In this document: piece after piece, positions 1-64,000 of the stretch
Layout: each line of letters opens with the position of its first letter
Numbering within the stretch: the stretch's first letter is position 1
Source of the DNA: Chloroflexota bacterium
GTDB taxonomy: Bacteria > Chloroflexota > Dehalococcoidia > Lucifugimonadales > UBA2985
Direction: 5' to 3'
Assembly (NCBI GenBank): GCA_027622595.1
Contig: JAQBZZ010000005.1
Location: 82-64,081, forward strand
DNA length: 64,000 nt
Program-made: the position numbers and the translations under genes
The notes under the pieces: generated by a model
What the model saw: only the letters and a program-made list of their open reading frames with translations
Told to the model about the DNA's origin: nothing
The model's database searches: none

Positions 1-206
1 TTGCTGTGAGTATGACGGTTGGACTGGTGGTGGGGGCAGGCATTCATGGCCTTATAAGAGGTGCTTTCGAGGGACCTAATGCTCCTCTTCAGCCTTCACT
101 ACCAATCGTCATCGGGGCTTTGCTAATTGGAATAGCTACTGTAGGTGGTATTCTGGGCACCGGGGCTAGCCTGATCGTTAGACATTGGCAGTGGGAGTCA
201 AGCTAA
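1..206 (+). CDS. possible 3' end of a small Gly/Ala-rich membrane protein (frame open at window edge)
   Basis: Frame of ORF 6..206 has no stop back to base 3. Product is two hydrophobic Gly/Ala-rich segments. No family recognised. Confidence 0.25.
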   Translation, partial: AVSMTVGLVVGAGIHGLIRGAFEGPNAPLQPSLPIVIGALLIGIATVGGILGTGASLIVRHWQWESS

Positions 207-256
207 GACCGTAACGTGAGATCGACCCATTGATACCAATGCCATGACTCAAGGTT

Positions 257-1432
257 CTATCCCCCCGCCAGCACCTGGTGGGCCGCCGCGATGCTCGACC
301 CGGAGGCAATCTCCAACCCTTCCCGTGCCAGGAGAACTTCCAGGGCGTGGAGTAGCGTCAGGACGTGGCTGCTCTGCGAGGACTCACCCATGAGGCCGAT
401 GCGCCATATCTTTCCTGCCAGCGGCCCGAACCCTCCGCCTATCTCTATGCCGTACTCTCCAAGAAGGCTGCGCCTCACCCTCGCCTCGTCTATCCCATCG
501 GGGACAAGCGCCGCGGTCAGCGGGTTGGCCTGGGAGCCCTTTGCGGCCAAAGGCTGCATGCCAAGGGTTGCAAGCCCTGCTTTAAGGGCATCTGCGTTTC
601 GCTGGTGTCGTTCGTACCTGGCTTCCAGTCCTTCCTCCATCACTATCATGAGGGCCTCCCTCAGGGCGTAGATCATGGACATGGATGCCGTGTGATGATA
701 TGCCCGGTCGGTCAGCCAGTATCGCTCAAGCTGAAGCAGGTCAAGGTAGAAGCTCTGAACAGGAGTCTGGCGCTGCCTCAAGACTTCCACCGCCCTGGGA
801 CTGAGGGTGATAGGGGAGAGCCCTGGGGGTGAGCCGACGCACTTCTGGGTAGCGCTATAGCATATGTCCACGCCCCACTCGTCCACCCGCAGGTCGACTC
901 CGCCAAGCGATGTCACGGCGTCCACAAGGAAGAGGGCATTGTTATTGTGTGCAATCTCGGCCAGGGGAGCCAGGGGTTGGACGACGCCAGTTGATGTCTC
1001 CACGTGCACCACGGCCAGGAGCTTGACCTGTCCAGCGTCCTTCAGGGCCTTCTCTATTTCCATCGGGTCCAGGGTCTTGCCCCACTCAGCGCTCACCGTG
1101 ATCACATTGGCTCCACAGCGTGAAGCGATGTCCGCTATGCGCTGTCCGAAGAGACCGTGAGTGCCGACAACCGCTGTATCGCCCGGCTCCAGCATGTTGA
1201 CCAGGGCTGCTTCCATCCCGGATGTGCCAGTCCCGGAGACAGCCAGAGTGAATTCGTTGGAGGTGCGAAAGACCTGGCGCAGCAGTTCGGTCATCTCGTC
1301 CATCACCTTGAGGAACGTGGGGTCCAAATAGCCCATGAGGGGCAGGGTCATAGCCCTGATTACCCGGGGGCTGACGTTGCTTGGGCCCGGCCCTAGTAGT
1401 AAGCGCTCTCTTGGTTCTGTGAATTGCTGCAT
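257..1432 (-). CDS. class V aminotransferase (serine-pyruvate / alanine-glyoxylate aminotransferase family)
   Basis: 391 aa. N-terminal LLLGPGPSNV and SATQKCVGSPPG (PLP-lysine context) are typical of the family. Confidence 0.85.
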   Translation of the reverse strand: MQQFTEPRERLLLGPGPSNVSPRVIRAMTLPLMGYLDPTFLKVMDEMTELLRQVFRTSNEFTLAVSGTGTSGMEAALVNMLEPGDTAVVGTHGLFGQRIADIASRCGANVITVSAEWGKTLDPMEIEKALKDAGQVKLLAVVHVETSTGVVQPLAPLAEIAHNNNALFLVDAVTSLGGVDLRVDEWGVDICYSATQKCVGSPPGLSPITLSPRAVEVLRQRQTPVQSFYLDLLQLERYWLTDRAYHHTASMSMIYALREALMIVMEEGLEARYERHQRNADALKAGLATLGMQPLAAKGSQANPLTAALVPDGIDEARVRRSLLGEYGIEIGGGFGPLAGKIWRIGLMGESSQSSHVLTLLHALEVLLAREGLEIASGSSIAAAHQVLAGG

Positions 1433-1672
1433 CTCGTCTTACGTCCTTCCTGTGGTTTTGTCGGTCATTGTCAACTGGCGTGAGGCTTGCTAGCGGCCTA
1501 TGCCGCCGCCCATTTACAGCTATCCCATTCTAGCACACCACATCAACGGCCTCGCGCGGGGAAAAGCGTCTTAGTTCCCGGGACGCTCCAGTGGATGGAT
1601 AGAGGGCAATGGAGAAACGGACCCTACCCTGTATATGCGTTATGGGTGTAGGATTGCCCCTTGCTTTCGTAG

Positions 1673-1678
1673 TATAAT
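1673..1678 (+). promoter_or_regulatory. -10 box TATAAT upstream of the 1710 ORF
   Basis: Perfect TATAAT 32 nt before the TTG start at 1710. No convincing -35. Confidence 0.3.
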
Positions 1679-1709
1679 GATGCGCAAGACTTGAGCGAAG
1701 AGGCTAAAT

Positions 1710-2447
1710 TTGGAACTGTATTTCGAGCGTGGAACAAAGGAAACTCCAAAAGGGCATGCCCTGGTGTACTTCCGCCAGAAGTATGACCCTGAGTCGGTGC
1801 TGGCCACCTACGTAATTGCACTGCCAATCAAGGTGGACGTGTCCAAGTACATTCCACCCATGTTTGCCAACCAGATGCAGGGTATGAGTTCTGAGAGCCT
1901 CGCTGGATTTGCATTCCCACCTATTCCGGAGAAGGTCGATTGCCTTGACCAGATTAGACACCTGGCTGAGACCAGGGACGACGACCTCATTGACGGTGGC
2001 ACCGGCGACTCCAACGATCCTATGGACATGATGCAGGTGGTCAGTGATCTGCAGCAGGAATACTCTCGCCTGTGGGAGCAGTCCCTGGAGACACTGGTTC
2101 TACCCGAAGCGCCCTCGGTGAATGAGTTCATCTACGAACTTATGGGGGAGCCGGACAAGCTGAGCGAGCTCTCCAAACTGGTGGGCAAGCTGCGATTCGC
2201 CGCCGAAGGTTCAGACCCACGCCTGATGAAGGAGACCGAGGACGAGATATCTACCCTGGCCAAATATCTGCCGGAACACTACTGGATACCGAGGCTCATT
2301 CAGACTACGGAGATGCCTGTGGCATCGGCAGCCATGCTGGCCCAGCTCTACCTGGAACGTTGCTATAAGCTCTTTGAAGAGGACTACCGTCGGTTGCAAG
2401 AGGTGGAGCAGGAAATCCAACGTATGGAGAAAAACCTGGAGTCCTGA
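1710..2447 (+). CDS. hypothetical protein, 245 aa
   Basis: Long ORF with TTG start, purine-rich GAAGAGG upstream and a coiled-coil-like acidic C-terminus. No family recognised. Confidence 0.6.
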   Translation: MELYFERGTKETPKGHALVYFRQKYDPESVLATYVIALPIKVDVSKYIPPMFANQMQGMSSESLAGFAFPPIPEKVDCLDQIRHLAETRDDDLIDGGTGDSNDPMDMMQVVSDLQQEYSRLWEQSLETLVLPEAPSVNEFIYELMGEPDKLSELSKLVGKLRFAAEGSDPRLMKETEDEISTLAKYLPEHYWIPRLIQTTEMPVASAAMLAQLYLERCYKLFEEDYRRLQEVEQEIQRMEKNLES

Positions 2448-2490
2448 GGCCACACTATTTGGTGGCTTGCTCTCCCAAGCTAAACTTCCC

Positions 2491-2519
2491 TTTCCAAGCA
2501 GTTCCTCGTTTGCTATAAT
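2491..2519 (+). promoter_or_regulatory. sigma-70-type promoter for purA (TTTCCA-17-TGcTATAAT)
   Basis: Extended -10 TGCTATAAT at 2511-2519, with a 4/6 -35 at 2491-2496 and a 17-nt spacer. About 45 nt upstream of the purA ATG. Confidence 0.45.
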
Positions 2520-2564
2520 CTCCACGGTTTGTGTCAGTAACCTGCACTCTGTGAAAGGTATGAT

Positions 2565-3854
2565 ATGCCTGCTTATGCCATAATCGGAGGTCAGTGGGGA
2601 GATGAGGGTAAAGGGAAGGTGGTAGACTTTCTCTCGGGCGAAGCCGATATCGTCGCCCGTTTCAACGGCGGCAACAACGCCGGCCACACCGTCATCACCG
2701 ACTTGGGAGAGTTCAAGTTCCACTCGATTCCGGTGGGCATCTTGAGGCCTTCGACCACCTGCATCATCGGCAACGGAGTGGTGGTAAACCCGGACGCCTT
2801 TCTTGAAGAGATTTATAGCCTTCAGGCAAGGTCAGTGGATGTGAGCCGCCTGTGCATCAGCGATAGGGCTCATGTGATCATGCCATACCACACTATGCTG
2901 GACCGCCTGGAAGAGGGCATTCGGGCAGAGGGTGGGGGAGCCTTGGGCACCACAGGCATGGGGATCGGCCCGGCCTACATGGACAAGGCCGCACGGACAG
3001 GCATACGCATGGTTGACCTTCTGGATGAGAAAGCGCTTCTAACCAGGCTCAGCTTCGTGCTTGAGCAGAAGAACGCACTGATAACAAAGCTCTACGTGGG
3101 AGAGCCCCTCTCCCTGGATGAGACCTACGAGAAGTGCAGGGTGTGGGGAAGGGAACTCAAGGACTACATCAAGCCCGTGGAACCGATACTACAGGAGGCA
3201 TTGGCCGCAGGCAAGCGTATTATCCTGGAGGGCGCTCAGGGCGCTATGTTGGACATTGACCACGGAACCTATCCCTATGTTACCTCCTCTTCGTCCACCG
3301 TGGGAGGGGCATGTACCGGCCTCGGCATCAGTCCCAAACACATCAAGGAGATAGCGGGTGTCTACAAGGCCTACACCACCAGAGTCGGGACAGGCCCACT
3401 CCCTACGGAGTTGAATGATGAAATAGGGGACTTCATTCGGAAGAGGGCCTGGGAGTACGGCACCACCACAGGACGCCCACGCCGTTGTGGCTGGTTTGAC
3501 GCGGTGGCCGCACGATACTCCGTTGACATAAATGGTATAACCTCGGCCGTAATTACCCGGTTGGATGTGCTGGACGGCATTTCACCCATCAGGGTCTGTG
3601 TGGCTTATCGCTTGAATGGCGAGATAATCAATCGGTTTCCAACCAACGCTTCTACATTGGAGGCGTGTGAGCCGGTGTACGAAGACCTTCCCGGATGGGA
3701 AAAACCAACTGCCAGCGCTCGCAACATCGCCGACCTTCCCCAGGAGGCGGTAAACTACGTGGAACGACTGGAGCAGCTCATGGGCTGCTCCATTGACGTG
3801 ATCTCCACCGGCCCTGGACGCGACGAAGCCATCATCGTCAGGTCCATGTTTTAA
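2565..3854 (+). CDS. purA: adenylosuccinate synthetase
   Basis: 429 aa. Motifs GGQWGDEGKGK, GTTGMGIGPAY and TTTGRPRRCGW. Confidence 0.95.
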   Translation: MPAYAIIGGQWGDEGKGKVVDFLSGEADIVARFNGGNNAGHTVITDLGEFKFHSIPVGILRPSTTCIIGNGVVVNPDAFLEEIYSLQARSVDVSRLCISDRAHVIMPYHTMLDRLEEGIRAEGGGALGTTGMGIGPAYMDKAARTGIRMVDLLDEKALLTRLSFVLEQKNALITKLYVGEPLSLDETYEKCRVWGRELKDYIKPVEPILQEALAAGKRIILEGAQGAMLDIDHGTYPYVTSSSSTVGGACTGLGISPKHIKEIAGVYKAYTTRVGTGPLPTELNDEIGDFIRKRAWEYGTTTGRPRRCGWFDAVAARYSVDINGITSAVITRLDVLDGISPIRVCVAYRLNGEIINRFPTNASTLEACEPVYEDLPGWEKPTASARNIADLPQEAVNYVERLEQLMGCSIDVISTGPGRDEAIIVRSMF

Positions 3855-4291
3855 GGGGAGCTTCTCAGGGCTGGTAGGGGTCTTGTTGCAATGCCACGGC
3901 TGCCACGGTACAATTCAGATATAGGTTGGACTATAGGAACACCGATATGAAGGTTCCAATCTTAGACAAAGCCCTGGCCGTGTTGTCCTTTCTGAATGGG
4001 GACGGTGCATGGCGTGGTACCCTGGCGTACCAGCAGACCATGCACCGTACTGACATGGCTACGCTTCGCCGAATCAACTTACGTTGAGACGATGAAGATA
4101 TGGCCGTGGGTGCCATATACGAGTTGTCGGGGCGAATGCCAAAGAGTCTGTAGCTGTGCCCTCTCCGGTCTTCTGACGCGCGCTGGTCTTCATTTTCCTC
4201 TTCGGTTGCCCTTGCCCCCAGGCTTGCAAACATAACAGACGCTCTTGGTGTGACCGCTTGTGTGCCAGGGAAGTGTACGCGGCGTGCTGCT

Positions 4292-4876
4292 TCAGCCCAA
4301 CCCGAAGAACCTTAGCGCCCCTTCGATTCCATAGAAGCAGGCGTATGCGATGGTCAGGGACTTTACCAGCTTTCCTGCCCACACCGCCACAAGGAACCGC
4401 CATATCGGGTACTTGAGTGTACCGGCGGCTATACCTATCAGGTCAAACATGGGGTTGGGGATCGAAGATGCCAGCGCGAGAGCAATCCATCCTCGGCGCT
4501 GCATCCACCGCTCTATGCGTGGATAGAAGCGGTTGTTCTCCGCAAAGCCACGGCCGCTGAAACCTATCATGTAGCCCGATAACTCTCCCAGGGCTTCTGC
4601 CACCGACGCAAGAAGGGCCACCCACAATGGGAACAGGCCCAGTAGGCCGGGGCCTGCGCATACGGCCGCTATACCCGGTACGGGAACCAGGATAGAGGCG
4701 CTGCCAACGAAGCTGAGCACAAAGACCCCCAGGTATCCAATTGATTGGTAGTGGGGGAGTTGGTCCCTGAGGAGAACTATGACAGTGATCAGCGTCAGTA
4801 CAAGAACTATGGAAAGCGACTTGAGTACCCTCTCGTCCTTCCACGGCTTATAGGCTGGCGCTTTCTTTCTATACAT
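4292..4876 (-). CDS. VTT/DedA-type (YqaA-like) membrane protein
   Basis: 194 aa with multiple TM segments. YLGVFVLSFVGSASILVPVPG resembles the VTT-domain motif. Confidence 0.7.
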   Translation of the reverse strand: MYRKKAPAYKPWKDERVLKSLSIVLVLTLITVIVLLRDQLPHYQSIGYLGVFVLSFVGSASILVPVPGIAAVCAGPGLLGLFPLWVALLASVAEALGELSGYMIGFSGRGFAENNRFYPRIERWMQRRGWIALALASSIPNPMFDLIGIAAGTLKYPIWRFLVAVWAGKLVKSLTIAYACFYGIEGALRFFGLG

Positions 4877-4917
4877 ACCTGTATTCCAAGTGATCCATAA
4901 CTATCGTGGGGAAACGT

Positions 4918-5742
4918 CTATTCTTCATCCAAGAAATCCAGGACCAACTGGTTGAACTCCGCACTCTTCTCCATCTGGGGCCAGTGACCACATTGGTCAA
5001 AGACGCAGAGCTTCACCCTTGGCGCATCTCTGGCAGCGTTGTAGGCATGGTGGACCGGAATTATCCTGTCCTGGGCACCCCAGACTATTAATACCGGGAT
5101 GTTGAGGTGCTTTAGATTTTCAGTCATTATCCATTTCTTATGCACTCCACGCAAGCCAACTGCGCCACGTACCATTTTTAGCGCCGCTTGTTTGGCCCCG
5201 GGCAGTCTTCTTGTGCGGTATATTTCCTGGAGAAATCCGTCCTGAATAAGGCCGTGATCGTAGAAGATATTCTTGAGGGATGCCCTGGTTCCCCGAAGTG
5301 AAGGGCTCTCCATTATCTCTCCCACCAGGGGCAGGCTCATCACTCGCACCAACCATGTCACCTCCCTCCCAAGGCCAGCGGCATCCACCAGCACCAGCTT
5401 CTCCACCCGGTCAGGAAAGTCCAGCGCTGTCCGCAGGGCTATCATTCCTCCCATGGAGCAGCCTGCCAGAGATGCCCGTTCGATTCCCAGCGCGTCCATA
5501 AACCGTCGGATAAATTGCGCTCCCGCGGGCACTCCATAGTCTATGTCCGGCTTATCCGAGTCTCCGCGGCCTGGAAAATCCAGCGCGTATACGGTGTACT
5601 TTTGGGATAGAGGCTCTATGTTGGGAGCCCAGGCTATTAGGTTTGAGATGAGACCGTGTAGCAGCAGGAGCGGAGGTCCCCATCCTGCTGCTACGTAGTG
5701 AGTTCGAATTCCGTCTACTGTTACAAAGCGATGTTCTGACAA
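4918..5742 (-). CDS. alpha/beta-fold hydrolase
   Basis: 274 aa. LLLLHGLISN oxyanion region, nucleophile elbow GCSMGG, C-terminal CGHWPQ histidine. Confidence 0.85.
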   Translation of the reverse strand: MSEHRFVTVDGIRTHYVAAGWGPPLLLLHGLISNLIAWAPNIEPLSQKYTVYALDFPGRGDSDKPDIDYGVPAGAQFIRRFMDALGIERASLAGCSMGGMIALRTALDFPDRVEKLVLVDAAGLGREVTWLVRVMSLPLVGEIMESPSLRGTRASLKNIFYDHGLIQDGFLQEIYRTRRLPGAKQAALKMVRGAVGLRGVHKKWIMTENLKHLNIPVLIVWGAQDRIIPVHHAYNAARDAPRVKLCVFDQCGHWPQMEKSAEFNQLVLDFLDEE

Positions 5743-5764
5743 GAGGTCTTTCGTCGGCTATACG

Positions 5765-8212
5765 CTATACCGGGGCTTCTATGGGCGCATCCGCCCGAGA
5801 ATAGGTCAGTCCTTCCGGTGTTGTCTCCACCATTACCACGTCGCCTTCCTTGAACTCCCCGGCCAGTATGCGGGTGGAGAGGGGGTTCTCCACGTATCGC
5901 TGTACCGCTCTGCGTAGAGGTCTGGCCCCGTATATAGGATCAAATCCCTCCTTGGCCAGCCAGTCTTTGGCGTCATCCGAAATCTCTATCCCGATTCCTC
6001 GCTCGTCCAGGCGGTTGCGCACTTCACCCACCATGAGGTCCACGATCTGCTTTATCTCTTCATGGCTCAGAGACTCGAAAATGACGATCTCATCAATGCG
6101 GTTGAGCAGCTCCGGCCTGAAAGTCTTCTTCAGGGCATCCTCTATGGATGAACGCATTCGCTCCTGCTCCGTGATGGAGTCTCCGTCTCTTCGGAACCCG
6201 ATGCCCTGCCGTCCCACCTCTCCTGTGCCGAGGTTGCTGGTCATTATAACCAGGGTGTTCCGGAAGTCCACCGTGCGACCGTGCCCATCGGTGAGACGGC
6301 CATCCTCCAGTATCTGGAGGAGGATATTGAATACGTCCGGGTGGGCCTCCTCTATCTCATCGAAGAGTATCACGCGGAACGGTCGTCTTCGGACGGCCTC
6401 TGTTAGCTGACCGCCTTCCTCGTACCCGATGTATCCGGGGGGCGACCCGATGAGACGGGACACCGTGTGCTTCTCCATGTACTCCGACATGTCGATGCGC
6501 ACCATGTTCTCCTCGTTGTCAAACAGGAACTGGGCGAGCGCCCGGGCCAGTTCGGATTTCCCCACACCAGTTGGGCCCAAGAAAATGAAGCTGCCGATGG
6601 GCCTCTTTGGGTCCTTCAGTCCCGCTCGAGAGCGACGAGTGGCCTCGGAGACCACTCGTATAGCGGCGTCCTGGCCTATGATTCGCTGGTGGAGGCTCTC
6701 CTCCATGTGCAGCAGCCTCTCGGCCTCTCCTTCCAGCATCTGGCTAACCGGTATGCCCGTCCATTGGGCAACCAGACGGCCAATGTCCTCTTCATCAACC
6801 ACCATGTCAATCTTATGCTCCTTGAGCCACTGCTCGCGGGCGGAGTTGTACTCCTGTTCAAGACCAAGCCGTTCTGTTCTGAATCCCGCCGCGCCCTGAT
6901 AGTCCGCCCGCTGAGAAGCCGCCTCTTCCTGGTTCTCCAACTGTCGAACGCGGTCCTCCTGCTCCTTCAGTTCCTTCGGCAGGCTCTCCGCGTCGATCCG
7001 TAGTTTGCTGGCGGCCTCGTCTATCAGGTCGACTGCCTTGTCGGGCAGGTGACGCTCCGTGATGTATCGATGGCTCAGCTTCACCGCAGCCACCAGGGCC
7101 GACTCCTCGATCTTGACCTTGTGGTGGGCCTCATAGCGCGGGCAAAGCGCTCGGAGCATCTCTATGGCCGTCTCCACGTCAGGCTCCTCCACGTATATGG
7201 GCTGAAAGCGCCGCTCAAGGGCAGCGTCCTTCTCTATGTGCTGTCGGTACTCGTTTATGGTGGTGGCCCCTATGCACTGAAGCTCTCCACGGGCCAGGGC
7301 AGGCTTCATCAGGTTGCTGGCGTCGATGGCCCCCTCAGCCGCTCCTGCGCCGACCACCGTGTGGATTTCGTCTATGAACAGGATAACTTCACCCTGAGCC
7401 TGTTTGACCTCGTCTATGACACTCTTCAGACGCTCCTCGAACTCGCCCCTGAACTTGCTTCCTGCGACCAGTGCGCCCATGTCAAGGGCCAGCAGCCGAC
7501 GGTCCCTGAGAACCTGCGGCACGTCGCCTGAGACGATACGCTGTGCCAGCCCTTCGGCGATGGCCGTCTTTCCGACGCCTGCCTCGCCTATGATGACCGG
7601 GTTGTTCTTGGTGCGGCGGGTGATGGTCTGCATGACCCGCTTCACCTCTTCGTCCCTGCCTATGATGGGGTCGAGCTTGCCCTCTCGGGCCAGGGCGGTG
7701 AGGTCTATGCTGTACTTTTCCAGAGAGCGATAGCGGTTCTCGGCACGCTGGTCGGTGACGCGATGTCCGCCCCTTACCGGAGCGAGTGCCTTATAGACCT
7801 TCTCCTGGTCAACGCCGAACTCCTTGAGGATATGCGGGGCGTCCCCCTGAGGTTCCTGTGTCACAGCGATGAGCAAGTGCTCGGCGCCGATGAACTCGTC
7901 CTTGAACCGCTCGGCTTCAGCCTTGGCGTTCTCAAGGAGCCGGGTGGCCCTTGGAGTGACGTAGACCTGGGCAGCCTCGTAGGCCGTCTTTGGGGTCTGC
8001 TCCAGTGCCTCCTCCACGCGCTGCTTCATCGCGTCCACAGGCACGCCCAGTTGCCGTAGGACCTCAACGGGAACCCCCTTCTCCAACTCCAGCAGGGCCA
8101 ACAGGACGTGCTCCACGTCCCACTGGTTGTGGTTATACCGTCGAATTATTTCCTGGGATAGGGCCAGGACTTCTTGCCCCTGCTCTGTGAAATTATCCGG
8201 TTTGAGAACCAT
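5765..8212 (-). CDS. clpC: AAA+ Hsp100 chaperone, ClpC type
   Basis: 815 aa from ATG 8212, with a GGAGGAAGAGG SD 8 nt upstream; the track start at 8227 is TTG. Double Clp_N, Walker A GEAGVGKT and GPTGVGKS, and a short UVR-like middle domain. The IGF loop (RQGIGFRRD) resembles that of ClpP-docking ClpC. Confidence 0.85.
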
Positions 8213-8248
8213 TGCCTCTTCCTCCAATTGTTTTAGCTGGCAATTGTT

Positions 8249-8596
8249 TTAGCGGGCCTCTTCATTTGCCCTTCTTGCCTGAACCTGTTCCAACCTCTGC
8301 GTGAGCCGCTTGATCTCCTGCTCCATCTCGGCCATGCGATCCATCAGCTGCATGACCACCTGGACGCCCGCCAGGTTGATACCAAGGTCTTCCGTAAGGG
8401 ACTTGATGCGCCGCAGCTTCTCGATGTCGCGCTGGGAGTACAGGCGTATGTTGCCCCTGGAGCGTGCCGGCTCCAGAAGGCCCTCCCTTTCGTAGTAACG
8501 CAAGGTCTGAGAATGGACACTCAACATACGCGCCACGACGCTTATCACGAAGCAGGGGTCGTCATCGTCCCACGTCTGACTTCTGAATCCAACCAT
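8249..8596 (-). CDS. hspR: MerR-family heat-shock repressor HspR
   Basis: 115 aa. wHTH ISVVARMLSVHSQTLRYYEREGLLEP plus a coiled coil, with an AAGGAG SD. Sits between the J-protein and clp genes, as in HspR operons. Confidence 0.8.
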   Translation of the reverse strand: MVGFRSQTWDDDDPCFVISVVARMLSVHSQTLRYYEREGLLEPARSRGNIRLYSQRDIEKLRRIKSLTEDLGINLAGVQVVMQLMDRMAEMEQEIKRLTQRLEQVQARRANEEAR

Positions 8597-8600
8597 AGGT

Positions 8601-9506
8601 TTACTCCTTGTTGTCGGAGAGAGATCGAAGCTCCTGGAACAGCTCCTTCTCCCTTTCCGATAGATTGGAGGGTATGCTTATTTGGGCTGCGACGAAGATG
8701 CTGCCCCTGGTCTGTGGCGAGTCAAGACGTGGTATTCCCTTCCCTGTTAGACGGAAGGAGCGGCCGTTCTGGGTCTCCGGCGGTATCTTCAAGAGCACCT
8801 TGTCCGTTAGGGTGGATACCTCCACCTCGCCGCCCAGTACGGCGTCCACCAGCGGCACGTTCATCTTGGTGTACAGGTCGTTGCCGCGCCTTTCGAAACG
8901 AGGATGAGGCAGGACTGACACCACCAGGTACAGGTCTTCTCCCGAACTCGTGCCTTCGGACCGCACCCTAATACGGGAGCCGTTGTCGACTCCGGCTGGT
9001 ATCTTGACCTCCAACCGTCGGCCTCCACCCTGGAGACCATTGCCCATCTGGACTACCCTGGTGGTGCCTGCAAAAGCCTCCTCCAGGGTCACTTCCACCG
9101 CTCGCTCAAGTCTCACCCTGCGGCGCGATGTGGTGGCGGTGCGCCCGAAGCCCCTGCCTCCCATGAAATCTCCCAGGATATCGTCCAGGTGTGGAGACCC
9201 CATTCTGGAGGAGGGGTCTCCCTCATTTGTCCACACAAAGTTGCCACCGCCATGCCCTCCGTTGCTCTGAGTGAACTGGTCTGCGTGCTTCCAGTTCTCG
9301 CCAAAGCGGTCATACTTCTTGCGGTTCTCCGGGTTGGACAGCACCTCGTGGGCCTCGTTTATCTCTTTGAAGGCGGCCTCCGCGGCCTTGTCACCGGGGT
9401 TAACGTCCGGGTGGTGCTTGCGCGCCAAACGGCGAAATGCCTGCCGGATCTCTTTCTCCGAAGCGTCCAGTTTTATTCCAAGTATGTCGTAGTAATTCCT
9501 GGCCAT
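8601..9506 (-). CDS. J-domain co-chaperone without zinc finger (CbpA / type II DnaJ-like)
   Basis: The J domain YYDILGI...HPD begins at ATG 9506; the track start at 9566 adds 20 non-conserved aa. Gly-rich linker and two C-terminal beta domains, with no CxxCxGxG repeats. Confidence 0.85.
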   Translation of the reverse strand: MARNYYDILGIKLDASEKEIRQAFRRLARKHHPDVNPGDKAAEAAFKEINEAHEVLSNPENRKKYDRFGENWKHADQFTQSNGGHGGGNFVWTNEGDPSSRMGSPHLDDILGDFMGGRGFGRTATTSRRRVRLERAVEVTLEEAFAGTTRVVQMGNGLQGGGRRLEVKIPAGVDNGSRIRVRSEGTSSGEDLYLVVSVLPHPRFERRGNDLYTKMNVPLVDAVLGGEVEVSTLTDKVLLKIPPETQNGRSFRLTGKGIPRLDSPQTRGSIFVAAQISIPSNLSEREKELFQELRSLSDNKE

Positions 9507-9530
9507 AGCTCTTTTGGTCTCCCGAAGATA

Positions 9531-9559
9531 AGTATAGTATTCTAAACCATAGTTGTCAA
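9531..9559 (-). promoter_or_regulatory. strong sigma-70-type promoter of the J-protein-hspR-clpC operon
   Basis: Minus strand TTGACA (9559-9554), 17 nt, TATACT (9536-9531), just upstream of ATG 9506. Confidence 0.55.
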
Positions 9560-9586
9560 TAAGCATTTGTCATATACTATGAAGAA

Positions 9587-9608
9587 ACTTGACCAAACTG
9601 TGTTAAGT
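9587..9608. promoter_or_regulatory. imperfect inverted repeat, candidate HspR operator
   Basis: ACTTGAC-N8-GTTAAGT with 6/7 complementary bases. Overlaps a TTGACC -35-like box for hsp20. Only loosely resembles the HAIR half-sites CTTGAGT/ACTCAAG. Confidence 0.25.
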
Positions 9609-9685
9609 ATTCTATGCTCGTATTGTGATGATGTGGAGTCGAGGGCAGCACCCGGAGAAAGATTTTTGAAAGGAGGTTCAAGATA

Positions 9686-10159
9686 ATGGTGCTTCGACGT
9701 TGGGAGCCTTTTAGGGAGTTGGTAGGTATGCGCGGGACGGTGGACCGCTTTTTAGAGCATGGGTCTCCGCATCCACATGGGCCGTGGGTAGCTCTCTGGA
9801 GCAATAACACACTGAGTCTGGATGCCTATGAGACTCCGGAGAGTCTGGTGATAAAGGCCGCTGTCCCAGGTGTGAGACCGGAGGATGTCGATGTGACGGT
9901 CACGGGCAATGTCCTCACGATAAAGGGAGAGGCCGGGAGCGAAGGAGAGGTCGAGGAGAGGAGCTATCTCATTAGGGAGCGCAGGTACGGTGCGTTCAGC
10001 CGTACGCTCAACCTTCCAAAGGGCCTGAAGACGGACGAGATAGAGGCTACGTACGGTGAAGGAGTCCTCACTCTGACCATTCCAAAGGCCGAGGACACCA
10101 GACCCAAGGCCGTCAAGGTCAACGTGAAGAATGCCCTTGAGGGCGATAAGGCGGCATAA
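9686..10159 (+). CDS. small heat-shock protein, Hsp20/alpha-crystallin family
   Basis: 157 aa. Alpha-crystallin domain (AFSRTLNLPKGL, GVLTLTIPK). AAGGAGG SD. Confidence 0.9.
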   Translation: MVLRRWEPFRELVGMRGTVDRFLEHGSPHPHGPWVALWSNNTLSLDAYETPESLVIKAAVPGVRPEDVDVTVTGNVLTIKGEAGSEGEVEERSYLIRERRYGAFSRTLNLPKGLKTDEIEATYGEGVLTLTIPKAEDTRPKAVKVNVKNALEGDKAA

Positions 10160-10180
10160 CTCCCTCTTCTAAGTGTGAAT

Positions 10181-10282
10181 GTCATTCCGAGGAACGTAGC
10201 GACGAGGAATCTAAAACCTTACTCTTTTAGGAAGGTGATGCGCCCTAGATTCCTCACTCCACTGCGCTGCGCTCGGAATGAC
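10181..10282. repeat. family-A palindromic MITE/REP-like element
   Basis: GTCATTCCGAGG..GCGACGAGGAATCT ... AGATTCCTCAC..GCTCGGAATGAC inverted arms. Related copies at 42367, 42731, 60758 and 13946. Confidence 0.8.
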
Positions 10283-10293
10283 AAAGGTATTTC

Positions 10294-10330
10294 CAGCTCG
10301 TCCTGAGCCTGTCGAAGGACATGAGCGGGG
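10294..10330. repeat. family-B repeat unit (GAGCCTGTCGAA core)
   Basis: Shares the 12-mer GAGCCTGTCGAA with units at 11438, 11578 and, in reverse complement, 15101. Confidence 0.6.
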
Positions 10331-10421
10331 ATAATTACTCCGCATTGACACCCCTATGGCCTTATCCTAAAATCCTAGCTACACTCAGCTTTGCAGCTTA
10401 TGCAGGCTGTTAGATAAAAAG

Positions 10422-13400
10422 ATGAAAAACTTGACCGGCGACGAGATAAGAGAGGCCTTTCTTCGCTTCTTTGAAAGCAAGGAACACCTGCGAATACCCA
10501 GTTCTTCGCTGATACCCGCAGCCGACCCCACGCTGTTGCTGACCAACGCGGGCATGGTGCAGTTCAAGCCATACTTCACCGGCGAGATGACTCCCACCGG
10601 CCCTCGCATGACCTCGGTGCAGAAATGCTTCCGTACCACGGATATCGACTCCGTTGGCGATGCCACCCACCTCACATTCTTCGAAATGCTCGGCAACTTC
10701 AGCGTCGGCGATTATTTCAAGCAGGAGGCCATCGCTTACGCATGGGAGTTCGTCACCGAGCATCTGAAACTCGAAAAAGAACGGTTGTGGGCGACGGTGT
10801 TCCTTGAGGACGATGAGGCCTTTCACATCTGGACGGCTACGGGTATACCTGCCGAACGCATTCGACGCTTTGGCGAGGCCGACAACTTCTGGGGGCCCGC
10901 CGGCAACGAAGGCCCCTGCGGCCCGTGCAGCGAGATACACTACGACTTCGGCGAGGGCCTCGGCTGCCAACAGCCCGACTGCGGCCCCAACTGCGAGAAT
11001 TTTGTAAATTTTGTAAATAACACTAGCCAGAAGTGCGACCGTTTCATGGAGCTGTGGAACCTGGTGTTCATGCAGTACTACCAGGCCCCGGACGGCTCCC
11101 GAACGCCTCTGCCCGCGCCCAATATCGACACCGGCATGGGCCTTGAACGGGCCGCCGTCATTCTCCAGGGCAAGCGCAGCATCTATGAGACGGATATTTT
11201 TGAGTCCCTTATAAAAAAGGTTGCTGACCTCTGCGGCAAAGAGTACGGCAAAGACCACGACACCGACTACGCCATCCGCGTTGTGGCCGAGCACGCACGC
11301 AGTGCCGCGTTCCTCATAAGCGACGGCGTGGTGCCGGGCAACGAGGGCCGTGACTACGTGCTGCGCCGTGTAATACGGCGTGCAATTCGTTATGGCAAGA
11401 AGCTGGGCCTGGAGGCCACCGTTAGTTCCGCTCATGGTGAGCCTGTCGAACCATACGAGCGGAATCAAGGTAACGCTCACGCCCTTCGACAAGCTCAGGG
11501 TGAGCGGGGAGAGGAACCCGCTCATGGTGATTTGTCCCATTCCGTTCGTGGCGTGCCACCCTCTTCCGCTCATGGTGAGCCTGTCGAACCACGAGCTGTG
11601 CTGCCCCAGGTGGCAGAGGTGGTGATAGAGCGCATGAAACCCCAGTACCCAGACCTTGAAGAACGCCGTGAGTTCATCTTACGGGTCATTGGATTGGAAG
11701 AGGAACGGTTTGGGGAAGTGTTTGAGCAAGGATATGGCATGGTTCTCGGAATGATTGCGCAACGTACTTCAAATCAACGTGCTGCTGAGGAATTCCAGTT
11801 ACAAGTGGGGATTGCAGCAGGATTTAGAGCAAGTAATAGAGACAGGATCGTAAATGCGATGGCGCCTATCTTCATGATTGTCCATTCGGAAGATGCGGCA
11901 TTTCAAGAGGGAGCCAGGTGGGCAAGTGGCGCGTTTCAGGATGCCTTTGCAGACGGACTTGACTCTTTAGAGTCCGGTGATGTAGGCCCGCTCCAATTTT
12001 TGGCAGCTCATTGGCCGCGACAAATCACTGGATCCGAGATGTTCGCTCTCTACGACACCTACGGGTTCCCGTCAGAGTTGACCCAGGAAATAGCTCGTGA
12101 GAATTATCTGGAAGTGGACATGGAAGGCTTCGAGAGGGAGATGGAAGCCCAACGCTCCCAGTCGCGAAGCGAGGGCAAAAAGTTCGGCGGTGACTTCGAT
12201 CAGATACGGGTCTATCAGGAACTGGGCGTCGGCTCAACCACGTTCCTCGGCTATGAGGCCCTCAGCGCAACGTCTGTAGTCGTCGGGTTACTCGCGGAGG
12301 GTCAGCCCGTGAACCGGGCCGCCGAGGGCGAAAAAGTAGAGGTGATTCTAAAAGAGACACCATTCTACGCCGAGATGGGCGGTCAGATGGGAGACGCGGG
12401 TGAGATAGTGGGGCAGGGAAGCACCCTGCGCGTTGAGGACACTCAGGCCCCCATTGCAGGACTCACCGTACACCGCTGCACCGTCGTAAACGGCAGCATA
12501 TCCATTGGCGATACGGTGGAGGCCGCGGTGGATGTGCAGCGTCGGCAGGACACGGCCCGCAACCACACTGCCACCCACATGCTCCACGCCGCATTGCGAC
12601 AGGTCCTCGGCTCACACGTTCGACAGCACGGCTCGCTGGTGACTCCCGACCGCCTTCGCTTCGACTTCACCCACGTCAGCCCATTATCCCAGGAAGAGCT
12701 GCGACAGGTGCAACGCCTCACCAACGAGAAGATACGGGAGAACATAACCGTGAGCTCCCGTGAGACCACGTACCGTCAGGCCGTCTCCCAGGGCGCGCTG
12801 GCTTTCTTCGGCGACAGGTACGGCGACCAGGTCCGTATTGTGGAGGTAGCCAACGGCGCCCCGTTCAGCCTTGAGGTGTGCGGCGGCACTCACGTCCACC
12901 GCACGGGCGACATCGGCTACTGCCACGTCGTGTCCGAGAGCAGCATCGGCTCGGGGCTCCGTCGTATCGAGGCCGTGACCGGCCGCGCCGCCGAAGCTCT
13001 TTTGTCACAGCACGCCGCATCCATAGAAGAAGCGGCCCATCGCCTACAGGTACCACCTGACGAACTGGTATCCAGCATCGACGCCAAGCTGGCTGAGATA
13101 GACCAGATTACAAAATGGGCCGAGACCCTGGAACGGGAACTGCTCAAACGGCAGGTGTCGGAGTTGGCCCGTACTGAGGTGTCCGGCGTAAGCGTCGTCT
13201 CCGGCGAGTTGAAGGTCTCCAATACAGAATTACTGCGTGAGGCCGGCGACTGGCTGAAGAACGAAATGAAAAGCGGCGTGGTTGTCCTAGGCACCGTTAT
13301 GGAAGGCCGGCCCTCAATGATGATCATGGCCACCGGAGACATCGTTGACCGGGGATTCCACGCCGGCAACGCGGTGAAGGAGGCGGCCAAGGCTATGGGT

Positions 13401-13517
13401 GGGGGCGGTGGTGGTCGTCCTGAGATGGCGCAGGCCGGAGGCCGTGAGCCGGGCAAGCTGAAGGATGCGCTGAGCGCGGCTGAGGAGGAGGTGAGGCGGT
13501 GGAGGGAGAAACTTTAA
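10422..13517 (+). CDS. alaS: alanine--tRNA ligase with two in-frame insertions
   Basis: 1031 aa. FFEMLGNFSVGDYF, editing-site HTATHMLHAAL and CGGTH, C-terminal GGGGGRPEMAQAGG. About 150 aa longer than E. coli AlaRS as I recall it. Confidence 0.95.
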   Translation: MKNLTGDEIREAFLRFFESKEHLRIPSSSLIPAADPTLLLTNAGMVQFKPYFTGEMTPTGPRMTSVQKCFRTTDIDSVGDATHLTFFEMLGNFSVGDYFKQEAIAYAWEFVTEHLKLEKERLWATVFLEDDEAFHIWTATGIPAERIRRFGEADNFWGPAGNEGPCGPCSEIHYDFGEGLGCQQPDCGPNCENFVNFVNNTSQKCDRFMELWNLVFMQYYQAPDGSRTPLPAPNIDTGMGLERAAVILQGKRSIYETDIFESLIKKVADLCGKEYGKDHDTDYAIRVVAEHARSAAFLISDGVVPGNEGRDYVLRRVIRRAIRYGKKLGLEATVSSAHGEPVEPYERNQGNAHALRQAQGERGEEPAHGDLSHSVRGVPPSSAHGEPVEPRAVLPQVAEVVIERMKPQYPDLEERREFILRVIGLEEERFGEVFEQGYGMVLGMIAQRTSNQRAAEEFQLQVGIAAGFRASNRDRIVNAMAPIFMIVHSEDAAFQEGARWASGAFQDAFADGLDSLESGDVGPLQFLAAHWPRQITGSEMFALYDTYGFPSELTQEIARENYLEVDMEGFEREMEAQRSQSRSEGKKFGGDFDQIRVYQELGVGSTTFLGYEALSATSVVVGLLAEGQPVNRAAEGEKVEVILKETPFYAEMGGQMGDAGEIVGQGSTLRVEDTQAPIAGLTVHRCTVVNGSISIGDTVEAAVDVQRRQDTARNHTATHMLHAALRQVLGSHVRQHGSLVTPDRLRFDFTHVSPLSQEELRQVQRLTNEKIRENITVSSRETTYRQAVSQGALAFFGDRYGDQVRIVEVANGAPFSLEVCGGTHVHRTGDIGYCHVVSESSIGSGLRRIEAVTGRAAEALLSQHAASIEEAAHRLQVPPDELVSSIDAKLAEIDQITKWAETLERELLKRQVSELARTEVSGVSVVSGELKVSNTELLREAGDWLKNEMKSGVVVLGTVMEGRPSMMIMATGDIVDRGFHAGNAVKEAAKAMGGGGGGRPEMAQAGGREPGKLKDALSAAEEEVRRWREKL
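11421..11597. repeat. family-B composite repeat element embedded in frame in alaS
   Basis: The 28-nt unit TTCCGCTCATGGTGAGCCTGTCGAACCA is perfect at 11426 and 11564, 138 nt apart. Two inverted units lie between them. Each unit holds a GCTCAnnnTGAGC mini-hairpin. Confidence 0.75.
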
Positions 13518-13933
13518 AAAAAGTCCTGGGGCTGGACGTTGGTGAGAGCCGTATCGGCGTAGCCATCGCCGACGGTACGGGTATCATCGTCAGCCCTCTG
13601 CCTGCCATCAAACGCAGCAGCCTCGAAGAGGACTTCAAGGCTGTAGCGCGTCTAACAGAAGACCACGAGGTTAGGGCTGTCGTGGTGGGACTGCCCATAT
13701 CCCTCAACGGCAGGTTGGAGCGTCAGGCCCGCCTGATACGACGGTTCATCCTGGCCCTCTCCAAAGAGTCGTCGGTCCCCGTGTACTCTCAGGACGAGCG
13801 GTTCTCCACAGCGGAGGCCGAGCGTCTTCTTCATGAAGCAGGGCATCAGCCTTCGCGTGAAAAAGGTCTGCGGGATTCGGCATCGGCCGCGGTGATATTA
13901 CGGGCCTACCTGGACTCTGAACGCAACAGATAG
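13499..13933 (+). CDS. ruvX: YqgF/RuvX putative pre-16S rRNA nuclease / Holliday junction resolvase-like
   Basis: 144 aa. LGLDVGESRIGVAIAD motif. Start overlaps the alaS stop by 19 nt. Confidence 0.85.
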   Translation: MEGETLKKVLGLDVGESRIGVAIADGTGIIVSPLPAIKRSSLEEDFKAVARLTEDHEVRAVVVGLPISLNGRLERQARLIRRFILALSKESSVPVYSQDERFSTAEAERLLHEAGHQPSREKGLRDSASAAVILRAYLDSERNR

Positions 13934-13945
13934 CGTCCTTCGATT

Positions 13946-14087
13946 GTCACCCTGAGCAGAGCGAAGGGTCTGGCAGGGTTGGGGGCTCATCCCTGTAGCA
14001 CATAGTTGGAGGAGCTCCACCGCCAGGTTGCCACGCCCCGATTTCATTGGGGCTCGCTATGACATTGATAGCGACCCTCAGGGACAT
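13946..14087. repeat. diverged family-A-like palindromic element
   Basis: GTCACCCTGAGCAGAGCGAAGGGTCT at the 5' end. Inverted GCGACCCTCAGGGAC / GGGGCTCGCTATGAC at the 3' end. Confidence 0.5.
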
Positions 14088-14170
14088 CACATTAGCCTTG
14101 CCCAGAATGTCCCTCGACTGCTATACTCATCTCGCCTTGATAGATATGACTTCCCGTGGGGCGTCCTACC

Positions 14171-15037
14171 ATGACTAAACGCATCTTCCTAATAGGCCAT
14201 CCCGTCGGCCACTCCGTCTCGCCCGCCTTCCAGCAGGCTGCACTGGATCACTACGCTAAGGATGTGCGATACGAGGCGATGGACGTGGATGCCCTCTCTC
14301 TGTCTCAGGCTGTGTCTAGCCTGCGCGACCCCGATGTGATGGGTGCCAACGTTACCGTGCCACACAAACAGGCGACGGTAACCCTCCTCGATGAACTGAC
14401 GAAAGAAGCTCGCCTCATCGGGGCCGTCAACACCATCGAGAACCGCGACGGAGTCCTGATCGGTCACAACACCGACGCCAAGGGTTTTCTGAAAGCCCTG
14501 AAAGAGGAGGCAGGTTTCGATCCCCAAGGCAAAACGGCCCTTGTTCTGGGGGCCGGAGGGGCTGCGAGGGCAGTTGTCGTGGCGCTGGCAGGCGCAGGGG
14601 CGAAGTCTCTTGTCGTCGCCAACCGCACTCTGGAGCGGGCCGTAGCATTGATCGACAGCCTGCGCTCGAAGTTACCATCTGCCGAGGCCGTAGCCTTGCA
14701 CCCGGACTCACTTCGACCGGTGGCCGCTAGTAGCCAGCTCATCGTCAACTGCACGTCTATGGGCATGAGCGGTGGAGAGGGCCAGGGGGAGACCCCTATG
14801 ACGGCCGACCTCATACCTTCGGAGGCCCTGGTCTGCGACCTGGTCTACAATCCAAGGGAGACTCCGCTTATGAGCGAGGCCGCAAAAGCCGGAGCGCGTG
14901 TACTTGGTGGCCTGCCGATGCTTGTGTATCAGGGGGCTGCCGCCTTTGAGCTATGGACCGGCAAAGAGGCCCCAGTCAAGGTGATGTTCGAGGCTGCCGA
15001 AAAGGCCCTTATGGCCAGACAGCCTGTGGGGAGTTGA
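14171..15037 (+). CDS. aroE: shikimate dehydrogenase
   Basis: SPAFQQAAL, GANVTVPHK and the GAGGAARA Rossmann motif. ATG 14171 preferred over GTG 14156. Confidence 0.9.
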   Translation: MTKRIFLIGHPVGHSVSPAFQQAALDHYAKDVRYEAMDVDALSLSQAVSSLRDPDVMGANVTVPHKQATVTLLDELTKEARLIGAVNTIENRDGVLIGHNTDAKGFLKALKEEAGFDPQGKTALVLGAGGAARAVVVALAGAGAKSLVVANRTLERAVALIDSLRSKLPSAEAVALHPDSLRPVAASSQLIVNCTSMGMSGGEGQGETPMTADLIPSEALVCDLVYNPRETPLMSEAAKAGARVLGGLPMLVYQGAAAFELWTGKEAPVKVMFEAAEKALMARQPVGS

Positions 15038-15087
15038 TGGAGTCGGTTGTTGGCTAGTACCCGGTTGTAAGAAAGGATACCACGGTT

Positions 15088-15172
15088 CTTCGCTCGTATG
15101 GTTCGACAGGCTCACCACGAGCGGAGCGTGTTGATGTTCCGCTCACCATGAGCTTTGTCAGAGGGAGTGAAC
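15088..15172. repeat. family-B repeat pair (inverted units)
   Basis: GGTTCGACAGGCTCACCACGAGCGG followed by CCGCTCACCATGAGCTTTGTCAGAGGG, in the aroE-aroC spacer. Confidence 0.7.
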
Positions 15173-15217
15173 GGAAACAAGGAAATACTTACACAAGAAT
15201 TTGCGAGGAGTTAGTCT

Positions 15218-16468
15218 ATGCTACGCTTTCTAACCGCGGGGGAGTCCCACGGCAAAAACCTCACCGTCATTGTGGAGGGGATTCCCGCGAATCTCCCCAT
15301 CACGGAAGAGTTCATAGAGCGGCACATGGCCCGTCGGCAGGTTGGCTACGGTCGTGGGGGTCGTATGCAGATCGAGAAGGACCGCGCCGAGATACTCGCC
15401 GGCGTCCGACACGGGCTTACGATTGGTTCGCCCATATCTATGCTCGTCGTGAACAGGGACTTCACCACTGGCAAAGGCCCTGACGGCGTGCCCTGGATGG
15501 ATGAGATGAGCGTTGCCCCCTCCGATGTCCCCTTTGAGACCATAACCAGCATACGGCCGGGACATGCCGACACCCCGGGAATCGCCAAGTACATGCAGGA
15601 CGACGCCCGCAACATCCTGGAGCGTTCCAGCGCGCGGGAGAGCGCGGCCAGGGTCGCCGCGGGGGCACTGGCGCAACGGTTCCTTGAGGAGTTCGGCATT
15701 GAGGTGCACGGCCACGTGCTGTGTATCGGAGGCGTACACGCAAAGCCATCGGACAGCGTGGACTGGAACGCGCTGGAGGAATCGCCCTACCATCGTGAGA
15801 ACACCGAAGGCTCCAAGATGGCCGCGGTCCGCTGTGCCGACCCCGAGGCCGCCGAGCGGATGATCGTTGAAATAGACGCCGCGCGGGAGGCGGGCGACAG
15901 CGTGGGCGGCATAATAGAGATCGTTGCCACAGGAGCGCCCATCGGCCTTGGCAGCCATATCCAGTGGGACCGCAAGCTGACCAGTAAGCTGGCGGCTGCG
16001 GTGATGAGTATAAACGCGGTCAAGGGAGTGGAGTTCGGAGCGGGGTTTGCTCAGGCGGACATGCGGGGTTCTCAGGTGCACGATGTCGTCAAGCCATTGG
16101 ATGAGTGGGAGCGGGCCGCGGATGAAAGAATTGTGCGTCCCTGGCCCAGACGTAGCAACAACTCGGGCGGCCTTGAAGGCGGCATGACCACCGGCGAGCC
16201 TCTGGTTGTGAGGGCCATTGTGAAGCCTATTGCGACCATAATGAACGGGTTGGAGACCGTTGACCTGGCCACCGGCGGGTTCGTAGAGCGCGCCCACTTC
16301 GAGCGCAGCGACATCACATTTGTACCAACCTGCGCCGTCATCGGCGAGGCCATGGTCGCCCTGACGCTCGCGGACGCCATGCTTGAGAAGTTCGGCGGCG
16401 ACCACATTGAGGAGACCAAGCGCAACTGGCGCTCCTACATGGCTACCACATTGCCGCGAGGCCTGTAG
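15218..16468 (+). CDS. aroC: chorismate synthase
   Basis: 416 aa. FLTAGESHG, RPGHAD, SARESAARVAAGA, MSINAVKGVEFG. GAGGAG SD. Confidence 0.92.
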   Translation: MLRFLTAGESHGKNLTVIVEGIPANLPITEEFIERHMARRQVGYGRGGRMQIEKDRAEILAGVRHGLTIGSPISMLVVNRDFTTGKGPDGVPWMDEMSVAPSDVPFETITSIRPGHADTPGIAKYMQDDARNILERSSARESAARVAAGALAQRFLEEFGIEVHGHVLCIGGVHAKPSDSVDWNALEESPYHRENTEGSKMAAVRCADPEAAERMIVEIDAAREAGDSVGGIIEIVATGAPIGLGSHIQWDRKLTSKLAAAVMSINAVKGVEFGAGFAQADMRGSQVHDVVKPLDEWERAADERIVRPWPRRSNNSGGLEGGMTTGEPLVVRAIVKPIATIMNGLETVDLATGGFVERAHFERSDITFVPTCAVIGEAMVALTLADAMLEKFGGDHIEETKRNWRSYMATTLPRGL

Positions 16469-16490
16469 ACCTGTAGAGAGAACGTTTGGA

Positions 16491-16952
16491 CTAGTTGGCC
16501 TTCGCTCTTGGCACCAGTTCGTAGCGGATCTCCCAGTCAACGTTCTGATTGAGTACCTCCAGGAAGTGCTCCATCTCTCCCTTGCCCCATAGGACACCGT
16601 TGAACAGGCAGGGGTACAGGCACACTTGGGCGTCTTCATCCAGTCCACCCATGACAGCATCCCGCAGGTCGGCACCCTCCATCTCCGCCCTGTGAAGGTT
16701 GGCGTCCGTCAGAGTGGCGCCCTTGAATCGAGCGCCCCGCAGGTCGGCCCGTGAGAGGTTGGCCTTTGTGAGGTCGGCCCCCTCAAAGTTCACATTGCTA
16801 AGGTTGACACGCAAAAGGGGAGCGCCCCGCAGGTCGGCACCCGACAGGTCGGCTCCGGACATATCTATCTTGGCGTTGGCGTCCTGCTTCCTCAACTCAT
16901 CGAACTCTGCAACGCTGCTGCGCAGGGCGGCGAGATACTGTTCGTTTTCCAT
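16491..16952 (-). CDS. pentapeptide-repeat protein
   Basis: 153 aa. Run of A(D/N)LxG-type repeats (ADLSGADLRGAPLLRVNLSNVNFEGADLTKANLSRADLRGARFKGATL). Confidence 0.85.
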   Translation of the reverse strand: MENEQYLAALRSSVAEFDELRKQDANAKIDMSGADLSGADLRGAPLLRVNLSNVNFEGADLTKANLSRADLRGARFKGATLTDANLHRAEMEGADLRDAVMGGLDEDAQVCLYPCLFNGVLWGKGEMEHFLEVLNQNVDWEIRYELVPRAKAN

Positions 16953-17052
16953 AGGTGAATCCTCCTCTTAAGATGCAAGATGTGAGCATTTTATCATATT
17001 GCACAGGGGTCTTTTGGCCTGCGCGTCAAGGGGCCAGTATAATGGCTGTCTT

Positions 17053-17124
17053 TGTGGGTGCAGGGTGTACCCTGCTTATGGGTGCAGGTCGTGCCCTGCT
17101 TGTGGGTGCAGGATCTACCCTGCT
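17053..17124. repeat. tandem array, 3 x 24 bp, each unit an internal palindrome GCAGG-N6-CCTGC
   Basis: The three units are tgtgggtgcagggtgtaccctgct, tatgggtgcaggtcgtgccctgct and tgtgggtgcaggatctaccctgct, directly adjacent to each other. Confidence 0.85.
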
Positions 17125-17126
17125 GC

Positions 17127-17135
17127 TGATATAAT
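17127..17135 (+). promoter_or_regulatory. extended -10 (TGaTATAAT) upstream of proB
   Basis: TGATATAAT lies 37 nt before the proB ATG, inside the palindrome GCTGATataATCAGC. The -35 position falls in repeat unit 3. Confidence 0.4.
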
Positions 17136-17171
17136 CAGCCCTGAGCCGTAAAGGATTGCTAAAAAATAAAG

Positions 17172-18308
17172 ATGGCTAGTAACACATCAAAAATAGGCCG
17201 CTATCGGCGCATCGTGGTCAAGGCGGGAACAAACGTCCTCACCGGTGGCGGCGACAGCCTCGACCTTGGCCTGATGGCCCGTCTGGTCGAGCAGGTGGCC
17301 GACCTTCACCTGTGGGGCATCGAAGTGCTGCTGGTGAGTTCCGGGGCCATCGCTTCAGGTGCGCAGGTGCTGGATATCGGAGGGCAGAGGGAGGACATCC
17401 CCTCCCGGCAGGCCCTCGCTGCGGTGGGTCAGAGCCGCCTCATGCACACCTACGAGCAGCTTTTTGAGAAACACAGCATCACCGTCGCCCAGGCTTTGCT
17501 TTCCCGTGAAAACATCACGGACCGGGAGGGATACCTCAACGTGAGGAACACGCTGCTGGCCCTGCTGGACTGGAAGGTCATTCCAATCATCAATGAGAAC
17601 GACGTGGTGGCCGTGGAAGAGATAGGGGTTGAGGTCTTTGGCGACAACGACAACCTCTCGGCTATGGTGGCCAACCTTGTGGACGCCGACCTTCTCATCA
17701 TGCTCAGCGACATTGATGGGCTGCACACCGCCGACCCTCACGAGAACCCGGACGCGAAACTCATCCCAAATGTAGAGCGCGTGGACGAGGCCATCGAATC
17801 CCTGGCCGGGGCTAACCACAGCTCAAGGAGCCGGGGCGGCATGCAGGCCAAGCTGGAGGCCATAAAGCTGGCAACGGCCTCCGGCGTCGCGGTGGCGCTG
17901 GTCAATGGCAGGGAGAACCGGGTTGTGCCACGCCTGACGGAAGGCGAATCTGTCGGCACCTTCTTTGCTCCAACCGGCAGCAAGGTGCAGAGCCGCAAGC
18001 GGTGGATGCTCAGTGGCCTGTCTACGCGGGGGCGCATAGTGGTTGATGACGGGGCTGCCGATGCCCTTCGCAGGAACCACGGCAGCCTGCTCCCCGCGGG
18101 GATAAAAGAGGTCGACGGACACTTCAAGCGGGGCGACATCATCCTGGTGGTTGGTTCGAGTGGAGAGCGTGTTGCATGCGGCATCGCCAGCTACGGCTCG
18201 GAGGACGTTGTCGCCATCAAGGGGCTGCGCTCCGACAGGATACGGGACGCCCTTGGCTACCAGTACGGCGAAGAGGTGCTCCACCGCAATAATATGGTAT
18301 TGTTGTAG
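17172..18308 (+). CDS. proB: glutamate 5-kinase with PUA domain
   Basis: 378 aa. RIVVKAGTNVLTG, amino-acid kinase fold, C-terminal PUA (GRIVVDDGAADAL). Confidence 0.93.
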   Translation: MASNTSKIGRYRRIVVKAGTNVLTGGGDSLDLGLMARLVEQVADLHLWGIEVLLVSSGAIASGAQVLDIGGQREDIPSRQALAAVGQSRLMHTYEQLFEKHSITVAQALLSRENITDREGYLNVRNTLLALLDWKVIPIINENDVVAVEEIGVEVFGDNDNLSAMVANLVDADLLIMLSDIDGLHTADPHENPDAKLIPNVERVDEAIESLAGANHSSRSRGGMQAKLEAIKLATASGVAVALVNGRENRVVPRLTEGESVGTFFAPTGSKVQSRKRWMLSGLSTRGRIVVDDGAADALRRNHGSLLPAGIKEVDGHFKRGDIILVVGSSGERVACGIASYGSEDVVAIKGLRSDRIRDALGYQYGEEVLHRNNMVLL

Positions 18309-18316
18309 ATGCGATT

Positions 18317-18385
18317 ATGGATACTAATACCCTCTACTACGGTGACAACCTGCGGATTCTGCGGGACTGCATCTCCAACGAGTGA
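18317..18385 (+). pseudogene. 22-codon stub resembling the N-terminus of an N6/N4 DNA methyltransferase
   Basis: Reads MDTNTLYYGDNLRILRDCISNE-stop. The LYYGDNLxxLR...I.DES(VDL..DPPF) N-termini are recalled from adenine methylases. The stub stops just before the expected DPPF motif. Confidence 0.35.
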
Positions 18386-20079
18386 GTACGATGGCGACGC
18401 GACCAGGCACAATTGAATTTGAGAACGTTGGAATTGGAACTGCTTTGCTTAGGAATCGGCTCAATGTTCCTCCTAACCAAAGAGAGTATTCCTGGGAAGA
18501 AGAACATGTGCAAGATTTGTTTCAAGACCTAGCTGGTGCCATTGACTCTGGCAAGTCCTCATATTTCTTAGATACAATTGTCCTTACCCCTGGATCGGAG
18601 GAAGCATTTGAGGTTGCCGATGGTCAACAAAGACTAGCAACAACAACGATTCTTCTGGCAGTAATTCGCGACTATTTTCAAGACCGGAATGAGAATCTCC
18701 TTGTCCAAGATCTTAATCAGTTCCTGTACACCGTCGTGAGAGAAACGCGTGAGATACAGCCAAGATTGCGCTTGAATATTGATGACAATGAATTCTTCAA
18801 AAATAGGATATTGTCAAAAAGAGGCGATGCTCTAAGACGCAGTGCAAGGCCAACTAAGCCAAGTCACGATAGGATTATAGCCGCGGCGCGGATGGCTGAG
18901 GAACTCATACTGCGAATAATTGCTCCACACAATGACCAGAATCGTATAGAGCGTCTAAATCAGTGGGTTGGCTATTTAGAGAAATCTGCATTAGTAATAG
19001 TTCTCAAAGTGCCCGATGACCTGAATGCATATGTGATGTTTGAGACGCTCAACGATAGGGGTCTTCGTACCTCTCAGGCTGACCTAGCGAAGAACCATCT
19101 CTTTAATTTGGCAGATGATCGCCTAGTTGAAGCCCAACAAAGATGGGCGGCTATGAATGGTGCTTTGGATACTCTTGAAGAAAATGATGTGACAATTACC
19201 TACTTGAGACATTTGTTGATTTCACTGTGGGGACATACGCGAGAACGTGAGGTGTTTGATAAGGTTAAGGAGCACGTTATAGCTAAACAGCATTCAATTG
19301 AGTTTCTAGACGCTCTTGCTAACAATGCAAACGACTATGTAGCAATTCAGACGCCTACCCACTCAAAGTGGAACGACTACGCTCCAAATATCCGAAAACA
19401 TGTCCGCACGATGGCCTTTTTACAGCTAACTCCTCTGCGACCTCTTATGCTGGCCGTAAGTAGTAGCTTCTCTAAACGACAGATGGAACTCGCCTTTCGC
19501 CAATTCGTATGCTGGTCTGTCAGATTTCTTGTGTCTGGTGGAGCAAGAAGTGGGCGTATGGAAGAAGCAGTTGCCAGGGCAGCGCAAGAAGTGAGTAATG
19601 GCAGGATAGATACTGCGCAAAAACTGACCAACCAGCTACAAGACGTTCTACCCACAGACCCTATTTTCGAGGCGAAGTTTGCTACCGAGACAGTGGCAAA
19701 GAATGCTCTTGCGCGTTATTACCTAAGGGCGCTTGAACGAAAACTACAGAATGACCCCTCTCCAGAATGGGTGCCCAACGAGGACACTGTTATCACTCTG
19801 GAACACGTACTGCCTCAGAATCCAAGTGAACAATGGACGGATATCGATCCAGCCTTAATGGCGGCCTATTACAGGCGTATAGGGAATATGGTACTTCTAC
19901 GGGCAGGCCTTAACAATAACATCGGTAATAAGACATTTGCTGAGAAGAAACCAGTCATTGCAGAGTCCACTTTTGTACTAACACAGGAAGTGGCAAAGTA
20001 TGATACCTGGGGGCCAGTAGAGATTGAGGAACGCCAGAAGAAATTGGCCAAGATTGCATTGGAAACTTGGCCCTTGTAA
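18382..20079 (+). CDS. DUF262/DUF1524 (GmrSD-like) nuclease, probable type IV restriction / defence enzyme
   Basis: 565 aa. N-terminal REYSW and DGQQRLATTTILLAV (DUF262). C-terminal TLEHVLPQNP ... GNMVLLRAGLNNNIGNKTFAEKK (DUF1524 His-Me finger). AT-richer than flanks. ATG at 18391 is an alternative start. Confidence 0.8.
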   Translation: MSTMATRPGTIEFENVGIGTALLRNRLNVPPNQREYSWEEEHVQDLFQDLAGAIDSGKSSYFLDTIVLTPGSEEAFEVADGQQRLATTTILLAVIRDYFQDRNENLLVQDLNQFLYTVVRETREIQPRLRLNIDDNEFFKNRILSKRGDALRRSARPTKPSHDRIIAAARMAEELILRIIAPHNDQNRIERLNQWVGYLEKSALVIVLKVPDDLNAYVMFETLNDRGLRTSQADLAKNHLFNLADDRLVEAQQRWAAMNGALDTLEENDVTITYLRHLLISLWGHTREREVFDKVKEHVIAKQHSIEFLDALANNANDYVAIQTPTHSKWNDYAPNIRKHVRTMAFLQLTPLRPLMLAVSSSFSKRQMELAFRQFVCWSVRFLVSGGARSGRMEEAVARAAQEVSNGRIDTAQKLTNQLQDVLPTDPIFEAKFATETVAKNALARYYLRALERKLQNDPSPEWVPNEDTVITLEHVLPQNPSEQWTDIDPALMAAYYRRIGNMVLLRAGLNNNIGNKTFAEKKPVIAESTFVLTQEVAKYDTWGPVEIEERQKKLAKIALETWPL

Positions 20080-20143
20080 TTACCTAAACTTCCTTACGCA
20101 GAATATAAGGTGAAGGGTTTTGTACCTGCAGGAGAAAGCGACC

Positions 20144-21418
20144 ATGACCACAGCGACAACTGACCTGGACGCTAAGGGCAAGGCGGCCCGCGCCGCGGCG
20201 CGGAAACTGGCCCGGCTGTCGTCCAGTGTTAAAGACCAGGCGCTTTTTAACATCGCCGATGCCCTGAAGACCCAAGAGGAAAAAATACTCGCGGCCAACG
20301 CCAAGGACATCCAGGCTGGCAAGGACAGAGGCCTAAGCGAGGCCTTGCTCGACCGCCTGATGCTCAACGCGTCCCGTCTGGAGAGTATGGCAGAGGACGT
20401 GCGTTCCGTGGCCGCCCTGCCTGACCCGATAGGGGAGACGTTCGAACAGCGCATCATGCCAAACGGCCTCCAGGTGGGCCGCCGTCGTGTGCCCCTGGGT
20501 GTCATCGGCGCCATCTACGAGAGCCGTCCCAACGTCACCGTAGATATTTCCGTCCTTTGCCTCAAATCGGGGAATGCCGTCATATTACGGGGTGGCAGCG
20601 AGGCCATCCACTCCAACACCGTGTTGGCCAGGGTCGTGCGGGACTCCATAGCCGGGGCGGGTGTGCCGCAGGACGCGGTGCAGTTCATTGACTCTCCGGA
20701 CCGGGCGCTGGTGGAGCGTATGCTCTCCATGAAAGAGTACATAGACCTGATGATACCCAGGGGCGGTGCCGACCTCATCCGCTACGTTGGCGAAAACGCC
20801 CGTATGCCGGTCATCACAGGAGGTATCGGCGTGTGCCATACCTACGTGGACAAGGACGCAAACGTGGAGAATGCCGTTGCCATCGCCTACAACGCCAAGG
20901 TGCAGCGGCCCACCGTTTGCAACGCCCTTGACACCCTTCTGGTGCACTCGGAGATCGCACCCAGATACCTGCCGGCCATCGCTCAGGAATGGACCAAGGC
21001 TGGAGTGGAGATGCATTGCGACAGCCGCGCTCTGAGCATTCTCGGCCCGTCCGAGGCGTTCAACCTGAAGCCTGCCACCGAAGACGACTGGGGCATGGAG
21101 TTTCTCTCCCTCACCGCCGCGGTGAAGGTTGTGGACTCCCTGGATGAGGCCCTTGAGCACATTGAGCGGTACGGTTCGGGCCACTCGGAGGCTATCATCA
21201 CCGAGAACTACTCCAAGGCCATGCGGTTTCTGGACGACGTGGATGCCGCCGCGGTGTTCGTCAACGCCAGCACACGCTTCACCGACGGAAGCCAGTTTGG
21301 CCTTGGTGCGGAGGTTGCCATCAGCACCAACAAGATGCACGCCCGCGGCCCAATGGGGCTGAGGGAACTGACATCATACAAGTGGACAGTCCTTGGTAAC
21401 GGCCAGGTGCGGAGCTAG
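20144..21418 (+). CDS. proA: gamma-glutamyl phosphate reductase
   Basis: 424 aa from ATG 20144, which has a GGAGA SD; the track start at 20120 is TTG. YESRPNVT and the catalytic-Cys context CNALDTLLVH. Confidence 0.93.
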   Translation: MTTATTDLDAKGKAARAAARKLARLSSSVKDQALFNIADALKTQEEKILAANAKDIQAGKDRGLSEALLDRLMLNASRLESMAEDVRSVAALPDPIGETFEQRIMPNGLQVGRRRVPLGVIGAIYESRPNVTVDISVLCLKSGNAVILRGGSEAIHSNTVLARVVRDSIAGAGVPQDAVQFIDSPDRALVERMLSMKEYIDLMIPRGGADLIRYVGENARMPVITGGIGVCHTYVDKDANVENAVAIAYNAKVQRPTVCNALDTLLVHSEIAPRYLPAIAQEWTKAGVEMHCDSRALSILGPSEAFNLKPATEDDWGMEFLSLTAAVKVVDSLDEALEHIERYGSGHSEAIITENYSKAMRFLDDVDAAAVFVNASTRFTDGSQFGLGAEVAISTNKMHARGPMGLRELTSYKWTVLGNGQVRS

Positions 21419-21458
21419 CGTTACCGGTACAAAAACCTAGAGATGGAGAGTATACAAC

Positions 21459-21773
21459 ATGGCTGACTACGGCTTGGAGCGGGAGTGTCGAACCCCTTAT
21501 TCAGAGGTGTACACTGTCCTTGAGGAGGATGAGCCCATAGGACGTCTGGACATTCACCTGACTCCCGTCGTGATTCACGCCACCCTGTGCATAGATGAGA
21601 GCCTCACGCAGGAGGCTATCCAGGAACTCATCTCGTACATAGACGATGAGGTGGTAGATGTGGTCGGGGTCTCCAGAGACGAGTTCATAATCCACGTCCA
21701 TCAGGGCCATGACGTTGGTGTGTTCAGCAACCACGAGGATTTCGATGGAAACGGGGGCAGGGAAGGGGCGTAG
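21459..21773 (+). CDS. hypothetical acidic protein, 104 aa
   Basis: GGAGAG SD and clean ORF. No family recognised. Confidence 0.55.
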   Translation: MADYGLERECRTPYSEVYTVLEEDEPIGRLDIHLTPVVIHATLCIDESLTQEAIQELISYIDDEVVDVVGVSRDEFIIHVHQGHDVGVFSNHEDFDGNGGREGA

Positions 21774-21784
21774 TGACCGAACCC

Positions 21785-22900
21785 TTATAGCCCCCGGGGC
21801 TGCTCCTCCAGGATCACGCTCAGGGTCTTGGCGTCCTTACCCCTAACTATCGTCACCTCTGTCTCGTGGCCGATATCGTATCCGCGTATCGCCCTCTGAA
21901 GCTGCTTGGTGGTATCAACCTCCACTCCATCGAAAGCGACGATGACATCGCCCGCAAGCATGCCTGCCTGTTCTGCAGGGCTTCCCCGGTCAACGCGAGC
22001 TATCAGGACTCCGCGGCTAACCGATAGGCCTTGCTGAGAAGCGATGATGGGTGTCACGTCCCCCCTGACTCCCACACCCAGCCAGGCGACTATCACCCGT
22101 CCGTGCTCCAGGATGGACTCCACAACGGGGGTCACAGTGAAGGTGCTCACGGCGAACCCGATCCCTTCCCCTCCCTGAGTCTTGGCGGTGTTTATACCAA
22201 CTACCCGGCCTTCCAGGTTGATCAGGGGGCCTCCGCTGTTGCCTGGATTGATGGCCGCATCGGTCTGAATCATGTCGAAGAGAGTAGAGCTCTCGGTGTC
22301 TATGACCCTGTTCAGGGCACCCACAATCCCCAGTGTGACGGTAGGCCCGCCCTCCAGCGCCAGGGCGTTGCCGATGGCTATCACCCAATCTCCCACACTT
22401 AACGTGTCCGGTCCTGCGAACTCCGCCGAGGCATAGTTGCCCTTTGGAATCTTGATGACCGCCAGGTCTGAATAAGGATCGCGTCCCACCAACTCCGCCT
22501 CAAAGGTGCGCTCATCCACAAGGAATACGGTTATCCTGTACGCTCCCTCCACCACGTGGTTGTTGGTGACAATGAGTCCTTCAGAATCGAAGATGACGCC
22601 GGTGCCTGCACTGTCCTGCTCAACCGTTCTACATCCAAAGAAACGGTCACACTGCTCTTTCCGGGCCTGAATTGCGATGGATACCACCGAAGGCTTCACC
22701 TTCGCCACAATTTCTGATACGGACGGTAGAAGGGATCCGTCGGTGTTCGGCGGGGATGTGGTTGATGTGGCAGTTGCAGTGGGGAGAGGTGTGACGGTGG
22801 GGTAGGCTCCCGTGGAACATGCCAGAGCTATTAGGGGCAGTATTCCCGCTGCAAGAACAAGCCACGCGAACTGCTTTTTCAGTTTTTTCATATTTTTCAT
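21785..22900 (-). CDS. htrA: HtrA/DegP-family serine protease with one PDZ domain
   Basis: TNNHVV, DLAVIK and GNSGGPLIN triad contexts. Signal/anchor MKNMKKLKKQFAWLVLAAG. Start 22900 or 22891 preferred over 22951. Confidence 0.88.
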   Translation of the reverse strand: MKNMKKLKKQFAWLVLAAGILPLIALACSTGAYPTVTPLPTATATSTTSPPNTDGSLLPSVSEIVAKVKPSVVSIAIQARKEQCDRFFGCRTVEQDSAGTGVIFDSEGLIVTNNHVVEGAYRITVFLVDERTFEAELVGRDPYSDLAVIKIPKGNYASAEFAGPDTLSVGDWVIAIGNALALEGGPTVTLGIVGALNRVIDTESSTLFDMIQTDAAINPGNSGGPLINLEGRVVGINTAKTQGGEGIGFAVSTFTVTPVVESILEHGRVIVAWLGVGVRGDVTPIIASQQGLSVSRGVLIARVDRGSPAEQAGMLAGDVIVAFDGVEVDTTKQLQRAIRGYDIGHETEVTIVRGKDAKTLSVILEEQPRGL

Positions 22901-23014
22901 AAAAGGTTCGCCTGGAGATGATTCTTTTCCCACTGGGAGGAGAGGCAACATGGCCGCAACAGATGAGAAAGACTTGCTCAGGAGCCCGCGAAAATGGCCT
23001 ACCGTTGCAAGCCC

Positions 23015-23914
23015 TTACTCCCGGCTCACCGGCTGCAGGCTGGCCCTGGCGATTTCCATGATATCCTCCAACTCCCTCTCTTTGGCGGATCGGTATAGGG
23101 CATAGCGGTAGGTTATGAGCGACCCGAAGAGAAGGATGACCGCCGATACGTATACCCACGTTAGTAGTGCCACTATGCTGCCAACGGAGCCATACACAGA
23201 GGAGTACACCGAGTAGTTTGTCACGTACCACACAAATGCGTTCTTGATGACCTCAAAAGCAATTGTGGCGGCGATAGCCCCAGGCAATGCCTCCATCAGC
23301 TTTACCTTTGTGTTTGGGAGAAACCAGTAGATACCAACAAAGACTATGAAGGAAAGTGCTGGCGGAATGAGCGAAGCAAGTCTATCCCAGAGGAGGTCGC
23401 CGTTGACATGGGTCTCCAGGGTTATGAACTCCAGTATCTCCCTGAGGTAAGCAAGGACAGCTGTGGAAGATATGGATATGAGCATCAGGATGGCGGCTCC
23501 CAACATTAGGGAGATGTCTATGAGCCGTTCCTGAAGAAACGGCCTTGGTCTTGTGATACCCCAGGTGGCGTTGACACCCTTTCGTATGGCGCCGAATACG
23601 GCTGTCCCCGCCCATAGAAGACCGACGATACCGGCGGACCCTGCAAAGCTCCTGCTGGTCAGCGTGCCGCTAAGAACATCGCTGACCGTCTTCTTGGAGA
23701 CCGGGGCCTGTTCTGCGACACGCTGGGCAAGGTCTTCAATGGAGTCTGGCCCCAGGAAGAAACTCAGTCCGAATATAATGGCCAGGGCCAGAGGGAATAG
23801 AGAAAAAAGGGCGTAGTAGGATATAGCAGCGGCCAACTGGGGTCCGTTCTTCCCCAAGAAGTCGTTAACAGCCCGGGCCGAGATACCTACAAGTTCAAAA
23901 AGTCCAGCTAGCAA
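23015..23914 (-). CDS. YihY/BrkB-family membrane protein
   Basis: 299 aa, polytopic. AAAISYYALFSLFPLALAI motif. Confidence 0.75.
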   Translation of the reverse strand: MLAGLFELVGISARAVNDFLGKNGPQLAAAISYYALFSLFPLALAIIFGLSFFLGPDSIEDLAQRVAEQAPVSKKTVSDVLSGTLTSRSFAGSAGIVGLLWAGTAVFGAIRKGVNATWGITRPRPFLQERLIDISLMLGAAILMLISISSTAVLAYLREILEFITLETHVNGDLLWDRLASLIPPALSFIVFVGIYWFLPNTKVKLMEALPGAIAATIAFEVIKNAFVWYVTNYSVYSSVYGSVGSIVALLTWVYVSAVILLFGSLITYRYALYRSAKERELEDIMEIARASLQPVSRE

Positions 23915-24152
23915 GTTCAGAGTTCCATGGCATATTGAAGCCAGCCAAAATCCTATGTAATCCTCTCCTAAATGTCAAGTCTTGGTTATGAATGAGACAG
24001 GGCTCAGTCTTATTGCAAACACTGGTGATCCGGACAGGCACATACGAGTATCGGAGCACAACCTCCTATGTGTTCCGCCTTGATTTGGTCTCTAACCCCC
24101 CTTATAATCAACCCGACCCTGACTTGGCAACCATTCTTTGTACAAGGAACAC

Positions 24153-24569
24153 ATGTCACATATCACTGACTTCCATGTGGGATACGAGTTCATTCCCGTA
24201 CGATTTCAGCTTAATGCCGAGGAAGTAGCCCTATATCTTCAAGCCGTTGGGGAGTCGAATGCTCTCTTTCGGCAACAGAAACTTGTTCCTCTCACCGCTC
24301 TGGCGGCCTACGGCCTACGGGGTATCCTCATAGAGATCGGCCTTCCGCCGGGGGCTATCCACTCTGCCCAGGAAACGTCTGTTTCCAGGGCCATCACATC
24401 CGACGAAACCATCGTCTTCAGTGCAAAGCTGACACAGAACGCGGTCTGGAAGGGCTGGCGATTTGTAACGGTGGACTACACAGGTGTCGATGAAAGTGAG
24501 AAGCAGGTCCTTTATGGAAGGAGCACCGTGGTCATACCAGAGGAACAGAGAGGAGACACCGGCCAATGA
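24153..24569 (+). CDS. hotdog-fold protein, non-catalytic HadA-like dehydratase partner
   Basis: 138 aa from ATG 24153. Hotdog-like, with no MaoC catalytic motif. ATGA overlap with the next gene. Confidence 0.6.
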   Translation: MSHITDFHVGYEFIPVRFQLNAEEVALYLQAVGESNALFRQQKLVPLTALAAYGLRGILIEIGLPPGAIHSAQETSVSRAITSDETIVFSAKLTQNAVWKGWRFVTVDYTGVDESEKQVLYGRSTVVIPEEQRGDTGQ

Positions 24570-24988
24570 AACTCGGCGATGCTCTTCCTTCCATAAGCAA
24601 GGTTGTGATTCAAGAAGATATCAAGACGTATGCAGATGCAAGCGGAGACCAAAACCCGCTTCATCAGGACCAGGCATTTGCTGCCTCGACTCACTTTGGT
24701 CGGGTTGTGGCACACGGCATGCTGGTACTTGCCTATGTGTCTGAGATGATGGCCCAGGCCTTCGGGCATCACTGGCTGGAGACCGGAGGCCTCAAGACCC
24801 GTTTCCGGGCCCCGGTGTATCCGGGAGATCGAGTGGTCACCTTCGGAGAAGTCGTGAAGCTGGTTGAAGAGAACGGTGATGTTCATCTGACGTGCTTCAT
24901 AGGATGCCGCAACGAGGATGGCGAAGAAGTGGTAAACGGAGAGGCGTGGGTTACAATACCGAATGAGAACAGCAAGGATGTGACCTAG
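24566..24988 (+). CDS. MaoC-domain (R)-specific dehydratase/hydratase (HadB-like)
   Basis: 140 aa. DQNPLHQD....VAHGML motif. Confidence 0.8.
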   Translation: MKLGDALPSISKVVIQEDIKTYADASGDQNPLHQDQAFAASTHFGRVVAHGMLVLAYVSEMMAQAFGHHWLETGGLKTRFRAPVYPGDRVVTFGEVVKLVEENGDVHLTCFIGCRNEDGEEVVNGEAWVTIPNENSKDVT

Positions 24989-26028
24989 TGGCCAGCGTGC
25001 AAGATAAACCCAGATACCGCATAGCCGTCGATGCAATGGGCGGTGACCACGCCCCGGGAGAGATAGTTAAGGGTGCTGTGGATGCAGCGGCCCGGGGTAA
25101 TGTGGACGTGCTGCTGGTGGGCGACCCGGAGGCAATAAAAGAAATGTTGCCCTCGTCCGTTCCTGATACTCTTCAGATTGTTCCATCCCAGGGCGTGATA
25201 ATGGAGGACGAGCATCCTCTGGAAGCCCTTCGCTCCAAACCCAGGGCCTCCATCATCGTGGCCGCGGGGCTGGTGAAAGCGGGTAAGGCAGACGCCTACG
25301 TGACTATGGGTTCCACCGGGGCAGCGATGGCCGCAGGCGTGGTTGCCCTTGGAAACCTGGAAGGGGTGGATAGACCCGCTTTGGGTGGGCCGTTTCTGGG
25401 CCTGGCTCCCAGGACCACACTTGTAGACCTTGGTACCAGTATAGATAATCGTCCCTCCCAGTTGCTGAACCACGGCATACTTGGCTCGGTCTTCGCCAAG
25501 GTCCTTCTTGGCATTGATAACCCAACTGTGGCCCTGCTCAGTGTTGGAGCGGAAGAGGGAAAGGGTAACCGGCAGGTTAGAGAAGCCTACCCGCTTTTTC
25601 GCCAGAGCGGCCTGAACTTCATAGGGAACGTGGAAGGTGTGGACGTTCCTCTTGGGAAGGCTGACGTGGTTGTCTGCGACGGCTTTGTCGGCAATATCCT
25701 CATGAAGTTCGCCGAAGGTATGGGAATGGCCGTAGTGGAGTACCTCAAGGCCAGGGCTCCTAATGGGTCGGAGAAAATGGTGGGGGAACTCCTTGGAGAA
25801 CTGGCCAACCTTACCAATTACGTGGAGCACATAGGGGGCGGCCCCCTCCTTGGCTTGAACGGCGTCGCCATCGTGGGGCACGGCAGGTCCAAGGCTCCCT
25901 CCGTCACAGCGGCCATCGACATGGCCTGTACGGCCCTGGAACGGGGCTTGGTCGAACTGATGAGCCGAGAGCTGGCACAGGTACGGTCAAGAGTGGGGAG
26001 TGAAGGACAAGCAGGAGAAGTAGCTTGA
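24988..26028 (+). CDS. plsX: phosphate acyltransferase
   Basis: 346 aa. RIAVDAMGGDHAP N-terminus. GTG start shares one base with the upstream stop. Confidence 0.92.
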   Translation: MASVQDKPRYRIAVDAMGGDHAPGEIVKGAVDAAARGNVDVLLVGDPEAIKEMLPSSVPDTLQIVPSQGVIMEDEHPLEALRSKPRASIIVAAGLVKAGKADAYVTMGSTGAAMAAGVVALGNLEGVDRPALGGPFLGLAPRTTLVDLGTSIDNRPSQLLNHGILGSVFAKVLLGIDNPTVALLSVGAEEGKGNRQVREAYPLFRQSGLNFIGNVEGVDVPLGKADVVVCDGFVGNILMKFAEGMGMAVVEYLKARAPNGSEKMVGELLGELANLTNYVEHIGGGPLLGLNGVAIVGHGRSKAPSVTAAIDMACTALERGLVELMSRELAQVRSRVGSEGQAGEVA

Positions 26029-26768
26029 GCATTAACGGAAAAGTAGCCCTCGTCACAGGTGGATCAAGGGGAATAGGCAGAGCAGTTGCCCTCAGGCTGG
26101 CAAGGGACGGCGTAAAGGTGGCAATCAACTACAAGTCCAACGCAGAAGCCGCCCAGTGGGTGGTGGATGCTGTGACCGAGATGGGTGGGGAGGCCATGGC
26201 CGTGAGCGCAGATGTGTCTAAAAGCGAAAGAGTGGAGGCTATGGTTAAGCAGGTCGCGGACTCCTGGGGCAGTATCGATATCCTGGTGAATAATGCAGGC
26301 ATCATCCACGATGGTCTGCTGATGCGGATGACGGAAGAGGTCTGGGACGAAGTCATAAACACCAACCTCAAAGGGACGTACAACTGCACCAAGGCCGTCC
26401 TAAAGTTCATGGTGCGCAAGCGGTGGGGCCGCATAATCAACGTTGTATCGGTAGTTGGTCTGGAGGGCAACCCGGGCCAGTCCAACTATGCCGCTTCCAA
26501 GGCTGGCGTAATAGCCTTCTCAAGGAGCATAGCCAAAGAGGTGGCAGGTCGAAATATTACAGTCAATTCCGTAGCGCCGGGTTACATTGCCACGGAGATC
26601 GTGGCCGATCTATCTCCGGAATTCAAAGAGTTGATCTTCTCCCGCATTCCTCAGAACAGGTTCGGTACCGTGGACGACGTGGCCAACATGGTTGGTTACC
26701 TGGCCAGCGAGGAAGCCAACTACATAACCGGAGAGGTCATACGGGTGGACGGCGGCATCGAACTGTGA
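26025..26768 (+). CDS. fabG: 3-oxoacyl-[ACP] reductase
   Basis: 247-aa SDR. TGGSRGIG, NNAG, YAASKAG. TTG start overlaps the plsX stop. Confidence 0.9.
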   Translation: MSINGKVALVTGGSRGIGRAVALRLARDGVKVAINYKSNAEAAQWVVDAVTEMGGEAMAVSADVSKSERVEAMVKQVADSWGSIDILVNNAGIIHDGLLMRMTEEVWDEVINTNLKGTYNCTKAVLKFMVRKRWGRIINVVSVVGLEGNPGQSNYAASKAGVIAFSRSIAKEVAGRNITVNSVAPGYIATEIVADLSPEFKELIFSRIPQNRFGTVDDVANMVGYLASEEANYITGEVIRVDGGIEL

Positions 26769-26796
26769 AGACTTACTGGTTATCTGCGAGTCTGTT

Positions 26797-27549
26797 ATGT
26801 CCCTCAACGGAAAAGTAGCCCTCGTCACAGGCGGTTCCAGAGGAATCGGCAAAGCGATCTCCCTGGAATTGGCTAGGCAGGGCGCCAGCGTCATCGTCAG
26901 CTATGCCCGCAACGCTCAGGAAGCAGGGGCAACCGCCGATGAAATCCGCGCCCTGGGAGTGACCTGTCTTCCCCTGAGAGCCCATCTAGGAGAGCCGGAC
27001 AGGATCAAGCAGATGTTCCAGCGTGTGGAAAAAGAGTTCGGGCGGCTGGACATCCTGGTGAATAACGCCGCTTCGGGTGTGCAGAGGGCGGCCCTTGACC
27101 TGGAGATCAAGCACTGGGACTGGACTCTGGACATCAACACCAGGGCGCCGTGGTTATGTGCCAAAGAGGCGGCACCCATGATGCCAAGCGGTGGACGCAT
27201 TATCAACATAACCAGCCTTGGCTCGCGTCTCGTGCTCCACAACTACCTGGCCGTAGGCGTATCCAAGGCCGGGTTGGAGGCCCTGACACGCTATCTCGCG
27301 GTCGAGCTTGCATCCAAGGGCATTGTGGTGAACGCGGTCGCCGGCGGGCTGGTGGACACAGATGCGTTGAGGCATTTCCCGAACCGGGATGAGATGATCG
27401 GCGACTCCCTCAAGCGCACCCCCGCAGGACGCCTGGTCACTCCTGAAGACATGGCAAGGGCAGTGACGTTCCTGTGCAGCGACGCAGCCGAGATGATCCG
27501 CGGTCAGGTCATTGTGGTCGACGGTGGCATCTCGCTGATGGGTTTTTGA
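26797..27549 (+). CDS. fabL: enoyl-[ACP] reductase, FabL type (SDR)
   Basis: 250 aa. Full-length resemblance to B. subtilis FabL as recalled (SYARN, NNAASGV, HWDWT.DIN, VGVSKAGLEALTRYLAVEL, DTDALRHFPNR, TPAGR). Confidence 0.8.
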   Translation: MSLNGKVALVTGGSRGIGKAISLELARQGASVIVSYARNAQEAGATADEIRALGVTCLPLRAHLGEPDRIKQMFQRVEKEFGRLDILVNNAASGVQRAALDLEIKHWDWTLDINTRAPWLCAKEAAPMMPSGGRIINITSLGSRLVLHNYLAVGVSKAGLEALTRYLAVELASKGIVVNAVAGGLVDTDALRHFPNRDEMIGDSLKRTPAGRLVTPEDMARAVTFLCSDAAEMIRGQVIVVDGGISLMGF

Positions 27550-27556
27550 ATAGGCC

Positions 27557-28627
27557 CTAGAGGACTACTGGCAACTCGATTAACCTGCCCCTGGTCAGCC
27601 TGTCACCGATTCTCACGTCGACTTCCTGGCCCGGCTCAGCGTGGCTGGTGCGCACATACCCAAGGGCCAGAGCGTGCCCGAGTAGGGGAGAGTCAACGAC
27701 CGAGGTGAGAACCCCAACGTCTTTGCCTTCGACCTCCATGTGGGTTGCGATTGCAGGACTGCCCTCTTCAAAAGCGATCCCCATAAGATGCTTCTGCACC
27801 TTCTTGTAGGTGTTCAGACGGAGCACCACCTCCTGGCCTATGTAGCAGCCCTTAACGAAGCTGATGGAGGAGTTAAGGCCTGCTTCCAGCGGGTTGAACT
27901 CCTCTCCCATCTCCCGTCCGTAGCGTGGCACCCCTTGCTCGACCCTAACCATGTTCAGGGCCTCCTCGCCTGCGGCGACTGCGCCAGCCTTAATGAGGGC
28001 ATCCCAGACCGCCTCCGCCTGTGAAGCGGTCGTCAGTAGATCATAACTGACCGTACCCAGAGCATCGGTCCTTATGACCGGAAGCTGAATGTCTTGAATG
28101 GATATTTGTGTCATCCCGTAAAGAGGCAAGGCTGCGGGGTCTGTTCCAAGGAATTTTGAAGCCCCCGGCCCCATCAGAGAGAGCAACGTTGTCTCCTCGG
28201 TCACATCCTCAACTGTTATGTCTTCCCCGAAGGTGTAGAGGTCGAGCCACTCGATTACCCTTGGCGTAGTCTGGGGGCTGGTGATGACTAGCAGCTCCTC
28301 ACCCATGTTTATGACAAGCAACAGGTCTATAATGCGGCCCTTGTTCGTTGTGAGGATGGTGGAGACTCCCTTTCCCCGTGGCAGGTCTATGACCTTGTTG
28401 GTGGAGAGCCGGTTCAGGAGGTCGAGCGCGTCCTTGCCCTTGATTCTGAGACGGCCATTAGAAGACTTATCTGAGATGGCCGTTCCGTTACGGGCGGCCT
28501 GATACTCTTCCAATGTATCGCCAAAGCTTTCGGGCAAATCCCAGCCATCAATGGTGGCGAAGATTGCCCCGGCCCTCTTCTGCGCTTCATTCAGAGGAGT
28601 GGTCCTATGCAGAATAATCTCTTGCAT
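27557..28627 (-). CDS. GcvT/YgfZ-family folate-binding protein
   Basis: 356 aa. Aminomethyltransferase-like fold. No gcvH or gcvP nearby. Adjacent to iscA. Confidence 0.75.
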   Translation of the reverse strand: MQEIILHRTTPLNEAQKRAGAIFATIDGWDLPESFGDTLEEYQAARNGTAISDKSSNGRLRIKGKDALDLLNRLSTNKVIDLPRGKGVSTILTTNKGRIIDLLLVINMGEELLVITSPQTTPRVIEWLDLYTFGEDITVEDVTEETTLLSLMGPGASKFLGTDPAALPLYGMTQISIQDIQLPVIRTDALGTVSYDLLTTASQAEAVWDALIKAGAVAAGEEALNMVRVEQGVPRYGREMGEEFNPLEAGLNSSISFVKGCYIGQEVVLRLNTYKKVQKHLMGIAFEEGSPAIATHMEVEGKDVGVLTSVVDSPLLGHALALGYVRTSHAEPGQEVDVRIGDRLTRGRLIELPVVL

Positions 28628-28732
28628 TATCTTACCGAAACAGACATGTCGTCCGAGAACACCCTATCTTCCCGGACGACCTGTGTTGTGTGAGTGAATA
28701 TTGAAGGCGGTGTCCTAGAGCCTACACGCAGC

Positions 28733-29065
28733 CTATACTGAGAAGGACGTGCCGCAACCGCAGGTGGTCTTGGCGTTGGGGTTGTTGAAAGCGAACCCTC
28801 TGCCGTTCAGGTCGTCGCCGTACTCAAGGACCGTGCCGGCCAGGAAGACGTAGCTCTTCTTGTCTATGAAGAGCTTTATGCCGTTGTCTTCTATCACCTT
28901 ATCAGTGGGCTGGGCTTCCTGGTCTATGGAGAGGGTATAGGTGAGACCAGAGCAACCACCACCTTTGACGCCTACCCGTAGGCCGAAATTTTGGAGGTTA
29001 TCCTTTGCCGCGAACTCCTTGGCTTTCTTGGCAGCCTTATCCGATATGCTGATGGTAAGTGGCAT
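28733..29065 (-). CDS. A-type iron-sulfur cluster carrier (IscA/ErpA/HesB)
   Basis: 110 aa from ATG 29065. GGGCSG and C-terminal CGCGTSF. Confidence 0.9.
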   Translation of the reverse strand: MPLTISISDKAAKKAKEFAAKDNLQNFGLRVGVKGGGCSGLTYTLSIDQEAQPTDKVIEDNGIKLFIDKKSYVFLAGTVLEYGDDLNGRGFAFNNPNAKTTCGCGTSFSV

Positions 29066-29286
29066 ACTGGTCACACCCTTTCGGTACACACAATGCCCCG
29101 GATACTTCACTACCATTCTAACGGATTACAGCCCGCCAGGTCAATACAAGGTGCCTCACGCCTTAGCCTTGGCGACGGGCTGCAATCCAATTTCCTTCCT
29201 TGACACTCATCTTTAACCCTAAGTATCATACGAGGCGGAACGCGCCCAATGAATCAAGGTAGCCTGCGCGTGCCGCTCTGATAGTG

Positions 29287-29363
29287 GGGCCAGTAGCTCA
29301 GTTGGTTAGAGCGCAGTCCTGATAAGACTGAGGTCCCTGGTTCGAATCCAGGCTGGCCCACCA
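29287..29363 (+). tRNA. tRNA-Ile (anticodon GAU), CCA encoded
   Basis: Hand-folded cloverleaf. Acceptor GGGCCAG/CTGGCCC, D arm GCTC-AGTTGGTTA-GAGC. Anticodon arm CAGTC-CTGATAA-GACTG. T arm CCTGG-TTCGAAT-CCAGG, then ACCA. Confidence 0.92.
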
Positions 29364-29422
29364 TATAGCACTGCTTGCGTAAAGGGCTTTTACATGCAAT
29401 CCCACACGGTTGGAGAAGAGAA

Positions 29423-30388
29423 ATGGCTACAGTAAACACAGTCCTTGGTCCCGTGGATGCTAACGATCTGGGCTTCACGCTGATGCACGAGCACATCCGG
29501 GAGAGTTCTGCCGGCGTTCCGTACACCTTTCCCGAGCTGTTTGACCATGAGGAGGATGTCGCTCGGGGAGTGGCTGCTCTCAACGAGGCAGCTGCCGAGG
29601 GTGTTGGCACCATTGTGGATGTGACCACCATGGACCTGGGGCGGGACATGCGACTCCTGCGGGACGTGGCCGCGCGTGCGGACATCAACATCGTGGCCGC
29701 CACCGGTCTTTGGCTGGATATACCGCGCGCCATCGCTCAAGGCTCCACGCCTGACCAATTGGCCGGAGCGTTCATCCGAGAGATTGAGGTTGGCATAGAG
29801 GGAACCGGGATCAAGGCGGGGGTTATCAAAGTGGCTACCGACGTGGAACACATAACCGAGAATGGGCTTGCAGGGCCAAACGATCTGGTCTTGCGGGCGG
29901 CGGCTCGCGCCTGCAAGCATACTGGCGTGCCTATTACCACCCACACGTCCTCAATCGCCAAGACAGGGGACTATCAGCTGGCCGTCTTCGAGCAGGAGGG
30001 TGTCGACCTGCGACGAGTGTGTATCGGCCATAGCAACGATACTGACGATCTGGACTATCTGCTGGGGATCATAAATAAGGGGTGCTTCTTGGGGATGGAC
30101 CACTTTCCGGGCGGAGCGAGAGGTGGCCCGAATTGGGAGGAACGTACCCAGCTTGTGAAGCAGCTGGTGGATTTGGGCTTTGCGGGCCAGGTGACCATGT
30201 CGCACGACTTTGGGGGGTGGCGTCCAGCTCTGCCGGAGGTGGTTGGGAGACGGGGAGCCAACAACCCTGACGGCTACTGTTTCGTCAGTCGGAATGTGCT
30301 CCCGCGGCTGCGCGAGTTGGGGGTGAGCGAAGAGGCCATCCGAACTATGACCGTGGATGCCCCTCGCCGCTTTTTCGGTGGAGGGTAA
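29423..30388 (+). CDS. phosphotriesterase-family (PTE/PHP) amidohydrolase
   Basis: 321 aa from ATG 29423 with a GGAGAAGAG SD. TLMHEHI metal-binding HxH. Confidence 0.85.
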   Translation: MATVNTVLGPVDANDLGFTLMHEHIRESSAGVPYTFPELFDHEEDVARGVAALNEAAAEGVGTIVDVTTMDLGRDMRLLRDVAARADINIVAATGLWLDIPRAIAQGSTPDQLAGAFIREIEVGIEGTGIKAGVIKVATDVEHITENGLAGPNDLVLRAAARACKHTGVPITTHTSSIAKTGDYQLAVFEQEGVDLRRVCIGHSNDTDDLDYLLGIINKGCFLGMDHFPGGARGGPNWEERTQLVKQLVDLGFAGQVTMSHDFGGWRPALPEVVGRRGANNPDGYCFVSRNVLPRLRELGVSEEAIRTMTVDAPRRFFGGG

Positions 30389-30394
30389 GAATCC

Positions 30395-30505
30395 TGCGCC
30401 TTCGTTAATAGTGGCGTGTGGTTTTCCGCAATTTCTTTAGCGGACTTCTCACCATCGCTCAACAGGTCGTCCACCGTGTTGACTATGGCAGCCGCAGCGA
30501 CAAAA
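30395..30505 (-). pseudogene. 3'-terminal fragment of an M20 amidohydrolase paralogue
   Basis: Minus frame reads VDDLLSDGEKSAKEIAENHTPLLTKAQ, against VVDLLSDGAKSAKEIVGNHTPLLTKAQ in the gene at 31559. About 110 bp aligns by eye to 31611-31725. No start codon and no N-terminal body. Confidence 0.6.
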
Positions 30506-30531
30506 TAACAGCACGGACTGGCTCTCAACTA

Positions 30532-30573
30532 ATGACATGCCCCCAGTCCGTCAAACGACTGGGGGCATGTCAT
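30532..30573. terminator. perfect 17-bp stem / 8-nt loop hairpin
   Basis: ATGACATGCCCCCAGTC cgtcaaac GACTGGGGGCATGTCAT. Lies 50 nt beyond the SRPBCC stop. No clear U-tract. Confidence 0.5.
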
Positions 30574-30622
30574 ACCGGAATACCCTGGATTGGGGTTGCC
30601 TGTTGTGATTATTCTGCTGTTC

Positions 30623-31099
30623 CTAACTCCTGAGGCTTTGCGCTAGTTTGTCGAACGCCTCGTTATAGCCAACGCCCGCATACTCGCGGCCCTCGCCAGC
30701 GGGGAAACCGATGTGATGCAGGGTCATGCGCGTCTTGCCGCCAAGGTCTTCAAAGGTGAGCTCTATCAGCGTCTCAGTAGGCCAACCGGGAGGCATGCCC
30801 GGGATTGTGGAAGGGTCCAGCACATTGCCCTGCGGATCGGCCATGCTGGCGGTTGCCACGATCTTTGTCATAGGCACAATTTCCTTATACACGCCGGTGT
30901 ACCAGGACTCGAAATCCGAGCCCTTCATGGAGTATAGGTATTTGCCGCCCACGCGGAAATCTATTGTGCACTGCGGCACGGTAAAACCCTTTGGTCCGAA
31001 CCATTTGCTGTAGTGCTCAGGCTCTGACCAGGCGCGCCAGACCAGCGCCATTGGTGCGTCAGAGGTGCGGGTGATAACCAGTTCGCTACCATCAGTCAT
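30623..31099 (-). CDS. SRPBCC/AHSA1-family protein
   Basis: 158 aa. Pattern ALVWRAWSEPEHYSKWFGP. ATGA overlap with arsR. Confidence 0.85.
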   Translation of the reverse strand: MTDGSELVITRTSDAPMALVWRAWSEPEHYSKWFGPKGFTVPQCTIDFRVGGKYLYSMKGSDFESWYTGVYKEIVPMTKIVATASMADPQGNVLDPSTIPGMPPGWPTETLIELTFEDLGGKTRMTLHHIGFPAGEGREYAGVGYNEAFDKLAQSLRS

Positions 31100-31437
31100 A
31101 ATGATTCTCCTCCTTCGTTTTGTAGCTCTTTCAGGTACTCGTCCAGGCGGTCAAAGCGCACCTCCCAGAATTGGCGGTACTCCTCCACCCAGGCGGCGAT
31201 CTCCTGTAGAGGCGCGGCTTCCAGCTTGCATGGCCGCCGCTGTGCATCCCGTCCACGCGAGATAAGACCCGCGCGCTCAAGCACTTTGAGATGTTTTGAG
31301 ATGGCCGGCTGTGTCATCTCGAACGGCTCCGCCAGTTCTTTGACCGATGATTCTCCGGAAGCCAGGCGGGCAAGGATCGCTCTCCGAGTGGGGTCAGCAA
31401 GGGTGGCAAAAATTTGATCTAGGCTTTCGGTAATCAT
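31096..31437 (-). CDS. ArsR/SmtB-family transcriptional regulator
   Basis: 113 aa. LADPTRRAILARLASGESSVKELAEPFEMTQPAISKHLKVLERAGLI. Confidence 0.88.
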   Translation of the reverse strand: MITESLDQIFATLADPTRRAILARLASGESSVKELAEPFEMTQPAISKHLKVLERAGLISRGRDAQRRPCKLEAAPLQEIAAWVEEYRQFWEVRFDRLDEYLKELQNEGGESL

Positions 31438-31558
31438 GTGTGCATAATGTCAAGCCCTCATAGCGATGCTCAGGGCTGTTGCTGAAGCGGTCGATCCGAG
31501 CTTTGTCCCTGGCCTCTTTCTTGTGGGAGAGTGAAAGGTCCCGTGTCAGGTCTGATTC

Positions 31559-32908
31559 TCACTTAGGAAACAGTTCTTCTCCGTACAGTCCTTGTGTCAG
31601 TTCTATATACTGCGCTTTCGTTAATAGTGGCGTGTGGTTTCCCACGATTTCTTTGGCAGACTTCGCTCCATCGCTCAACAGGTCGACCACCATGTTCGCC
31701 ATCGCTTTGGCAGCGGTGACGACTGCAAGTTGATAGTCCTGAACCAGGTAATCGACACCGTGTCCCTGGCCTGTCGCCGCGTTCACGTGAGGATGCAACG
31801 CAGGCATCAGGTGGCTGACGTCGCCCATATCCGTCGAGCCGCCACCATGCCCTCTCTCGCCAACGTTATCCGCCCCCACCAATGTTTCCGCGTTTGCTCT
31901 GTATATAGAGGCCATCTCCGGACTGTTGATTAGTGGGAGCATTTCCCCCAGATTGATAATCCTGACCCGTGCCCCAACTGCCATTGCGCCGGCGCGCAGG
32001 GAGCGGTCCACCTTTGAGTTGGCCTCAAGAATAGCGTCAAGCGACCTGCCGCGCACGTACGTCTCTATATGCACGGCATCTGGAACAGCGTTGACCGCGG
32101 AGCCTCCCTTTGTGATGATGGGGTGGACACGGATACTGTCCTCATCCTTGAACGTTTCACGCTGCATGTGGATGGCCTGAATCGCCAGAGTCGCGGCATT
32201 CAGGGCGTTGACTCCGCGCCATGGAGACCCTCCGGCATGGGATGCATGCCCTATGAATTCGGCTCGTTTGGCCACCAGTCCATTGCTCCCTGCTCCTATC
32301 ACTAAATCCCTAGCTACTTCACCAGGGTCACTGTCCAAACTCCCTGAATGGGTCATCACTGCCAGATCAACGTCATCGAATGCGCCCAGCCTGATGAATT
32401 CACCCTTTCCGGTCAGGAACTCAAGTTTGCCCTGTTTTCGAAGCTCGTTGCGGAACTCAAGCTCGATGTACTCCTCTGCGGGGACGGCCATGAATACGAC
32501 TCGTCCGCTCAGCTCTTCGAGGACGCCAGGGGCAAGTAGTCCCGCTGCGACTGCAAGCATGTTGCCTATCTGGATATGATGCCCGCACGCGTGTGCGGCG
32601 TGGGTCACAGGGTCCTCTTCTGGGTGTCCAGGAACGACCATCGAGTCAAGCTCGCCGATGACTGCTATCGTCGGGCCGTCGCCCGCTTTCCCGTTCACCA
32701 CACCCTTGAGCCCGGTGATGGCAAGGTTGTCCGTATACGCAATGCCCAAGTCCTTGAACCAGCCCTGCACCGTATACGAGGTCTTGGTCTCCTTAAACCC
32801 GGATTCCGGGTTCTTCATAATGTGCAATGCGGTCTGGATGAGACTCTCGCTACGCCGGTCGATTTCCTGGTTCACCAGTGCCTTTAGCTCTTCACGGGTT
32901 GCGGCCAT
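31559..32908 (-). CDS. M20-family amidohydrolase/peptidase (AbgB-like)
   Basis: 449 aa. HACGHH metal-ligand context and M20 dimerisation-domain layout. Confidence 0.8.
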   Translation of the reverse strand: MAATREELKALVNQEIDRRSESLIQTALHIMKNPESGFKETKTSYTVQGWFKDLGIAYTDNLAITGLKGVVNGKAGDGPTIAVIGELDSMVVPGHPEEDPVTHAAHACGHHIQIGNMLAVAAGLLAPGVLEELSGRVVFMAVPAEEYIELEFRNELRKQGKLEFLTGKGEFIRLGAFDDVDLAVMTHSGSLDSDPGEVARDLVIGAGSNGLVAKRAEFIGHASHAGGSPWRGVNALNAATLAIQAIHMQRETFKDEDSIRVHPIITKGGSAVNAVPDAVHIETYVRGRSLDAILEANSKVDRSLRAGAMAVGARVRIINLGEMLPLINSPEMASIYRANAETLVGADNVGERGHGGGSTDMGDVSHLMPALHPHVNAATGQGHGVDYLVQDYQLAVVTAAKAMANMVVDLLSDGAKSAKEIVGNHTPLLTKAQYIELTQGLYGEELFPK

Positions 32909-33012
32909 GATTTCCCCCTCTTATCAGACTCCTGTTAGAAACTGGCAACTTGCCTCAGACGGCCTGAGGACGTAAAGTAACCCCTAATCGGGACTTAGTA
33001 AAGGACAATTGC

Positions 33013-33927
33013 ATGCTGGATGTCTTTCTAAACGTCATTATGCCAGTTTTCCTGGTGGCCGTCATAGCGGCGGCGTTTCAACGCTGGCGAAAGTTACCCG
33101 TCGGGACGCTGAGCCAGGTGACCCTCTATCTCCTCACCCCGTCTCTCATCTTCACGTCGCTTGTACAGCAGAACATACCCGCATCTGCATCTGTCAGGAT
33201 TGTGGGCGCTCTGGTGGTGGCGACGGTGTTCATCTTAGTAACCAGCGTAGTTGTCAGCAAGATTCTACGACATGACCGGCCCATGAGGAGCGCGTTCATG
33301 CTGTCCACAGGGTTTCCCAACGCCGGTAACATGGCGCTGCCCGTGTTGCTGCTGGCCTTTGGGGAAGAGGGTCTGGCCGTTGGGGTGATAGTCTTCGTGA
33401 CGCTGGCAATCATGGGGCAGTCCCTTGGCGTATTTATAGCCGCGGGGAGTGAGATGGACGCAAGGGAGTCCCTCAAGCAGATATTCAAGTTACCAGCCAT
33501 CTACGCTATCATGGCCGCGCTTCTGGTAAGGGCGTTGGGAATCGAGTTGCCGCTGGCCATCTTCCAGCCCATCAAACTGTTGTCTCAGGCCTCAATTCCC
33601 ATCATGCTGGTGGTGCTTGGGTTCCAGTTGGGAGGGGAGTTCCGTCTGGACAGCGTGGTCAGCTTGGTGGCTGCCAACGTAGTCCGTCTGCTGGTGTCGG
33701 TGCCGTTGGCGTACGCAGCCACGCTGATGTTTGGGTTGGACGAGCTTTCTCAGAGCGTGGTGATGATTGTGTACGCCATGCCTGTGGCCGTTTTCACCAT
33801 TATTCTTTCCACCGAATTCAAGACGAACCCCAGGTTTGTTACCAACGTCGTTGTTACCAGCACCTTTGCCAGTACGCTCACGTTGACCCTTGTTATTCCG
33901 ATGGTCAAGACCTTCGTTATGGGGTGA
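33013..33927 (+). CDS. AEC-family (auxin efflux carrier) permease
   Basis: 304 aa, about 10 TM segments. N-terminus MLDVFLNVIMPVFLV is typical of the family. Confidence 0.8.
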   Translation: MLDVFLNVIMPVFLVAVIAAAFQRWRKLPVGTLSQVTLYLLTPSLIFTSLVQQNIPASASVRIVGALVVATVFILVTSVVVSKILRHDRPMRSAFMLSTGFPNAGNMALPVLLLAFGEEGLAVGVIVFVTLAIMGQSLGVFIAAGSEMDARESLKQIFKLPAIYAIMAALLVRALGIELPLAIFQPIKLLSQASIPIMLVVLGFQLGGEFRLDSVVSLVAANVVRLLVSVPLAYAATLMFGLDELSQSVVMIVYAMPVAVFTIILSTEFKTNPRFVTNVVVTSTFASTLTLTLVIPMVKTFVMG

Positions 33928-33957
33928 ATGCGGTGCGGCTTGCCAGACAGGCTTCCA

Positions 33958-34263
33958 CTATTCCACACGGTCTGGGATGTCCGCGTCGGCAATTGTCCCG
34001 CCGGGACGTGACAGGTCCTCTATGTATATCCGGTCGTAGTCCCCGTAATGTCCGCTATTCGCGTCGTCTTTCAACGGCTCCGCCCACATATATCTGACGT
34101 CCCGCCAATCAATGGGAAACTGTGGATCATCGAAGAAGGACCGCACGGCTTCTAGGGGTTCGCTTGAATCCACGTAACCCATCATTTGAAAGTTCTCATA
34201 CACGTTGCCTCCGTGTGCGAGAAAGTCCCCCTTCATGGCCGCCAGCACTATGAACTTTGGCAT
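33958..34263 (-). CDS. hypothetical protein, 101 aa
   Basis: Clean ORF 24 nt downstream of the 53-codon ORF. No family recognised. Confidence 0.5.
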   Translation of the reverse strand: MPKFIVLAAMKGDFLAHGGNVYENFQMMGYVDSSEPLEAVRSFFDDPQFPIDWRDVRYMWAEPLKDDANSGHYGDYDRIYIEDLSRPGGTIADADIPDRVE

Positions 34264-34287
34264 GTCCGGGCAGTGTTGTCTCTGTCT

Positions 34288-34449
34288 CTACTGCTTTTGA
34301 ATCCGGATATTCTTGCCGTCTATAGTCACCTTTATGTCCAATCCCGTCTCGTTGGATATTGGGAAGGACATTGCTGGTATGAAGGGCGCTGGACTCAGCT
34401 TCATTGCCTGGGTTGCCTGGTCTTTGATATTGAGCGTCTGTATTGCCAT
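34288..34449 (-). CDS. small ORF, 53 aa (below ORF-track cutoff)
   Basis: Hand translation MAIQTLNIKDQATQAMKLSPAPFIPAMSFPISNETGLDIKVTIDGKNIRIQKQ. SD AAGGAG 5 nt before the ATG. Confidence 0.45.
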   Translation of the reverse strand: MAIQTLNIKDQATQAMKLSPAPFIPAMSFPISNETGLDIKVTIDGKNIRIQKQ

Positions 34450-34612
34450 GTGTCTCCTTACGGTTACAAAAACTTTGCTGAATATGTACTAACCAAACAG
34501 CTAAGTACAGTCTAATAATACATCATCCGTGGCGCGATGTCCCTAGAGTAATCCCTCCTTGAGGGAGAAGAGCAACCCTACTTCTCCGCGGATTTCAATT
34601 ACGGATTCGTCC

Positions 34613-34640
34613 TTGACTCATCCCGTTCCGATGTTAGAAT
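34613..34640 (+). promoter_or_regulatory. sigma-70-type promoter (TTGACT-16-TAGAAT) ahead of the MFS gene
   Basis: Both hexamers are close to consensus. Implies a 5' UTR of about 175 nt. Confidence 0.45.
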
Positions 34641-34823
34641 CATGCTATCTTAATTGTGACAGATGCATGAGGGTCAGCGGCTAACCGACGGATTCTGTGG
34701 CGCATTTGACGAAGGGCAGTGGGTTTTCGTCTAGCAAGATGGGCTGACGCACCCGCATTCAAGATGCCTTGCTCAAGAGAGTCTGTATTATGGTGCCGGG
34801 GCGGTTAAGAGTATAGTGAACAA

Positions 34824-36158
34824 ATGAGCCAGTCTGTGACTCCACAAAAGCTTCCCATTCCCCTGCCATCCGGGATGTTTTATGGCTGGGTAATTGTCGC
34901 AATTGGATGGTTGGCCAACATGGTGGCCGCGACCATGAACCCTGTGGTCTTTTCTGTCTTCATAGACCCTATGAGGGAAGAGCTTGGCCTGAGCCTGAGC
35001 GGCATGGCATGGGCCATCAGTGTGCGAATGTTGACCGGTGGACTTGCGGCACCACTCATGGGACGTCTTATAGACAACTATGGGGCAAGATGGCTGGGAC
35101 TCTTTGGGGGATTCCTGTCCGGTGGGGTTCTGATAAGCCTGTACTTTGCCCACAATATCTGGCTGATATACGCGTTGTTCGCTATAGGCGGAATATCGGG
35201 GTTCGGCACCTTTGGCGGACAGTTGCTTACTATAGTTCCGGTTGCCAACTGGTTTGTTGTAAAGCGGGGCCGGACTACGTCCATTGCCGCAACGGGTTTG
35301 GGCATGGGGACGGCCCTTGGAGTGCCTATAGCCCTGCTTCTTATCAACACCGTGGGTTGGCGGTGGGCATGGGTGACCTTTGGTCTGGCAATATGGGCGG
35401 TCATTATTCCGAGTTACGGCTTTCTCATGCGCCGTCGACCAGAAGACCTGGGTCTACTTCCCGATGGGGCCCCTATACAGAGTAGCACTGTTTCCGACGA
35501 CCCTACAACCGTACCTGAGAGGGCAGTGGAAGAGGTGAGCTGGACACTGAGCCAAGCGCTGCGTACGCCGGTGCTGTGGTTTTTCCTGATGGCCTTGACC
35601 ATATACATGTTCGGTTCATCAGGCGTACTTTTCCTTCGAGTCCCATACTGGAATGAGCTTGGGGTATCTTCCCAGGCCATCGCCTTTGGCGTTGCCGCAG
35701 ACCCGTTCACGGTTATCTTTGCCATGCTGTTATTTGGGTTTCTGGCGGAGCGATACCCCGTGAGGTTTATGGCGGTAATCGGTGGTATCTGGAGAGCAAT
35801 CTCCATGCTCCCACTCCTGCTGGGAGGTAGCCACGCAGGCTATGTTTTCCTGCACAACGTCACCTGGGGAGTGGGGTCGGGAGCGTTTGCCGCCGCTCAG
35901 AACCTTATTATTCCCACCTACTACGGACGGACGGCCCAGGGGGCCATTCGAGGAATCTCTTTGCCACTGATGATCGCCGCTGGGGCATTGGGAGCCCCGG
36001 CCGCTGCATATTTGGTGGACGCTGGTGCGAGCAAATCACTCATCTGGCAGTTAGCCCTGGGAATGATGTTGTTTGCCGGCTTGATGTTCTTCTTCTTGAA
36101 GCCTCCCAAAATGCCGCAGGAAACGGCCACATCAGATACTGAAGACGCTTCGGAGTAG
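34824..36158 (+). CDS. MFS transporter
   Basis: 444 aa, 12 TM-like segments. FYGWVIVAIG N-terminal pattern as in OFA/MCT-like MFS. Confidence 0.85.
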   Translation: MSQSVTPQKLPIPLPSGMFYGWVIVAIGWLANMVAATMNPVVFSVFIDPMREELGLSLSGMAWAISVRMLTGGLAAPLMGRLIDNYGARWLGLFGGFLSGGVLISLYFAHNIWLIYALFAIGGISGFGTFGGQLLTIVPVANWFVVKRGRTTSIAATGLGMGTALGVPIALLLINTVGWRWAWVTFGLAIWAVIIPSYGFLMRRRPEDLGLLPDGAPIQSSTVSDDPTTVPERAVEEVSWTLSQALRTPVLWFFLMALTIYMFGSSGVLFLRVPYWNELGVSSQAIAFGVAADPFTVIFAMLLFGFLAERYPVRFMAVIGGIWRAISMLPLLLGGSHAGYVFLHNVTWGVGSGAFAAAQNLIIPTYYGRTAQGAIRGISLPLMIAAGALGAPAAAYLVDAGASKSLIWQLALGMMLFAGLMFFFLKPPKMPQETATSDTEDASE

Positions 36159-36302
36159 GTACTCATCAAACGGATTTCTCTTTGCAGAAAGTCCTCCAAA
36201 CCTGTATTATGTAATTATCGGAAATGTTTTCTGTGGCACCACCCAAATCCCCGGTAAGCCAAGTTTTCGGTAGGCCAAATCTCCGGAAAGTAGGTGAAAA
36301 AC

Positions 36303-36530
36303 ATGGTATCGATTCCTATCGTCTACACCATTCAAGGCTGTGACGCATGTGTGAAGTTGCTCAACAAGTGGAACGCCGAGGGGGTGCAATTTGAGGAACG
36401 CCGGGCTGACCTCAGTCAGGAAATCATGGAAGAGGCAAGAAGCCACGGTGACGTTGTTCCTATCATCCTATACCAGGATGGAAGAACAGAGGAAGGCTTT
36501 GAAGGGGGGATCGGCTGCTACATAGGCTAG
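36303..36530 (+). CDS. glutaredoxin/NrdH-like small redox protein
   Basis: 75 aa from ATG 36303. CDAC motif after the first strand, VPI cis-Pro. Confidence 0.75.
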   Translation: MVSIPIVYTIQGCDACVKLLNKWNAEGVQFEERRADLSQEIMEEARSHGDVVPIILYQDGRTEEGFEGGIGCYIG

Positions 36531-36581
36531 CCGGACATCCATCGTCCAGTGGGATTGCAGGTATAAAATAAGGGAGTAATC

Positions 36582-37166
36582 ATGACTGAAAAGACAACGG
36601 CGGTAACAGCGGATAGGTTCAAGCAAGGGTTTACGTACCCGGATTTCATAGCACAGATCAACGTCAACCAGGACCGTTTTGCGCAGTACGATGGCACGGC
36701 CAAGGACGCCCTCACCGACGAGGACAGCGCCTTTTTCAAGGCGGCGGTCGAAAAGGGTTGCAAGGTCATGGTATTGGGTGAGGACTGGTGTCCTGACGTC
36801 TACCGCGGCATGCCTGTTGTGGCGCGTATTGCCGAGGTTTCTGGAATGGAGATGCGTGTGTTCCCAAGGGACTTGAATCTGGACATTGCGGACGAGTTTC
36901 TCAATAGGGGCGAGTTCCGGTCGATACCGACTGTGGTGTTCTACATCGCCGACCAGGAGTTCCTGGGTACATGGATCGAGCGGCCCGCGCTGGCACATAA
37001 AGAAATGGCCGAGATAACCAAGGCCCTGGAGACTGAAATGGCCGGCCAGGATGAGCAGGCCGTTCGTGAGGCGCGCAGGGAGCGGGTCAATGCACGCTTT
37101 CCAGCATGGCAGAAGGACACTGTCCGCGAAATGCGGGAGCTGCTGGGGCAGAAGCTGGGTATATAG
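36582..37166 (+). CDS. thioredoxin-fold protein with monothiol WCPD motif
   Basis: 194 aa. VLGEDWCPDV and SIPT cis-Pro loop. Helical extensions. Confidence 0.65.
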   Translation: MTEKTTAVTADRFKQGFTYPDFIAQINVNQDRFAQYDGTAKDALTDEDSAFFKAAVEKGCKVMVLGEDWCPDVYRGMPVVARIAEVSGMEMRVFPRDLNLDIADEFLNRGEFRSIPTVVFYIADQEFLGTWIERPALAHKEMAEITKALETEMAGQDEQAVREARRERVNARFPAWQKDTVREMRELLGQKLGI

Positions 37167-37207
37167 CAATTCACCGGGCAATGGTTTAGTTGCCACCAGG
37201 TTAAGAC

Positions 37208-37245
37208 AGAACGGGGCTGATGCAGAATGGTATCGGCCCCGTTCT
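37208..37245 (+). terminator. hairpin terminator after the thioredoxin-like gene
   Basis: AGAACGGGGC ... GCCCCGTTCT, a 10-bp stem extendable into the loop, followed by a T-rich tail. Confidence 0.6.
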
Positions 37246-37868
37246 TCACTTAACCGGCTTTTTCGCTGATCTTGGGGGTTCGTACCGCGCGACGTGGACT
37301 CGTCTCCGGTATCAGCAGTCCACCTATGAGCAGCGTCAGCGGAAACGCAACTATACCCAACAGCCCTACTATGAAAATAGACGTTTGGACGGCCGATGAT
37401 GTGCCCTAATCACTAAGAGTCTACTATGCGTGCTCACCGACATCTCGGTGGCGACAGACGGTGGTTCCTGCGGACACATGAGTCTTACTTTCGCTCGGGC
37501 TCTAAGCACCAGGCTAGGTCGACCTCTTCGAGTATCGGCCGTCCGTGCCAGAGGTTAGCATACTCGCACCGGATTTTCATCCGTGGTGGTGCCAGAATCC
37601 TGGCATGACAACTTTCGACAAACAACTGGGTTTTGATATCTCAATGAAAACAGAGAGTAATCTAGCCTTCAGTGAGTTTGCGACTGGATATGCTCCTCTA
37701 CATGGCTGGCAGTATGATACAAGTACATGCCACAGGCCAGACGGCATTGGGTGATAGGATATAAGTGCGCGGTGAGATAGTTGACAAGCCTTTGTAATTG
37801 AGACTAGGATGACTCTCGTTGTTCCCTGAATCTGCGTGTTTCCACGTGAGGAATTTTAGCTAATAAAC

Positions 37869-39161
37869 ATGCCTGACGAAACTACAGCCGCTCCCCAAAA
37901 GGCCAAAAAGCCAAGATTCTATTACGGCTGGGTCATAGTCGTTGTCATAAGTCTGGGCGGGTTCACCCAAAGCGCTGAGTCCTATCCGATCCTGGGCGTG
38001 TTCCTGAAGCCCATGACCGAAGAGTTCGGGTGGTCACGCACTGTCTTCTCTGGTGCAACGCTTATGGGCACCCTTGTCGGTGGCGTTGTGGCAATGGTCG
38101 TTGGGCCGATGCTCGACCGTCTCGGCGCGAGGTGGACTCTCACCGTCGCGTTCGCAATCCTCGGAAGCACGCTAATCCTGATGGCGTTTATCAATGCGTT
38201 GTGGCAGTTCTACATGCTGCAGGTCATAGGTCGCGCCCTGACCATGGGCGTCCTTGCCCTTGCGCTTGGCGTTGTTGTCCCCAAATGGTTCATTGCAAAG
38301 CGAGGGCGCGCCGTGGCACTCGGTGGCCTTGGACAGAGGATAGGCAACGCCGTTACGCCCCTGTACGTGCAGCTCCTGGTATCCCAGGGCAGCTGGCGGC
38401 TGGCGACGGCTGTCGCCGGCCTGCTGATGTGGACCGTCTCGATGATTCCGGTTGCGATTTTTATGCGGCGCAAGCCGGAGGACATGGGTCTGCTTCCAGA
38501 CGGGGTCGACCCTGAGGAAGCACAACGTCTTGAGGATTGGTACAACTCGCGCCCGGAGCAGAGGCCCAAGCAAGAAGTTTCCATGACCAGGGAACAGGCG
38601 CTGAGACATCCGTCCTTTTATCTGCTCGTGGTCGCCTTCTCTCTGGTGTTTGTGGCAGCCCCGGCCTTGAACTTCCACATGATTCCCTACATGACCGATA
38701 AGGGGATTTCCGACGGCTATGCGGTTGCGGCGGCGGCACTGCTTTCCATCTGCGCCGGCATAGGGTCGCTGGTCACTGGATTCCTGTCGGAGCGCATCAC
38801 CGCCCGCCGTACCTTGGTCGGCATCCTGGTGATGATGAGTATCGGCTACTTCGGCTTGCTGACCGTGAATGTGGCGTGGCAGGCCATTGTATGGGGCATC
38901 TACTACGGCCTTTCCTTCGGCGGCATGTTCATACTGCAACAGGTGATCTTCGCCGACTTCTACGGGCGGGATAACGTGGGAGCCATCAGGGGAATTGTGT
39001 GGCCTGTCCAGATGGTCTTTAATGCCTCAGGGCCGTTTGTTGCTTCTATTGCCTTTGATCTCCTTGACAGCTACACGCTGATATTCACGATCTTTGCAAG
39101 CCTGGTGATGGTTGCTGGCGTGCTGATGTTCCTGGCAAAACCGCCCGTAAAGCAGACCTAG
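37869..39161 (+). CDS. MFS transporter (oxalate/formate antiporter-like)
   Basis: 430 aa. FYYGWVIVVV N-terminus, 12 TM segments, central loop. Confidence 0.85.
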   Translation: MPDETTAAPQKAKKPRFYYGWVIVVVISLGGFTQSAESYPILGVFLKPMTEEFGWSRTVFSGATLMGTLVGGVVAMVVGPMLDRLGARWTLTVAFAILGSTLILMAFINALWQFYMLQVIGRALTMGVLALALGVVVPKWFIAKRGRAVALGGLGQRIGNAVTPLYVQLLVSQGSWRLATAVAGLLMWTVSMIPVAIFMRRKPEDMGLLPDGVDPEEAQRLEDWYNSRPEQRPKQEVSMTREQALRHPSFYLLVVAFSLVFVAAPALNFHMIPYMTDKGISDGYAVAAAALLSICAGIGSLVTGFLSERITARRTLVGILVMMSIGYFGLLTVNVAWQAIVWGIYYGLSFGGMFILQQVIFADFYGRDNVGAIRGIVWPVQMVFNASGPFVASIAFDLLDSYTLIFTIFASLVMVAGVLMFLAKPPVKQT

Positions 39162-39196
39162 GAAGGCTCCTGGCGGCTACCCTGGTTTTCGAAAAA

Positions 39197-40426
39197 TTAT
39201 CTGCGGTGCTCACGTATCAGTGGCAGAGTCAAGACCAGCACCGCCGAAATTACGGCCAGGAACAGCACTCCCCATGTCAGCGAGTCCGTAGCATCGCGGA
39301 GAATGCCCAAAAGGAACGGCCCTCCGAACCCCCCTATTTCCGCCGCAGCAAAGAAAAGTCCGCCGGCCGCGCCCATGCGCAGCGCACCGACACCGGGCGT
39401 CTCCATCAATATCAGGGTCAGAATTGGCATCATCGGAACCCTTACGATGCTTGATAGAATCAAGACGCCTATCAACGATGTGTCGTTCAGCGTGGCCAGC
39501 CCCACCGTTGTACCCGAAGCCAGCAGGAGCAGGACGGCTATAGTCACGGCCCGATAGCCGTTTCGCGCCAATGCCGGAATGACGAGCAGCCCGAAGGCCC
39601 CGGCCAACGTGGAAGCCGCGGTCCAGAAACCGGCCTGCGACATGGTCATGTCTCTCTCCTGGAGCAGTGTGGGAAGCCAGTTATTGAGTCCGTGGTTCAG
39701 CAGGAACGTCGCCACCGCGAGAACGACTATGATCTGGACGTTCCGAATGCGCAGCAAGATGCGGAGCATCTTCATCAGAGACACGGACTCGCTGTCTGTT
39801 TGCCCGACAGCCCCAGGCTGGGATTGCACGTCTCGCGCGAATATCCACCACATCAACATGATTACCAGTACCACGGCTCCGTATACAAGTGAGATGCCGC
39901 GCCACGTCCCCGTCAGGGGCATCACCACGCTGGCGGCAGTGGCCAGTGCGATGGCCATTCCCGTCACAGGGCCCGTCGTGTATATGCCTGCGGCAAGGCC
40001 TCTTTCGTTCCCCTCAAACCATAGCGATACCACCTTTGGCGCTCCTATGGAGATGATTGGCCCGCCAACGCCGAACAGTGCCACCGCCAGGAAGAGCGTT
40101 GGGAAGTCGCCGGCCACTCCCCTCAACACCAGCGACAACCACACCACGAAGACACCGATGCCAAGTGACCGTCGCACCCCCAGACGGTCTATCAGAGTGC
40201 CGAGGGGATACGCGGTCACGATGTAGACCAGTTGCCAGGCCCCAAGCACCAGCCCCATCTGGCTGTATGTCATATCCAGGTCATCAACTATGGGGCCGAC
40301 CAGCGGCGCGATGGTCCCTGAGGTGATTCCGAAGGAGGCGTAGAGCAGCCACACCAGGCCCAGCATCAGCCAACGCAACGGGCTTTTGCTGGGGACAAAG
40401 GCGGAGGAGTCCTCTGGTGTGGTCAT
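39197..40426 (-). CDS. MFS transporter
   Basis: 409 aa, 12 TM segments. Confidence 0.85.
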   Translation of the reverse strand: MTTPEDSSAFVPSKSPLRWLMLGLVWLLYASFGITSGTIAPLVGPIVDDLDMTYSQMGLVLGAWQLVYIVTAYPLGTLIDRLGVRRSLGIGVFVVWLSLVLRGVAGDFPTLFLAVALFGVGGPIISIGAPKVVSLWFEGNERGLAAGIYTTGPVTGMAIALATAASVVMPLTGTWRGISLVYGAVVLVIMLMWWIFARDVQSQPGAVGQTDSESVSLMKMLRILLRIRNVQIIVVLAVATFLLNHGLNNWLPTLLQERDMTMSQAGFWTAASTLAGAFGLLVIPALARNGYRAVTIAVLLLLASGTTVGLATLNDTSLIGVLILSSIVRVPMMPILTLILMETPGVGALRMGAAGGLFFAAAEIGGFGGPFLLGILRDATDSLTWGVLFLAVISAVLVLTLPLIREHRR

Positions 40427-40605
40427 AGTCGAATTTGGGTCATGCGGGTACGTGGAGCGGTTCGATAGTCTTCTCGAGATATATTCCTTATTTAAGATTC
40501 AAGAGCGGTATTGCCACGACCAGTGGGCATGGGTGATACTGGTACATTGGAGATGGGACATGCTCATCTCTTCAGAAACAGGTACACACACTTTGGAGGT
40601 GTCTG

Positions 40606-40884
40606 ATGACAGTCCGGCTGATTGTAAACATGGAGGCAGCGGTAGGCAAGCGGGAGGAACTGGCAGCTGAGATGACTTCTCGTTGCGCCGGCGTGCGGGA
40701 GGAGCCGGGTTGTCTGCAATACGAACTATTGCAGAGTACCGAGAGGCCAGACCACTTTGTGCTGATGGAGAAATGGTCTGACCAGGATGCCCTGACCGTC
40801 CACAGCCAGCGCCCCAGGGAAGGCCGTGTGGATATGACTCCGTTGCGCGCGGGTCCTTCAGTGGTGGAGCGGTACACGGAATAG
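40606..40884 (+). CDS. ABM-domain (antibiotic biosynthesis monooxygenase-like) protein
   Basis: 92 aa. EPGCLQYELLQS..DHFVLMEKWSDQDALTVH. Confidence 0.8.
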   Translation: MTVRLIVNMEAAVGKREELAAEMTSRCAGVREEPGCLQYELLQSTERPDHFVLMEKWSDQDALTVHSQRPREGRVDMTPLRAGPSVVERYTE

Positions 40885-40927
40885 TTTTTTGTAATACCAC
40901 GGCCTTAACACGATGGGAGGAATTAAC

Positions 40928-41293
40928 GTGAGTAACAAATACAATTCACTCACTCCAGAAGAGAGCTTTGTCATAGAAGGTAAGGGCACTGAAAGGCCCT
41001 TTTCCGGGGAGTACGACGACTTTTACGAGACCGGTACATATATCTGCCGACGGTGCAATGCCGAACTCTATAGGTCGGCTGACAAATTCGATGCCCTTTG
41101 CGGCTGGCCGGCCTTCGATGATGAGATACCGGGAGCCGTGAGGCGCTTACCAGACCCCGACGGCATGCGAATCGAGATCGAGTGCATCAACTGCGGCGGC
41201 CACCTTGGTCACGTATTTCTGGGAGAGTACCTTACCGAGAAGAACACCCGTCACTGTGTGAACTCCCTCTCGATCAAGTTCGTGGCAGACTAG
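40928..41293 (+). CDS. msrB: peptide-methionine (R)-S-oxide reductase
   Basis: CRRC and CINC zinc site, GWPAF, HLGHVF, catalytic RHCVNS. The GGGAGGA SD favours GTG 40928 over ATG 40913. Confidence 0.92.
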
Positions 41294-41314
41294 AAGGGAT
41301 AGGGGACACCGGCA

Positions 41315-42262
41315 TCAGGCTACTAGGTTTCCGGGCGTGCCCTTCTGCCAGTCACGGATATTCTGTATGGCTATTGCGAGACCCGCTCGATTGGCCTCTG
41401 GCGTGTTGGCGGCGTTGTGAGGTGCCAGCACTACATTATCAAGGTTCTTGAGAGGATGGCCAGGGGGCAATGGCTCCGTTGCAAAGACATCGAGTCCCGC
41501 CCCTCCAATGCGACCATTTTGCAGCGCATCCACCAAGGCGTCCTCGTTCACAACCGCCCCACGGCCAACGTTCACCAGTATTGCCGACGGCTTCATGAGT
41601 CCCAGTTGCTGTGGTCCGATGAGGTTTTCACTCAAGGGACTCAAGGGCAACTGAAGCGATACCACGTCGACACTGGACAACAGCTCCTCCAGGGATACAA
41701 AGGCCACCTGGTAGTCACGGGCCCGCTGGAGAGAGGGGTTCAGCGTCCAGGCCACGACCTCCATTCCCAGGCTCTTTCCAAGTACTATCACACGTTGCCC
41801 AATTGGGCCTGTCCCAATGACCCCAAGAATCTTCCCATGCAGTTGGCCGACGACCTCCTGGGGCCATTCTCCATTCCTGACGGCTCGATCGAACCGGGGT
41901 ATCCTGTGCGCCACTGCCAGGGCCAGAGCGATGGCCTTCTCCGCTACAATCGCTGCTGAATACGCCGGTGTGTTTGTCACGGTGATACCACGCTTGCGAC
42001 AGGCATCCAAGTCAACATGGTTGACGCCGATGCCGAAGGATGCGATGTGCTTTAGCTGTGGGCATTCCCCTAGTACCGCCTCGGTGAAATTGCTTGAGGC
42101 GATTGTCAGGGCTACGTCGGCTCCGGCCAATCTCTCCACCAATAGGCTTTCGGTGTCAGCCGGAGAGTCGTACACTCGCAACTTCCCCAACTCTCTGAGT
42201 TCCTGCTCCAGATTTGAGTCTGCAACAATACCTGGGATGTCGTCCGGGACTACGATAATCAT
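41315..42262 (-). CDS. D-isomer-specific 2-hydroxyacid dehydrogenase
   Basis: 315 aa. NAD motif GVIGTGPIGQ and family layout. Confidence 0.88.
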   Translation of the reverse strand: MIIVVPDDIPGIVADSNLEQELRELGKLRVYDSPADTESLLVERLAGADVALTIASSNFTEAVLGECPQLKHIASFGIGVNHVDLDACRKRGITVTNTPAYSAAIVAEKAIALALAVAHRIPRFDRAVRNGEWPQEVVGQLHGKILGVIGTGPIGQRVIVLGKSLGMEVVAWTLNPSLQRARDYQVAFVSLEELLSSVDVVSLQLPLSPLSENLIGPQQLGLMKPSAILVNVGRGAVVNEDALVDALQNGRIGGAGLDVFATEPLPPGHPLKNLDNVVLAPHNAANTPEANRAGLAIAIQNIRDWQKGTPGNLVA

Positions 42263-42366
42263 GCACCCACCTTTTGTGTTTTTGTCATTTTTAAAATAAT
42301 TGATTCATATTCTATTTGCTGATTATACCCTTATGCAGATACATCAGGTGATGGTATGGCTCTAAT

Positions 42367-42468
42367 GTCATTCTGAGTCCTTCTGAGAAGGGCGAGGAAT
42401 CTAAAGCCTTCGTCTGGACATGGCATATCGCCTTAGATTCTTCGGTCGCTGTGCTCCCTCAGAATGAC
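42367..42468. repeat. family-A palindromic MITE/REP-like element
   Basis: GTCATTCTGAG..GGCGAGGAATCTAA ... TTAGATTCTTCGG..CCTCAGAATGAC. Confidence 0.8.
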
Positions 42469-42730
42469 ACGGGTTTTACCACCTACCATCTGAAAATCCC
42501 ACTCGACTACGGCATGTTCGCGGGCTAGAATAGGGCTGCGTGCAAAACCTGTTAATTGGGGGCAAATGGCATGGTCCACCGTTGGAGCGTGTACTGTGGC
42601 ACAGGGAGATATTGAGGGCGTAGGCTTTTCGAAAACTGATATGGAGGTCTGGAGAGAAGGCCAGGACTCTTGATACTTCCGTAGGAGAGGGCTCTGCGGC
42701 ATAGGAAGATTTTGAAGGCGTAGAGCTGTT

Positions 42731-42832
42731 GTCATTCCGAGGAGCGGAGCGGCGAGGAATCTTAGACAGATGCCTTTAACAAGAATAGTAGGCCCTAGAT
42801 TCCTCACTTCGCTGTACTGTGTTCGGAATGAC
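42731..42832. repeat. family-A palindromic MITE/REP-like element
   Basis: GTCATTCCGAGGAGCGGAGCGGCGAGGAATCTTAG ... CTAGATTCCTCACTTCGCTG..GTTCGGAATGAC. Confidence 0.8.
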
Positions 42833-42941
42833 ATTATGTAAACTTATGTTCATCGCTGAATTCAATGACGTGCGGGCGAATGCAGCCATCGCTGAGAGGA
42901 GCGGAATTGTCTCGAATGAGCTTTCGGATAGGAGGTAAGAG

Positions 42942-43934
42942 ATGAAAACATTAGTTATGGGTGGCACAAGGTTCAATGGCCTGCATCTGGTGCAGGAACT
43001 GGTGCGTTACGGACACAACGTCACCATACTCAACAGGGGTGTCACCGAGGCCCAGGTGCCGAAGGAGGTGCGACGCCTCTATGCCGATAGGAAAGACCCA
43101 AAGCAGTTGAAAGAGGTGCTTGGACCTGAGGAGTTCGACGTCGTCTTCGATATCAGCGCCTACGTGCTGGAGGACGTGCAGAGCATGGTGGACATCATCG
43201 AGGGGCGGACGGGCCACTACATCTTCGCCAGTTCCACCGTTGTCTACGCTGCCACCAACATCCTTCCCATCAACGAGGGCTTCCCCGTGGACAGCACCTC
43301 CCGCCAGTCCGACTACGGCCGCAACAAGCTCATCTGTGAGGATTTCCTGACGAAGGCATACAGGCAGCGCCACTTTCCCTTCACGGCGGCCCGTTTCTCC
43401 ATGGTCTTCGGGCCGGATAACGGGATTCTTGACCGCGAGCAGAGGATGTTCGTCCGCCTATTAAACGGTCGTAAGATACTGATCCCTGGCCGTGGCACGA
43501 CATTGAGCCAGATTGGGCATGTGGATGACGAAGCCAGGGCTCTGCGAATGATGGCCCTCAACCCAAGGACATACGGCGAGATCTACAACGTCACAGGCAG
43601 GGACTACTTCAGCGACGAGGGTTATGTGGACACCTGCGCAAGGGCTGTTGGTGTGGAGCCACAGAAGGTCTTCGTACCGGCTGAGATCATGGACGAGGCA
43701 TTACCCGAGCCGCGGCGACCATTGATTCAGCGGCTGGCCCCGTACATCCACCGCTGGGATGAGAGCACCGTCTTCGGCATGGCGAAGCTGCGTGAGCACC
43801 TGGGATACGAACCCTTCTACACCTTTGAGACCGCGACGCAACAGACCTATGAGTGGTTTATATCCAAAGGCCTGGACAAGCAACGTGAGTACGACTTCTC
43901 CGAAGAGGACGCCCTTATAAGCCGTATTGGCTGA
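42942..43934 (+). CDS. NAD-dependent epimerase/dehydratase (extended SDR)
   Basis: 330 aa. N-terminal Rossmann VMGGTRFNG, YGRNK active-site context. Confidence 0.85.
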   Translation: MKTLVMGGTRFNGLHLVQELVRYGHNVTILNRGVTEAQVPKEVRRLYADRKDPKQLKEVLGPEEFDVVFDISAYVLEDVQSMVDIIEGRTGHYIFASSTVVYAATNILPINEGFPVDSTSRQSDYGRNKLICEDFLTKAYRQRHFPFTAARFSMVFGPDNGILDREQRMFVRLLNGRKILIPGRGTTLSQIGHVDDEARALRMMALNPRTYGEIYNVTGRDYFSDEGYVDTCARAVGVEPQKVFVPAEIMDEALPEPRRPLIQRLAPYIHRWDESTVFGMAKLREHLGYEPFYTFETATQQTYEWFISKGLDKQREYDFSEEDALISRIG

Positions 43935-43948
43935 TTGCCACAGCTCAA

Positions 43949-44206
43949 TTAGTCGCGGGCCTGCTCGAAACCGTGGATGGTGGCCTCCCAGTTGGAGGTG
44001 TCCAGGATAGCGTAGGTGCGTATGGTGGACTTCTTGGGGTCTCTGGGTTGTCCAAGCGAACCTGGATTGACCAGGAGTGTGTTGCCAACCCATGTGATCA
44101 TTGGCCTATGGGTATGTCCCACGATGAGCACGTCAGCCTTGGCCTCCGGGAGTTGATCGTTTGGTATCTTCGCCATTCGGTATGGCATTACCGACGTTAC
44201 TCCCAA
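43949..44206 (-). pseudogene. C-terminal half of a YfcE/MJ0936-type metallophosphoesterase
   Basis: The 85-aa ORF carries only the late motifs (VGHTH, NPGSLGQPRD). The N-terminal DxH/GD/GNxD motifs are absent. Confidence 0.6.
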
Positions 44207-44497
44207 CCGGTGGGTCTGATATGGCCTATGAGGTGGCTGATACTTGAGGAGTTTCTGTCGCGTCGATGACCGTGGGTTCTACCGAGCCCTGGTTACATGC
44301 GAGTCCCAGGTTCAGTAGGAGCGATATTCCCCAGACAACTTTTCGAACGGTCATTCAGCGCTCCTTACGGCTCTTGAATTCAACGGTTTTAATTAAGTAT
44401 ATCCTCTAAATAATCGGCGCTGTTATATCCACCGATTTATTGTAAGTATTGTAACAATTGCAGATGACTCACGACCCCCTGGGGGTTCCAAATAACA

Positions 44498-44539
44498 AAC
44501 ACCCCTTCGCTGGTTCTTCTGAACCAGCGAAGGGGTGTT
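44498..44539 (-). terminator. intrinsic terminator of the DUF35-thiolase operon
   Basis: Perfect 19-bp stem AACACCCCTTCGCTGGTTC / GAACCAGCGAAGGGGTGTT with a 4-nt loop. On the minus strand it is followed by TTGTTATTT. Lies 31 nt past the thiolase stop. Confidence 0.7.
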
Positions 44540-44569
44540 GCACAATTAGATCGAGTGCTTCCCTTGTTT

Positions 44570-45892
44570 CTAGTCGGGTGTGGCGCTCCATACGGTGAAG
44601 TTGCCGCCCATTGGCATGGGGCCTCCGGAGACACCGATCTCAGGCTTGACTCCGGTCACGGCTCTTGCGCCTGCGCGCCCCTGAAGCTGCTGGATGCAGT
44701 CGGTGTGCATCCAGAAACGGCTGCGGCCGCTGCCGACGTTGCCGCCACTGGGTGAAATGGGGTTTGGCCCCTCTGGGCTGATATCCGTCTGGTAGAAGTC
44801 CAGCGCCTCGCCGAACTTGATGCCGCGGAATCCAAGGCCCTCCAGGTGGAACTGGTGGAACAGGGCAAAGCCGTCGTACATGTTCTCAAAGGAGATGTCG
44901 TCTGCGGTGATGCCTGCGCCCTCCAGGAGCTTCCTGCCCGTGCGGGCGGTCTCTTCCTGAATTTCATCCAGGGTTGGAGTGAGGCTCCTTGCCCTGCCTC
45001 TACTGGATGCATGGTTGAGGATGTAGACGGCCTTCTGCTTCATGTCCTTGGCCAACTCAGAAGTCGTGAAGAGGTAGGCTCCGGCCACCATTATCGGTAT
45101 GTCGTTGTCGTAGAGGTTTGCCGGTTTGGCTACCCACCGGGCGTTCACGTAGTCCTCGCGTGTCATCTCCTCGGGACGGTGCTGGTACCAGAACCCCTCG
45201 GGGAAATTGAGGCCATTCTTTTTCCACTGGATCATCGCCGGGGCCATCATATCGTGGGTCTTGCCGTACTTTCGGCAGTACTCGGCGAACTGAAGGGCGG
45301 TCCCGTACGATGCCGGGGTGCCCCACAGGCCGCTAATCGCCCGTGTACCAGGGATAGTGTCCTGAGCGTTCTCTCCTCCCTGGTAGTACCGGCCCGAATA
45401 GTTGTGCCACCCCTTGAGCACCAGGCAGTTGCTTGTCAGGCCGTCACCAACGGCCTGAGCGGCAACGACTACGGCATTGGACATGCATCCAGGGCCATAC
45501 ATCGTGAACTTGACGTTCTTCAGTTCCGGCATGTTCTTGATGATCCATTCGGGGCTCAGCTTCGCTATACCGTCCAATGGGTCATCTGTGGGATTGAAGT
45601 GGTTGATGACGTCCTGGGGTAGGGGGTCGCCTGCAGGCCAGGGAGCCCCTGTGGTGGTGGTTGCATCCATTACCAGACCGTCGATCTGGTCCGGCGAGAC
45701 TCCTGCATCGTCGATGGCTTTTCGGAGCGCGTCGATGGCTAAAGCGCCGACGGTAGTCTCAGGCTTTCCGTCCCAGCGTCGGGCGGTCGGGGAGTGCCCC
45801 ACGCCGACGGCTGCCACTTTGCCTCTGTGCTCCCAAACACCCAGCTTCTCTCTGGTCCTGTACATGGAATCTGGAGCATTCTGTGTTGTCAT
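44570..45892 (-). CDS. thiolase-like protein (SCP-x / archaeal-type thiolase family)
   Basis: 440 aa. Thiolase-like fold, and classic pairing with an upstream DUF35 gene. Confidence 0.8.
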   Translation of the reverse strand: MTTQNAPDSMYRTREKLGVWEHRGKVAAVGVGHSPTARRWDGKPETTVGALAIDALRKAIDDAGVSPDQIDGLVMDATTTTGAPWPAGDPLPQDVINHFNPTDDPLDGIAKLSPEWIIKNMPELKNVKFTMYGPGCMSNAVVVAAQAVGDGLTSNCLVLKGWHNYSGRYYQGGENAQDTIPGTRAISGLWGTPASYGTALQFAEYCRKYGKTHDMMAPAMIQWKKNGLNFPEGFWYQHRPEEMTREDYVNARWVAKPANLYDNDIPIMVAGAYLFTTSELAKDMKQKAVYILNHASSRGRARSLTPTLDEIQEETARTGRKLLEGAGITADDISFENMYDGFALFHQFHLEGLGFRGIKFGEALDFYQTDISPEGPNPISPSGGNVGSGRSRFWMHTDCIQQLQGRAGARAVTGVKPEIGVSGGPMPMGGNFTVWSATPD

Positions 45893-45941
45893 TGTTCACG
45901 CCTTTCTGTGAGTTTCTTTCCCTCACGTAAACACATGAGAG

Positions 45942-46352
45942 CTATCCTACGACCCGCCACTCTGGGACCTTCTGGCCGTTTGGGGTCGCCTCGAACACCA
46001 CCTCTACGGCGGCTCCCACCGGGACCTTGTCCACGGGAGTACCTGTCAGGTGGGAATACATCTGGATACCCTGATCCTCATCCAGCATGACCACAGCGAC
46101 GTTGAACGGCTGATTATCCTGGAGCAGTCTGATGGGGCAGTCGTAGACCACGCCGTAGTTGTATATCTTGCCACGTCCGCTCATCTGCTTCCACTCCAGG
46201 TTGGCCCCTGAGGCGCACTGGTCGCACGCCGGCCTGGGAGGATGGATGAGCCTGTTGCAAGCGGTGCAGTGCTGGATGACCAACCGCTCATCGTTGGCGG
46301 CGTCCCAAAAGGGCTTGCTCAATTCATCGGGTACCGGGGATTGTTTGGACAA
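45942..46352 (-). CDS. DUF35 zinc-ribbon + OB-fold protein
   Basis: 136 aa. TTG start with GGAGGTGA SD. CTAC...CDQC ribbon followed by an OB fold. Confidence 0.85.
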   Translation of the reverse strand: MSKQSPVPDELSKPFWDAANDERLVIQHCTACNRLIHPPRPACDQCASGANLEWKQMSGRGKIYNYGVVYDCPIRLLQDNQPFNVAVVMLDEDQGIQMYSHLTGTPVDKVPVGAAVEVVFEATPNGQKVPEWRVVG

Positions 46353-46387
46353 ACTTCACCTCCGATTCAGATTTGAAGGCCGCGGAA

Positions 46388-46416
46388 ATCATAGGTTAAC
46401 ACCGTATGATAGTCAA
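46388..46416 (-). promoter_or_regulatory. sigma-70-type promoter of the DUF35-thiolase operon
   Basis: Minus strand TTGACT-17-TATGAT, about 30 nt upstream of the TTG start. Confidence 0.5.
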
Positions 46417-46795
46417 ACTGCACTTCGTAGCATCCCGTGTCTGCCTGGTCACGTTATTTACGATGCATACGCTCCCCGGCTATACTCTGAAGCTGCACAT
46501 ATGATACTGAGACGATTTCCTGTATGGTGCTGGAGAGCTGAGATGGTCTTTCACCCTCTATTTTTCGGTTTCCCATTCAGCGCTCATTTGGCATTTCCAT
46601 GTTACTGCCGGATTTGACAGCTGTGGCCGCCCCGGAGCAGCGCGACTGGTGGCAATGACCAGGAAAACATGGCATCATGTATCTATCTATCTGATTTGAG
46701 GTGGGATAGGTATATGAAAATGCCGAAGTGGTTTTATTATAACCTCCTCGCTGGATGGCGCACGAGGGGCGAAGAAAGATTAGGGATAGTAGTAA

Positions 46796-46828
46796 ACAAC
46801 TCACCAGACCGATAGTCTGGTGAGTTGT
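46796..46828 (-). terminator. perfect 14-bp hairpin (second of a tandem pair)
   Basis: ACAACTCACCAGAC cgata GTCTGGTGAGTTGT. Confidence 0.45.
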
Positions 46829-46850
46829 CATCACGTGCTATTTCGTAAAC

Positions 46851-46874
46851 GTAGCCAAATCGGGATTTGGCTAC
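46851..46874 (-). terminator. perfect 11-bp hairpin 2 nt after the micro-ORF stop
   Basis: GTAGCCAAATC gg GATTTGGCTAC. Confidence 0.45.
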
Positions 46875-46876
46875 TC

Positions 46877-46945
46877 TTAACGCTTTGGGTAAGGTGGCAC
46901 TGGGGCCGGCTTGCTATCGGCTTCGCATCCGCAACTGTCACACAT
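46877..46945 (-). CDS. 22-codon Cys/Pro-rich micro-ORF
   Basis: Hand translation MCDSCGCEADSKPAPVPPYPKR. SD GGAGGAGGG 7 nt upstream. Has its own promoter-like boxes and two downstream hairpins. Confidence 0.3.
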   Translation of the reverse strand: MCDSCGCEADSKPAPVPPYPKR

Positions 46946-46979
46946 GGCTTGTCCCTCCTCCGTAAAGTGTTAGGTCAAC

Positions 46980-47008
46980 ATTGTGACATGTTGGGAGCTA
47001 AATTGCAA
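46980..47008 (-). promoter_or_regulatory. promoter-like TTGCAA-17-CACAAT upstream of the micro-ORF
   Basis: Hexamers score 5/6 and 4/6 with a 17-nt spacer. The -10 lies about 35 nt before the ATG. Confidence 0.35.
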
Positions 47009-47149
47009 CTAAAGCTTTCTAACCATGCGACACTGGTGTCGCGGGAAAGCGAACTCTTCCTTCATGGATAAGTTGCAAGGCATTATTACCTGGTGAGTGG
47101 CAGCGCTGTTTAGACAGTCGCCTTATCTGGAAAGCATCGAGTGCCTTCG

Positions 47150-48754
47150 TTATGTCAGATAGCCCTTGAGCTTCTCGGAATGCCTGGGGTGCCGGAGTTT
47201 CCGCAGGGCCTTGGCCTCTATCTGACGTATCCGTTCCCGGGTCACACCAAATCCCCGGCCCACTTCTTCCAGGGTACGGCTGCGACCATCCTCCAGGCCA
47301 AACCTGAGCTGCAAGACACGTTTTTCGCGATCGTTCAGGCTGTCCAGGGTTTTGCTTATCTGTTCCTTAAGGAGTTGGAAGCTGGTGGCGTCCTCCGGCG
47401 CCAGGGCTGAATGGTCCTCTATAAAGTCGCCAAGGTGAGAATCTCCCTCCTCACCGATAGGAGTCTCCAGAGAGATGGACGCCTGGGATATTTTCCGTAT
47501 CTCCTGGACCTTATGTGGTGGGATGTCCATCTCCCAGCCGATTTCCTCGTCGGTGGGATCCCTCCCATACTCCTGGACCAGCCTCTGGGTAGCCTGCCAG
47601 AGCTTGTTGACCCTCTCCACCATGTGGACGGGAATCCGTATGGTCCTGGCCTGGTCGGCTATGGCGCGGGTGATGGCCTGTCGTATCCACCATGTGGCGT
47701 ATGTAGAGAACTTGAACCCCTTGCGATAGGCGAATTTTTCCACGGCTCTCATGAGGCCGGCATTACCTTCCTGGACAAGGTCAAGCAGGTCCATGCCTCT
47801 TCCTATGTATTTCTTAGCCACACTGACCACCAGTCGCAGGTTAGCCTCAATCATGTGTTGTTGTGCCACAAGGCCTTCGGCCTTCATCCTGTCCAGGTAT
47901 ATATTGGACTTGAACTCGTAGGGAACAAGCTGCCTGCTCAAGACTCCTTCGCCCAAAATGGCGTCCAACTGGTCAAGCGTGCAACTCTCATCGACAACGT
48001 CCAGTACACCGGGTGGCAAGAGCCGGCTGTTGAGCGATAGGCATATGACGCCGGACTCAATTTCTTCCAGAGTCTTGCCCGCGTAGTTGGCTACGGTCTG
48101 CATTTTCTCGTGGTCTATTGGCGAGTCAACAGCCGCGCGGAACTGCTGGTTGGAGACAATCTCCTGCAATGGCATTGGGGACGGAATTTCGTGCTTCCAG
48201 GCCAAGGCCTCCGCCACGAATCCCAGCCTGGAGCATTCGGTAAACATCCGGAGCACAATGTCGCTGGTCTTGGGTGGCGTGCCTTGAGGAGAAGCGAGTT
48301 CCTTCTCCAAGCGTTCTATATACTTCCAGCTTTCTATTGACTGAGCCAGACGCCGCTCATCCGATGCGGTCAATAGCGATACCCTGCTTATTTCACGCAT
48401 ATACATTCGTACGGGGTCATCTATCACATCGAAAGCATCCAGGGCTTCGGTTGAAAGACTGGCCTTCGCAGGTTTTTTCACATCGCTGGTGGTATTGGCT
48501 GATGTGTCGTCTTTGGAGCGCGGCTCCTCTTCATCTTCTTCCTCGTCCTCTTCCACATCTACATCGGCGACGAGTTGGGAATGGGAGTCAATGAGAGACA
48601 CCTCGGGTTCGCCCTCAACATTTGAGAAAGCGTTCGGCACAAGTTCTCGAAGTTCCTCTATTTTGGGGGCACTCACCAATGACTCAGTGAGTTCTTCTTC
48701 GGTCTCCTCGTACCCTGATATGGCAACATATCCGCCTGGTCCAGACTTTTTCAT
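47150..48754 (-). CDS. rpoD: primary RNA polymerase sigma factor
   Basis: 534 aa. Acidic N-terminal region, region 2.4 [14 protein letters not shown], region 4.2 [29 protein letters not shown]. Confidence 0.93.
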
Positions 48755-48972
48755 GCAGGCACCAACCTTGAATAGCTAGACATTTGACTGATCTGAAAGG
48801 GTAGAACCTTGAGTCAATCGGGACACGCCATCACGAGACTGGCATACGTGCTACGAACGTTATTACGGCAAACGTTATTCTGGGGCCGCTCTACGGTGTG
48901 CTGGCGCCTGCGGCACAAACGGCTCACCTATGGCAAGTCAACCTGTGCGCAGGCGAACATCACATCACATTT

Positions 48973-49317
48973 CTACCAGCGAGAGCCGCGACCGCCGCCA
49001 CCACCGCCACTATTTCCTCCATACCCACCGCCGCTGCCGCCGCTGCCACCACCAAAGCTGCTGCGCTCCGGCCGAGGTCGCGCCTCGTTGACCGTTATGC
49101 TGCGTCCGCCGAACTCCTTGCCGTTGAGTGCGCCGATTGCCGCTTGGGCTTCCGCACCGGTTGGCATTTCAACAAAGGCAAAGCCCTTGGAGCGGCCTGT
49201 GTCGCGGTCCTGCATCATTGCAACTTCTTGCACCGTGCCGTGGGCTTCAAAAGCCTCTCGTAGCTCCTGCTCTCTCGTGTCAAATCCAAAGTTACCTACG
49301 TAAATCCTCAATTTCAT
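48973..49317 (-). CDS. RRM-type RNA-binding protein with Gly-rich tail
   Basis: 114 aa from ATG 49317. RNP2 IYVGNF and RNP1 KGFAFVEM. The 224-aa track ORF is an unsupported 5' extension. Confidence 0.9.
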   Translation of the reverse strand: MKLRIYVGNFGFDTREQELREAFEAHGTVQEVAMMQDRDTGRSKGFAFVEMPTGAEAQAAIGALNGKEFGGRSITVNEARPRPERSSFGGGSGGSGGGYGGNSGGGGGGRGSRW

Positions 49318-49402
49318 TTCCTCTCTTGTTGCTCGGTGGTACTTGCCCACCGGCACTTGGTACGGGGGGGCGATTGCCGCCCCCTCCGTTTCTATTGCTC
49401 TA

Positions 49403-49714
49403 TTACCAGCTTGGCCGTGTGGACGTCCGCTGCTCGCTGAAGCAATCGCTGCAGTAAACAGGGCGGTCGCCACGGGGCTGGAACGGAACGGTGGTGTTCT
49501 TGCCGCATTCGGCGCATACCACTGGATGCATCTCACGTGCGCCCTGGCTTTCACCACCACCGCGTTCGTTGCGGCGTGTCTGACGACAGGAGTCGCAGCG
49601 CTTGGGCTCGTTGGTGAAACCCTTCGTCGCGTGATACGCTTGATCATCCGCGCTGAAGGTGAACGACTGCCCGCAGTCCTGGCATGTAAGGTTCTTGTCC
49701 TCGTAGTTATTCAT
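49403..49714 (-). CDS. double zinc-ribbon protein with CxxC-x17-CxxC motif
   Basis: 103 aa from ATG 49714 with a GGAG SD. CQDC...CDSC and CAEC-x17-CSDC. Confidence 0.8.
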   Translation of the reverse strand: MNNYEDKNLTCQDCGQSFTFSADDQAYHATKGFTNEPKRCDSCRQTRRNERGGGESQGAREMHPVVCAECGKNTTVPFQPRGDRPVYCSDCFSEQRTSTRPSW

Positions 49715-50014
49715 CGGTGAACTCCTTTCTACAGTAGTTGGCGAAAGTCTGGTCACCGATAACTGGAATGCTCTGGATAATCCGGTGGACACGCAAGAAC
49801 CCGGTTAAGGGTCCGAAGAGGGCACAGGGGACGCTACAAAGAACCTGATGTGGGGACGCATACACTGCCACTGAAGGGCAGTATACCACAGATCACAGAA
49901 AATTGCTTGGGTGCTCCAACCACAATCAACAGCCTCTACCGGACTACGCCAAATGCTCATACTGTCATGGACCCGACTGTGGGTTCCCTGTTGTGCCCCA
50001 ATTCCAGTAAAACA

Positions 50015-50084
50015 CTCAGCTGTGGGAGTGTTTACCGGTTATGTGAGTGCTCATCAATCGCTCACTCCCACTCCCACAGCTGAG
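50015..50084. repeat. 16-bp perfect inverted repeat separated by 38 nt
   Basis: CTCAGCTGTGGGAGTG (50015-50030) and CACTCCCACAGCTGAG (50069-50084). Confidence 0.7.
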
Positions 50085-50202
50085 GAGAGGAGGAGATATG
50101 TGCTTTAATTCAGTCCTGAATTATTTCGGGCGTCATGTACCTGAAATATCTAGGTCATGCTCTCCGCCCTGTGTTTAGCCCCGTTCGTCCCCGTGGGCAT
50201 CT

Positions 50203-50233
50203 GGAGGAGGAGCGGCGAAGCCGCTCCTCCTCC
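50203..50233. other. perfect 14-bp GC-rich hairpin
   Basis: GGAGGAGGAGCGGC gaa GCCGCTCCTCCTCC. Confidence 0.7.
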
Positions 50234-50325
50234 ACCCTCGCTCTCTCAGCCGTTGACCTCTTGTTGCGTATGGCTTCTGCGTGCAGGCAGCCATCTTGAA
50301 CGACTTCTCCAACTTGTCTTCCATG

Positions 50326-50493
50326 CTACCTGAACTCCACCTCTATCTGACCATCTCGCCAGATGTATACCGACTTCACGATCGTCTGTAAGAGTGCCTT
50401 GGCGTGGGTGATGTCCATGCCCTTGATGTCCTCCAGGAAAGACTTCACCTTCACCGGCACACTCTTGGCCCGGGCTTCTCTGTCCCGCCGTTG
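50326..50493 (-). pseudogene. C-terminal tail resembling a large serine recombinase
   Basis: Hand translation ...RRDREARAKSVPVKVKSFLEDIKGMDITHAKALLQTIVKSVYIWRDGQIEVEFR-stop. Matches the remembered ...LL..I..I.V..DG.IEI.F recombinase C-termini. There is no upstream catalytic domain. Confidence 0.35.
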
Positions 50494-50678
50494 CTCCACA
50501 GCAGCACCTTGCAGAGCCTCGTGTGGTGTAGTCCCCGGTAGGTTGGCAAGGCCGGGTCCTCGTCCAGAGAGACAACCGCCACGTTAAAGGGTACATCGCC
50601 CTTGCGCCGTACCACACGGGTGTTGTGGCATCTGGAGTTACTGAGCGCGCAAATACTCCCTAGAACCGTGTTTTCGAA
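50494..50678 (-). pseudogene. frameshifted fragment of a DUF35 OB-fold paralogue
   Basis: Frame A reads GDVPFNVAVVSLDEDP. It then shifts by one base to LPGTTPHEALQGAAVE. The intact copy has QPFNVAVVMLDEDQG...LTGTPVDKVPVGAAVE. The zinc-ribbon part is missing. Confidence 0.55.
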
Positions 50679-50714
50679 CTTGTGGTAGAATGGGCTGATC
50701 ATCAGGAGGCCATT

Positions 50715-51365
50715 ATGGATTGCTGCCAATGCCAGGGCATCGAAAAAACATTTGATAGGAAAACCGCCGCAAGGAACCTGAAGCAGTATAGAAGGAAAGG
50801 GCCAAACCGATCGACGGCGACATTATTGGAGGCCCTCAAAGAGCAGGGGATAGATGGCCTGAGCCTTTTGGACATCGGGGGTGGTGTGGGAGCAATCCAA
50901 CACGAGCTTCTGAAAGCTGGTGTTGCGACTGCTGTGGGGGTCGACGCATCGTCGGCATATATTGAAGCAGCGAAGGAAGAAGCCCGAAGACAGGGACATG
51001 ACGACCGGGTGTCTTACCAGTTCGGCAACTTTGTAGACCTGGCGAAAGACCTGAAACCCGCTGATATTGTGACCCTGGACAGGGTAATCTGCTGCTATCA
51101 CGACGCTCTATTGCTGGTGGGAATGTCCGGCAACCTCGCCAGCAAGTACTATGGGGTCGTCTATCCCAGGGATACGTGGTGGGTAAAGCTGGGCTGGAGG
51201 GTGGCTGGCACGTTGGCTGGGCTGGTCATGCGCATGTTGCGAAATCCCTTCCGCAGCTATCTGCATTCGTCCAGAGAGGTAAACTCGATCTTGACGGACA
51301 TGGGTTTTCAACAACGCTTTCGTTCGACTCAAGGCATATGGCAAATCATCGTATACGCACGGTGA
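50715..51365 (+). CDS. class I SAM-dependent methyltransferase
   Basis: 216 aa from ATG 50715 with an AGGAGG SD. Motif I LLDIGGGVGA. Confidence 0.8.
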   Translation: MDCCQCQGIEKTFDRKTAARNLKQYRRKGPNRSTATLLEALKEQGIDGLSLLDIGGGVGAIQHELLKAGVATAVGVDASSAYIEAAKEEARRQGHDDRVSYQFGNFVDLAKDLKPADIVTLDRVICCYHDALLLVGMSGNLASKYYGVVYPRDTWWVKLGWRVAGTLAGLVMRMLRNPFRSYLHSSREVNSILTDMGFQQRFRSTQGIWQIIVYAR

Positions 51366-51455
51366 AAACGTCACGACCTGGCCGTGAGCGAATATAGGTA
51401 CTTGATGACGCGGCAGTAGCAGCATAGGTGATATTGAAGACGTAGATGGACAAGC

Positions 51456-52685
51456 GTGGATAGATCAGAAGAAACCGCCATACAACCCAAAGAGGCCAGC
51501 CCGTATCGCTGGATTATCGGAGCAGCGCTTCTACCTCTTCACGTTGCCATTGGGCTAAATCTGTTTGCTCCGGCTCCCTTATTTCCTCTCATCAGGGAGG
51601 ACTACCTCCTGAGCAGGGGGCTTGTCAGCCTTCTCCTTGTCCTGGTGTTCCTGTCTTTCACCGTCTTTCTCATCCCTGGTGGCCTGATTGCCGCCAGGAT
51701 AGGCACAAGGAAAGCCATCATCGTAAGCAGCTTCCTCATGGCTGCTGGTGCATTCGCCGTGATGACACCCAACTTTGCAGCTCTGCTACCCCTCAGAGTA
51801 GTCTTTGGAATGGGAGGAGGCATACTTTTCCCCGCCACCTCCAGCGTCATCGTACAGTGGTTCAGGCCAAACGAGCGTCCCATCTTGAATGCTCTTTTTC
51901 TAGCCGGGCAGGGCACCGGGGTTGCAACGGCCATGTTCATCAGCGTGCCTCTGGCCGACGCACTTGAATGGCGCATGGTATTCACGATCTATGGGCTTTT
52001 CGCCCTCTTGGGAGCCACTGTCTGGCTTCTACTGGGACGCACTCCACCTCTTGGAACAGCCCCTGTTGAAGCATTGCCAATGAGGGCGGTCCTGGGAGTC
52101 CTGAAGGAGAGGAATACCCTCCTGCTGTCCCTTGCACTCGTCGGCCCCTTCGCCATGTTCATCGGCTACAGCTCCTGGCTACCCACCTACTACAACGAGG
52201 AGTTCGACATGCCCCTCCGGCAAGGGAACTCACTCCTGGCAATTCCTCCGCTTATGGGGATAGTGGTGAACATTCTCTCGGGATTCTTACTTGCACGCTT
52301 GGGACTGCGCAGACCGATGCTGCTGATTCCAGGCCTGTTATTCCCTGTGAGCGCCTTTGGGGCCTTCTACTTCGATAGTACCCCTGTGATCATCGGGGCT
52401 ATCCTCCTTATGGGGCTCTCGTTCTGGCTGTTTCTGCCCACCGTGCTCACCATTGCGATGGAGCTTCCAGGAGTTTCGTCGAACAAGGTGGCCATGATCA
52501 CAGCCGCAGCCCTGACCTTCGGCAACCTATCCACCATCGTCGCCCCATTATTTGTGGGAGTAACCACCGACATGTTGGGGTCGTACACGCCAAGTATGTC
52601 TGTGTTGGCAGTACTCCCTCTCAGCGCAGTCCTTGCGGCCAGACTACTACCTGAAACGGGTCCTAAGGGAAAACGTAGCAGTTAA
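51456..52685 (+). CDS. MFS transporter
   Basis: 409 aa, 12 TM segments. Confidence 0.85.
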   Translation: MDRSEETAIQPKEASPYRWIIGAALLPLHVAIGLNLFAPAPLFPLIREDYLLSRGLVSLLLVLVFLSFTVFLIPGGLIAARIGTRKAIIVSSFLMAAGAFAVMTPNFAALLPLRVVFGMGGGILFPATSSVIVQWFRPNERPILNALFLAGQGTGVATAMFISVPLADALEWRMVFTIYGLFALLGATVWLLLGRTPPLGTAPVEALPMRAVLGVLKERNTLLLSLALVGPFAMFIGYSSWLPTYYNEEFDMPLRQGNSLLAIPPLMGIVVNILSGFLLARLGLRRPMLLIPGLLFPVSAFGAFYFDSTPVIIGAILLMGLSFWLFLPTVLTIAMELPGVSSNKVAMITAAALTFGNLSTIVAPLFVGVTTDMLGSYTPSMSVLAVLPLSAVLAARLLPETGPKGKRSS

Positions 52686-52752
52686 CTTTTCCCCAATGCT
52701 TCAGCCAGAGTCCTGGCTACCTGAGCATGAGGGTGTCCCAAGCGGCTTGCTG

Positions 52753-54618
52753 CTACTGTGGTTTGCCATACCTGGCGAGGATTGTAGTCATAGCTTGTCG
52801 CAGATCGTTTAATTTTGCTGGTTTGCTCATAACCATGTTTACACCAGCGGGAAGCTCCCCAGAGGATTTGATGATATCTCCGAATCCGGATAGCAGGATG
52901 ACGGGAGTCCCAGGCTCTTCATCCTTGATGCTGACGGCCAGCTGGTCTCCACTCATCTCCGGCATGGCCCAGTCGGTGATGACGACATCGAAATTGCCCT
53001 GGCGGAATGCTTCCAGGCCTTCGCGCCCGTTTGACGCAGTCTCCACAACGTGTCCCTCGCCTTCCAGGAACTCACTCAACACTTGAAGAGCCATGGGTTC
53101 ATCGTCCACGGCCAGTATACGGAGCACGCGGCCGCTCTCTCCGTTGCGGTCTGCACCATCCGGCCCTGGTAGCGATTGTGCGACAATCGGCAGCCTTATG
53201 CTAAAGGTTGTTCCCTGACCTTCAACGCTCTCAATGTCCAAGAATCCGTCGTGCCGTTGGGCAATGCCGTGAACCATGGCCAGACCCATCCCTGTTCCTC
53301 CCACGCCCTTGGTGGTGAAGAATGGCTCCATACACCGGATTCTGACCTCCTCGGTCATCCCAATGCCTGTGTCGCTTATCTCAAGGGCACCATACCCGTC
53401 GTGATTTCGTGTGCGGAGGGTTATTGTGCCGCCCTTGGGCATTGCATCCACAGCGTTGAGGATCAGGTTGACCACGGCCTGGCGAAGCTCTGACTCGTTG
53501 CCGGATATTGGACCGGCTTCCTCCAGCATTGTCTCCACAGTGATGGTAATCCCACTCATGAGTGCCTGGTCTCTCCACTTGGGCTGCGTAAGAGTTATAG
53601 CCTGGGATACCATGGATTCCAGGTCCACCGGCGAAAACTCCTCGTTTTCTTCCCGCTTGCGATAGAACTCCCTCATTCGGCTTACTACGTGCGCCGCGTC
53701 CTCTGCTCCCATGCTGATCATTTGGAGATAATTTCTTGTTTTCTCTACATCTGCCAAATTCTCTGGTCGGCTGAGCAGCAGTTCGGTAAAGCCTAAAATT
53801 GGTACGAGCGCGTTGTTGAAATCGTGGGCAATCCCGCTCGCCATCTGTCCCAACGCGCTCAACCTTGCCTGTTGGATCAGGCTTTGTTGGGTCTGCTTCA
53901 ATTCCGCAAGTGCTTCCTCCAAGCGGCGGTTGCTCTCTGCCATCAGCCTCTGGTCCTCAACAGCCTGGCTGTGCCCGCGACCGATAACTCTGTCCGCCCT
54001 GAGCACTATCAGGAAGAGCAATACCACGAGGGCAACGCCCATGGAACCGGAGCCGATGAGCGCATTCGTGATGCTTGTCCTTTCGGCTGCGGCAAGTTTG
54101 TCGGTTATGTCCCGAGTGATCTCCAGAACACCGAGCGGCTCTCCCTCTATCAAAGAAGCGGGGCCTGCATCTGATAGCGGGGAATAGGTGATCGTCACAT
54201 CGATTAGGCGATCGGTCTCGTCCGTGGCGGTCAGCATCTGGTCCCACACCAGAGAGGAGGATGGTAGGTAGTGTTGTAACGTCCACTGGTATCCGCTTGG
54301 CACCGCCCTTGATGCACCAACGGTCGAGGGGTCGGTGCTGTACAGAACAGTCCCATTAATGTCCAGTAGGCTAATCTGGACTATCGGTAGGCCAAAAGAG
54401 GTCTTTTGGGCGAAGACCTCTAGCAGGGTTGGATCGATGTCTTGCAAGGGGGAGCCAGGAATTAGCTCCTTGCTGGGTAACCAAACGTCGCTGTAGAAGA
54501 TGGAAGAAAAATGCACAGCCTGCTGCTTGTTTTGGGACTCCAATTCACGGGCGAAACTCTCCCTGGTAAATTGCACGAACAGGTACGCCGTCAGGGCCAT
54601 GACGGCTCCCACAGCCAA
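52753..54618 (-). CDS. hybrid sensor histidine kinase (HisKA-HATPase-receiver)
   Basis: 621 aa. H-box SGIAHDFNNAL, ATPase N/G boxes, C-terminal receiver (ILAVDDE, DWAMPEMSG). The first TM helix is cut by ATG 54618, so the true start may be the TTG a few codons upstream. Confidence 0.88.
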   Translation of the reverse strand: MAVGAVMALTAYLFVQFTRESFARELESQNKQQAVHFSSIFYSDVWLPSKELIPGSPLQDIDPTLLEVFAQKTSFGLPIVQISLLDINGTVLYSTDPSTVGASRAVPSGYQWTLQHYLPSSSLVWDQMLTATDETDRLIDVTITYSPLSDAGPASLIEGEPLGVLEITRDITDKLAAAERTSITNALIGSGSMGVALVVLLFLIVLRADRVIGRGHSQAVEDQRLMAESNRRLEEALAELKQTQQSLIQQARLSALGQMASGIAHDFNNALVPILGFTELLLSRPENLADVEKTRNYLQMISMGAEDAAHVVSRMREFYRKREENEEFSPVDLESMVSQAITLTQPKWRDQALMSGITITVETMLEEAGPISGNESELRQAVVNLILNAVDAMPKGGTITLRTRNHDGYGALEISDTGIGMTEEVRIRCMEPFFTTKGVGGTGMGLAMVHGIAQRHDGFLDIESVEGQGTTFSIRLPIVAQSLPGPDGADRNGESGRVLRILAVDDEPMALQVLSEFLEGEGHVVETASNGREGLEAFRQGNFDVVITDWAMPEMSGDQLAVSIKDEEPGTPVILLSGFGDIIKSSGELPAGVNMVMSKPAKLNDLRQAMTTILARYGKPQ

Positions 54619-54872
54619 AAAGCTTGCTGCCAGGAAGTAACGCAGTAATGGGAATCTTGCAGAGGTCTAAACCACTCTACCTCCCGTTCACCTTCCAGCC
54701 TATCATTTGAGGCTCCAGCCAATGTACTGTTGCTGAATGCCGATAGGCTTCCCCATGGCCTTAGGAGAGATTATATCACGATGGATTCCTGTGCACGTGT
54801 GCTCTTAATCGAAATTGTTTTGGGTGCCCTGCAAGAAAAGGGACACGCAATTTGAATATTTGAATAAATAAT

Positions 54873-55310
54873 CTATTGCTCAGGTATGTTGCCGCAGGCC
54901 GTATAGGTGCGGATTCCTGGAACGGACAGGTGGAGGTTGATGGCCTGGTTGCCATTCCTGAGGCTGGCCATGGTGGCATCCAACGTAGTAGTGGACACGC
55001 CCGCGGACATGTTTTCCAAGGTATGGGCGACAGCGCCGAGCCGTGGGCCACACTTACCAAAGTGCACATGAAGTGGTTGGGGATCGTTGTCAGGCGGGCC
55101 GGGATTGACATGAATGACGATCTGAGTCTGGTCGCCAATTGCCGTCAGGGTTGCGGTCCCGGACTGGGCAGAACCATCAATTTCAACAAGTTGGACCACC
55201 AGTTCACGTTCTTCACGTCCGCAAGCCGAAGCGAACAGAATTAGCAAAACACATCCCAGGAATAGTAATCCCCAACGCCGGGTTGTGTGGAGGTGCATTA
55301 TTGGCTTCAT
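54873..55310 (-). CDS. secreted lipoprotein, weakly CHRD-like
   Basis: Signal peptide with lipobox LFASAC. PLHVHFGKCG and AINLH resemble CHRD HxH motifs, but the functional call is weak. Confidence 0.55.
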   Translation of the reverse strand: MKPIMHLHTTRRWGLLFLGCVLLILFASACGREERELVVQLVEIDGSAQSGTATLTAIGDQTQIVIHVNPGPPDNDPQPLHVHFGKCGPRLGAVAHTLENMSAGVSTTTLDATMASLRNGNQAINLHLSVPGIRTYTACGNIPEQ

Positions 55311-55453
55311 GTTCTGTCCAACCATAGGTACTTTACCATATAAGCATCCAATGGGGTAATCTTTAGCGGGAAGCCAACAGAAAGCACAAGTTGGACTGTT
55401 CCGGCATGGGGGACATCTTTGTGTAGCCGCAAATATGCCTGAGGTACCCAGGA

Positions 55454-55482
55454 TTGACCTGTTTCGCTGATGAACCTACAAT
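55454..55482 (+). promoter_or_regulatory. sigma-70-type promoter TTGACC-17-TACAAT
   Basis: Near-consensus hexamers about 60 nt upstream of the 37-codon ORF. Confidence 0.5.
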
Positions 55483-55543
55483 TCCAGGCGCCTGGTACAT
55501 TTCAGATACACTTCGGATCCACTAGCGAGAGGGAGGCAGTCCC

Positions 55544-55657
55544 ATGAAACGATTGGTGTCCGCCACAATACCGGGGTTGCCGATGACCATTCTCTTTGGA
55601 GCCTTCCTGATGACAAGCCGCGTTACAATCTGCCAACTGAGACGGCAACCAGCATGA
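55544..55657 (+). CDS. 37-aa hydrophobic small protein (below ORF-track cutoff)
   Basis: Hand translation MKRLVSATIPGLPMTILFGAFLMTSRVTICQLRRQPA. SD GGGAGG 7 nt upstream. Stop overlaps the next ATG (ATGA). Confidence 0.45.
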   Translation: MKRLVSATIPGLPMTILFGAFLMTSRVTICQLRRQPA

Positions 55658-56025
55658 GTGAACTGAGAATCGATATACCAAGCTCTGCACCTGAGATTGA
55701 GTCGAGTGAACTCTATTTCTCGTCTGAGGATGACATGGGCACAGGAACATGCACAATATTCCTGGCCGCTCGGGCATTGAAGTCCACCGAACCCATAGAC
55801 TTAGCGCGCGAGATGGTCAATAGAGGGGAATTTCTGTTGTCGGTCACTCTGAATCCCGACAGGACGTTCCTTGTTCTCATTGGCGCTATCCAGCCATCTA
55901 TGGAACGCACATTTGTAATACCGCCATATATCAACGACGCTGCTCCTCACACTATCCAGATAATTTTTGCCGATTGGAATATAGCGAGCGCGACGTTGGA
56001 TAAGCAACGTCTGGGCGCCCTATGA
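55654..56025 (+). CDS. hypothetical protein, 123 aa, acidic N-terminus
   Basis: Translationally coupled to the 37-codon ORF. AT-richer patch. No family recognised. Confidence 0.55.
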   Translation: MSELRIDIPSSAPEIESSELYFSSEDDMGTGTCTIFLAARALKSTEPIDLAREMVNRGEFLLSVTLNPDRTFLVLIGAIQPSMERTFVIPPYINDAAPHTIQIIFADWNIASATLDKQRLGAL

Positions 56026-56144
56026 ACCATCTTATCATCAAAGAGGGAGGTAATTGGAAAGGGCGGAAACAATGAATCTGGGCAATAGATCAGACGAGGC
56101 GGCCCTGGAGTATTCCTTTAAATACAATTAAATACAATCCACCG

Positions 56145-56303
56145 ATGAACCTGGACTCGGCAGAAAAGAACCTGAAAGAGGCGAAACATGTCCTGGGCCA
56201 TCTGAGAGTGGAGTTTCTCCTATATTCCTGTACGTGCCTTGGAGCGACAAGAGACAGGGCCTACATTTCCTGGGATGACGATATAGACCTGTTACCGGAA
56301 TGA
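56145..56303 (+). pseudogene. N-terminal 52-codon stub of a LicD-family nucleotidyl/phosphotransferase
   Basis: Reads ...EFLLYSCTCLGATRDRAYISWDDDIDLLPE-stop, against the remembered LicD motif GTLLGAVRH.GFIPWDDDID. The rest of the gene is absent. Confidence 0.5.
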
Positions 56304-56323
56304 GGCGCTGGTAGGGAACCGGG

Positions 56324-58519
56324 CTAGCTCCGCATCGAGAGGGAGATGCGGTTTCGTTCCATGTCCACGTTCAGCACTGTCACGATCACCTGCTGGCTCA
56401 CCCTCACCACCTCATGAGGGTCGTTCACGTAGTCGTCGGACAACTGGCTGATGTGCACCAGTCCGTCCTGGTGCACACCAACGTCAACGAAGGCCCCGAA
56501 CGCCGTCACGTTGGTCACAACCCCAGGCAGTTTCATGCCAGGCTCAAGGTCTGATACCTTCTCCACTCCATCGGCGAAGCTGAACGGTTCGATCTGGTCT
56601 CGCGGGTCGCGGCCCGGGCTGGCCAGCTCCGCCTTGATGTCCATTAGCGTCGGTAGCCCCACCGTGTCGGTGGCAAACTGCTCCACGTCGAGTTTGCCGT
56701 TCGCCCCTGCGTCCTCCATTAGCTCCGCGACCGTGCAGCCCAACGACGACGCCATTGCCTCTACCACGGCATACCTCTCCGGATGAACGGCAGTGGCATC
56801 AAGGGGATTGGTGCCTTCCCTCACCCGCAGGAATCCGGCCGCCTGCTCGAATGCCCTCGGCCCAAGCCGCGGCACTTTATGCAGTTCCTGCCGGGAGTGG
56901 AACGGCCCATTGGCGTCCCTGTAGTCGACGATGGCCCCGGCCAGTTGCGGCCCAAGCCCGGACACGTATGCCAGCAGCTGCCGGCTGGCGGTGTTCACCT
57001 CTACCCCCATAGCATTTACACAACTCTCTGCCACATCGTTGAGCCGTTTTACCAGCGCGGTTTGGTCAACGTCGTGCTGGTACTGACCTACGCCAATGGA
57101 CTTTGGCTCAATTTTCACTAGCTCCGCCAGGGGGTCCATCAGCCGCCGCCCGATGGAGACCGCTCCCCGCACCGTCACGTCCTGGTCAGGGAACTCCTCC
57201 CGCGCGACTGCCGATACCGAATACACCGATGCCCCGCTCTCATTCACCATCACTACAGGAACCTGTTTGCCAAGGTCAAGCCCCCGTATTACGGTCTCCG
57301 TCTCCCTGCCTGCCGTTCCATTGCCGATGGCTATGGCTTCAATCTTGTATTGCTTGGTCAGAGCGGTAATTCTCTGGGCCTCTTTTGACGTGCGCTCAGC
57401 GCCAAGGTGTAGAAAGACCGCTTCCGAGTGGAGTAGCTTTCCCTGCTGGTCAAGGCACACAACCTTGCAGCCGGTCCGAAAGCCGGGGTCGATGGCCAGC
57501 ACGGCCTTCTGTCCGAGCAGTGGTGCCAGCAGCAGATTGCGCAGGTTGCCTACAAACACCGTTATGGCCGTCTCATCGGCCCGTTCCTTGAGCAGCTTCC
57601 AGGTCTCGGTCTCCATTGAGGGCGCCAGCAGCCGTTTGTAGCCGTCGTCCACCGCCTCACGCACCTGTTCCGACGCCGGACTCCTGCCTTTCACGAACCC
57701 TCGGTAAAGCACGGCCAGCGCCTTGTCATCCGGCGGCGAGACATGAAGGGATAGGAACTCTTCCTTCTCTCCTCTCAGCATCGCCAATATGCGATGTGAC
57801 GGCGCAACGGCTACCCTCTCCTCCCAGTCAAAGTAGTCGCGAAACTTTGCCCCCTTCTCCTCCTTGCCCTTCACCACCCTGGAACGGACCATCCCGGCAG
57901 TCATGAACAGGTCACGCATCGCCATTCGCGCTCTGCCGTCCTCACTCACCCACTCCGCCATGATGTCCCGCGAACCTGCCAGCGCCGCGGCTTCATCCTC
58001 AACGCCATTGCCGTGGTTCACATAGGCCGCCGCTGCCTCTGTGGGGTTGATTGAAGCCCCCTGTGTCCATAGAGTCTGTGCCAGTGGCGTCAACCCCTTC
58101 TCTCGGGCGATGCTCGCTCGCGTCCGGCGCTTTGGTCGATAGGGAAGATAGGCGTCCTCCAGGGCCGTCAGGGTGTCTGCTGCCGATAGATGTGCCCGTA
58201 ACTCTTCAGACAACAGCTCTCTTTCTTGCAACGACGTCAGGATCGCCTCGCGCCTCTTCTCAAGCGCTCGCAGGCGCTCCATGCCATCGCGGATAGCAGC
58301 GATGGCGACTTCGTCAAGCGACCCCGTCGCCTCCTTACGGTAGCGGGCGACGAACGCTAGTGCCGCTCCCGTCTCAAGCAGAGATGCGGTTGCCAGCACC
58401 TTCCAGGCAGGCAGACCCAACTCTCCGGCGATCGCCGCGACGTGCACCGGGGACAGCGTTGTGGTCGTGGACGCTTGCGCTTCCTCCGTGGTCATACCTA
58501 GTGCGGTCATACCCGGCAT
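56324..58519 (-). CDS. tex: Tex-like transcription accessory protein
   Basis: 731 aa. FVARYRKEATGSLDE N-terminal motif, YqgF-like and HhH regions, C-terminal S1 domain (GVVTNVTAFGAFVDVG..DGLVHISQL). Confidence 0.9.
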   Translation of the reverse strand: MPGMTALGMTTEEAQASTTTTLSPVHVAAIAGELGLPAWKVLATASLLETGAALAFVARYRKEATGSLDEVAIAAIRDGMERLRALEKRREAILTSLQERELLSEELRAHLSAADTLTALEDAYLPYRPKRRTRASIAREKGLTPLAQTLWTQGASINPTEAAAAYVNHGNGVEDEAAALAGSRDIMAEWVSEDGRARMAMRDLFMTAGMVRSRVVKGKEEKGAKFRDYFDWEERVAVAPSHRILAMLRGEKEEFLSLHVSPPDDKALAVLYRGFVKGRSPASEQVREAVDDGYKRLLAPSMETETWKLLKERADETAITVFVGNLRNLLLAPLLGQKAVLAIDPGFRTGCKVVCLDQQGKLLHSEAVFLHLGAERTSKEAQRITALTKQYKIEAIAIGNGTAGRETETVIRGLDLGKQVPVVMVNESGASVYSVSAVAREEFPDQDVTVRGAVSIGRRLMDPLAELVKIEPKSIGVGQYQHDVDQTALVKRLNDVAESCVNAMGVEVNTASRQLLAYVSGLGPQLAGAIVDYRDANGPFHSRQELHKVPRLGPRAFEQAAGFLRVREGTNPLDATAVHPERYAVVEAMASSLGCTVAELMEDAGANGKLDVEQFATDTVGLPTLMDIKAELASPGRDPRDQIEPFSFADGVEKVSDLEPGMKLPGVVTNVTAFGAFVDVGVHQDGLVHISQLSDDYVNDPHEVVRVSQQVIVTVLNVDMERNRISLSMRS

Positions 58520-59675
58520 ACCATTGTGGTGTGAGTATCCATGATCAGCCCATCCTACGTGGCATCATTTGTATTTCTATCGGCTACCACAGGCGTATTT
58601 TGTTGTTCCGACCAACCTTCCAGGGTAGCCCACTGGTAAGCCGTCTGCCTTGGTAGACAGAGTAGGTACATGCAGGGAAATAGCCAGCTTCCATCTCTTC
58701 CCAGGAAAAATTGTGCGGCTTCATGGCTGTCGCTGAGACCAGACCTGTGCCTCTACGATTGTAACAGGCTTTTGTTGTGGCTGTGCACCGAGCAGGGAAA
58801 TGCCGAGGGCGCAACAGCCCACTGCTCTAGAAGGGAGTCTGACACTTCAGGTCTGTGAATAGCCTCAGAGAGTAACTCGAAAAGGATTTTCTTTACTTAC
58901 CCCGCACTCGACGGACCTTGAATCCTACCCAAGCGTCAATGAGAACAGCGGTCATGCCGGACTCTTGGGTATGGATCAGGAAACCGAGGTGGTCGAATAT
59001 GAGTAAGGCAACGATCAGGTAGAACAGAGGCACCCTGGGAACTCATGTTCCAATGCTGGCTTAGTTTGCACTGAAGTTGCCAGAGCCGTGATCGAAGATG
59101 ACAGTGGTAGGACATTGGTGATAGCCGTGACGGTGGATATAGCGCCTTCAGAATCCAAAGAATGAATCAGTCGGCAGGGCAATATTGGAGGAGAGTGTTT
59201 GATCTAGACCTATCTCCGCCAGGCATAATTACAGGTGCCTCGCACGGCTGGAGCAATCTTCTTTTAGCGAAATCCTCACATCAAGCGCGTCCTCATTGAC
59301 GAGACTGCACATGAGAACGACAGGATGCGTCTTCCGACCTGCGAATTCATGGTGCTACCGGCCGCGTGGGCGAAGGGTGTGTAGCACACTTCATACATGC
59401 GCAGAACCTCAATCAGGGTTGGTTCCCCTCTATTCCTCGTGGCTCGTCCAGAGTTTCTTCACCATCTCAATTAGCTTCCTCATTTGATCAACCGTCCTTT
59501 CTTTGCAGGTGTAGTACTGCCTCTTGCTATATGGCTTCATAGTAGGTGCCGTAGACTGCAACTGGAATGACCCATTTGAACCAGTCGGCATGGGAAGAAT
59601 TTCCCATCTGGGTTACAATCAACACACCTACCAATCTGATTGATGAGAATATGACTGCGAAGGGAGGACTCTGCC

Positions 59676-59984
59676 GTGAATCACTCCCATATGCATAGCT
59701 ACACCAGCATCAGGTCTGCTGTCCAAGAGGGCATAACAGACGAGGAAGCATATGATGCATTGGCTAAGTCCATTGCTACGCAGGAGCTGATTCTAGGTAG
59801 GTCTGTGGAATGGACGGGCAACATTGGAGAGGTATGGCAAGACGCCAATGGGGAGTGGGTCAAATACACGAGAGCCCTTGCTTTAATTGGCAATGGTGAT
59901 GATGGAACGCCGTGTGTTCAGAACAACACCATGATTTGTGAGGAGATCAGGGCCGAACTGGAATCTCCTCCTCCGCGGCGTTAG
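59676..59984 (+). CDS. hypothetical protein, 102 aa
   Basis: GTG start with AGGGAGGA SD 8 nt upstream. No family recognised. Confidence 0.5.
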   Translation: MNHSHMHSYTSIRSAVQEGITDEEAYDALAKSIATQELILGRSVEWTGNIGEVWQDANGEWVKYTRALALIGNGDDGTPCVQNNTMICEEIRAELESPPPRR

Positions 59985-60106
59985 TGAATTGCTATCGACC
60001 GAAGGTCAACGCCACAAGCTGAGTGGGTTTCCATCGTGGACTCGACACAGACGTGCTGCTCTCGGTGTAAACTGGCCTTACGAAAAATTCCTAGAGGAGG
60101 ATCGTA

Positions 60107-60658
60107 ATGCCTAGAGTGCCCCTTCTGAACAAAGAGGATCTGCCCCCGGATAAACAGGGGATACATGACCAGATAGCCGCCCATAGAGGGCATGTGGCCA
60201 GACCATTCGCCGCCCTTCTCAACAGCCCTGACACCGCATCCAGAGTGTCCATGCTTGGCGAACAGCTCGGCTATGTGTCGCCTACGATATCCGCTGAGGT
60301 TAGAGAGATCATCACGTTAACCACCGCGAGATTCCTGGAGTGTCAGTATATATGGACGCATCATTGCGAATCCGCCAAGCAAGCCGGTGTGAGAGAAGAA
60401 GTGGTCGAAGCGATTAGGGATGGAGGCTCGCCGCGGCGGCTGCCGCCCAAGGAGGGCGTATTCATCCAGTTCACGCGAGAACTCTTAGAGGACAAGCGAG
60501 TTCGAGATGCGACGTATAGTGCTGTCGAGCACCTGTTGGGGCAACGGGGAGCCGTCGACATGGTTGTGACAATCGGCTATTACGCGATGCTCTGCCTGGT
60601 AGTCAATGCCCTTGAGATAGACCTTGAAGAGGGGATAACTTCTCTTCTACCTGCATGA
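60107..60658 (+). CDS. carboxymuconolactone decarboxylase (CMD/AhpD-like) family protein
   Basis: 183 aa. Helical CMD pattern (REIITLTTARFLECQYIWTHH). GAGGAGGA SD. Confidence 0.85.
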   Translation: MPRVPLLNKEDLPPDKQGIHDQIAAHRGHVARPFAALLNSPDTASRVSMLGEQLGYVSPTISAEVREIITLTTARFLECQYIWTHHCESAKQAGVREEVVEAIRDGGSPRRLPPKEGVFIQFTRELLEDKRVRDATYSAVEHLLGQRGAVDMVVTIGYYAMLCLVVNALEIDLEEGITSLLPA

Positions 60659-60757
60659 AAACTTCCGCTCGCATGGTCACCGTTTAAGCCCTGATGGCTA
60701 GGGAGTTATGCTCAGCGGCACCTCAAAGCTAGTACCCTGCTATGATTTGCATAAGAT

Positions 60758-60878
60758 GTCATTCTGAGGAAGTCCGCCTACGGCGGATAACGAAGAATCT
60801 GGGGTGGGCCTTCGACGTGTCTCAGGGTAGCCCCGCTGCCCCAAACCCTTCGCCCGCCTGCGGCGGACTCAGGGTGAC
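60758..60878. repeat. diverged family-A palindromic element
   Basis: GTCATTCTGAGGAAGTCCGCCTACGGCGG..GAAGAATCT ... CGCCCGCCTGCGGCGGACTCAGGGTGAC. Confidence 0.65.
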
Positions 60879-60929
60879 ATGCTCAGTGGCGATTTTTAGG
60901 CAAAGCCGCACCCGGCTGGGATTTGCCGG

Positions 60930-61328
60930 TCAACTGTTCATCATCAGCGTGGCGGTACGCTCAAAGTAGTCCGTCATCACCGCGGCCACATCAGCAGAAA
61001 CATCCATGGATTGCAACGCGGAAATCATGTGGACAACCCAGGCGTCCCTCTCTGTCTGGCCGATGGGAAACGGCATATGGCGCTGGCGGAGCCGGGGGTG
61101 GCCCCTGTCAAGTGAGTATTGCGGGGGTCCCCCCCCGTACTGTGCAAGGAACGCGGCCAGATGTGCTTTGCCCGGCTTCAGGTCCTGGGGATAGAGTGGC
61201 CGCAGTACCGGGTCAACCTCTACCAAACGATAGAATTGCTCCACAAGCTCCACAAAGAACGCATTGCCGCCCACTCGTTCGTAAACTGTGGTAACTTCAA
61301 GATTCAACCCAGGGTCATCTTGGGTCAT
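60930..61328 (-). CDS. glbO: group II truncated haemoglobin
   Basis: 132 aa from ATG 61328 with a GAGGAG SD. YERVGGNAFF, RPLYP, GGPPQYS..RGHPRLRQRHMPFPI. Overlaps the MFS stop by 14 nt. Confidence 0.85.
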   Translation of the reverse strand: MTQDDPGLNLEVTTVYERVGGNAFFVELVEQFYRLVEVDPVLRPLYPQDLKPGKAHLAAFLAQYGGGPPQYSLDRGHPRLRQRHMPFPIGQTERDAWVVHMISALQSMDVSADVAAVMTDYFERTATLMMNS

Positions 61329-62643
61329 GGTGTGTCTCCTCTGAGCTACCGGCTGCTGCATCTTGGGTGCCCCCTCTCGCGGCAAGGGGTGAGACCACGG
61401 ACTCCCTGGCAAACACAAGGAATACGACACCCAGGAGTGCTGCAACCACTCCATTTGCAACGAGGGCAGATGTGGCGCCGTACAGGTCAGCCGCCAGACC
61501 CATGACTGGCGGTGCGGTAAGAATCGCTAGGTCTCCAATAGAACGCGCCGTTCCCTGTGCTATCCCCTGACGGGCTCGAGGACTGATGTCCGCTACGTAC
61601 GCGACCGGCGTTGGTCCCTCGATACCGTTTCCAAAACCGTATAGCGACATGCCGATTACATAAAAAATGATATTGGGGCTGACTCCCAATACCAGAAGTG
61701 CAACAGCTACGATCAGAAGGCCGGGTACGATTGTCTTCTTTCTCCCGTAGCGATCAGAGATTGAGCCTGCAAACGGCAGGAGTATGAAGCCGATCACCGG
61801 TGGAATCGTGAAAATGGCACCAATCTGACCGGGCGATAGATTGAGGTCGTGTGCAGCCTTGAGCGGTAGGAGGGTGAACTGGGCGCCACCACGGGTAAAG
61901 AATGTGATAAAGAACACCAGCGCAATGAGAATGAAGCTCTTTGAGAGCAGGAAGGAGTATTTCGACCGGGGCCGTGTCACATCGGTGGAAGCATTCGGCT
62001 GCCCTGTTTGAGCGGCCATATTGGACGCAGGTTGGGCATCTTCTCCCTGTGGTCGTGATTCAGGCACCTTGAAGAATGCCCATATTCCACTGAGTAGAGA
62101 TAGCACACCGACCACGAAGAAGGGCGCGCGTAGTCCCAACACCTCGGCGATTATGCCGCCCATCGCGGGCCCCAAAGATATGCCCAAGGCAAAGCTGCCC
62201 TGGTAGATGCTCATCAATCGTCCACGGTTTGCAGGCGTACTTATATCGCCAATGTAAATCACTGCTCCCGTGATAAATGCCGCAGAGCCAACACCGGAAA
62301 TGAATCTGAAGACCAAAAGGAGTTCCAGAGAGTCTGCGGTCCCGGCTAGAGCGTTTCCTGCGGCGGCCACAAGCGGCCCTCCAACCAGGGGCAACCTGCG
62401 TCCGAAACGCTCCGAAAGAATCGCCGCCGGCATGTTGGTCATGAGCCGCGCCAGGCCGAAGGCGCTAATGACCAACCCGATAGTTGCGGTGGAGACCCCA
62501 AGCGCATCGGCGTATAGGGGGAGGATGGGTGCCACCATGCCCTGGCCTGAGGTAAGTAATGCTGTGGAAACAGAGAGGAGAAGAATCGTTGGGTGGGCTT
62601 TTAAAACTGGAATGATATCTAAGCGCACTGAGTCCTCGTCCAA
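61315..62643 (-). CDS. MFS transporter (DHA1-like)
   Basis: 442 aa, 12 TM segments. Motif A-like GILSERFGRR. Confidence 0.85.
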   Translation of the reverse strand: MDEDSVRLDIIPVLKAHPTILLLSVSTALLTSGQGMVAPILPLYADALGVSTATIGLVISAFGLARLMTNMPAAILSERFGRRLPLVGGPLVAAAGNALAGTADSLELLLVFRFISGVGSAAFITGAVIYIGDISTPANRGRLMSIYQGSFALGISLGPAMGGIIAEVLGLRAPFFVVGVLSLLSGIWAFFKVPESRPQGEDAQPASNMAAQTGQPNASTDVTRPRSKYSFLLSKSFILIALVFFITFFTRGGAQFTLLPLKAAHDLNLSPGQIGAIFTIPPVIGFILLPFAGSISDRYGRKKTIVPGLLIVAVALLVLGVSPNIIFYVIGMSLYGFGNGIEGPTPVAYVADISPRARQGIAQGTARSIGDLAILTAPPVMGLAADLYGATSALVANGVVAALLGVVFLVFARESVVSPLAARGGTQDAAAGSSEETHHDPR

Positions 62644-62749
62644 AGGTAGATGGACACTACTATAGCACAGTAAATCGACTAGCCAACGCTCTGGGGGCTG
62701 GTACAGACCTACGGCTATAAAAGAGGGGACTGCGCAGGGTCGTCCAGTC

Positions 62750-63028
62750 CTACCAGTACCACCGGTTGGAATCCATGTCCTGATACACGGTAATCCTCAA
62801 CCCCTTGCTCATCAGGCACTCATAGTACATCAGTCTGGCAGGCTGCCCCGAGTCCCACCGGTTTTCTATGAGCCACCTGTCTACCACCGACCTCACTTCA
62901 ATGCGTTCGCCCCGGATATTCACGGACATCGGAACGTTGTACTGATTGGCATTGATGTCCATTGGACACATTGGAATCGTGGGTGATACCATGACATCGT
63001 CTGATACGGCTATGGAAATGGTAGTCAT
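62750..63028 (-). CDS. small Trp-motif protein, 92 aa (paralogue of the upstream gene)
   Basis: VNIRGERIEVRSVVDRWLIENRW ... YYECLMSKGLRITVYQDMDSNRWYW. SD GAGGGG. Confidence 0.6.
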   Translation of the reverse strand: MTTISIAVSDDVMVSPTIPMCPMDINANQYNVPMSVNIRGERIEVRSVVDRWLIENRWDSGQPARLMYYECLMSKGLRITVYQDMDSNRWYW

Positions 63029-63035
63029 ATGTTGT

Positions 63036-63242
63036 TCAGCCCCTCACACTGAGCATTCCGTCCACGCCGCATTCGTCGCGAACCAGCTTGACGGCCTGCC
63101 TCCACTCTACTTCGATGTGCCAGTGGTTCACGACCGCCTTAACGTCATCCCAACGTCCATGAAGCCTGATGGTTATCGGGTCATTGGTGGCAGTAGACCG
63201 TGCTAGCGGGTTCGCGGATTGGGGTGCTGTGCTCAAGACCAT
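63036..63242 (-). CDS. small Trp-motif protein, 68 aa
   Basis: IRLHGRWDDVKAVVNHWHIEVEW aligns with the downstream gene. Perfect SD AAGGAGGT. Confidence 0.6.
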   Translation of the reverse strand: MVLSTAPQSANPLARSTATNDPITIRLHGRWDDVKAVVNHWHIEVEWRQAVKLVRDECGVDGMLSVRG

Positions 63243-63268
63243 GATTGTTACCTCCTTAAATCACAACT

Positions 63269-63298
63269 AGAATAGAACAGGCGTACTAGTTTTGTCAA
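63269..63298 (-). promoter_or_regulatory. promoter TTGACA-18-TATTCT for the small-protein pair
   Basis: Perfect -35 and 4/6 -10, about 25 nt upstream of the SD. Confidence 0.4.
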
Positions 63299-63418
63299 GA
63301 GGCCCTGATAATCCTGGGAAGACGAAATAGTATATAGGAAGCAATTGAGCCTCGTGCATCTCTCTGATAGGATATTTGGGGGTGAAACATCGTTAATAGA
63401 CCGACGGAAGATTTCGAC

Positions 63419-64000
63419 GTGGATATACATGGACTCTCATTCCACTATGTTGACTATGGCGGCCGTGGGCGGGACTTGCTGCTGCTTCACGGTTTTGCCT
63501 CAAACGCCCGTTTCTGGGAACTGGCAGCTCCATACCTTGCGGAGAATTTCCGAGTGCTGGCTCTGGACCAAAGAGGCCACGGGGCCAGTGCCAAACCGGA
63601 CAGCGGGTATGACTTCCCGACGGTAGCTGCCGATGTCGCATCATTTGTAGACAGCCTGGGACTTAACAGGCCAATCCTTGTTGGTCATTCCTGGGGAGGC
63701 AACGTCGGGATGCAGGTCGCTGCGGACTATCCGGGCCTACTTGCAGGCCTCGTGTGCATCGACGGTGGCACCATTGAGCCTTCGGCTGCTGTGGGGGCAA
63801 CCTGGGAGGAAACGGAAAGGGCGCTGACTCCTCCGGACTTTGCGGCCATGCGCCTTGATTGGGAGGCGTCTCTTGAGCGGGCCAGGATAAGCGGAAGAGG
63901 CGCAATGTGGGGAGAACATTTGGAGGTGTTCTTCAGCGCCAATTTTGAGATTCAACCCGATGGCACAGTGTTACCAAGGTTACGGCGAGAAGCGCACATG
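63419..64000 (+). CDS. alpha/beta-fold hydrolase, 5' part (runs off window)
   Basis: GTG 63419. The frame is open to base 64000, so it is absent from the ORF track. Hand translation MDIHGLSFHYVDYGGRGRDLLLLHGFASN ... nucleophile elbow GHSWGG. Confidence 0.8.
   Translation, partial: MDIHGLSFHYVDYGGRGRDLLLLHGFASNARFWELAAPYLAENFRVLALDQRGHGASAKPDSGYDFPTVAADVASFVDSLGLNRPILVGHSWGGNVGMQVAADYPGLLAGLVCIDGGTIEPSAAVGATWEETERALTPPDFAAMRLDWEASLERARISGRGAMWGEHLEVFFSANFEIQPDGTVLPRLRREAHM

Follow-up and report, generated by a model that had tools for sequence, protein, structure and literature searches.

The alanine--tRNA ligase gene (alaS) of a Chloroflexota bacterium, located in a 64,000-nt stretch of contig JAQBZZ010000005.1 (hereafter the window), carries a cluster of REP-like palindromic units in frame within its coding sequence. 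The reading frame, which a first-pass annotation had described as running through extra codons, is open and stop-free across the segment. Its 1031-aa product matches tRNA-synt_2c (E = 1.4e-177), tRNA_SAD and DHHA1 in a Pfam profile search and AlaRS entries in PDB down to E = 3e-118; the nearest relatives are SAR202/Dehalococcoidia AlaRS at ≤75% identity, and the AF2 model of the whole protein has a mean pLDDT of 84. The segment is an insert rather than a domain because it is missing from the A. aeolicus enzyme and most homologues, in which KLGLE/D is joined directly to xPFLxxV (alignments including 60 homologues). Alignment with A. aeolicus AlaRS places query residues 331 to 398 on chain residues 313 to 321, which gives an insert of ~59 aa, and about 58 codons are present beyond empty-site orthologues. 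The insert peptide is 58% E/A/G/P/S, lacks I, F, M, W, C and K, and has predicted tryptic peptides including NQGNAHALR and GVPPSSAHGEPVEPR.

Table 1 The alaS gene, its insert and copies of the repeat family in the window (positions are those of the window).
Feature	Position	Strand	Basis
alaS (alanine--tRNA ligase), intact host gene, 1031 aa	10422..13517	+	Open reading frame, Pfam, PDB matches
In-frame repeat-derived insert, aa 332-391 (ATVSS...VEPR)	11415..11594	+	PDB and 60-homologue alignments, DNA comparison with 7 relatives, pLDDT
Hairpin unit A1, TCCGCTCATGG / TGAGCCTGTCGAA / CCATACGAGCGGA, read as SAHGEPVEPYER	11427..11463	+	Complementarity, folding
Hairpin unit B, inverted, stem variant CCC/GGG of the same family as A1, read as AHALRQAQGERG	11474..11508	-	Core match, 1 mismatch
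Truncated 5' part of a further unit, CCGCTCATGGTGA	11518..11530	+	Sequence reading
Segment X, CCGTTCGTGGCGTGCCACCCTC, read as SVRGVPP	11542..11563	+	Found in alaS alleles only
Hairpin unit A2, degenerate 3' arm CCACGAGCTGTG	11565..11600	+	3' arm matches L005 single-unit allele
Exact 28-nt direct repeat, first copy	11426..11453	+	Exact match
Exact 28-nt direct repeat, second copy	11564..11591	+	Exact match
Intergenic family copy between hsp20 and alaS, stem variant TCC/GGA	10293..10327	+	Family core match
Intergenic family copy upstream of aroC	15091..15125	-	Family core match
Degenerate family copy CCGCTCACCATGAGCTTTGTCAGA, inverted pair with 15091-15125	15136..15160	+	Repeat comparison (also delimited 15136-15155)

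Repeat units inside alaS and in the window

The unit in this genome is a 35–37-nt hairpin with an outer stem CCGCTC/GAGCGG, 3–5 variable base pairs and a conserved 13-nt loop, TGAGCYTGTCGAA. In the minimum-free-energy structures, whether computed for RNA or for DNA, unit A1 is a bulged hairpin of 14 bp. This unit is 97% complementary to the intergenic copy upstream of aroC, and unit B is 83% complementary to the copy between hsp20 and alaS; together they make an inverted dimer of a type found in other genomes. Segment X has matches elsewhere only in alaS of the relatives L002 and L003, where it precedes the first unit, whereas in the window it precedes the last, a difference pointing to rearrangement within the cluster. 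Removal of the sequence between the two exact 28-nt copies would take out 46 codons in frame and leave a single-unit allele like that of L005.

The window holds five to six copies of the family, three to four of them within alaS, and relatives have 1–8 copies per 8–23 kb, with adjacent copies mostly inverted; in L001 an orthologous copy also lies upstream of aroC (15340). Presence of the family in the spacers of both the window and its relatives bears out the first-pass description of an intergenic-type repeat in frame within an essential gene. Several details of that description stand, including the 28-mer TTCCGCTCATGGTGAGCCTGTCGAACCA occurring twice perfectly at a distance of 138 nt (shuffled sequences gave no match), to which a third copy with two mismatches can be added on the minus strand at 15099-15126, the intergenic units placed at 10294-10330 and 15088-15172, recovered here with the limits given in Table 1, and the antisense strings SLSKG/FDRLTMSG, the antisense frame reading LTLSLSKG...WFDRLTMSG. 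The unit size of 25–28 nt has to be replaced by that of the full hairpin, and the 13-nt mini-hairpin GCTCAnnnTGAGC, put forward as the unit, is a real string (four occurrences in the window against 0.14 expected) that we reject in that role, as it belongs in this genome to the longer hairpin. Between the 28-mers, where two opposed units had been proposed, there is one clear inverted unit (B), one truncated direct unit and segment X. Strong mRNA structure was expected at this point; the insert does fold more stably than shuffled sequences, but moderately so (RNA z = -2.4, DNA z = -2.8).

Allele series and nucleotide conservation among relatives

Repeat-derived inserts of 51–189 nt occupy the same codon site in ten independent assemblies of related species compared at the DNA level, obtained from ENA, NCBI (including SAR202 cluster bacterium AC-647-N09) and JGI and belonging to at least four projects. 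Their lengths are 168, 189, 129, 78, 60, 51, 75, 78 and 90 nt, and the window's is 189 nt by the same measure. All of these alleles and the window's own are stop-free multiples of 3, an argument for frame preservation that is partly circular, since the relatives' genomes were ascertained via full-length AlaRS calls. The site is empty in L006 and in close relatives at 65–71% identity, holds one complete hairpin in L005, resembles a deletion between GGTGAGC microhomologies in L007, and in L128–L130 carries a GTAG REP (GTAGGGGCGATTCATGAATCGCCCCTAC) nested in the loop of the unit. L002 and the window agree in total length with different content, and the duplicated 28-mer is absent from relatives that have one unit or other units. 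Set against the empty site of L006, the junctions of the alaS insert show no target-site duplication. The site is a hot spot in which REPs are nested. A neighbour-joining tree built from 916 ungapped columns is star-like, occupied alleles do not group apart from empty ones in it, and a single filling of the site is not separated from repeated filling.

The insertion is old: it is orthologous across species whose alaS genes share only 75–79% of their nucleotides. Of the invasion pictured in the first-pass annotation, the presence of a repeat within the gene holds, but the event is an old one shared across species and not recent. In the orthologue alignment suggested there, the site is empty in many relatives and filled with variable repeat units in others; the segment is neither an ancient conserved AlaRS domain nor built from a non-repeated unit, two of the outcomes named in advance as speaking against the annotation. 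Assembly chimerism of the insert is unlikely given that ten independent assemblies carry inserts at this site; the particular arrangement in the window is that of its assembly.

Among four species, orthologous units A and B are identical at 69–72 of 72 nt (96–100%), and the 10-nt spacer between them at 4–8 of 10. Third codon positions are identical at 22–24 of 24 within the units, compared with 56–62% in 909 core alaS codons (Fisher p = 1e-5 to 1e-3). Conservation of this kind would not be predicted for a passenger loop that is purely neutral, and means that the nucleotide sequence is itself acted upon, for example by homogenisation or through a function.

A probable translated loop and its alternatives

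The insert is most probably translated as a disordered surface loop, a REP-like cluster that the enzyme tolerates. The choice left by the first-pass annotation, between translation as a surface loop and removal in some way, falls strongly on translation, because the alleles are stop-free and in multiples of 3, no intein or intron signature is found, and the segment is predicted to be disordered between two helices. In the AF2 model, insert residues 334-390 are coil with pLDDT values of 27–46 (<50), and the helices on either side (309-327 and 393-405), where the tRNA-recognition helical domain begins, exceed 90. Searched against proteins, the 57-aa insert peptide, a query to which the tool is ill-suited, gave only one weak 69-aa match. 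Metagenome scans returned no match to the window-specific junction and 13 chance matches to the degenerate KKLGLEAT junction, mostly from gut, of which 12 are L9-like by reading and one lies in another unrelated protein.

In the course of events that we infer, an ancestor of one SAR202-type Chloroflexota subclade would have acquired REP-like units in a loop between two AlaRS helices, a permissive position. Transcribed and translated along with the gene, the cluster would give a presumably neutral, hydrophilic and disordered surface excursion of ~58 residues. It would be evolutionarily unstable, with some units gained, some turned round and some cut short, short homologies serving as endpoints of deletion, and a GTAG-type REP moving in, and selection on the essential gene would let pass only versions with a kept frame, no stop and hydrophilic unit frames.

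The core of the unit recurs across many phyla as the module CCGCTCR-NNN-TGAGCYTGTCGAA-N'N'N' (consensus cCCGCTCrnnnTGAGCyTGTCGAAn'n'n', with the 3' arm GAGCGG in Chloroflexota). Of 287 family copies, 232 have the inner 3-bp stem fully Watson–Crick paired, by triplets of six types (shuffle mean 51), and the 3' outer arm, present in 44/287 copies, is mostly missing outside Chloroflexota. Bona fide proteins containing the unit are AlaRS (at two sites), UvrA, HrpB, UvrD and a DAO oxidoreductase, in which it is read in the frames EPVE, STSSG or RQAQGER and never in the hydrophobic LSLSK or FDKLR. Neither Rfam nor the searchable literature contains the module; in the literature the loop sequence and repeat peptides gave chance primer or unrelated matches only, and queries on SAR202 with repeats and on REPIN/RAYT with Sphingomonads nothing specific. 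Plasmid BLAST found matches, partial and unannotated, in three records (Novosphingobium, Sphingobium and Nitratireductor). A regular expression for the HUH...Y motif of RAYTs and transposases had no match in the window and 127 loci (1.09 Mb), a scope in which a single-copy gene elsewhere would be missed, and all-against-all clustering of open reading frames from 120 loci recovered only SDR, ABC, luciferase-like, SBP5, DEAD, CoA-transferase and hydrolase paralogues. Neither the loci searched nor plasmid BLAST yielded a related IS.

As a tentative proposal, the unit, with its conserved module and covarying 3-bp stem, may be part of an undescribed cross-phylum hairpin superfamily under active sequence maintenance even where it lies in an essential reading frame, its third codon positions being frozen while the host gene saturates. 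If so, a widespread sequence-specific machinery or a conserved host function would be implied; the machinery could take the form of a transposase spread horizontally, or of a homing or conversion system that re-targets existing copies, which would account for the REP-in-REP hot spots in alaS. In-frame colonisation of housekeeping genes (AlaRS, UvrA, UvrD and HrpB) would then belong to the element's normal way of life.

It is distinctly improbable that the embedded hairpins themselves are functional or actively maintained nucleic-acid elements of which the peptide is a by-product, for example sites at which a sequence-specific protein (a host factor or a transposase) binds or cleaves, or a structure in the mRNA that affects alaS expression. 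The near-identity of units A and B and of their third positions beside a variable spacer, the recurrence of the module across phyla and the pairing of its inner stem all agree with such a role, but gene conversion from other copies or re-insertion would produce the same conservation without function at this locus. The cluster, moreover, differs greatly in content between species and is missing in some, and alaS therefore needs no fixed element; an Rfam family match is absent, and folding exceeds that of shuffled sequences only moderately.

We regard as very unlikely an adaptive protein feature, that is, a new loop for AlaRS interaction or regulation such as tRNA or partner binding. The location in the tRNA-recognition part of AlaRS, occupation of the site through the divergence of at least ten species and the equal length of the window and L002 alleles despite their different content would be in keeping with it, but insert length varies from 51 to 189 nt, content is swapped for different repeat families, close relatives have an empty site, the peptide is predicted to be disordered with conservation at the DNA rather than the peptide level, and the same unit peptides decorate unrelated proteins.

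Inteins have Hint blocks, an N-terminal Cys, Ser or Thr, a C-terminal His-Asn followed by Cys, Ser or Thr, and at least ~130 aa; group I and group II introns have a conserved ribozyme core found by covariance models and leave the frame unconstrained; and in translational bypass of the T4 gene 60 type the landing codon matches the take-off codon, which is followed by a stop, and the gap between them is non-coding. Each was rejected for alaS: the product has no Hint or intein Pfam match, ~58 aa is far below mini-intein size and the ends (ATVSS at the start, VEPR followed by A at the end) are unsuitable; no Rfam intron or other RNA family is found at gathering score or at E ≤ 5 (the weak scores being AaHKsRNA41 at 19 bits, gathering 97, and Acido-1 at 18 bits, gathering 50) and the frame is kept in all alleles; and the gap between the matched 28-mers is stop-free. 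Removal of the segment or an assembly artefact is therefore the least probable account, for although perfect direct repeats 46 codons apart could act as matched take-off and landing sequences and assemblers can be confused by repeats, there is no stop to bypass, relatives lack the duplication, inserts recur at the site in independent assemblies, and assemblers usually work with k-mers longer than 28 nt.

Relation to known repeat systems and significance

In-frame repeats within genes are already known from Rickettsia and other bacteria; the repeat family described here is new. Both in-frame RPEs and intragenic REPs have been documented, with hosts including GlyRS-beta, IleRS and uvrA (PMC3733652; PMC10969869). 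RPEs (Ogata et al. 2000 Science 290:347, as presented in PMC10969869 and PMC3733652) resemble the cluster in alaS in being palindromic repeats of non-coding type found in frame in housekeeping genes, in the presumption that their translation adds surface peptides which folding can accommodate, and in having many open element frames and families that also occur between genes. RPEs are ~100–150 bp long and belong to AT-rich, obligate intracellular Alphaproteobacteria, whereas the units here are 26–37 nt and GC-rich, form clusters or dimers, and occur in a free-living marine-type Chloroflexota lineage. We know of no sequence relationship between the unit and RPEs, from which size, GC content and host phylum set it apart. 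The insert is an in-frame insertion in the reading frame of a functional gene, as RPEs are, and the alaS case works as RPEs do, but on these differences should not be classed among them.

Closer in size are the intragenic GTAG/CGTC REPs (Di Nocera et al. 2013, PMC3733652), stem-loops of 20–40 bp whose inverted dimers or clusters encode 20–82 aa in known genes including GlyRS-beta, IleRS and uvrA/uvrB/recB, compared with AlaRS, UvrA, UvrD and HrpB here. The GTAG or CGTC tetranucleotide that marks one end of the stem-loop in these superfamilies is absent from the unit consensus, whose conserved part is the 13-nt loop with a 5' CCGCTCR, and from the Chloroflexota 3' arm; a tag is found only in the nested GTAGGGGCGATTCATGAATCGCCCCTAC of L128–L130, which fits the GTAG superfamily by it. 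GTCGAA, TGAGC, CGACAG and the three taxa tried are all absent from the main text of PMC3733652 (figures and supplements lay outside the search). In size and in forming a stem-loop, the 35–37-nt units agree with REPs in the broad sense, which are imperfect palindromes of 20–40 bp; such REPs also occur as numerous dispersed, mainly intergenic copies in a genome, often in inverted pairs, and the count here, five to six, is for the 64-kb window. REPIN/RAYT systems (Bertels & Rainey 2011, PMC3116915; PMC5581495) share inverted pairs of REP hairpins with a short spacer, a near-identical copy population in each genome and long persistence, but REPINs are described as extragenic, the cognate RAYT gene (an HUH Y1 transposase) that the REPs flank in such systems was not found in the window or in 1.1 Mb of loci, and the module here is common to many phyla. 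Intragenic ERIC/MITE fusions (Delihas 2007, as cited in PMC10969869) are likewise small mobile repeats with open frames that fuse in frame with host reading frames, but ERIC elements and MITEs are 70–300 bp long with terminal inverted repeats and often target-site duplications. A1(+)/B(-) does form an 80-nt unit with inverted ends, but with no duplication and no related or parent IS seen it does not qualify as a MITE.

The alaS cluster extends the occurrence of selfish palindromic repeats that reside in essential genes and make their proteins longer, so far known mainly from Rickettsia and a few REP-rich Proteobacteria, to marine SAR202-type Chloroflexota. Peptide strings such as EPVEP, LRQAQGER, STSSG, LSLSKG and FDKLR in MAG proteomes become readable as repeat-derived, marking tolerated loops in real proteins and spurious open reading frames elsewhere, and their recognition is useful for annotation, domain-boundary calls and structure prediction. 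The site itself offers a natural allele series (empty, one unit, dimers and nested REPs) for cluster growth and shrinkage under a reading-frame filter, and the nucleotide-level conservation and cross-phylum spread of the module raise a testable question, namely what maintains and moves it.

The alaS insert and its occupancy in relatives

The alaS gene of the window is intact, and its product contains tRNA-synt_2c (E = 1.4e-177), tRNA_SAD and DHHA1 Pfam domains and matches AlaRS catalytic fragments in the PDB with E down to 3e-118. The nearest proteins among 5.8 billion are AlaRS of SAR202, Dehalococcoidia and Chloroflexota, with identities of at most 75%. Residues 313→321 of the A. aeolicus AlaRS chain align with residues 331→398 of the window protein, which therefore carries about 59 surplus residues, and the frame stays open through the repeat-built DNA encoding them, in keeping with the claim of the first-pass annotation that a palindromic repeat lies in frame within alaS. 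The 28-mer TTCCGCTCATGGTGAGCCTGTCGAACCA does occur there twice perfectly as first described, starting at 11426 and 11564 with a spacing of 138 nt (shuffles, 0), and an opposite-strand copy with two mismatches lies at 15099-15126. The 13-nt core TGAGCCTGTCGAA (≤2 mismatches) was found at 10304, 11438, 11485 (-), 11576 and 15102 (-), the matches at 10304 and 15102 bearing out the intergenic occurrence of the family, while GCTCAnnnTGAGC occurs four times against an expectation of 0.14. The unit in this genome is 35-37 nt long rather than 25-28 nt: a hairpin in which the outer stem CCGCTC/GAGCGG and a few variable pairs enclose a 13-nt loop. Between the 28-mers lie one inverted unit, one truncated direct copy and the 22-nt segment X instead of the two inverted units originally proposed. 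The original observation is confirmed and its interpretation supported.

Features of the alaS insert and in-frame units of the same family in other loci
Feature	Locus	Position	Strand	Basis or reading
alaS (alanine--tRNA ligase), intact, 1031 aa	window	10422-13517	+	ORF, Pfam, PDB matches
Repeat-built extra DNA in alaS	window	~11415-11594	+	alignment, repeat content
Inverted hairpin unit inside insert	window	11474-11508	-	
Truncated direct unit copy inside insert	window	11518-11530	+	
Segment X, 22 nt, inside insert	window	11542-11563	+	
Nested GTAG REP GTAGGGGCGATTCATGAATCGCCCCTAC	L128	11000-11027		GAIHESPLP
Nested GTAG REP GTAGGGGCGATTCATGAATCGCCCCTAC	L129	11003-11030		GAIHESPLP
Nested GTAG REP GTAGGGGCGATTCATGAATCGCCCCTAC	L130	5540-5567		GAIHESPLP
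Editing-domain unit	L003	12595-12607	+	PAHGELVEP
Editing-domain unit	L002	12580-12592	-	PSTSSGQA...
Editing-domain unit	L007	12283-12295	-	PSTSSGQA...
In-frame unit, UvrA, Novosphingobium MAG	L094	3889-3970		
In-frame unit, HrpB, Sphingomonadaceae MAG	L119	4115-4187		
In-frame unit, UvrD, Dehalococcoidia MAG	L033	1613-1625		
In-frame unit, DAO oxidoreductase	L036	2228-2295		

The orthologue comparison suggested in the first-pass annotation showed the site to be empty in most homologues: KLGL(E/D)-xPFLxxV is uninterrupted in most of 60 aligned AlaRS sequences (among the closest, P0004, P0009, P0011, P0012 and P0014 lack the insert). Repeat-like peptides of very different lengths occupy exactly the same position in 11 close homologues (P0001-P0003, P0005-P0008, P0010, P0013, P0015 and P0017), and P0016 also has surplus residues at this site, though without a repeat-like appearance. 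We also compared the DNA of 10 relatives' alaS loci (L001-L007 and L128-L130), in which gene order is largely kept (ruvX, aroE and aroC downstream in most, hsp20 upstream in six). The stretch between conserved flanks measures 189 nt in the window and L002, 168 in L001, 129 in L003, 90 in L130, 78 in L004 and L129, 75 in L128, 60 in L005 (exactly one complete hairpin, CCGCTCATGGTGAGCCTGTCGAACCACGAGCGG), 51 in L007 (resembling a deletion between GGTGAGC microhomologies) and 12 in L006, where the site is empty. Every length is a multiple of three, and no stop codon is present. Because several projects, through ENA, JGI and NCBI, supplied these assemblies (one NCBI record being SAR202 cluster bacterium AC-647-N09), an assembly chimera limited to the window is unlikely. 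In a neighbour-joining tree (916 ungapped columns), which was star-like, occupied alleles were interspersed with empty ones, a pattern that would fit a single gain with later losses and, equally, repeated gains.

Fate of the insert and constancy of its units

The first-pass annotation left two fates for the insert, translation as a loop or removal. Nothing points to removal by intein, intron or bypass: the Pfam search found no Hint or intein domain in the window AlaRS, Rfam gave no intron or other RNA family in the insert (gathering score or E ≤ 5), and a bypass between the 28-mers would be pointless in a segment free of stop codons. The loop is favoured by its open frame and by an AlphaFold2 model (81-sequence alignment; mean pLDDT 84, pTM 0.70), in which residues 334-390 are predicted coil (pLDDT 27-46) flanked by predicted helices 309-327 and 393-405 (both pLDDT >90). 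E/A/G/P/S make up 58% of the peptide, from which I, F, M, W, C and K are absent. The whole insert is open in three of its six frames; in unit-bearing proteins with clear Pfam architecture the frames used are EPVE(P/G), STSSG or RQAQGER and never the hydrophobic LSLSK/FDKLR, which occur in long, probably spurious ORFs without a Pfam match. A translated, disordered surface loop is the best-supported reading, although translation itself is inferred, and selection on such a loop would filter for frame, stop-free sequence and hydrophilicity. A 387-aa antisense ORF (10410-11573, -) overlaps alaS and reads the repeats as LTLSLSKG/WFDRLTMSG, matching the antisense strings noted at first; it is almost certainly spurious and shows how repeats of this type seed false gene calls.

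The view of the units as passive passengers leaves one main observation unexplained. Among the window and L001-L003, the alaS core (909 codons) has nucleotide identities of 75-79% (third positions, 55-62%), whereas the orthologous hairpin units A (direct) and B (inverted) are identical at 69-72 of 72 nt and at 22-24 of 24 third positions (Fisher p = 1e-5 to 1e-3), with merely 4-8 of 10 nt identical in the spacer between them. The units are therefore kept constant as nucleic acid, DNA or RNA, and this constancy is the foundation of the rival explanation that they are functional or actively maintained nucleic-acid elements; its source could be homogenisation with other copies, in-situ replacement or function.

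Insertion hot spots and the family across phyla

Alleles at the alaS site differ in whole units, with the order X-A-spacer-B in L002 and L003 and A-spacer-B-(truncated A)-X-A in the window, whose two A copies are identical across 28 nt; the L002 allele terminates in a longer unit variant also found intergenically. Loss of the stretch between the window 28-mers would drop 46 codons in frame and restore an L005-like allele. In L128-L130 a GTAG-tagged REP, a perfect palindrome, is nested within the loop of the older unit, a REP-into-REP insertion. The AlaRS editing domain holds a second hot spot for the same family, directly before FS(L/M)EVCGGTH and adjoining the CGGTH motif. This site is unoccupied in the window (12843-12893, ...EVANGAPFSLEVCGGTH), L001, L004 and L005; the units of L003 and of L002/L007, opposite in orientation, entered the one codon position independently.

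When GTDB representative genomes were scanned for CCGCTCRNNNTGAGCYTGTCGAA, at least 120 loci matched, against about 4 matches expected by chance in roughly 1.2e12 positions (our estimate from information content). The matches listed include Dehalococcoidia, SAR202, many Sphingomonadales (among them cultured Novosphingobium, Sphingomonas, Altererythrobacter and Qipengyuania), Burkholderiales and other Betaproteobacteria, Acidobacteriota, Anaeromyxobacter, Thermodesulfobacteriota, Elusimicrobia, Binatia, Chlorobiota and Armatimonadetes. They share the module CCGCTCR-NNN-TGAGCYTGTCGAA-N'N'N', whose 3-bp stem covaries: in 285-287 copies the 5' CCGCTCR and 13-nt core are almost invariant, in part fixed by the search pattern, and the triplets flanking the core pair along their full length in 232/287 (six triplet types; shuffle mean 51). 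The 3' outer arm GAGCGG of the window's long hairpin is present in only 44/287 copies and mostly missing outside Chloroflexota. Adjacent copies are mostly inverted, at spacings of 27-63 nt. No transposase was found near copies in the loci scanned, nor an Rfam family or searchable literature for the module; loop sequence and repeat peptides had no match in such a role in searchable literature. Unit-bearing proteins with clear architecture are AlaRS (two sites), UvrA, HrpB, UvrD and a DAO oxidoreductase; in the last four, from Alphaproteobacteria and Dehalococcoidia, the units sit in frame between Pfam domains, the genes being described as DNA-repair and helicase genes.

Other repeats and relation to known systems

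A second surplus AlaRS segment of about 80 aa (aa 445-533; 11754-12020) follows the helical tRNA-recognition part and precedes the conserved GxExFxLYDTYGFP motif. It is lineage-specific, missing in A. aeolicus AlaRS and P0012, hypervariable between SAR202-type relatives, in sequence as well as length, and, unlike the repeat insert, predicted helical (pLDDT 75-94), with no visible repeat origin. In a Cys-rich insertion of the catalytic domain, an AT-rich 9-nt tandem duplication (AATTTTGTA x2; 10998-11015) encodes NFVNFV (aa 193-198); among relatives it is seen in the window only, and P0005, P0009, P0016 and P0035 have extra repeat-like peptides at this loop. A repeat of about 104 nt with two hairpin halves occurs twice (10180-10283 and 42730-42833; 86-87% identical), the former preceding the family copy at 10293 by 10 nt; the repeat's ends are 12-nt inverted (TGTCATTCCGAG...CTCGGAATGACA) with CGTC on the reverse strand, and it may be a CGTC-type REP dimer. 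Further intergenic palindromic pieces at 13947-13968 (TGTCACCCTGAGCAGAGCGAAGGGT) and 60838-60879 (...CTCAGGGTGACA) suggest that the genome holds several REP families. At 17052-17124 the 24-nt TTGTGGGTGCAGGGTGTACCCTGCT, which contains a palindrome, is present in three tandem copies; this array is flanked by a pentapeptide-repeat gene (16491-16952, -) and a 378-aa ORF (17172-18308, +) taken to be proB by synteny with AA_kinase/PUA genes of relatives' loci.

It is established that palindromic repeats can lie in frame within housekeeping genes, and the alaS case is an ordinary example of a phenomenon with ample documentation from other systems. Rickettsia RPEs lie in frame in such genes (Ogata 2000, as summarised in PMC10969869 and PMC3733652), and intragenic GTAG and CGTC REPs, some in clusters encoding 43-82 aa, are known with uvrA and uvrB among the hosts (Di Nocera et al. 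2013, PMC3733652) and GlyRS-beta and IleRS in the supplement of that survey. The alaS insert works alike, resembling RPEs in behaviour, and units in UvrA, HrpB and UvrD genes echo a preference for repair genes that has been reported among other REPs. Lacking a tag, the alaS unit falls outside the GTAG/CGTC superfamilies, and the main text of the survey (PMC3733652) contains none of its sub-strings GTCGAA, TGAGC and CGACAG; unlike a MITE, the insert has neither target-site duplication nor parent IS. We file it as a known phenomenon in which repeat family, host lineage and host gene all appear new. Three features are noteworthy: the alaS hot spots with their nested REPs, the third positions frozen within the units, and a module conserved across phyla for which no mobiliser was found.

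What the first reader, a model, noticed from the sequence alone, without database searches (positions are those of the whole stretch)
18309..20143. Defence-type nuclease islet (methyltransferase stub + GmrSD-like DUF262/DUF1524 gene) splitting proB from proA
proB (stop 18308) and proA (ATG 20144) are normally adjacent or overlapping. Here they are separated by 1835 bp of visibly AT-richer DNA. The insert begins with a 22-codon stub, MDTNTLYYGDNLRILRDCISNE-stop. This looks like the first residues of an N6/N4 DNA methyltransferase cut just before the DPPF motif. The stub's stop overlaps the start region of a 565-aa protein with an N-terminal DUF262 DGQQR motif and a C-terminal DUF1524 His-Me finger, the architecture of GmrSD/BrxU/SspE-type modification-dependent nucleases. 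The arrangement suggests an R-M module was replaced or truncated by a type IV enzyme inside an amino-acid biosynthesis operon. The nuclease may be expressed by read-through from proB.
Basis: partly seen in the sequence, partly recalled or inferred. Interest (0 to 1): 0.65.

Follow-up and report, generated by a model that had tools for sequence, protein, structure and literature searches.

The report
Anti-phage nuclease gene splitting proB–proA
A foreign anti-phage nuclease gene of the already described HEC-06 (GmrSD-like) type sits between the proline genes proB and proA of a Dehalococcoidia bacterium, at a spot where related bacteria repeatedly carry restriction-modification genes; it is a real but fairly ordinary defence islet.

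Summary
proB (17172-18308) and proA (20144-21418) are 1835 bp apart. The closest relatives have spacers of 37-101 bp. The insert holds one intact low-GC gene (18391-20079, 562 aa). It matches Pfam GmrSD_N and GmrSD_C. It matches the PADLOC HEC-06 model end to end (E 1.5e-167). It keeps the four residues whose mutation abolishes HEC-06 defence. Its nearest solved structures are DndI, then SspE, then BrxU. It lacks the phosphorothioate-sensing tyrosine of DndI, and the window has no dnd or ssp genes.

The 22-codon stub is a relic of a DNA methyltransferase N-terminus. All 28 database hits are methyltransferase N-termini. It is 67% identical to full-length methyltransferases found at the same junction in other Dehalococcoidia. 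The stub has host-like codon composition, and relative L004 carries it in front of a different cassette. It therefore probably predates the nuclease.

Among 100 non-redundant related loci, 24 carry inserts of 250 bp or more at this junction. Most are restriction-modification genes, and 29 of 32 large ORFs point the same way as proBA. Co-transcription with proBA is inferred, not shown. Verdict: a new member of a known kind, sitting in a restriction-modification hotspot I did not find described. Interest is moderate to low.

The parts
17172..18308 (+). proB (glutamate 5-kinase). This is the upstream core gene of the operon and the left flank of the hotspot.
   Evidence: TIGR01027 E 3.9e-126; Pfam AA_kinase plus PUA. 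It is 75-87% identical to proB of L088, L001, L091, L002, L003 and L004.
18309..18316 (+). Eight nucleotides of native spacer between the proB stop and the stub ATG.
   Evidence: ATGCGATT aligns with ATACGATG in L001 and ATGCGATG in L003.
18317..18385 (+). 22-codon stub ORF (MDTNTLYYGDNLRILRDCISNE-stop). It is a relic of the N-terminus of an N4/N6 (beta-class) DNA methyltransferase, cut before the (D/S)PP(Y/F) motif. The last two or three codons and the TGA may belong to the 5' leader of the incoming gene.
   Evidence: 28 of 28 tblastn hits are N-termini of annotated methyltransferases. 14/21 identity to L019 methyltransferase residues 4-24, E 2e-8. L004 carries the same stub at the same position. 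GC3 is 17/22, host-like, against 239/562 in the nuclease gene, Fisher p 0.0017.
18391..20079 (+). HEC-06-type GmrSD-like defence nuclease gene (562 aa). The N-terminal part is a DUF262/ParB-like NTPase (residues about 24-238 counted from the ATG at 18391; 27-241 of the 565-aa ORF), followed by a helical linker and a C-terminal DUF1524 His-Me finger nuclease (about 421-555; 424-558 of the 565-aa ORF).
   Evidence: Pfam PF03235 7.1e-29 and PF07510 6.3e-26. PADLOC HEC-06 PDLC04157 1.5e-167, profile positions 6-556 of 558. PDB sequence search: DndI 9JFL 2.6e-23. AlphaFold2 model pLDDT 86.9. Foldseek: DndI 4.7e-19, SspE 2.2e-13, BrxU 1.4e-5. pN/pS 0.22 against the 73%-identical relative.
18619..18633 (+). 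DGQQR motif (residues 77-81), the NTP-hydrolysis motif of the DUF262 domain.
   Evidence: Invariant in 23 family members; position. Q79A and R80A abolish HEC-06 defence (bioRxiv 10.1101/2024.01.29.577857).
19801..19806 (+). E471-H472 of the His-Me/HNH nuclease motif (LEHVLP). N499 and N508 lie downstream.
   Evidence: H472, N499 and N508 are invariant and E471 nearly invariant in the family alignment. E471A and H472A abolish HEC-06 defence.
20080..20143 (+). 3' spacer. It contains the right junction (somewhere in 20080-20127) and native proA leader with the Shine-Dalgarno AGGAG at 20130-20134. No terminator-like hairpin is present.
   Evidence: GCAGGAGAAA (20128-20137) is shared with L091 at the same distance from the proA ATG. 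No terminator-like site was found in 18309-20143.
20144..21418 (+). proA (glutamate-5-semialdehyde dehydrogenase). This is the downstream core gene and the right flank of the hotspot.
   Evidence: NF001221 E 6.6e-185 and TIGR00407 1.9e-159.
17014..17043 (+). Best sigma-70-like promoter match upstream of proB (TTGGCC-18-TATAAT). It is the candidate promoter for a proB-stub-nuclease-proA transcript.
   Evidence: 10 of 12 consensus matches. This is a consensus match only; the total number of matches in the region does not exceed the shuffled control.

Best explanation
What it is. The insert is a horizontally acquired single-gene anti-phage defence islet. It encodes a HEC-06-type GmrSD-like enzyme. 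The N-terminal DUF262 (ParB-like) domain hydrolyses NTPs through its DGQQR motif. The C-terminal DUF1524 His-Me finger (E471-H472...N499...N508) cuts DNA. By analogy with the tested HEC-06 protein, both activities would be needed to restrict phage.

Where it sits. The gene lies in the proB-proA intergenic spacer of a Dehalococcoidia (Chloroflexota) genome. Across the class, this junction is a recurrent landing and exchange site for restriction-modification (R-M) cassettes.

Inferred history. An ancestor of this clade carried an N4/N6 DNA methyltransferase gene that started 8-9 nt after the proB stop. That gene was truncated to about 20 codons. Downstream of the relic, different lineages now carry different cargo:
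- the window carries the HEC-06 nuclease;
- L004 carries another low-GC methyltransferase;
- L001 and L003 carry almost nothing (61 bp);
- L002 carries a NotI-like type II R-M pair that removed the relic as well.

Expression. The nuclease gene points the same way as proBA. It has no recognisable promoter or terminator of its own. It starts 5 nt after the stub's stop codon. It is therefore most likely transcribed as part of a proB-stub-nuclease-proA message. proA is translated from its own retained Shine-Dalgarno sequence.

Shown versus inferred. Shown here: gene identity, motif integrity, foreign composition, absence of the gene from relatives, the hotspot, and the stub's methyltransferase ancestry. 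Inferred: anti-phage activity in this host, which DNA the enzyme discriminates, co-transcription, and the order of events.
For: Identity:
- Pfam GmrSD_N and GmrSD_C both hit.
- PADLOC HEC-06 matches full length at 1.5e-167.
- The only solved folds matching at E below 1e-3 are DndI, SspE and BrxU, using a model with pLDDT 86.9.
- D77-R81 and H472 are invariant and E471 nearly invariant across 23 homologues. They fall at the same residue numbers as the HEC-06 loss-of-function mutants Q79A, R80A, E471A and H472A.
- pN/pS is 0.22 against the 73%-identical relative.

Foreign origin and recent arrival:
- GC3 is 0.43 against 0.77 and 0.78 in the flanking genes.
- The closest relatives L088, L001, L003 and L091 have spacers of 37-101 bp.
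- No relative among about 100 loci carries the gene here. The only tblastn hit to it in those loci is a 23%-identical DUF262-type gene on the opposite strand upstream of proB in L055.
- Both junctions were assembled independently with 0 differences.

Hotspot:
- 24 of 100 non-redundant loci have inserts of 250 bp or more, and 14 have 1.5 kb or more.
- The cargo includes NotI-, ThaI- and HinP1I-like restriction endonucleases, N6_N4 and D12 methyltransferases, an HNH protein and DUF3800 proteins.
- 29 of 32 ORFs of 150 aa or more are co-oriented with proBA.

Stub:
- See for the methyltransferase similarity.
- L004 has the same stub at the same position, followed by a sharp GC3 drop from 17/20 to 97/170.
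- L001 and L003 keep its first 5-7 codons.
- L004 and the window lie on opposite sides of the clade root.

Expression:
- No promoter-like or terminator-like site lies at either junction or in the 3' spacer.
- AGGAG lies 9 nt before the proA ATG.

Solitary gene:
- No dndB-E, sspB-D, BREX or DNA methyltransferase hits appear among 52 other ORFs of the window.
Against: - No expression or activity data exist for this gene. No RNA run holds the region.
- The tested HEC-06 protein comes from another organism, and I did not compare it with this protein directly. The PADLOC HMM match is the link between them.
- The papers I read do not say which DNA feature HEC-06 discriminates.
- Shared ancestry of the stub is not proven. 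Nucleotide identity between the window and L004 over 57 nt is 41/57, which is not significantly above the third-position identity of proB (p 0.058). The LYYGDNL motif plus a shared GC-rich codon bias could make independently acquired methyltransferase 5' ends look alike.
- The consensus promoter scan does not cover non-sigma-70 promoters, so the gene could have its own promoter.
- The hotspot counts come from related lineages and are not independent events.
Confidence: 0.8

Rival explanations
1. The enzyme is the restriction half of a phosphorothioate (PT) based system, like DndI or SspE. It would read PT marks written by dnd or ssp genes located elsewhere in the genome.
For: DndI (9JFL) is the closest solved structure by sequence (2.6e-23) and by fold (4.7e-19). 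PADLOC 'Orf5' and SspE models also hit. The first ORF of the window gives weak SspA/DndA hits (about 1e-13).
Against: The PT-sensing Tyr25 of DndI, which is conserved in SspE (PMC11662687), aligns with Asn in this protein (VPPNQRE). N29 is invariant in all 23 family members. No dndB-E or sspB-D hit appears in the 64-kb window. The SspA/DndA hit is a generic class-V aminotransferase (Pfam Aminotran_5). Close relatives are also solitary genes among housekeeping genes. Identity to DndI is only 21%.
Confidence: 0.05
2. The enzyme is a classical type IV, modification-dependent restriction enzyme like GmrSD or BrxU. It would cut phage DNA that carries modified cytosines (5mC, 5hmC or glucosyl-hmC). 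Its arrival would then be incompatible with a resident methyltransferase. This rival concerns specificity only and is compatible with the best explanation.
For: The domain architecture and catalytic motifs are the same. BrxU is a significant fold match (1.4e-5). A PADLOC type IV mREase_IV model hits the C-terminal part (1.4e-12). The methyltransferase at the site is dead, as a conflict between a methyltransferase and a methyl-directed nuclease would predict.
Against: HEC-06 is reported as distinct from BrxU and GmrSD in sequence, domain geometry and phage range, and its substrate is not stated. BrxU is the weakest of the three fold matches, at 13% identity. L004 carries the stub in front of a different, apparently intact methyltransferase, so the truncation probably predates the nuclease.
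Confidence: 0.3
3. The 22-codon stub is a chance ORF, or a native small leader ORF of the proB-proA spacer, and not a methyltransferase relic.
For: Its ATG and first 4-5 codons are shared with the 18-codon ORF of the 'empty' spacers of L001 and L003 (MNTNVPHDWVLTKQRLMP, MNTNLIHDLVLTEQKLML). The TGA of those ORFs overlaps the proA ATG. No Pfam family hits the stub. Each database hit has E of 0.1 or more, and the PDB search returns only chance barstar matches.
Against: 28 of 28 best hits in two annotated collections are N-termini of DNA methyltransferases. The stub shows 67% identity, E 2e-8, to the N-terminus of the methyltransferase that sits at the same junction in L019, L031 and other loci. 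L004 has the same LYYGDNL stub. The closest relative, L088, has no small ORF in its spacer, so the ORF is not a conserved leader.
Confidence: 0.05
4. The gene is a decaying passenger with no current function, tolerated because it does not block proA expression.
For: No expression data exist. The gene has no detected promoter of its own. The hotspot also holds decayed genes, such as methyltransferase fragments of 124 aa in L126 and 64 aa in L134.
Against: The reading frame is intact over 562 codons. All catalytic residues are kept. pN/pS is 0.22 against the nearest relative. The HMM and homologue coverage is full length. The structure model is confident.
Confidence: 0.08
5. The proB-insert-proA arrangement is a chimeric assembly that joins DNA of two organisms.
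For: There is a sharp GC change at both ends, and the source is a metagenome with only about 7x depth.
Against: Separately assembled contigs of a public run cross both junctions with 0 mismatches and equal depth. The junctions fall within a native spacer whose two halves match relatives. Other relatives show analogous inserts at the same place.
Confidence: 0.02

Closest known systems
HEC-06 (Hma-embedded candidate 06), a single-gene GmrSD-like antiviral defence (Payne et al., bioRxiv 10.1101/2024.01.29.577857; PADLOC models PDLC04154-04157)
   Same: The HMM match is full length (E 1.5e-167; protein residues 10-564 of the 565-aa ORF against profile positions 6-556 of 558). The architecture is the same: DUF262, linker, DUF1524. 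DGQQR has Q79/R80 and the nuclease motif has E471/H472 at the same residue numbers as the loss-of-function mutants. It is a single-gene system.
   Different: It is not embedded in an Hma, BREX or type I R-M system. It sits alone inside a proline-biosynthesis operon of a Chloroflexota genome. Position 46 is Asp here, invariant in its subfamily, where the tested HEC-06 has Ser46; S46A had no phenotype. Activity was not tested here.
DndI (PDB 9JFL), the phosphorothioate-sensing DUF262-HNH nuclease of Salmonella Cerro 87 (PMC11662687)
   Same: It is the best solved-structure match by sequence (2.6e-23) and by fold (4.7e-19, TM about 0.5). It has the same DGQQR NTPase motif and the same loop-type HNH motif region.
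   Different: Identity is 21%. The PT-sensing Tyr25 is Asn here and throughout the subfamily. There are no neighbouring dnd genes.
SspE (PDB 6JIV, 7DRR/7DRS) and BrxU (PDB 7P9K); also GmrSD of E. coli CT596 (from the literature cited, not compared directly here)
   Same: The two-domain plan and the catalytic motifs are the same. Fold matches are significant (SspE 2.2e-13, BrxU 1.4e-5).
   Different: Identity is 13-16%. SspE is about 770 aa and is coupled to sspABCD. BrxU is embedded in BREX and carries an extra nucleotide-binding motif that HEC-06 is reported to lack. Neither context is present here.
Allelic substitution and operon insertion of restriction-modification units (Furuta, Abe and Kobayashi 2010, PMC2853133)
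   Same: Different R-M types, including type IV, replace one another at one chromosomal locus between conserved flanks. Deletions leave short ORF remnants. A type II R-M system inserted into an operon-like cluster is on record.
   Different: Here the locus is the proB-proA spacer of Dehalococcoidia. No long target duplication, inverted repeats, integrase or transposase accompany the insert. My literature searches found no description of this particular hotspot, but they were limited.

Membership tests
GmrSD-like nucleases (DUF262 + DUF1524) | N-terminal DUF262 / GmrSD_N (ParB-like NTPase) domain | tested here: met
   PF03235 E 7.1e-29, 101.8 bits against a cut-off of 33.2, residues 27-241 of the 565-aa ORF.
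GmrSD-like nucleases (DUF262 + DUF1524) | C-terminal DUF1524 / GmrSD_C His-Me finger nuclease domain | tested here: met
   PF07510 E 6.3e-26, 91.4 bits against a cut-off of 23, residues 424-558 of the 565-aa ORF.
GmrSD-like nucleases (DUF262 + DUF1524) | DGQQR NTP-hydrolysis motif intact | tested here: met
   D77-G-Q-Q-R81, invariant in 23 homologues.
GmrSD-like nucleases (DUF262 + DUF1524) | (D/E)H...N...N/H nuclease motif intact | tested here: met
   E471-H472, N499 and N508. H472, N499 and N508 are invariant and E471 is nearly invariant.
GmrSD-like nucleases (DUF262 + DUF1524) | Overall fold resembles solved family members | tested here: met
   AlphaFold2 model pLDDT 86.9. The only PDB matches at E below 1e-3 are DndI, SspE and BrxU.
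HEC-06 (PADLOC) | Full-length match to a HEC-06 profile | tested here: met
   PDLC04157 E 1.5e-167, 556.6 bits, profile positions 6-556 of 558. PDLC04155 E 7.1e-149.
HEC-06 (PADLOC) | Residues shown to be essential for defence (Q79, R80, E471, H472) | tested here: met
   The same residues occur at the same numbers when counted from the ATG at 18391.
HEC-06 (PADLOC) | Confers phage resistance as a single gene | not testable with these tools
   This needs cloning and plaque assays.
HEC-06 (PADLOC) | Embedded in an Hma, BREX or type I R-M system (the context of discovery, not a strict requirement) | tested here: not met
   The gene is flanked by proB and proA. No helicase, methylase or ATPase defence genes occur among 52 other window ORFs.
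DndI / SspE phosphorothioate-sensing nucleases | PT-sensing tyrosine in the N-terminal hydrophobic patch (DndI Y25) | tested here: not met
   It aligns with Asn (VPPNQRE). N29 is invariant in the subfamily.
DndI / SspE phosphorothioate-sensing nucleases | Genetic linkage to dndBCDE or sspABCD modification genes | tested here: not met
   There are no DndB-E or SspB-D hits in the 64-kb window. The only hit is a generic class-V aminotransferase at about 1e-13. The rest of the genome was not available.
BrxU | Embedded in a BREX locus | tested here: not met
   No Brx or Pgl family appears in the PADLOC scan of the window.
BrxU | Close sequence or fold similarity to BrxU | tested here: not met
   BrxU is absent from the PDB sequence hits. 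The fold match is the weakest of the three (E 1.4e-5, 13% identity).
N4/N6 (beta-class) DNA methyltransferase (concerns the stub) | N-terminal LYxGD(N/C/S)L...L region that precedes the catalytic motif | tested here: met
   14/21 identity to L019 methyltransferase residues 4-24. 28 of 28 database hits are methyltransferase N-termini.
N4/N6 (beta-class) DNA methyltransferase (concerns the stub) | Catalytic (D/S)PP(Y/F) motif and AdoMet-binding domain | tested here: not met
   The ORF stops at codon 23. There is no Pfam hit. It is a relic, not an enzyme.
Transposon / integron cassette / integrative element | Target-site duplication, terminal inverted repeats, attC-like site, or an integrase or transposase gene | tested here: not met
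   No flanking direct or inverted repeats beyond chance-length matches. The insert holds one gene only. 5' and 3' flanks are not conserved with other loci that carry relatives.

The most novel reading that the evidence does not exclude
In this reading, the proB|proA junction of Dehalococcoidia is a dedicated, operon-embedded exchange site for defence cassettes. The cassettes would lack their own promoters and would be driven by the transcript of an essential proline-biosynthesis operon. That would explain why 29 of 32 large ORFs are co-oriented with proBA.

The retained methyltransferase 5' stub would not be a passive scar. It would be a reused module: a translation-coupling leader starting 8 nt after the proB stop and ending at the start of whatever cargo follows. 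It could also act as a short homology anchor at which new cargo is joined. Both known breakpoints fall at stub codon 20-22, directly in front of the incoming gene's start codon.
Probability: 0.15. Interest if true: 0.55.

Novelty: new member of a known kind. Interest (0 to 1): 0.35.

Why it matters
The gene extends an experimentally validated but mechanistically open defence family, HEC-06, into Chloroflexota. Members of this phylum, as sampled here, are uncultured environmental genomes, and I am not aware of tested phage-defence systems from them.

The locus also gives a clean natural example of defence-gene turnover at single-site resolution. Within one narrow clade the same 60-bp spacer of an amino-acid operon is found in several states. 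It is empty in some genomes. In others it holds type II R-M pairs, or lone and decayed methyltransferases. In the window it holds a type IV-like nuclease.

If the operon-embedded, promoter-less mode of expression holds up, it would show how streamlined genomes host defence genes without dedicated regulation.

For annotation work, it warns that a 'split' proBA operon in these genomes marks a variable defence site.

Tried and rejected
One call failed on the E-value limit and one on the minimum query length of 40 aa. Neither was counted.
- A PDB search with the stub returned only chance barstar matches (E 1 or more). tblastn against annotated phage and plasmid records was used instead.
- Pfam and PADLOC do not hit the stub. 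The Pfam N6_N4_Mtase match on the L019 methyltransferase starts at residue 27, after the region the stub covers.
- Rfam has no match in 14000-24000. No leader or riboswitch explains the spacer.
- No target-site duplication or terminal repeats were found. The 5' and 3' flanks of relatives' genes are not conserved beyond the Shine-Dalgarno region, so I dropped the idea of a discrete mobile element with defined ends.
- I considered that the 18-codon small ORF of the L001 and L003 spacers is a conserved coupling leader. I rejected it as unproven. The closest relative L088 lacks it, and an open frame of 18-22 codons is not unlikely by chance.
- I tested whether the stub is under selection. Identity between the window and L004 is 41/57, not significantly above neutral expectation (p 0.058), so I make no claim.
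- No RNA-seq run holds the region, so co-transcription could not be tested.
- No close relative of the nuclease was found in viral contigs. The best identity in annotated phages is 27% and in plasmids 39%. No vector was identified.
- The meaning of the PADLOC model name 'Orf5' could not be resolved from the papers searched.


Full report
**1. Observation**

- proB is the ORF 17172-18308 (TIGR01027, E 3.9e-126).
- proA begins at the ATG at 20144 and ends at 21418 (NF001221, E 6.6e-185).
- The 1835 bp between them have GC 0.43-0.50, against about 0.62 on both sides.
- Third-position GC is 0.43 in the large ORF and 0.77 and 0.78 in proB and proA.
- No other ORF of 200 aa or more in the 64-kb window has GC3 below 0.55.

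The arrangement is not a chimeric assembly. In a public aquatic-metagenome run, separately assembled contigs cover 17000-18615 and 18613-20658. They show no differences and equal depth, 7.4 and 7.2.

**2. The large gene**

The protein matches Pfam GmrSD_N (7.1e-29) and GmrSD_C (6.3e-26). In PADLOC it matches HEC-06 models over their full length (PDLC04157, E 1.5e-167). It matches SspE and a type IV model only weakly.

Homologues begin M-TRPSTIEFE. The start is therefore most likely the ATG at 18391, giving 562 aa, and not the GTG at 18382.

Counted from that ATG, DGQQR is at residues 77-81 and the nuclease motif E-H at 471-472. These are the residue numbers of the HEC-06 mutants Q79A, R80A, E471A and H472A, which abolish phage defence in E. 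coli (bioRxiv 10.1101/2024.01.29.577857). In an alignment of 23 family members at 51-73% identity, D77-R81, H472, N499 and N508 are invariant and E471 is nearly invariant.

Against its nearest relative, pN/pS is 0.22, with synonymous sites saturated. An AlphaFold2 model has mean pLDDT 86.9. Its only PDB matches below E 1e-3 are DndI (4.7e-19), SspE (2.2e-13) and BrxU (1.4e-5). This agrees with the sequence search, where DndI scores 2.6e-23.

**3. Which branch of the family**

DndI and SspE read phosphorothioate through a tyrosine, Y25 in DndI (PMC11662687). In the HMMER alignment that position is Asn here (VPPNQRE). N29 is invariant in the subfamily.

A PADLOC and Pfam scan of 52 other ORFs of the window finds housekeeping genes. 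It finds no dndB-E, no sspB-D, no BREX genes and no DNA methyltransferase.

The closest relatives are also solitary genes. They sit just downstream of, and co-oriented with, housekeeping genes: FakA/Dak2-type, hemB and deoC. They are low-GC (0.46-0.50) in hosts of GC 0.59-0.64. One relative sits directly behind a type II R-M pair.

I therefore file the protein as a HEC-06-type GmrSD-like nuclease. I do not file it as DndI, SspE or BrxU. The papers I read do not say which DNA feature HEC-06 discriminates.

**4. The stub**

The stub ORF 18317-18385 reads MDTNTLYYGDNLRILRDCISNE. No profile library hits so short a piece, and the big protein database refuses queries under 40 aa.

In tblastn searches of annotated collections, all 24 phage hits and all 4 plasmid hits are N-termini of DNA methyltransferases. 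Each single hit is weak, with E between 0.1 and 8. Against the full-length 540-aa N6_N4 methyltransferase that sits between proB and proA in L019, BLASTP gives 14/21 identities to residues 4-24 (E 2e-8). So the stub is a methyltransferase N-terminus cut before the (D/S)PP(Y/F) motif.

The stub is not part of the incoming DNA.
- Its GC3 is 17/22, like proB, and unlike the nuclease gene (239/562; Fisher p 0.0017).
- The 8 nt before it and its first codons align with the spacers of L001 and L003.
- L004 (proB 75% identical in the MAFFT alignment; 77% by tblastn) has MNTSVLYYGDNLNVLREQIK starting 9 nt after its proB stop.
- In L004 the stub runs in frame into a different methyltransferase with its own LYQGDSL...DPPY region. 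GC3 drops there from 17/20 to 97/170.

In the proB tree, L004 and the window lie on opposite sides of the clade root. The simplest history is that the clade's ancestor had a methyltransferase gene right after proB. That gene was truncated to about 20 codons, and the cargo behind it has since been exchanged. The evidence for common descent is positional. Nucleotide identity of the two stubs (41/57) is not significantly above neutral expectation.

**5. The site is a hotspot**

Scans of species-representative genomes and of JGI metagenomes with proB gave 160 loci, nearly all Dehalococcoidia or Chloroflexota.

Among 100 non-redundant loci with proB followed by proA:

| Spacer length | Loci |
|---|---|
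| under 250 bp | 76 |
| 250-500 bp | 7 |
| 500-1500 bp | 3 |
| 1.5-5 kb | 14 |

Within the window's own clade every genome differs:
- 37 nt in L088;
- 61 nt in L001 and L003;
- 101 nt in L091;
- a NotI-like endonuclease plus a D12 methyltransferase in L002;
- the stub plus a methyltransferase in L004;
- the stub plus the nuclease in the window.

In a more distant clade (proB about 55% identical) the site holds:
- a 540-aa methyltransferase preceded by a small zinc-ribbon ORF and followed by variable partners;
- ThaI-like and HinP1I-like endonucleases with methyltransferases;
- an HNH protein and DUF3800 proteins;
- unknown proteins;
- decayed methyltransferase fragments of 124 and 64 aa.

Of 32 insert ORFs of 150 aa or more, 29 point the same way as proBA. 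These counts are not independent events. The window's nuclease is the only GmrSD-type occupant of the junction seen.

**6. How the insert got there and how it is expressed**

No target duplication, terminal repeats, integrase or transposase accompany the insert. Similarity to other loci that carry relatives starts only about 15 nt before the ATG, in the Shine-Dalgarno region, and ends at the stop codon.

No close relative was found in viral contigs, annotated phages or plasmids. The mechanism of entry is therefore unknown. Exchange between related genomes by recombination in the conserved proB and proA flanks, after rare illegitimate joins, is the ordinary model for such allelic substitutions (Furuta et al. 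2010, PMC2853133).

The consensus scan finds no terminator-like site inside the insert. The only plus-strand promoter-like match there is a weak 9-of-12 site inside the nuclease gene. The best promoter-like site of the region lies upstream of proB at 17014-17043. proA keeps AGGAG 9 nt before its ATG, within a 10-mer shared with L091. I infer one proB-stub-nuclease-proA transcript. No RNA run was available to test this.

**7. Comparison with what is known, and verdict**

The gene is a new member of the HEC-06 family. The turnover of R-M and type IV genes at one locus, including short ORF remnants and insertion into operon-like clusters, is a described phenomenon.

My literature searches did not turn up this particular site. 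I found no description of the proB-proA spacer as a class-wide, co-oriented R-M hotspot in Dehalococcoidia, nor of the shared methyltransferase stub with two breakpoints at codon 20-22 directly in front of the incoming start codon. This is a modest addition, not a new kind of system.

Noticed in passing
window 17055-17124: A 24-nt unit (TGGGTGCAGGnnnnnCCCTGCTTA) is repeated 2.9 times in tandem. Each unit holds a GCAGG/CCTGC hairpin. The array lies between the best promoter-like site (17014-17043) and the proB ATG. There are three matches in the window against 0.39 expected by chance. A single copy sits at the same relative place upstream of proB in L001 (and its duplicate contig L090) and in L088. 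It could be a regulatory or protein-binding element of the proBA leader. There is no Rfam match.
   Followed up: partly
L001 7138-7198 and L003 7138-7198: The 61-bp 'empty' proB-proA spacers hold an 18-codon ORF (MNTNVPHDWVLTKQRLMP / MNTNLIHDLVLTEQKLML). It starts 8 nt after the proB stop, and its TGA overlaps the proA ATG (ATGA). Its first 5-7 codons match the methyltransferase stub. The closest relative, L088, lacks it.
   Followed up: partly
L125 7575-9518: A 151-aa ORF begins with a methyltransferase N-terminus (MRETDVDTLRTNVLYYGDSL) and continues as an HNH endonuclease (PF01844, 2.8e-10). An intact 492-aa methyltransferase with its own MQTNVLYYGDNL start follows directly. This looks like an HNH gene inserted into the 5' end of the methyltransferase gene, with duplication of that end.
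   Followed up: partly
L019 7272-7517, L031 7213-7449, L125 7208-7444, L134 1174-1410, L145 7197-7433, L037 1467-1703, L044 4013-4249: A conserved 78-81-aa cysteine-rich (zinc-ribbon-like) ORF lies between proB and the 540-aa methyltransferase cassette in a distant Dehalococcoidia clade. It could be a controller or regulator of that cassette. Its only Pfam hit is below threshold.
   Followed up: no
L126 2758-3132 and L134 2167-2361: Truncated copies (124 aa and 64 aa) of the 540-aa methyltransferase sit at the same junction, each followed by an intact partner ORF of 332-338 aa and unknown function. Methyltransferase decay at this hotspot is therefore recurrent.
   Followed up: no
L081 5001-6710, L082 6001-7878, L085 5001-6749: The closest relatives of the nuclease are also low-GC (0.46-0.50) single genes in hosts of GC 0.59-0.64. 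Each lies 37-215 nt downstream of, and co-oriented with, a housekeeping gene (FakA/Dak2-type, hemB, deoC). This subfamily seems to spread as a bare single-gene islet.
   Followed up: partly
P0003 (L082 6001-7878): This 625-aa homologue contains an exact internal tandem duplication of about 60 residues (THLIISKWGHVRERAVFEVV...KWNDYHPH). It is either a real duplication or a long-read assembly artefact.
   Followed up: no
window 16491-16952 (- strand): The gene just upstream of the proB leader, on the opposite strand, reads as a pentapeptide-repeat protein (ADLSGADLRGAPLLRVNLSNVNFEGADLTKANLSRADLRGARFKGATL...). This was judged from the translation only and not confirmed by a per-protein family table.
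   Followed up: no
window 40499-40900, 42433-42834, 50246-50617, 60923-61294: Four short ORFs (123-133 aa) have GC3 of 0.42-0.48 in a window where genes typically have 0.58-0.78. They could be further small foreign islets or non-coding AT-rich stretches.
   Followed up: no
L055 3895-5661 (- strand): A distant DUF262/DUF1524-type gene, 23% identical to the window protein, lies just upstream of proB on the opposite strand in another Dehalococcoidia genome.
   Followed up: no
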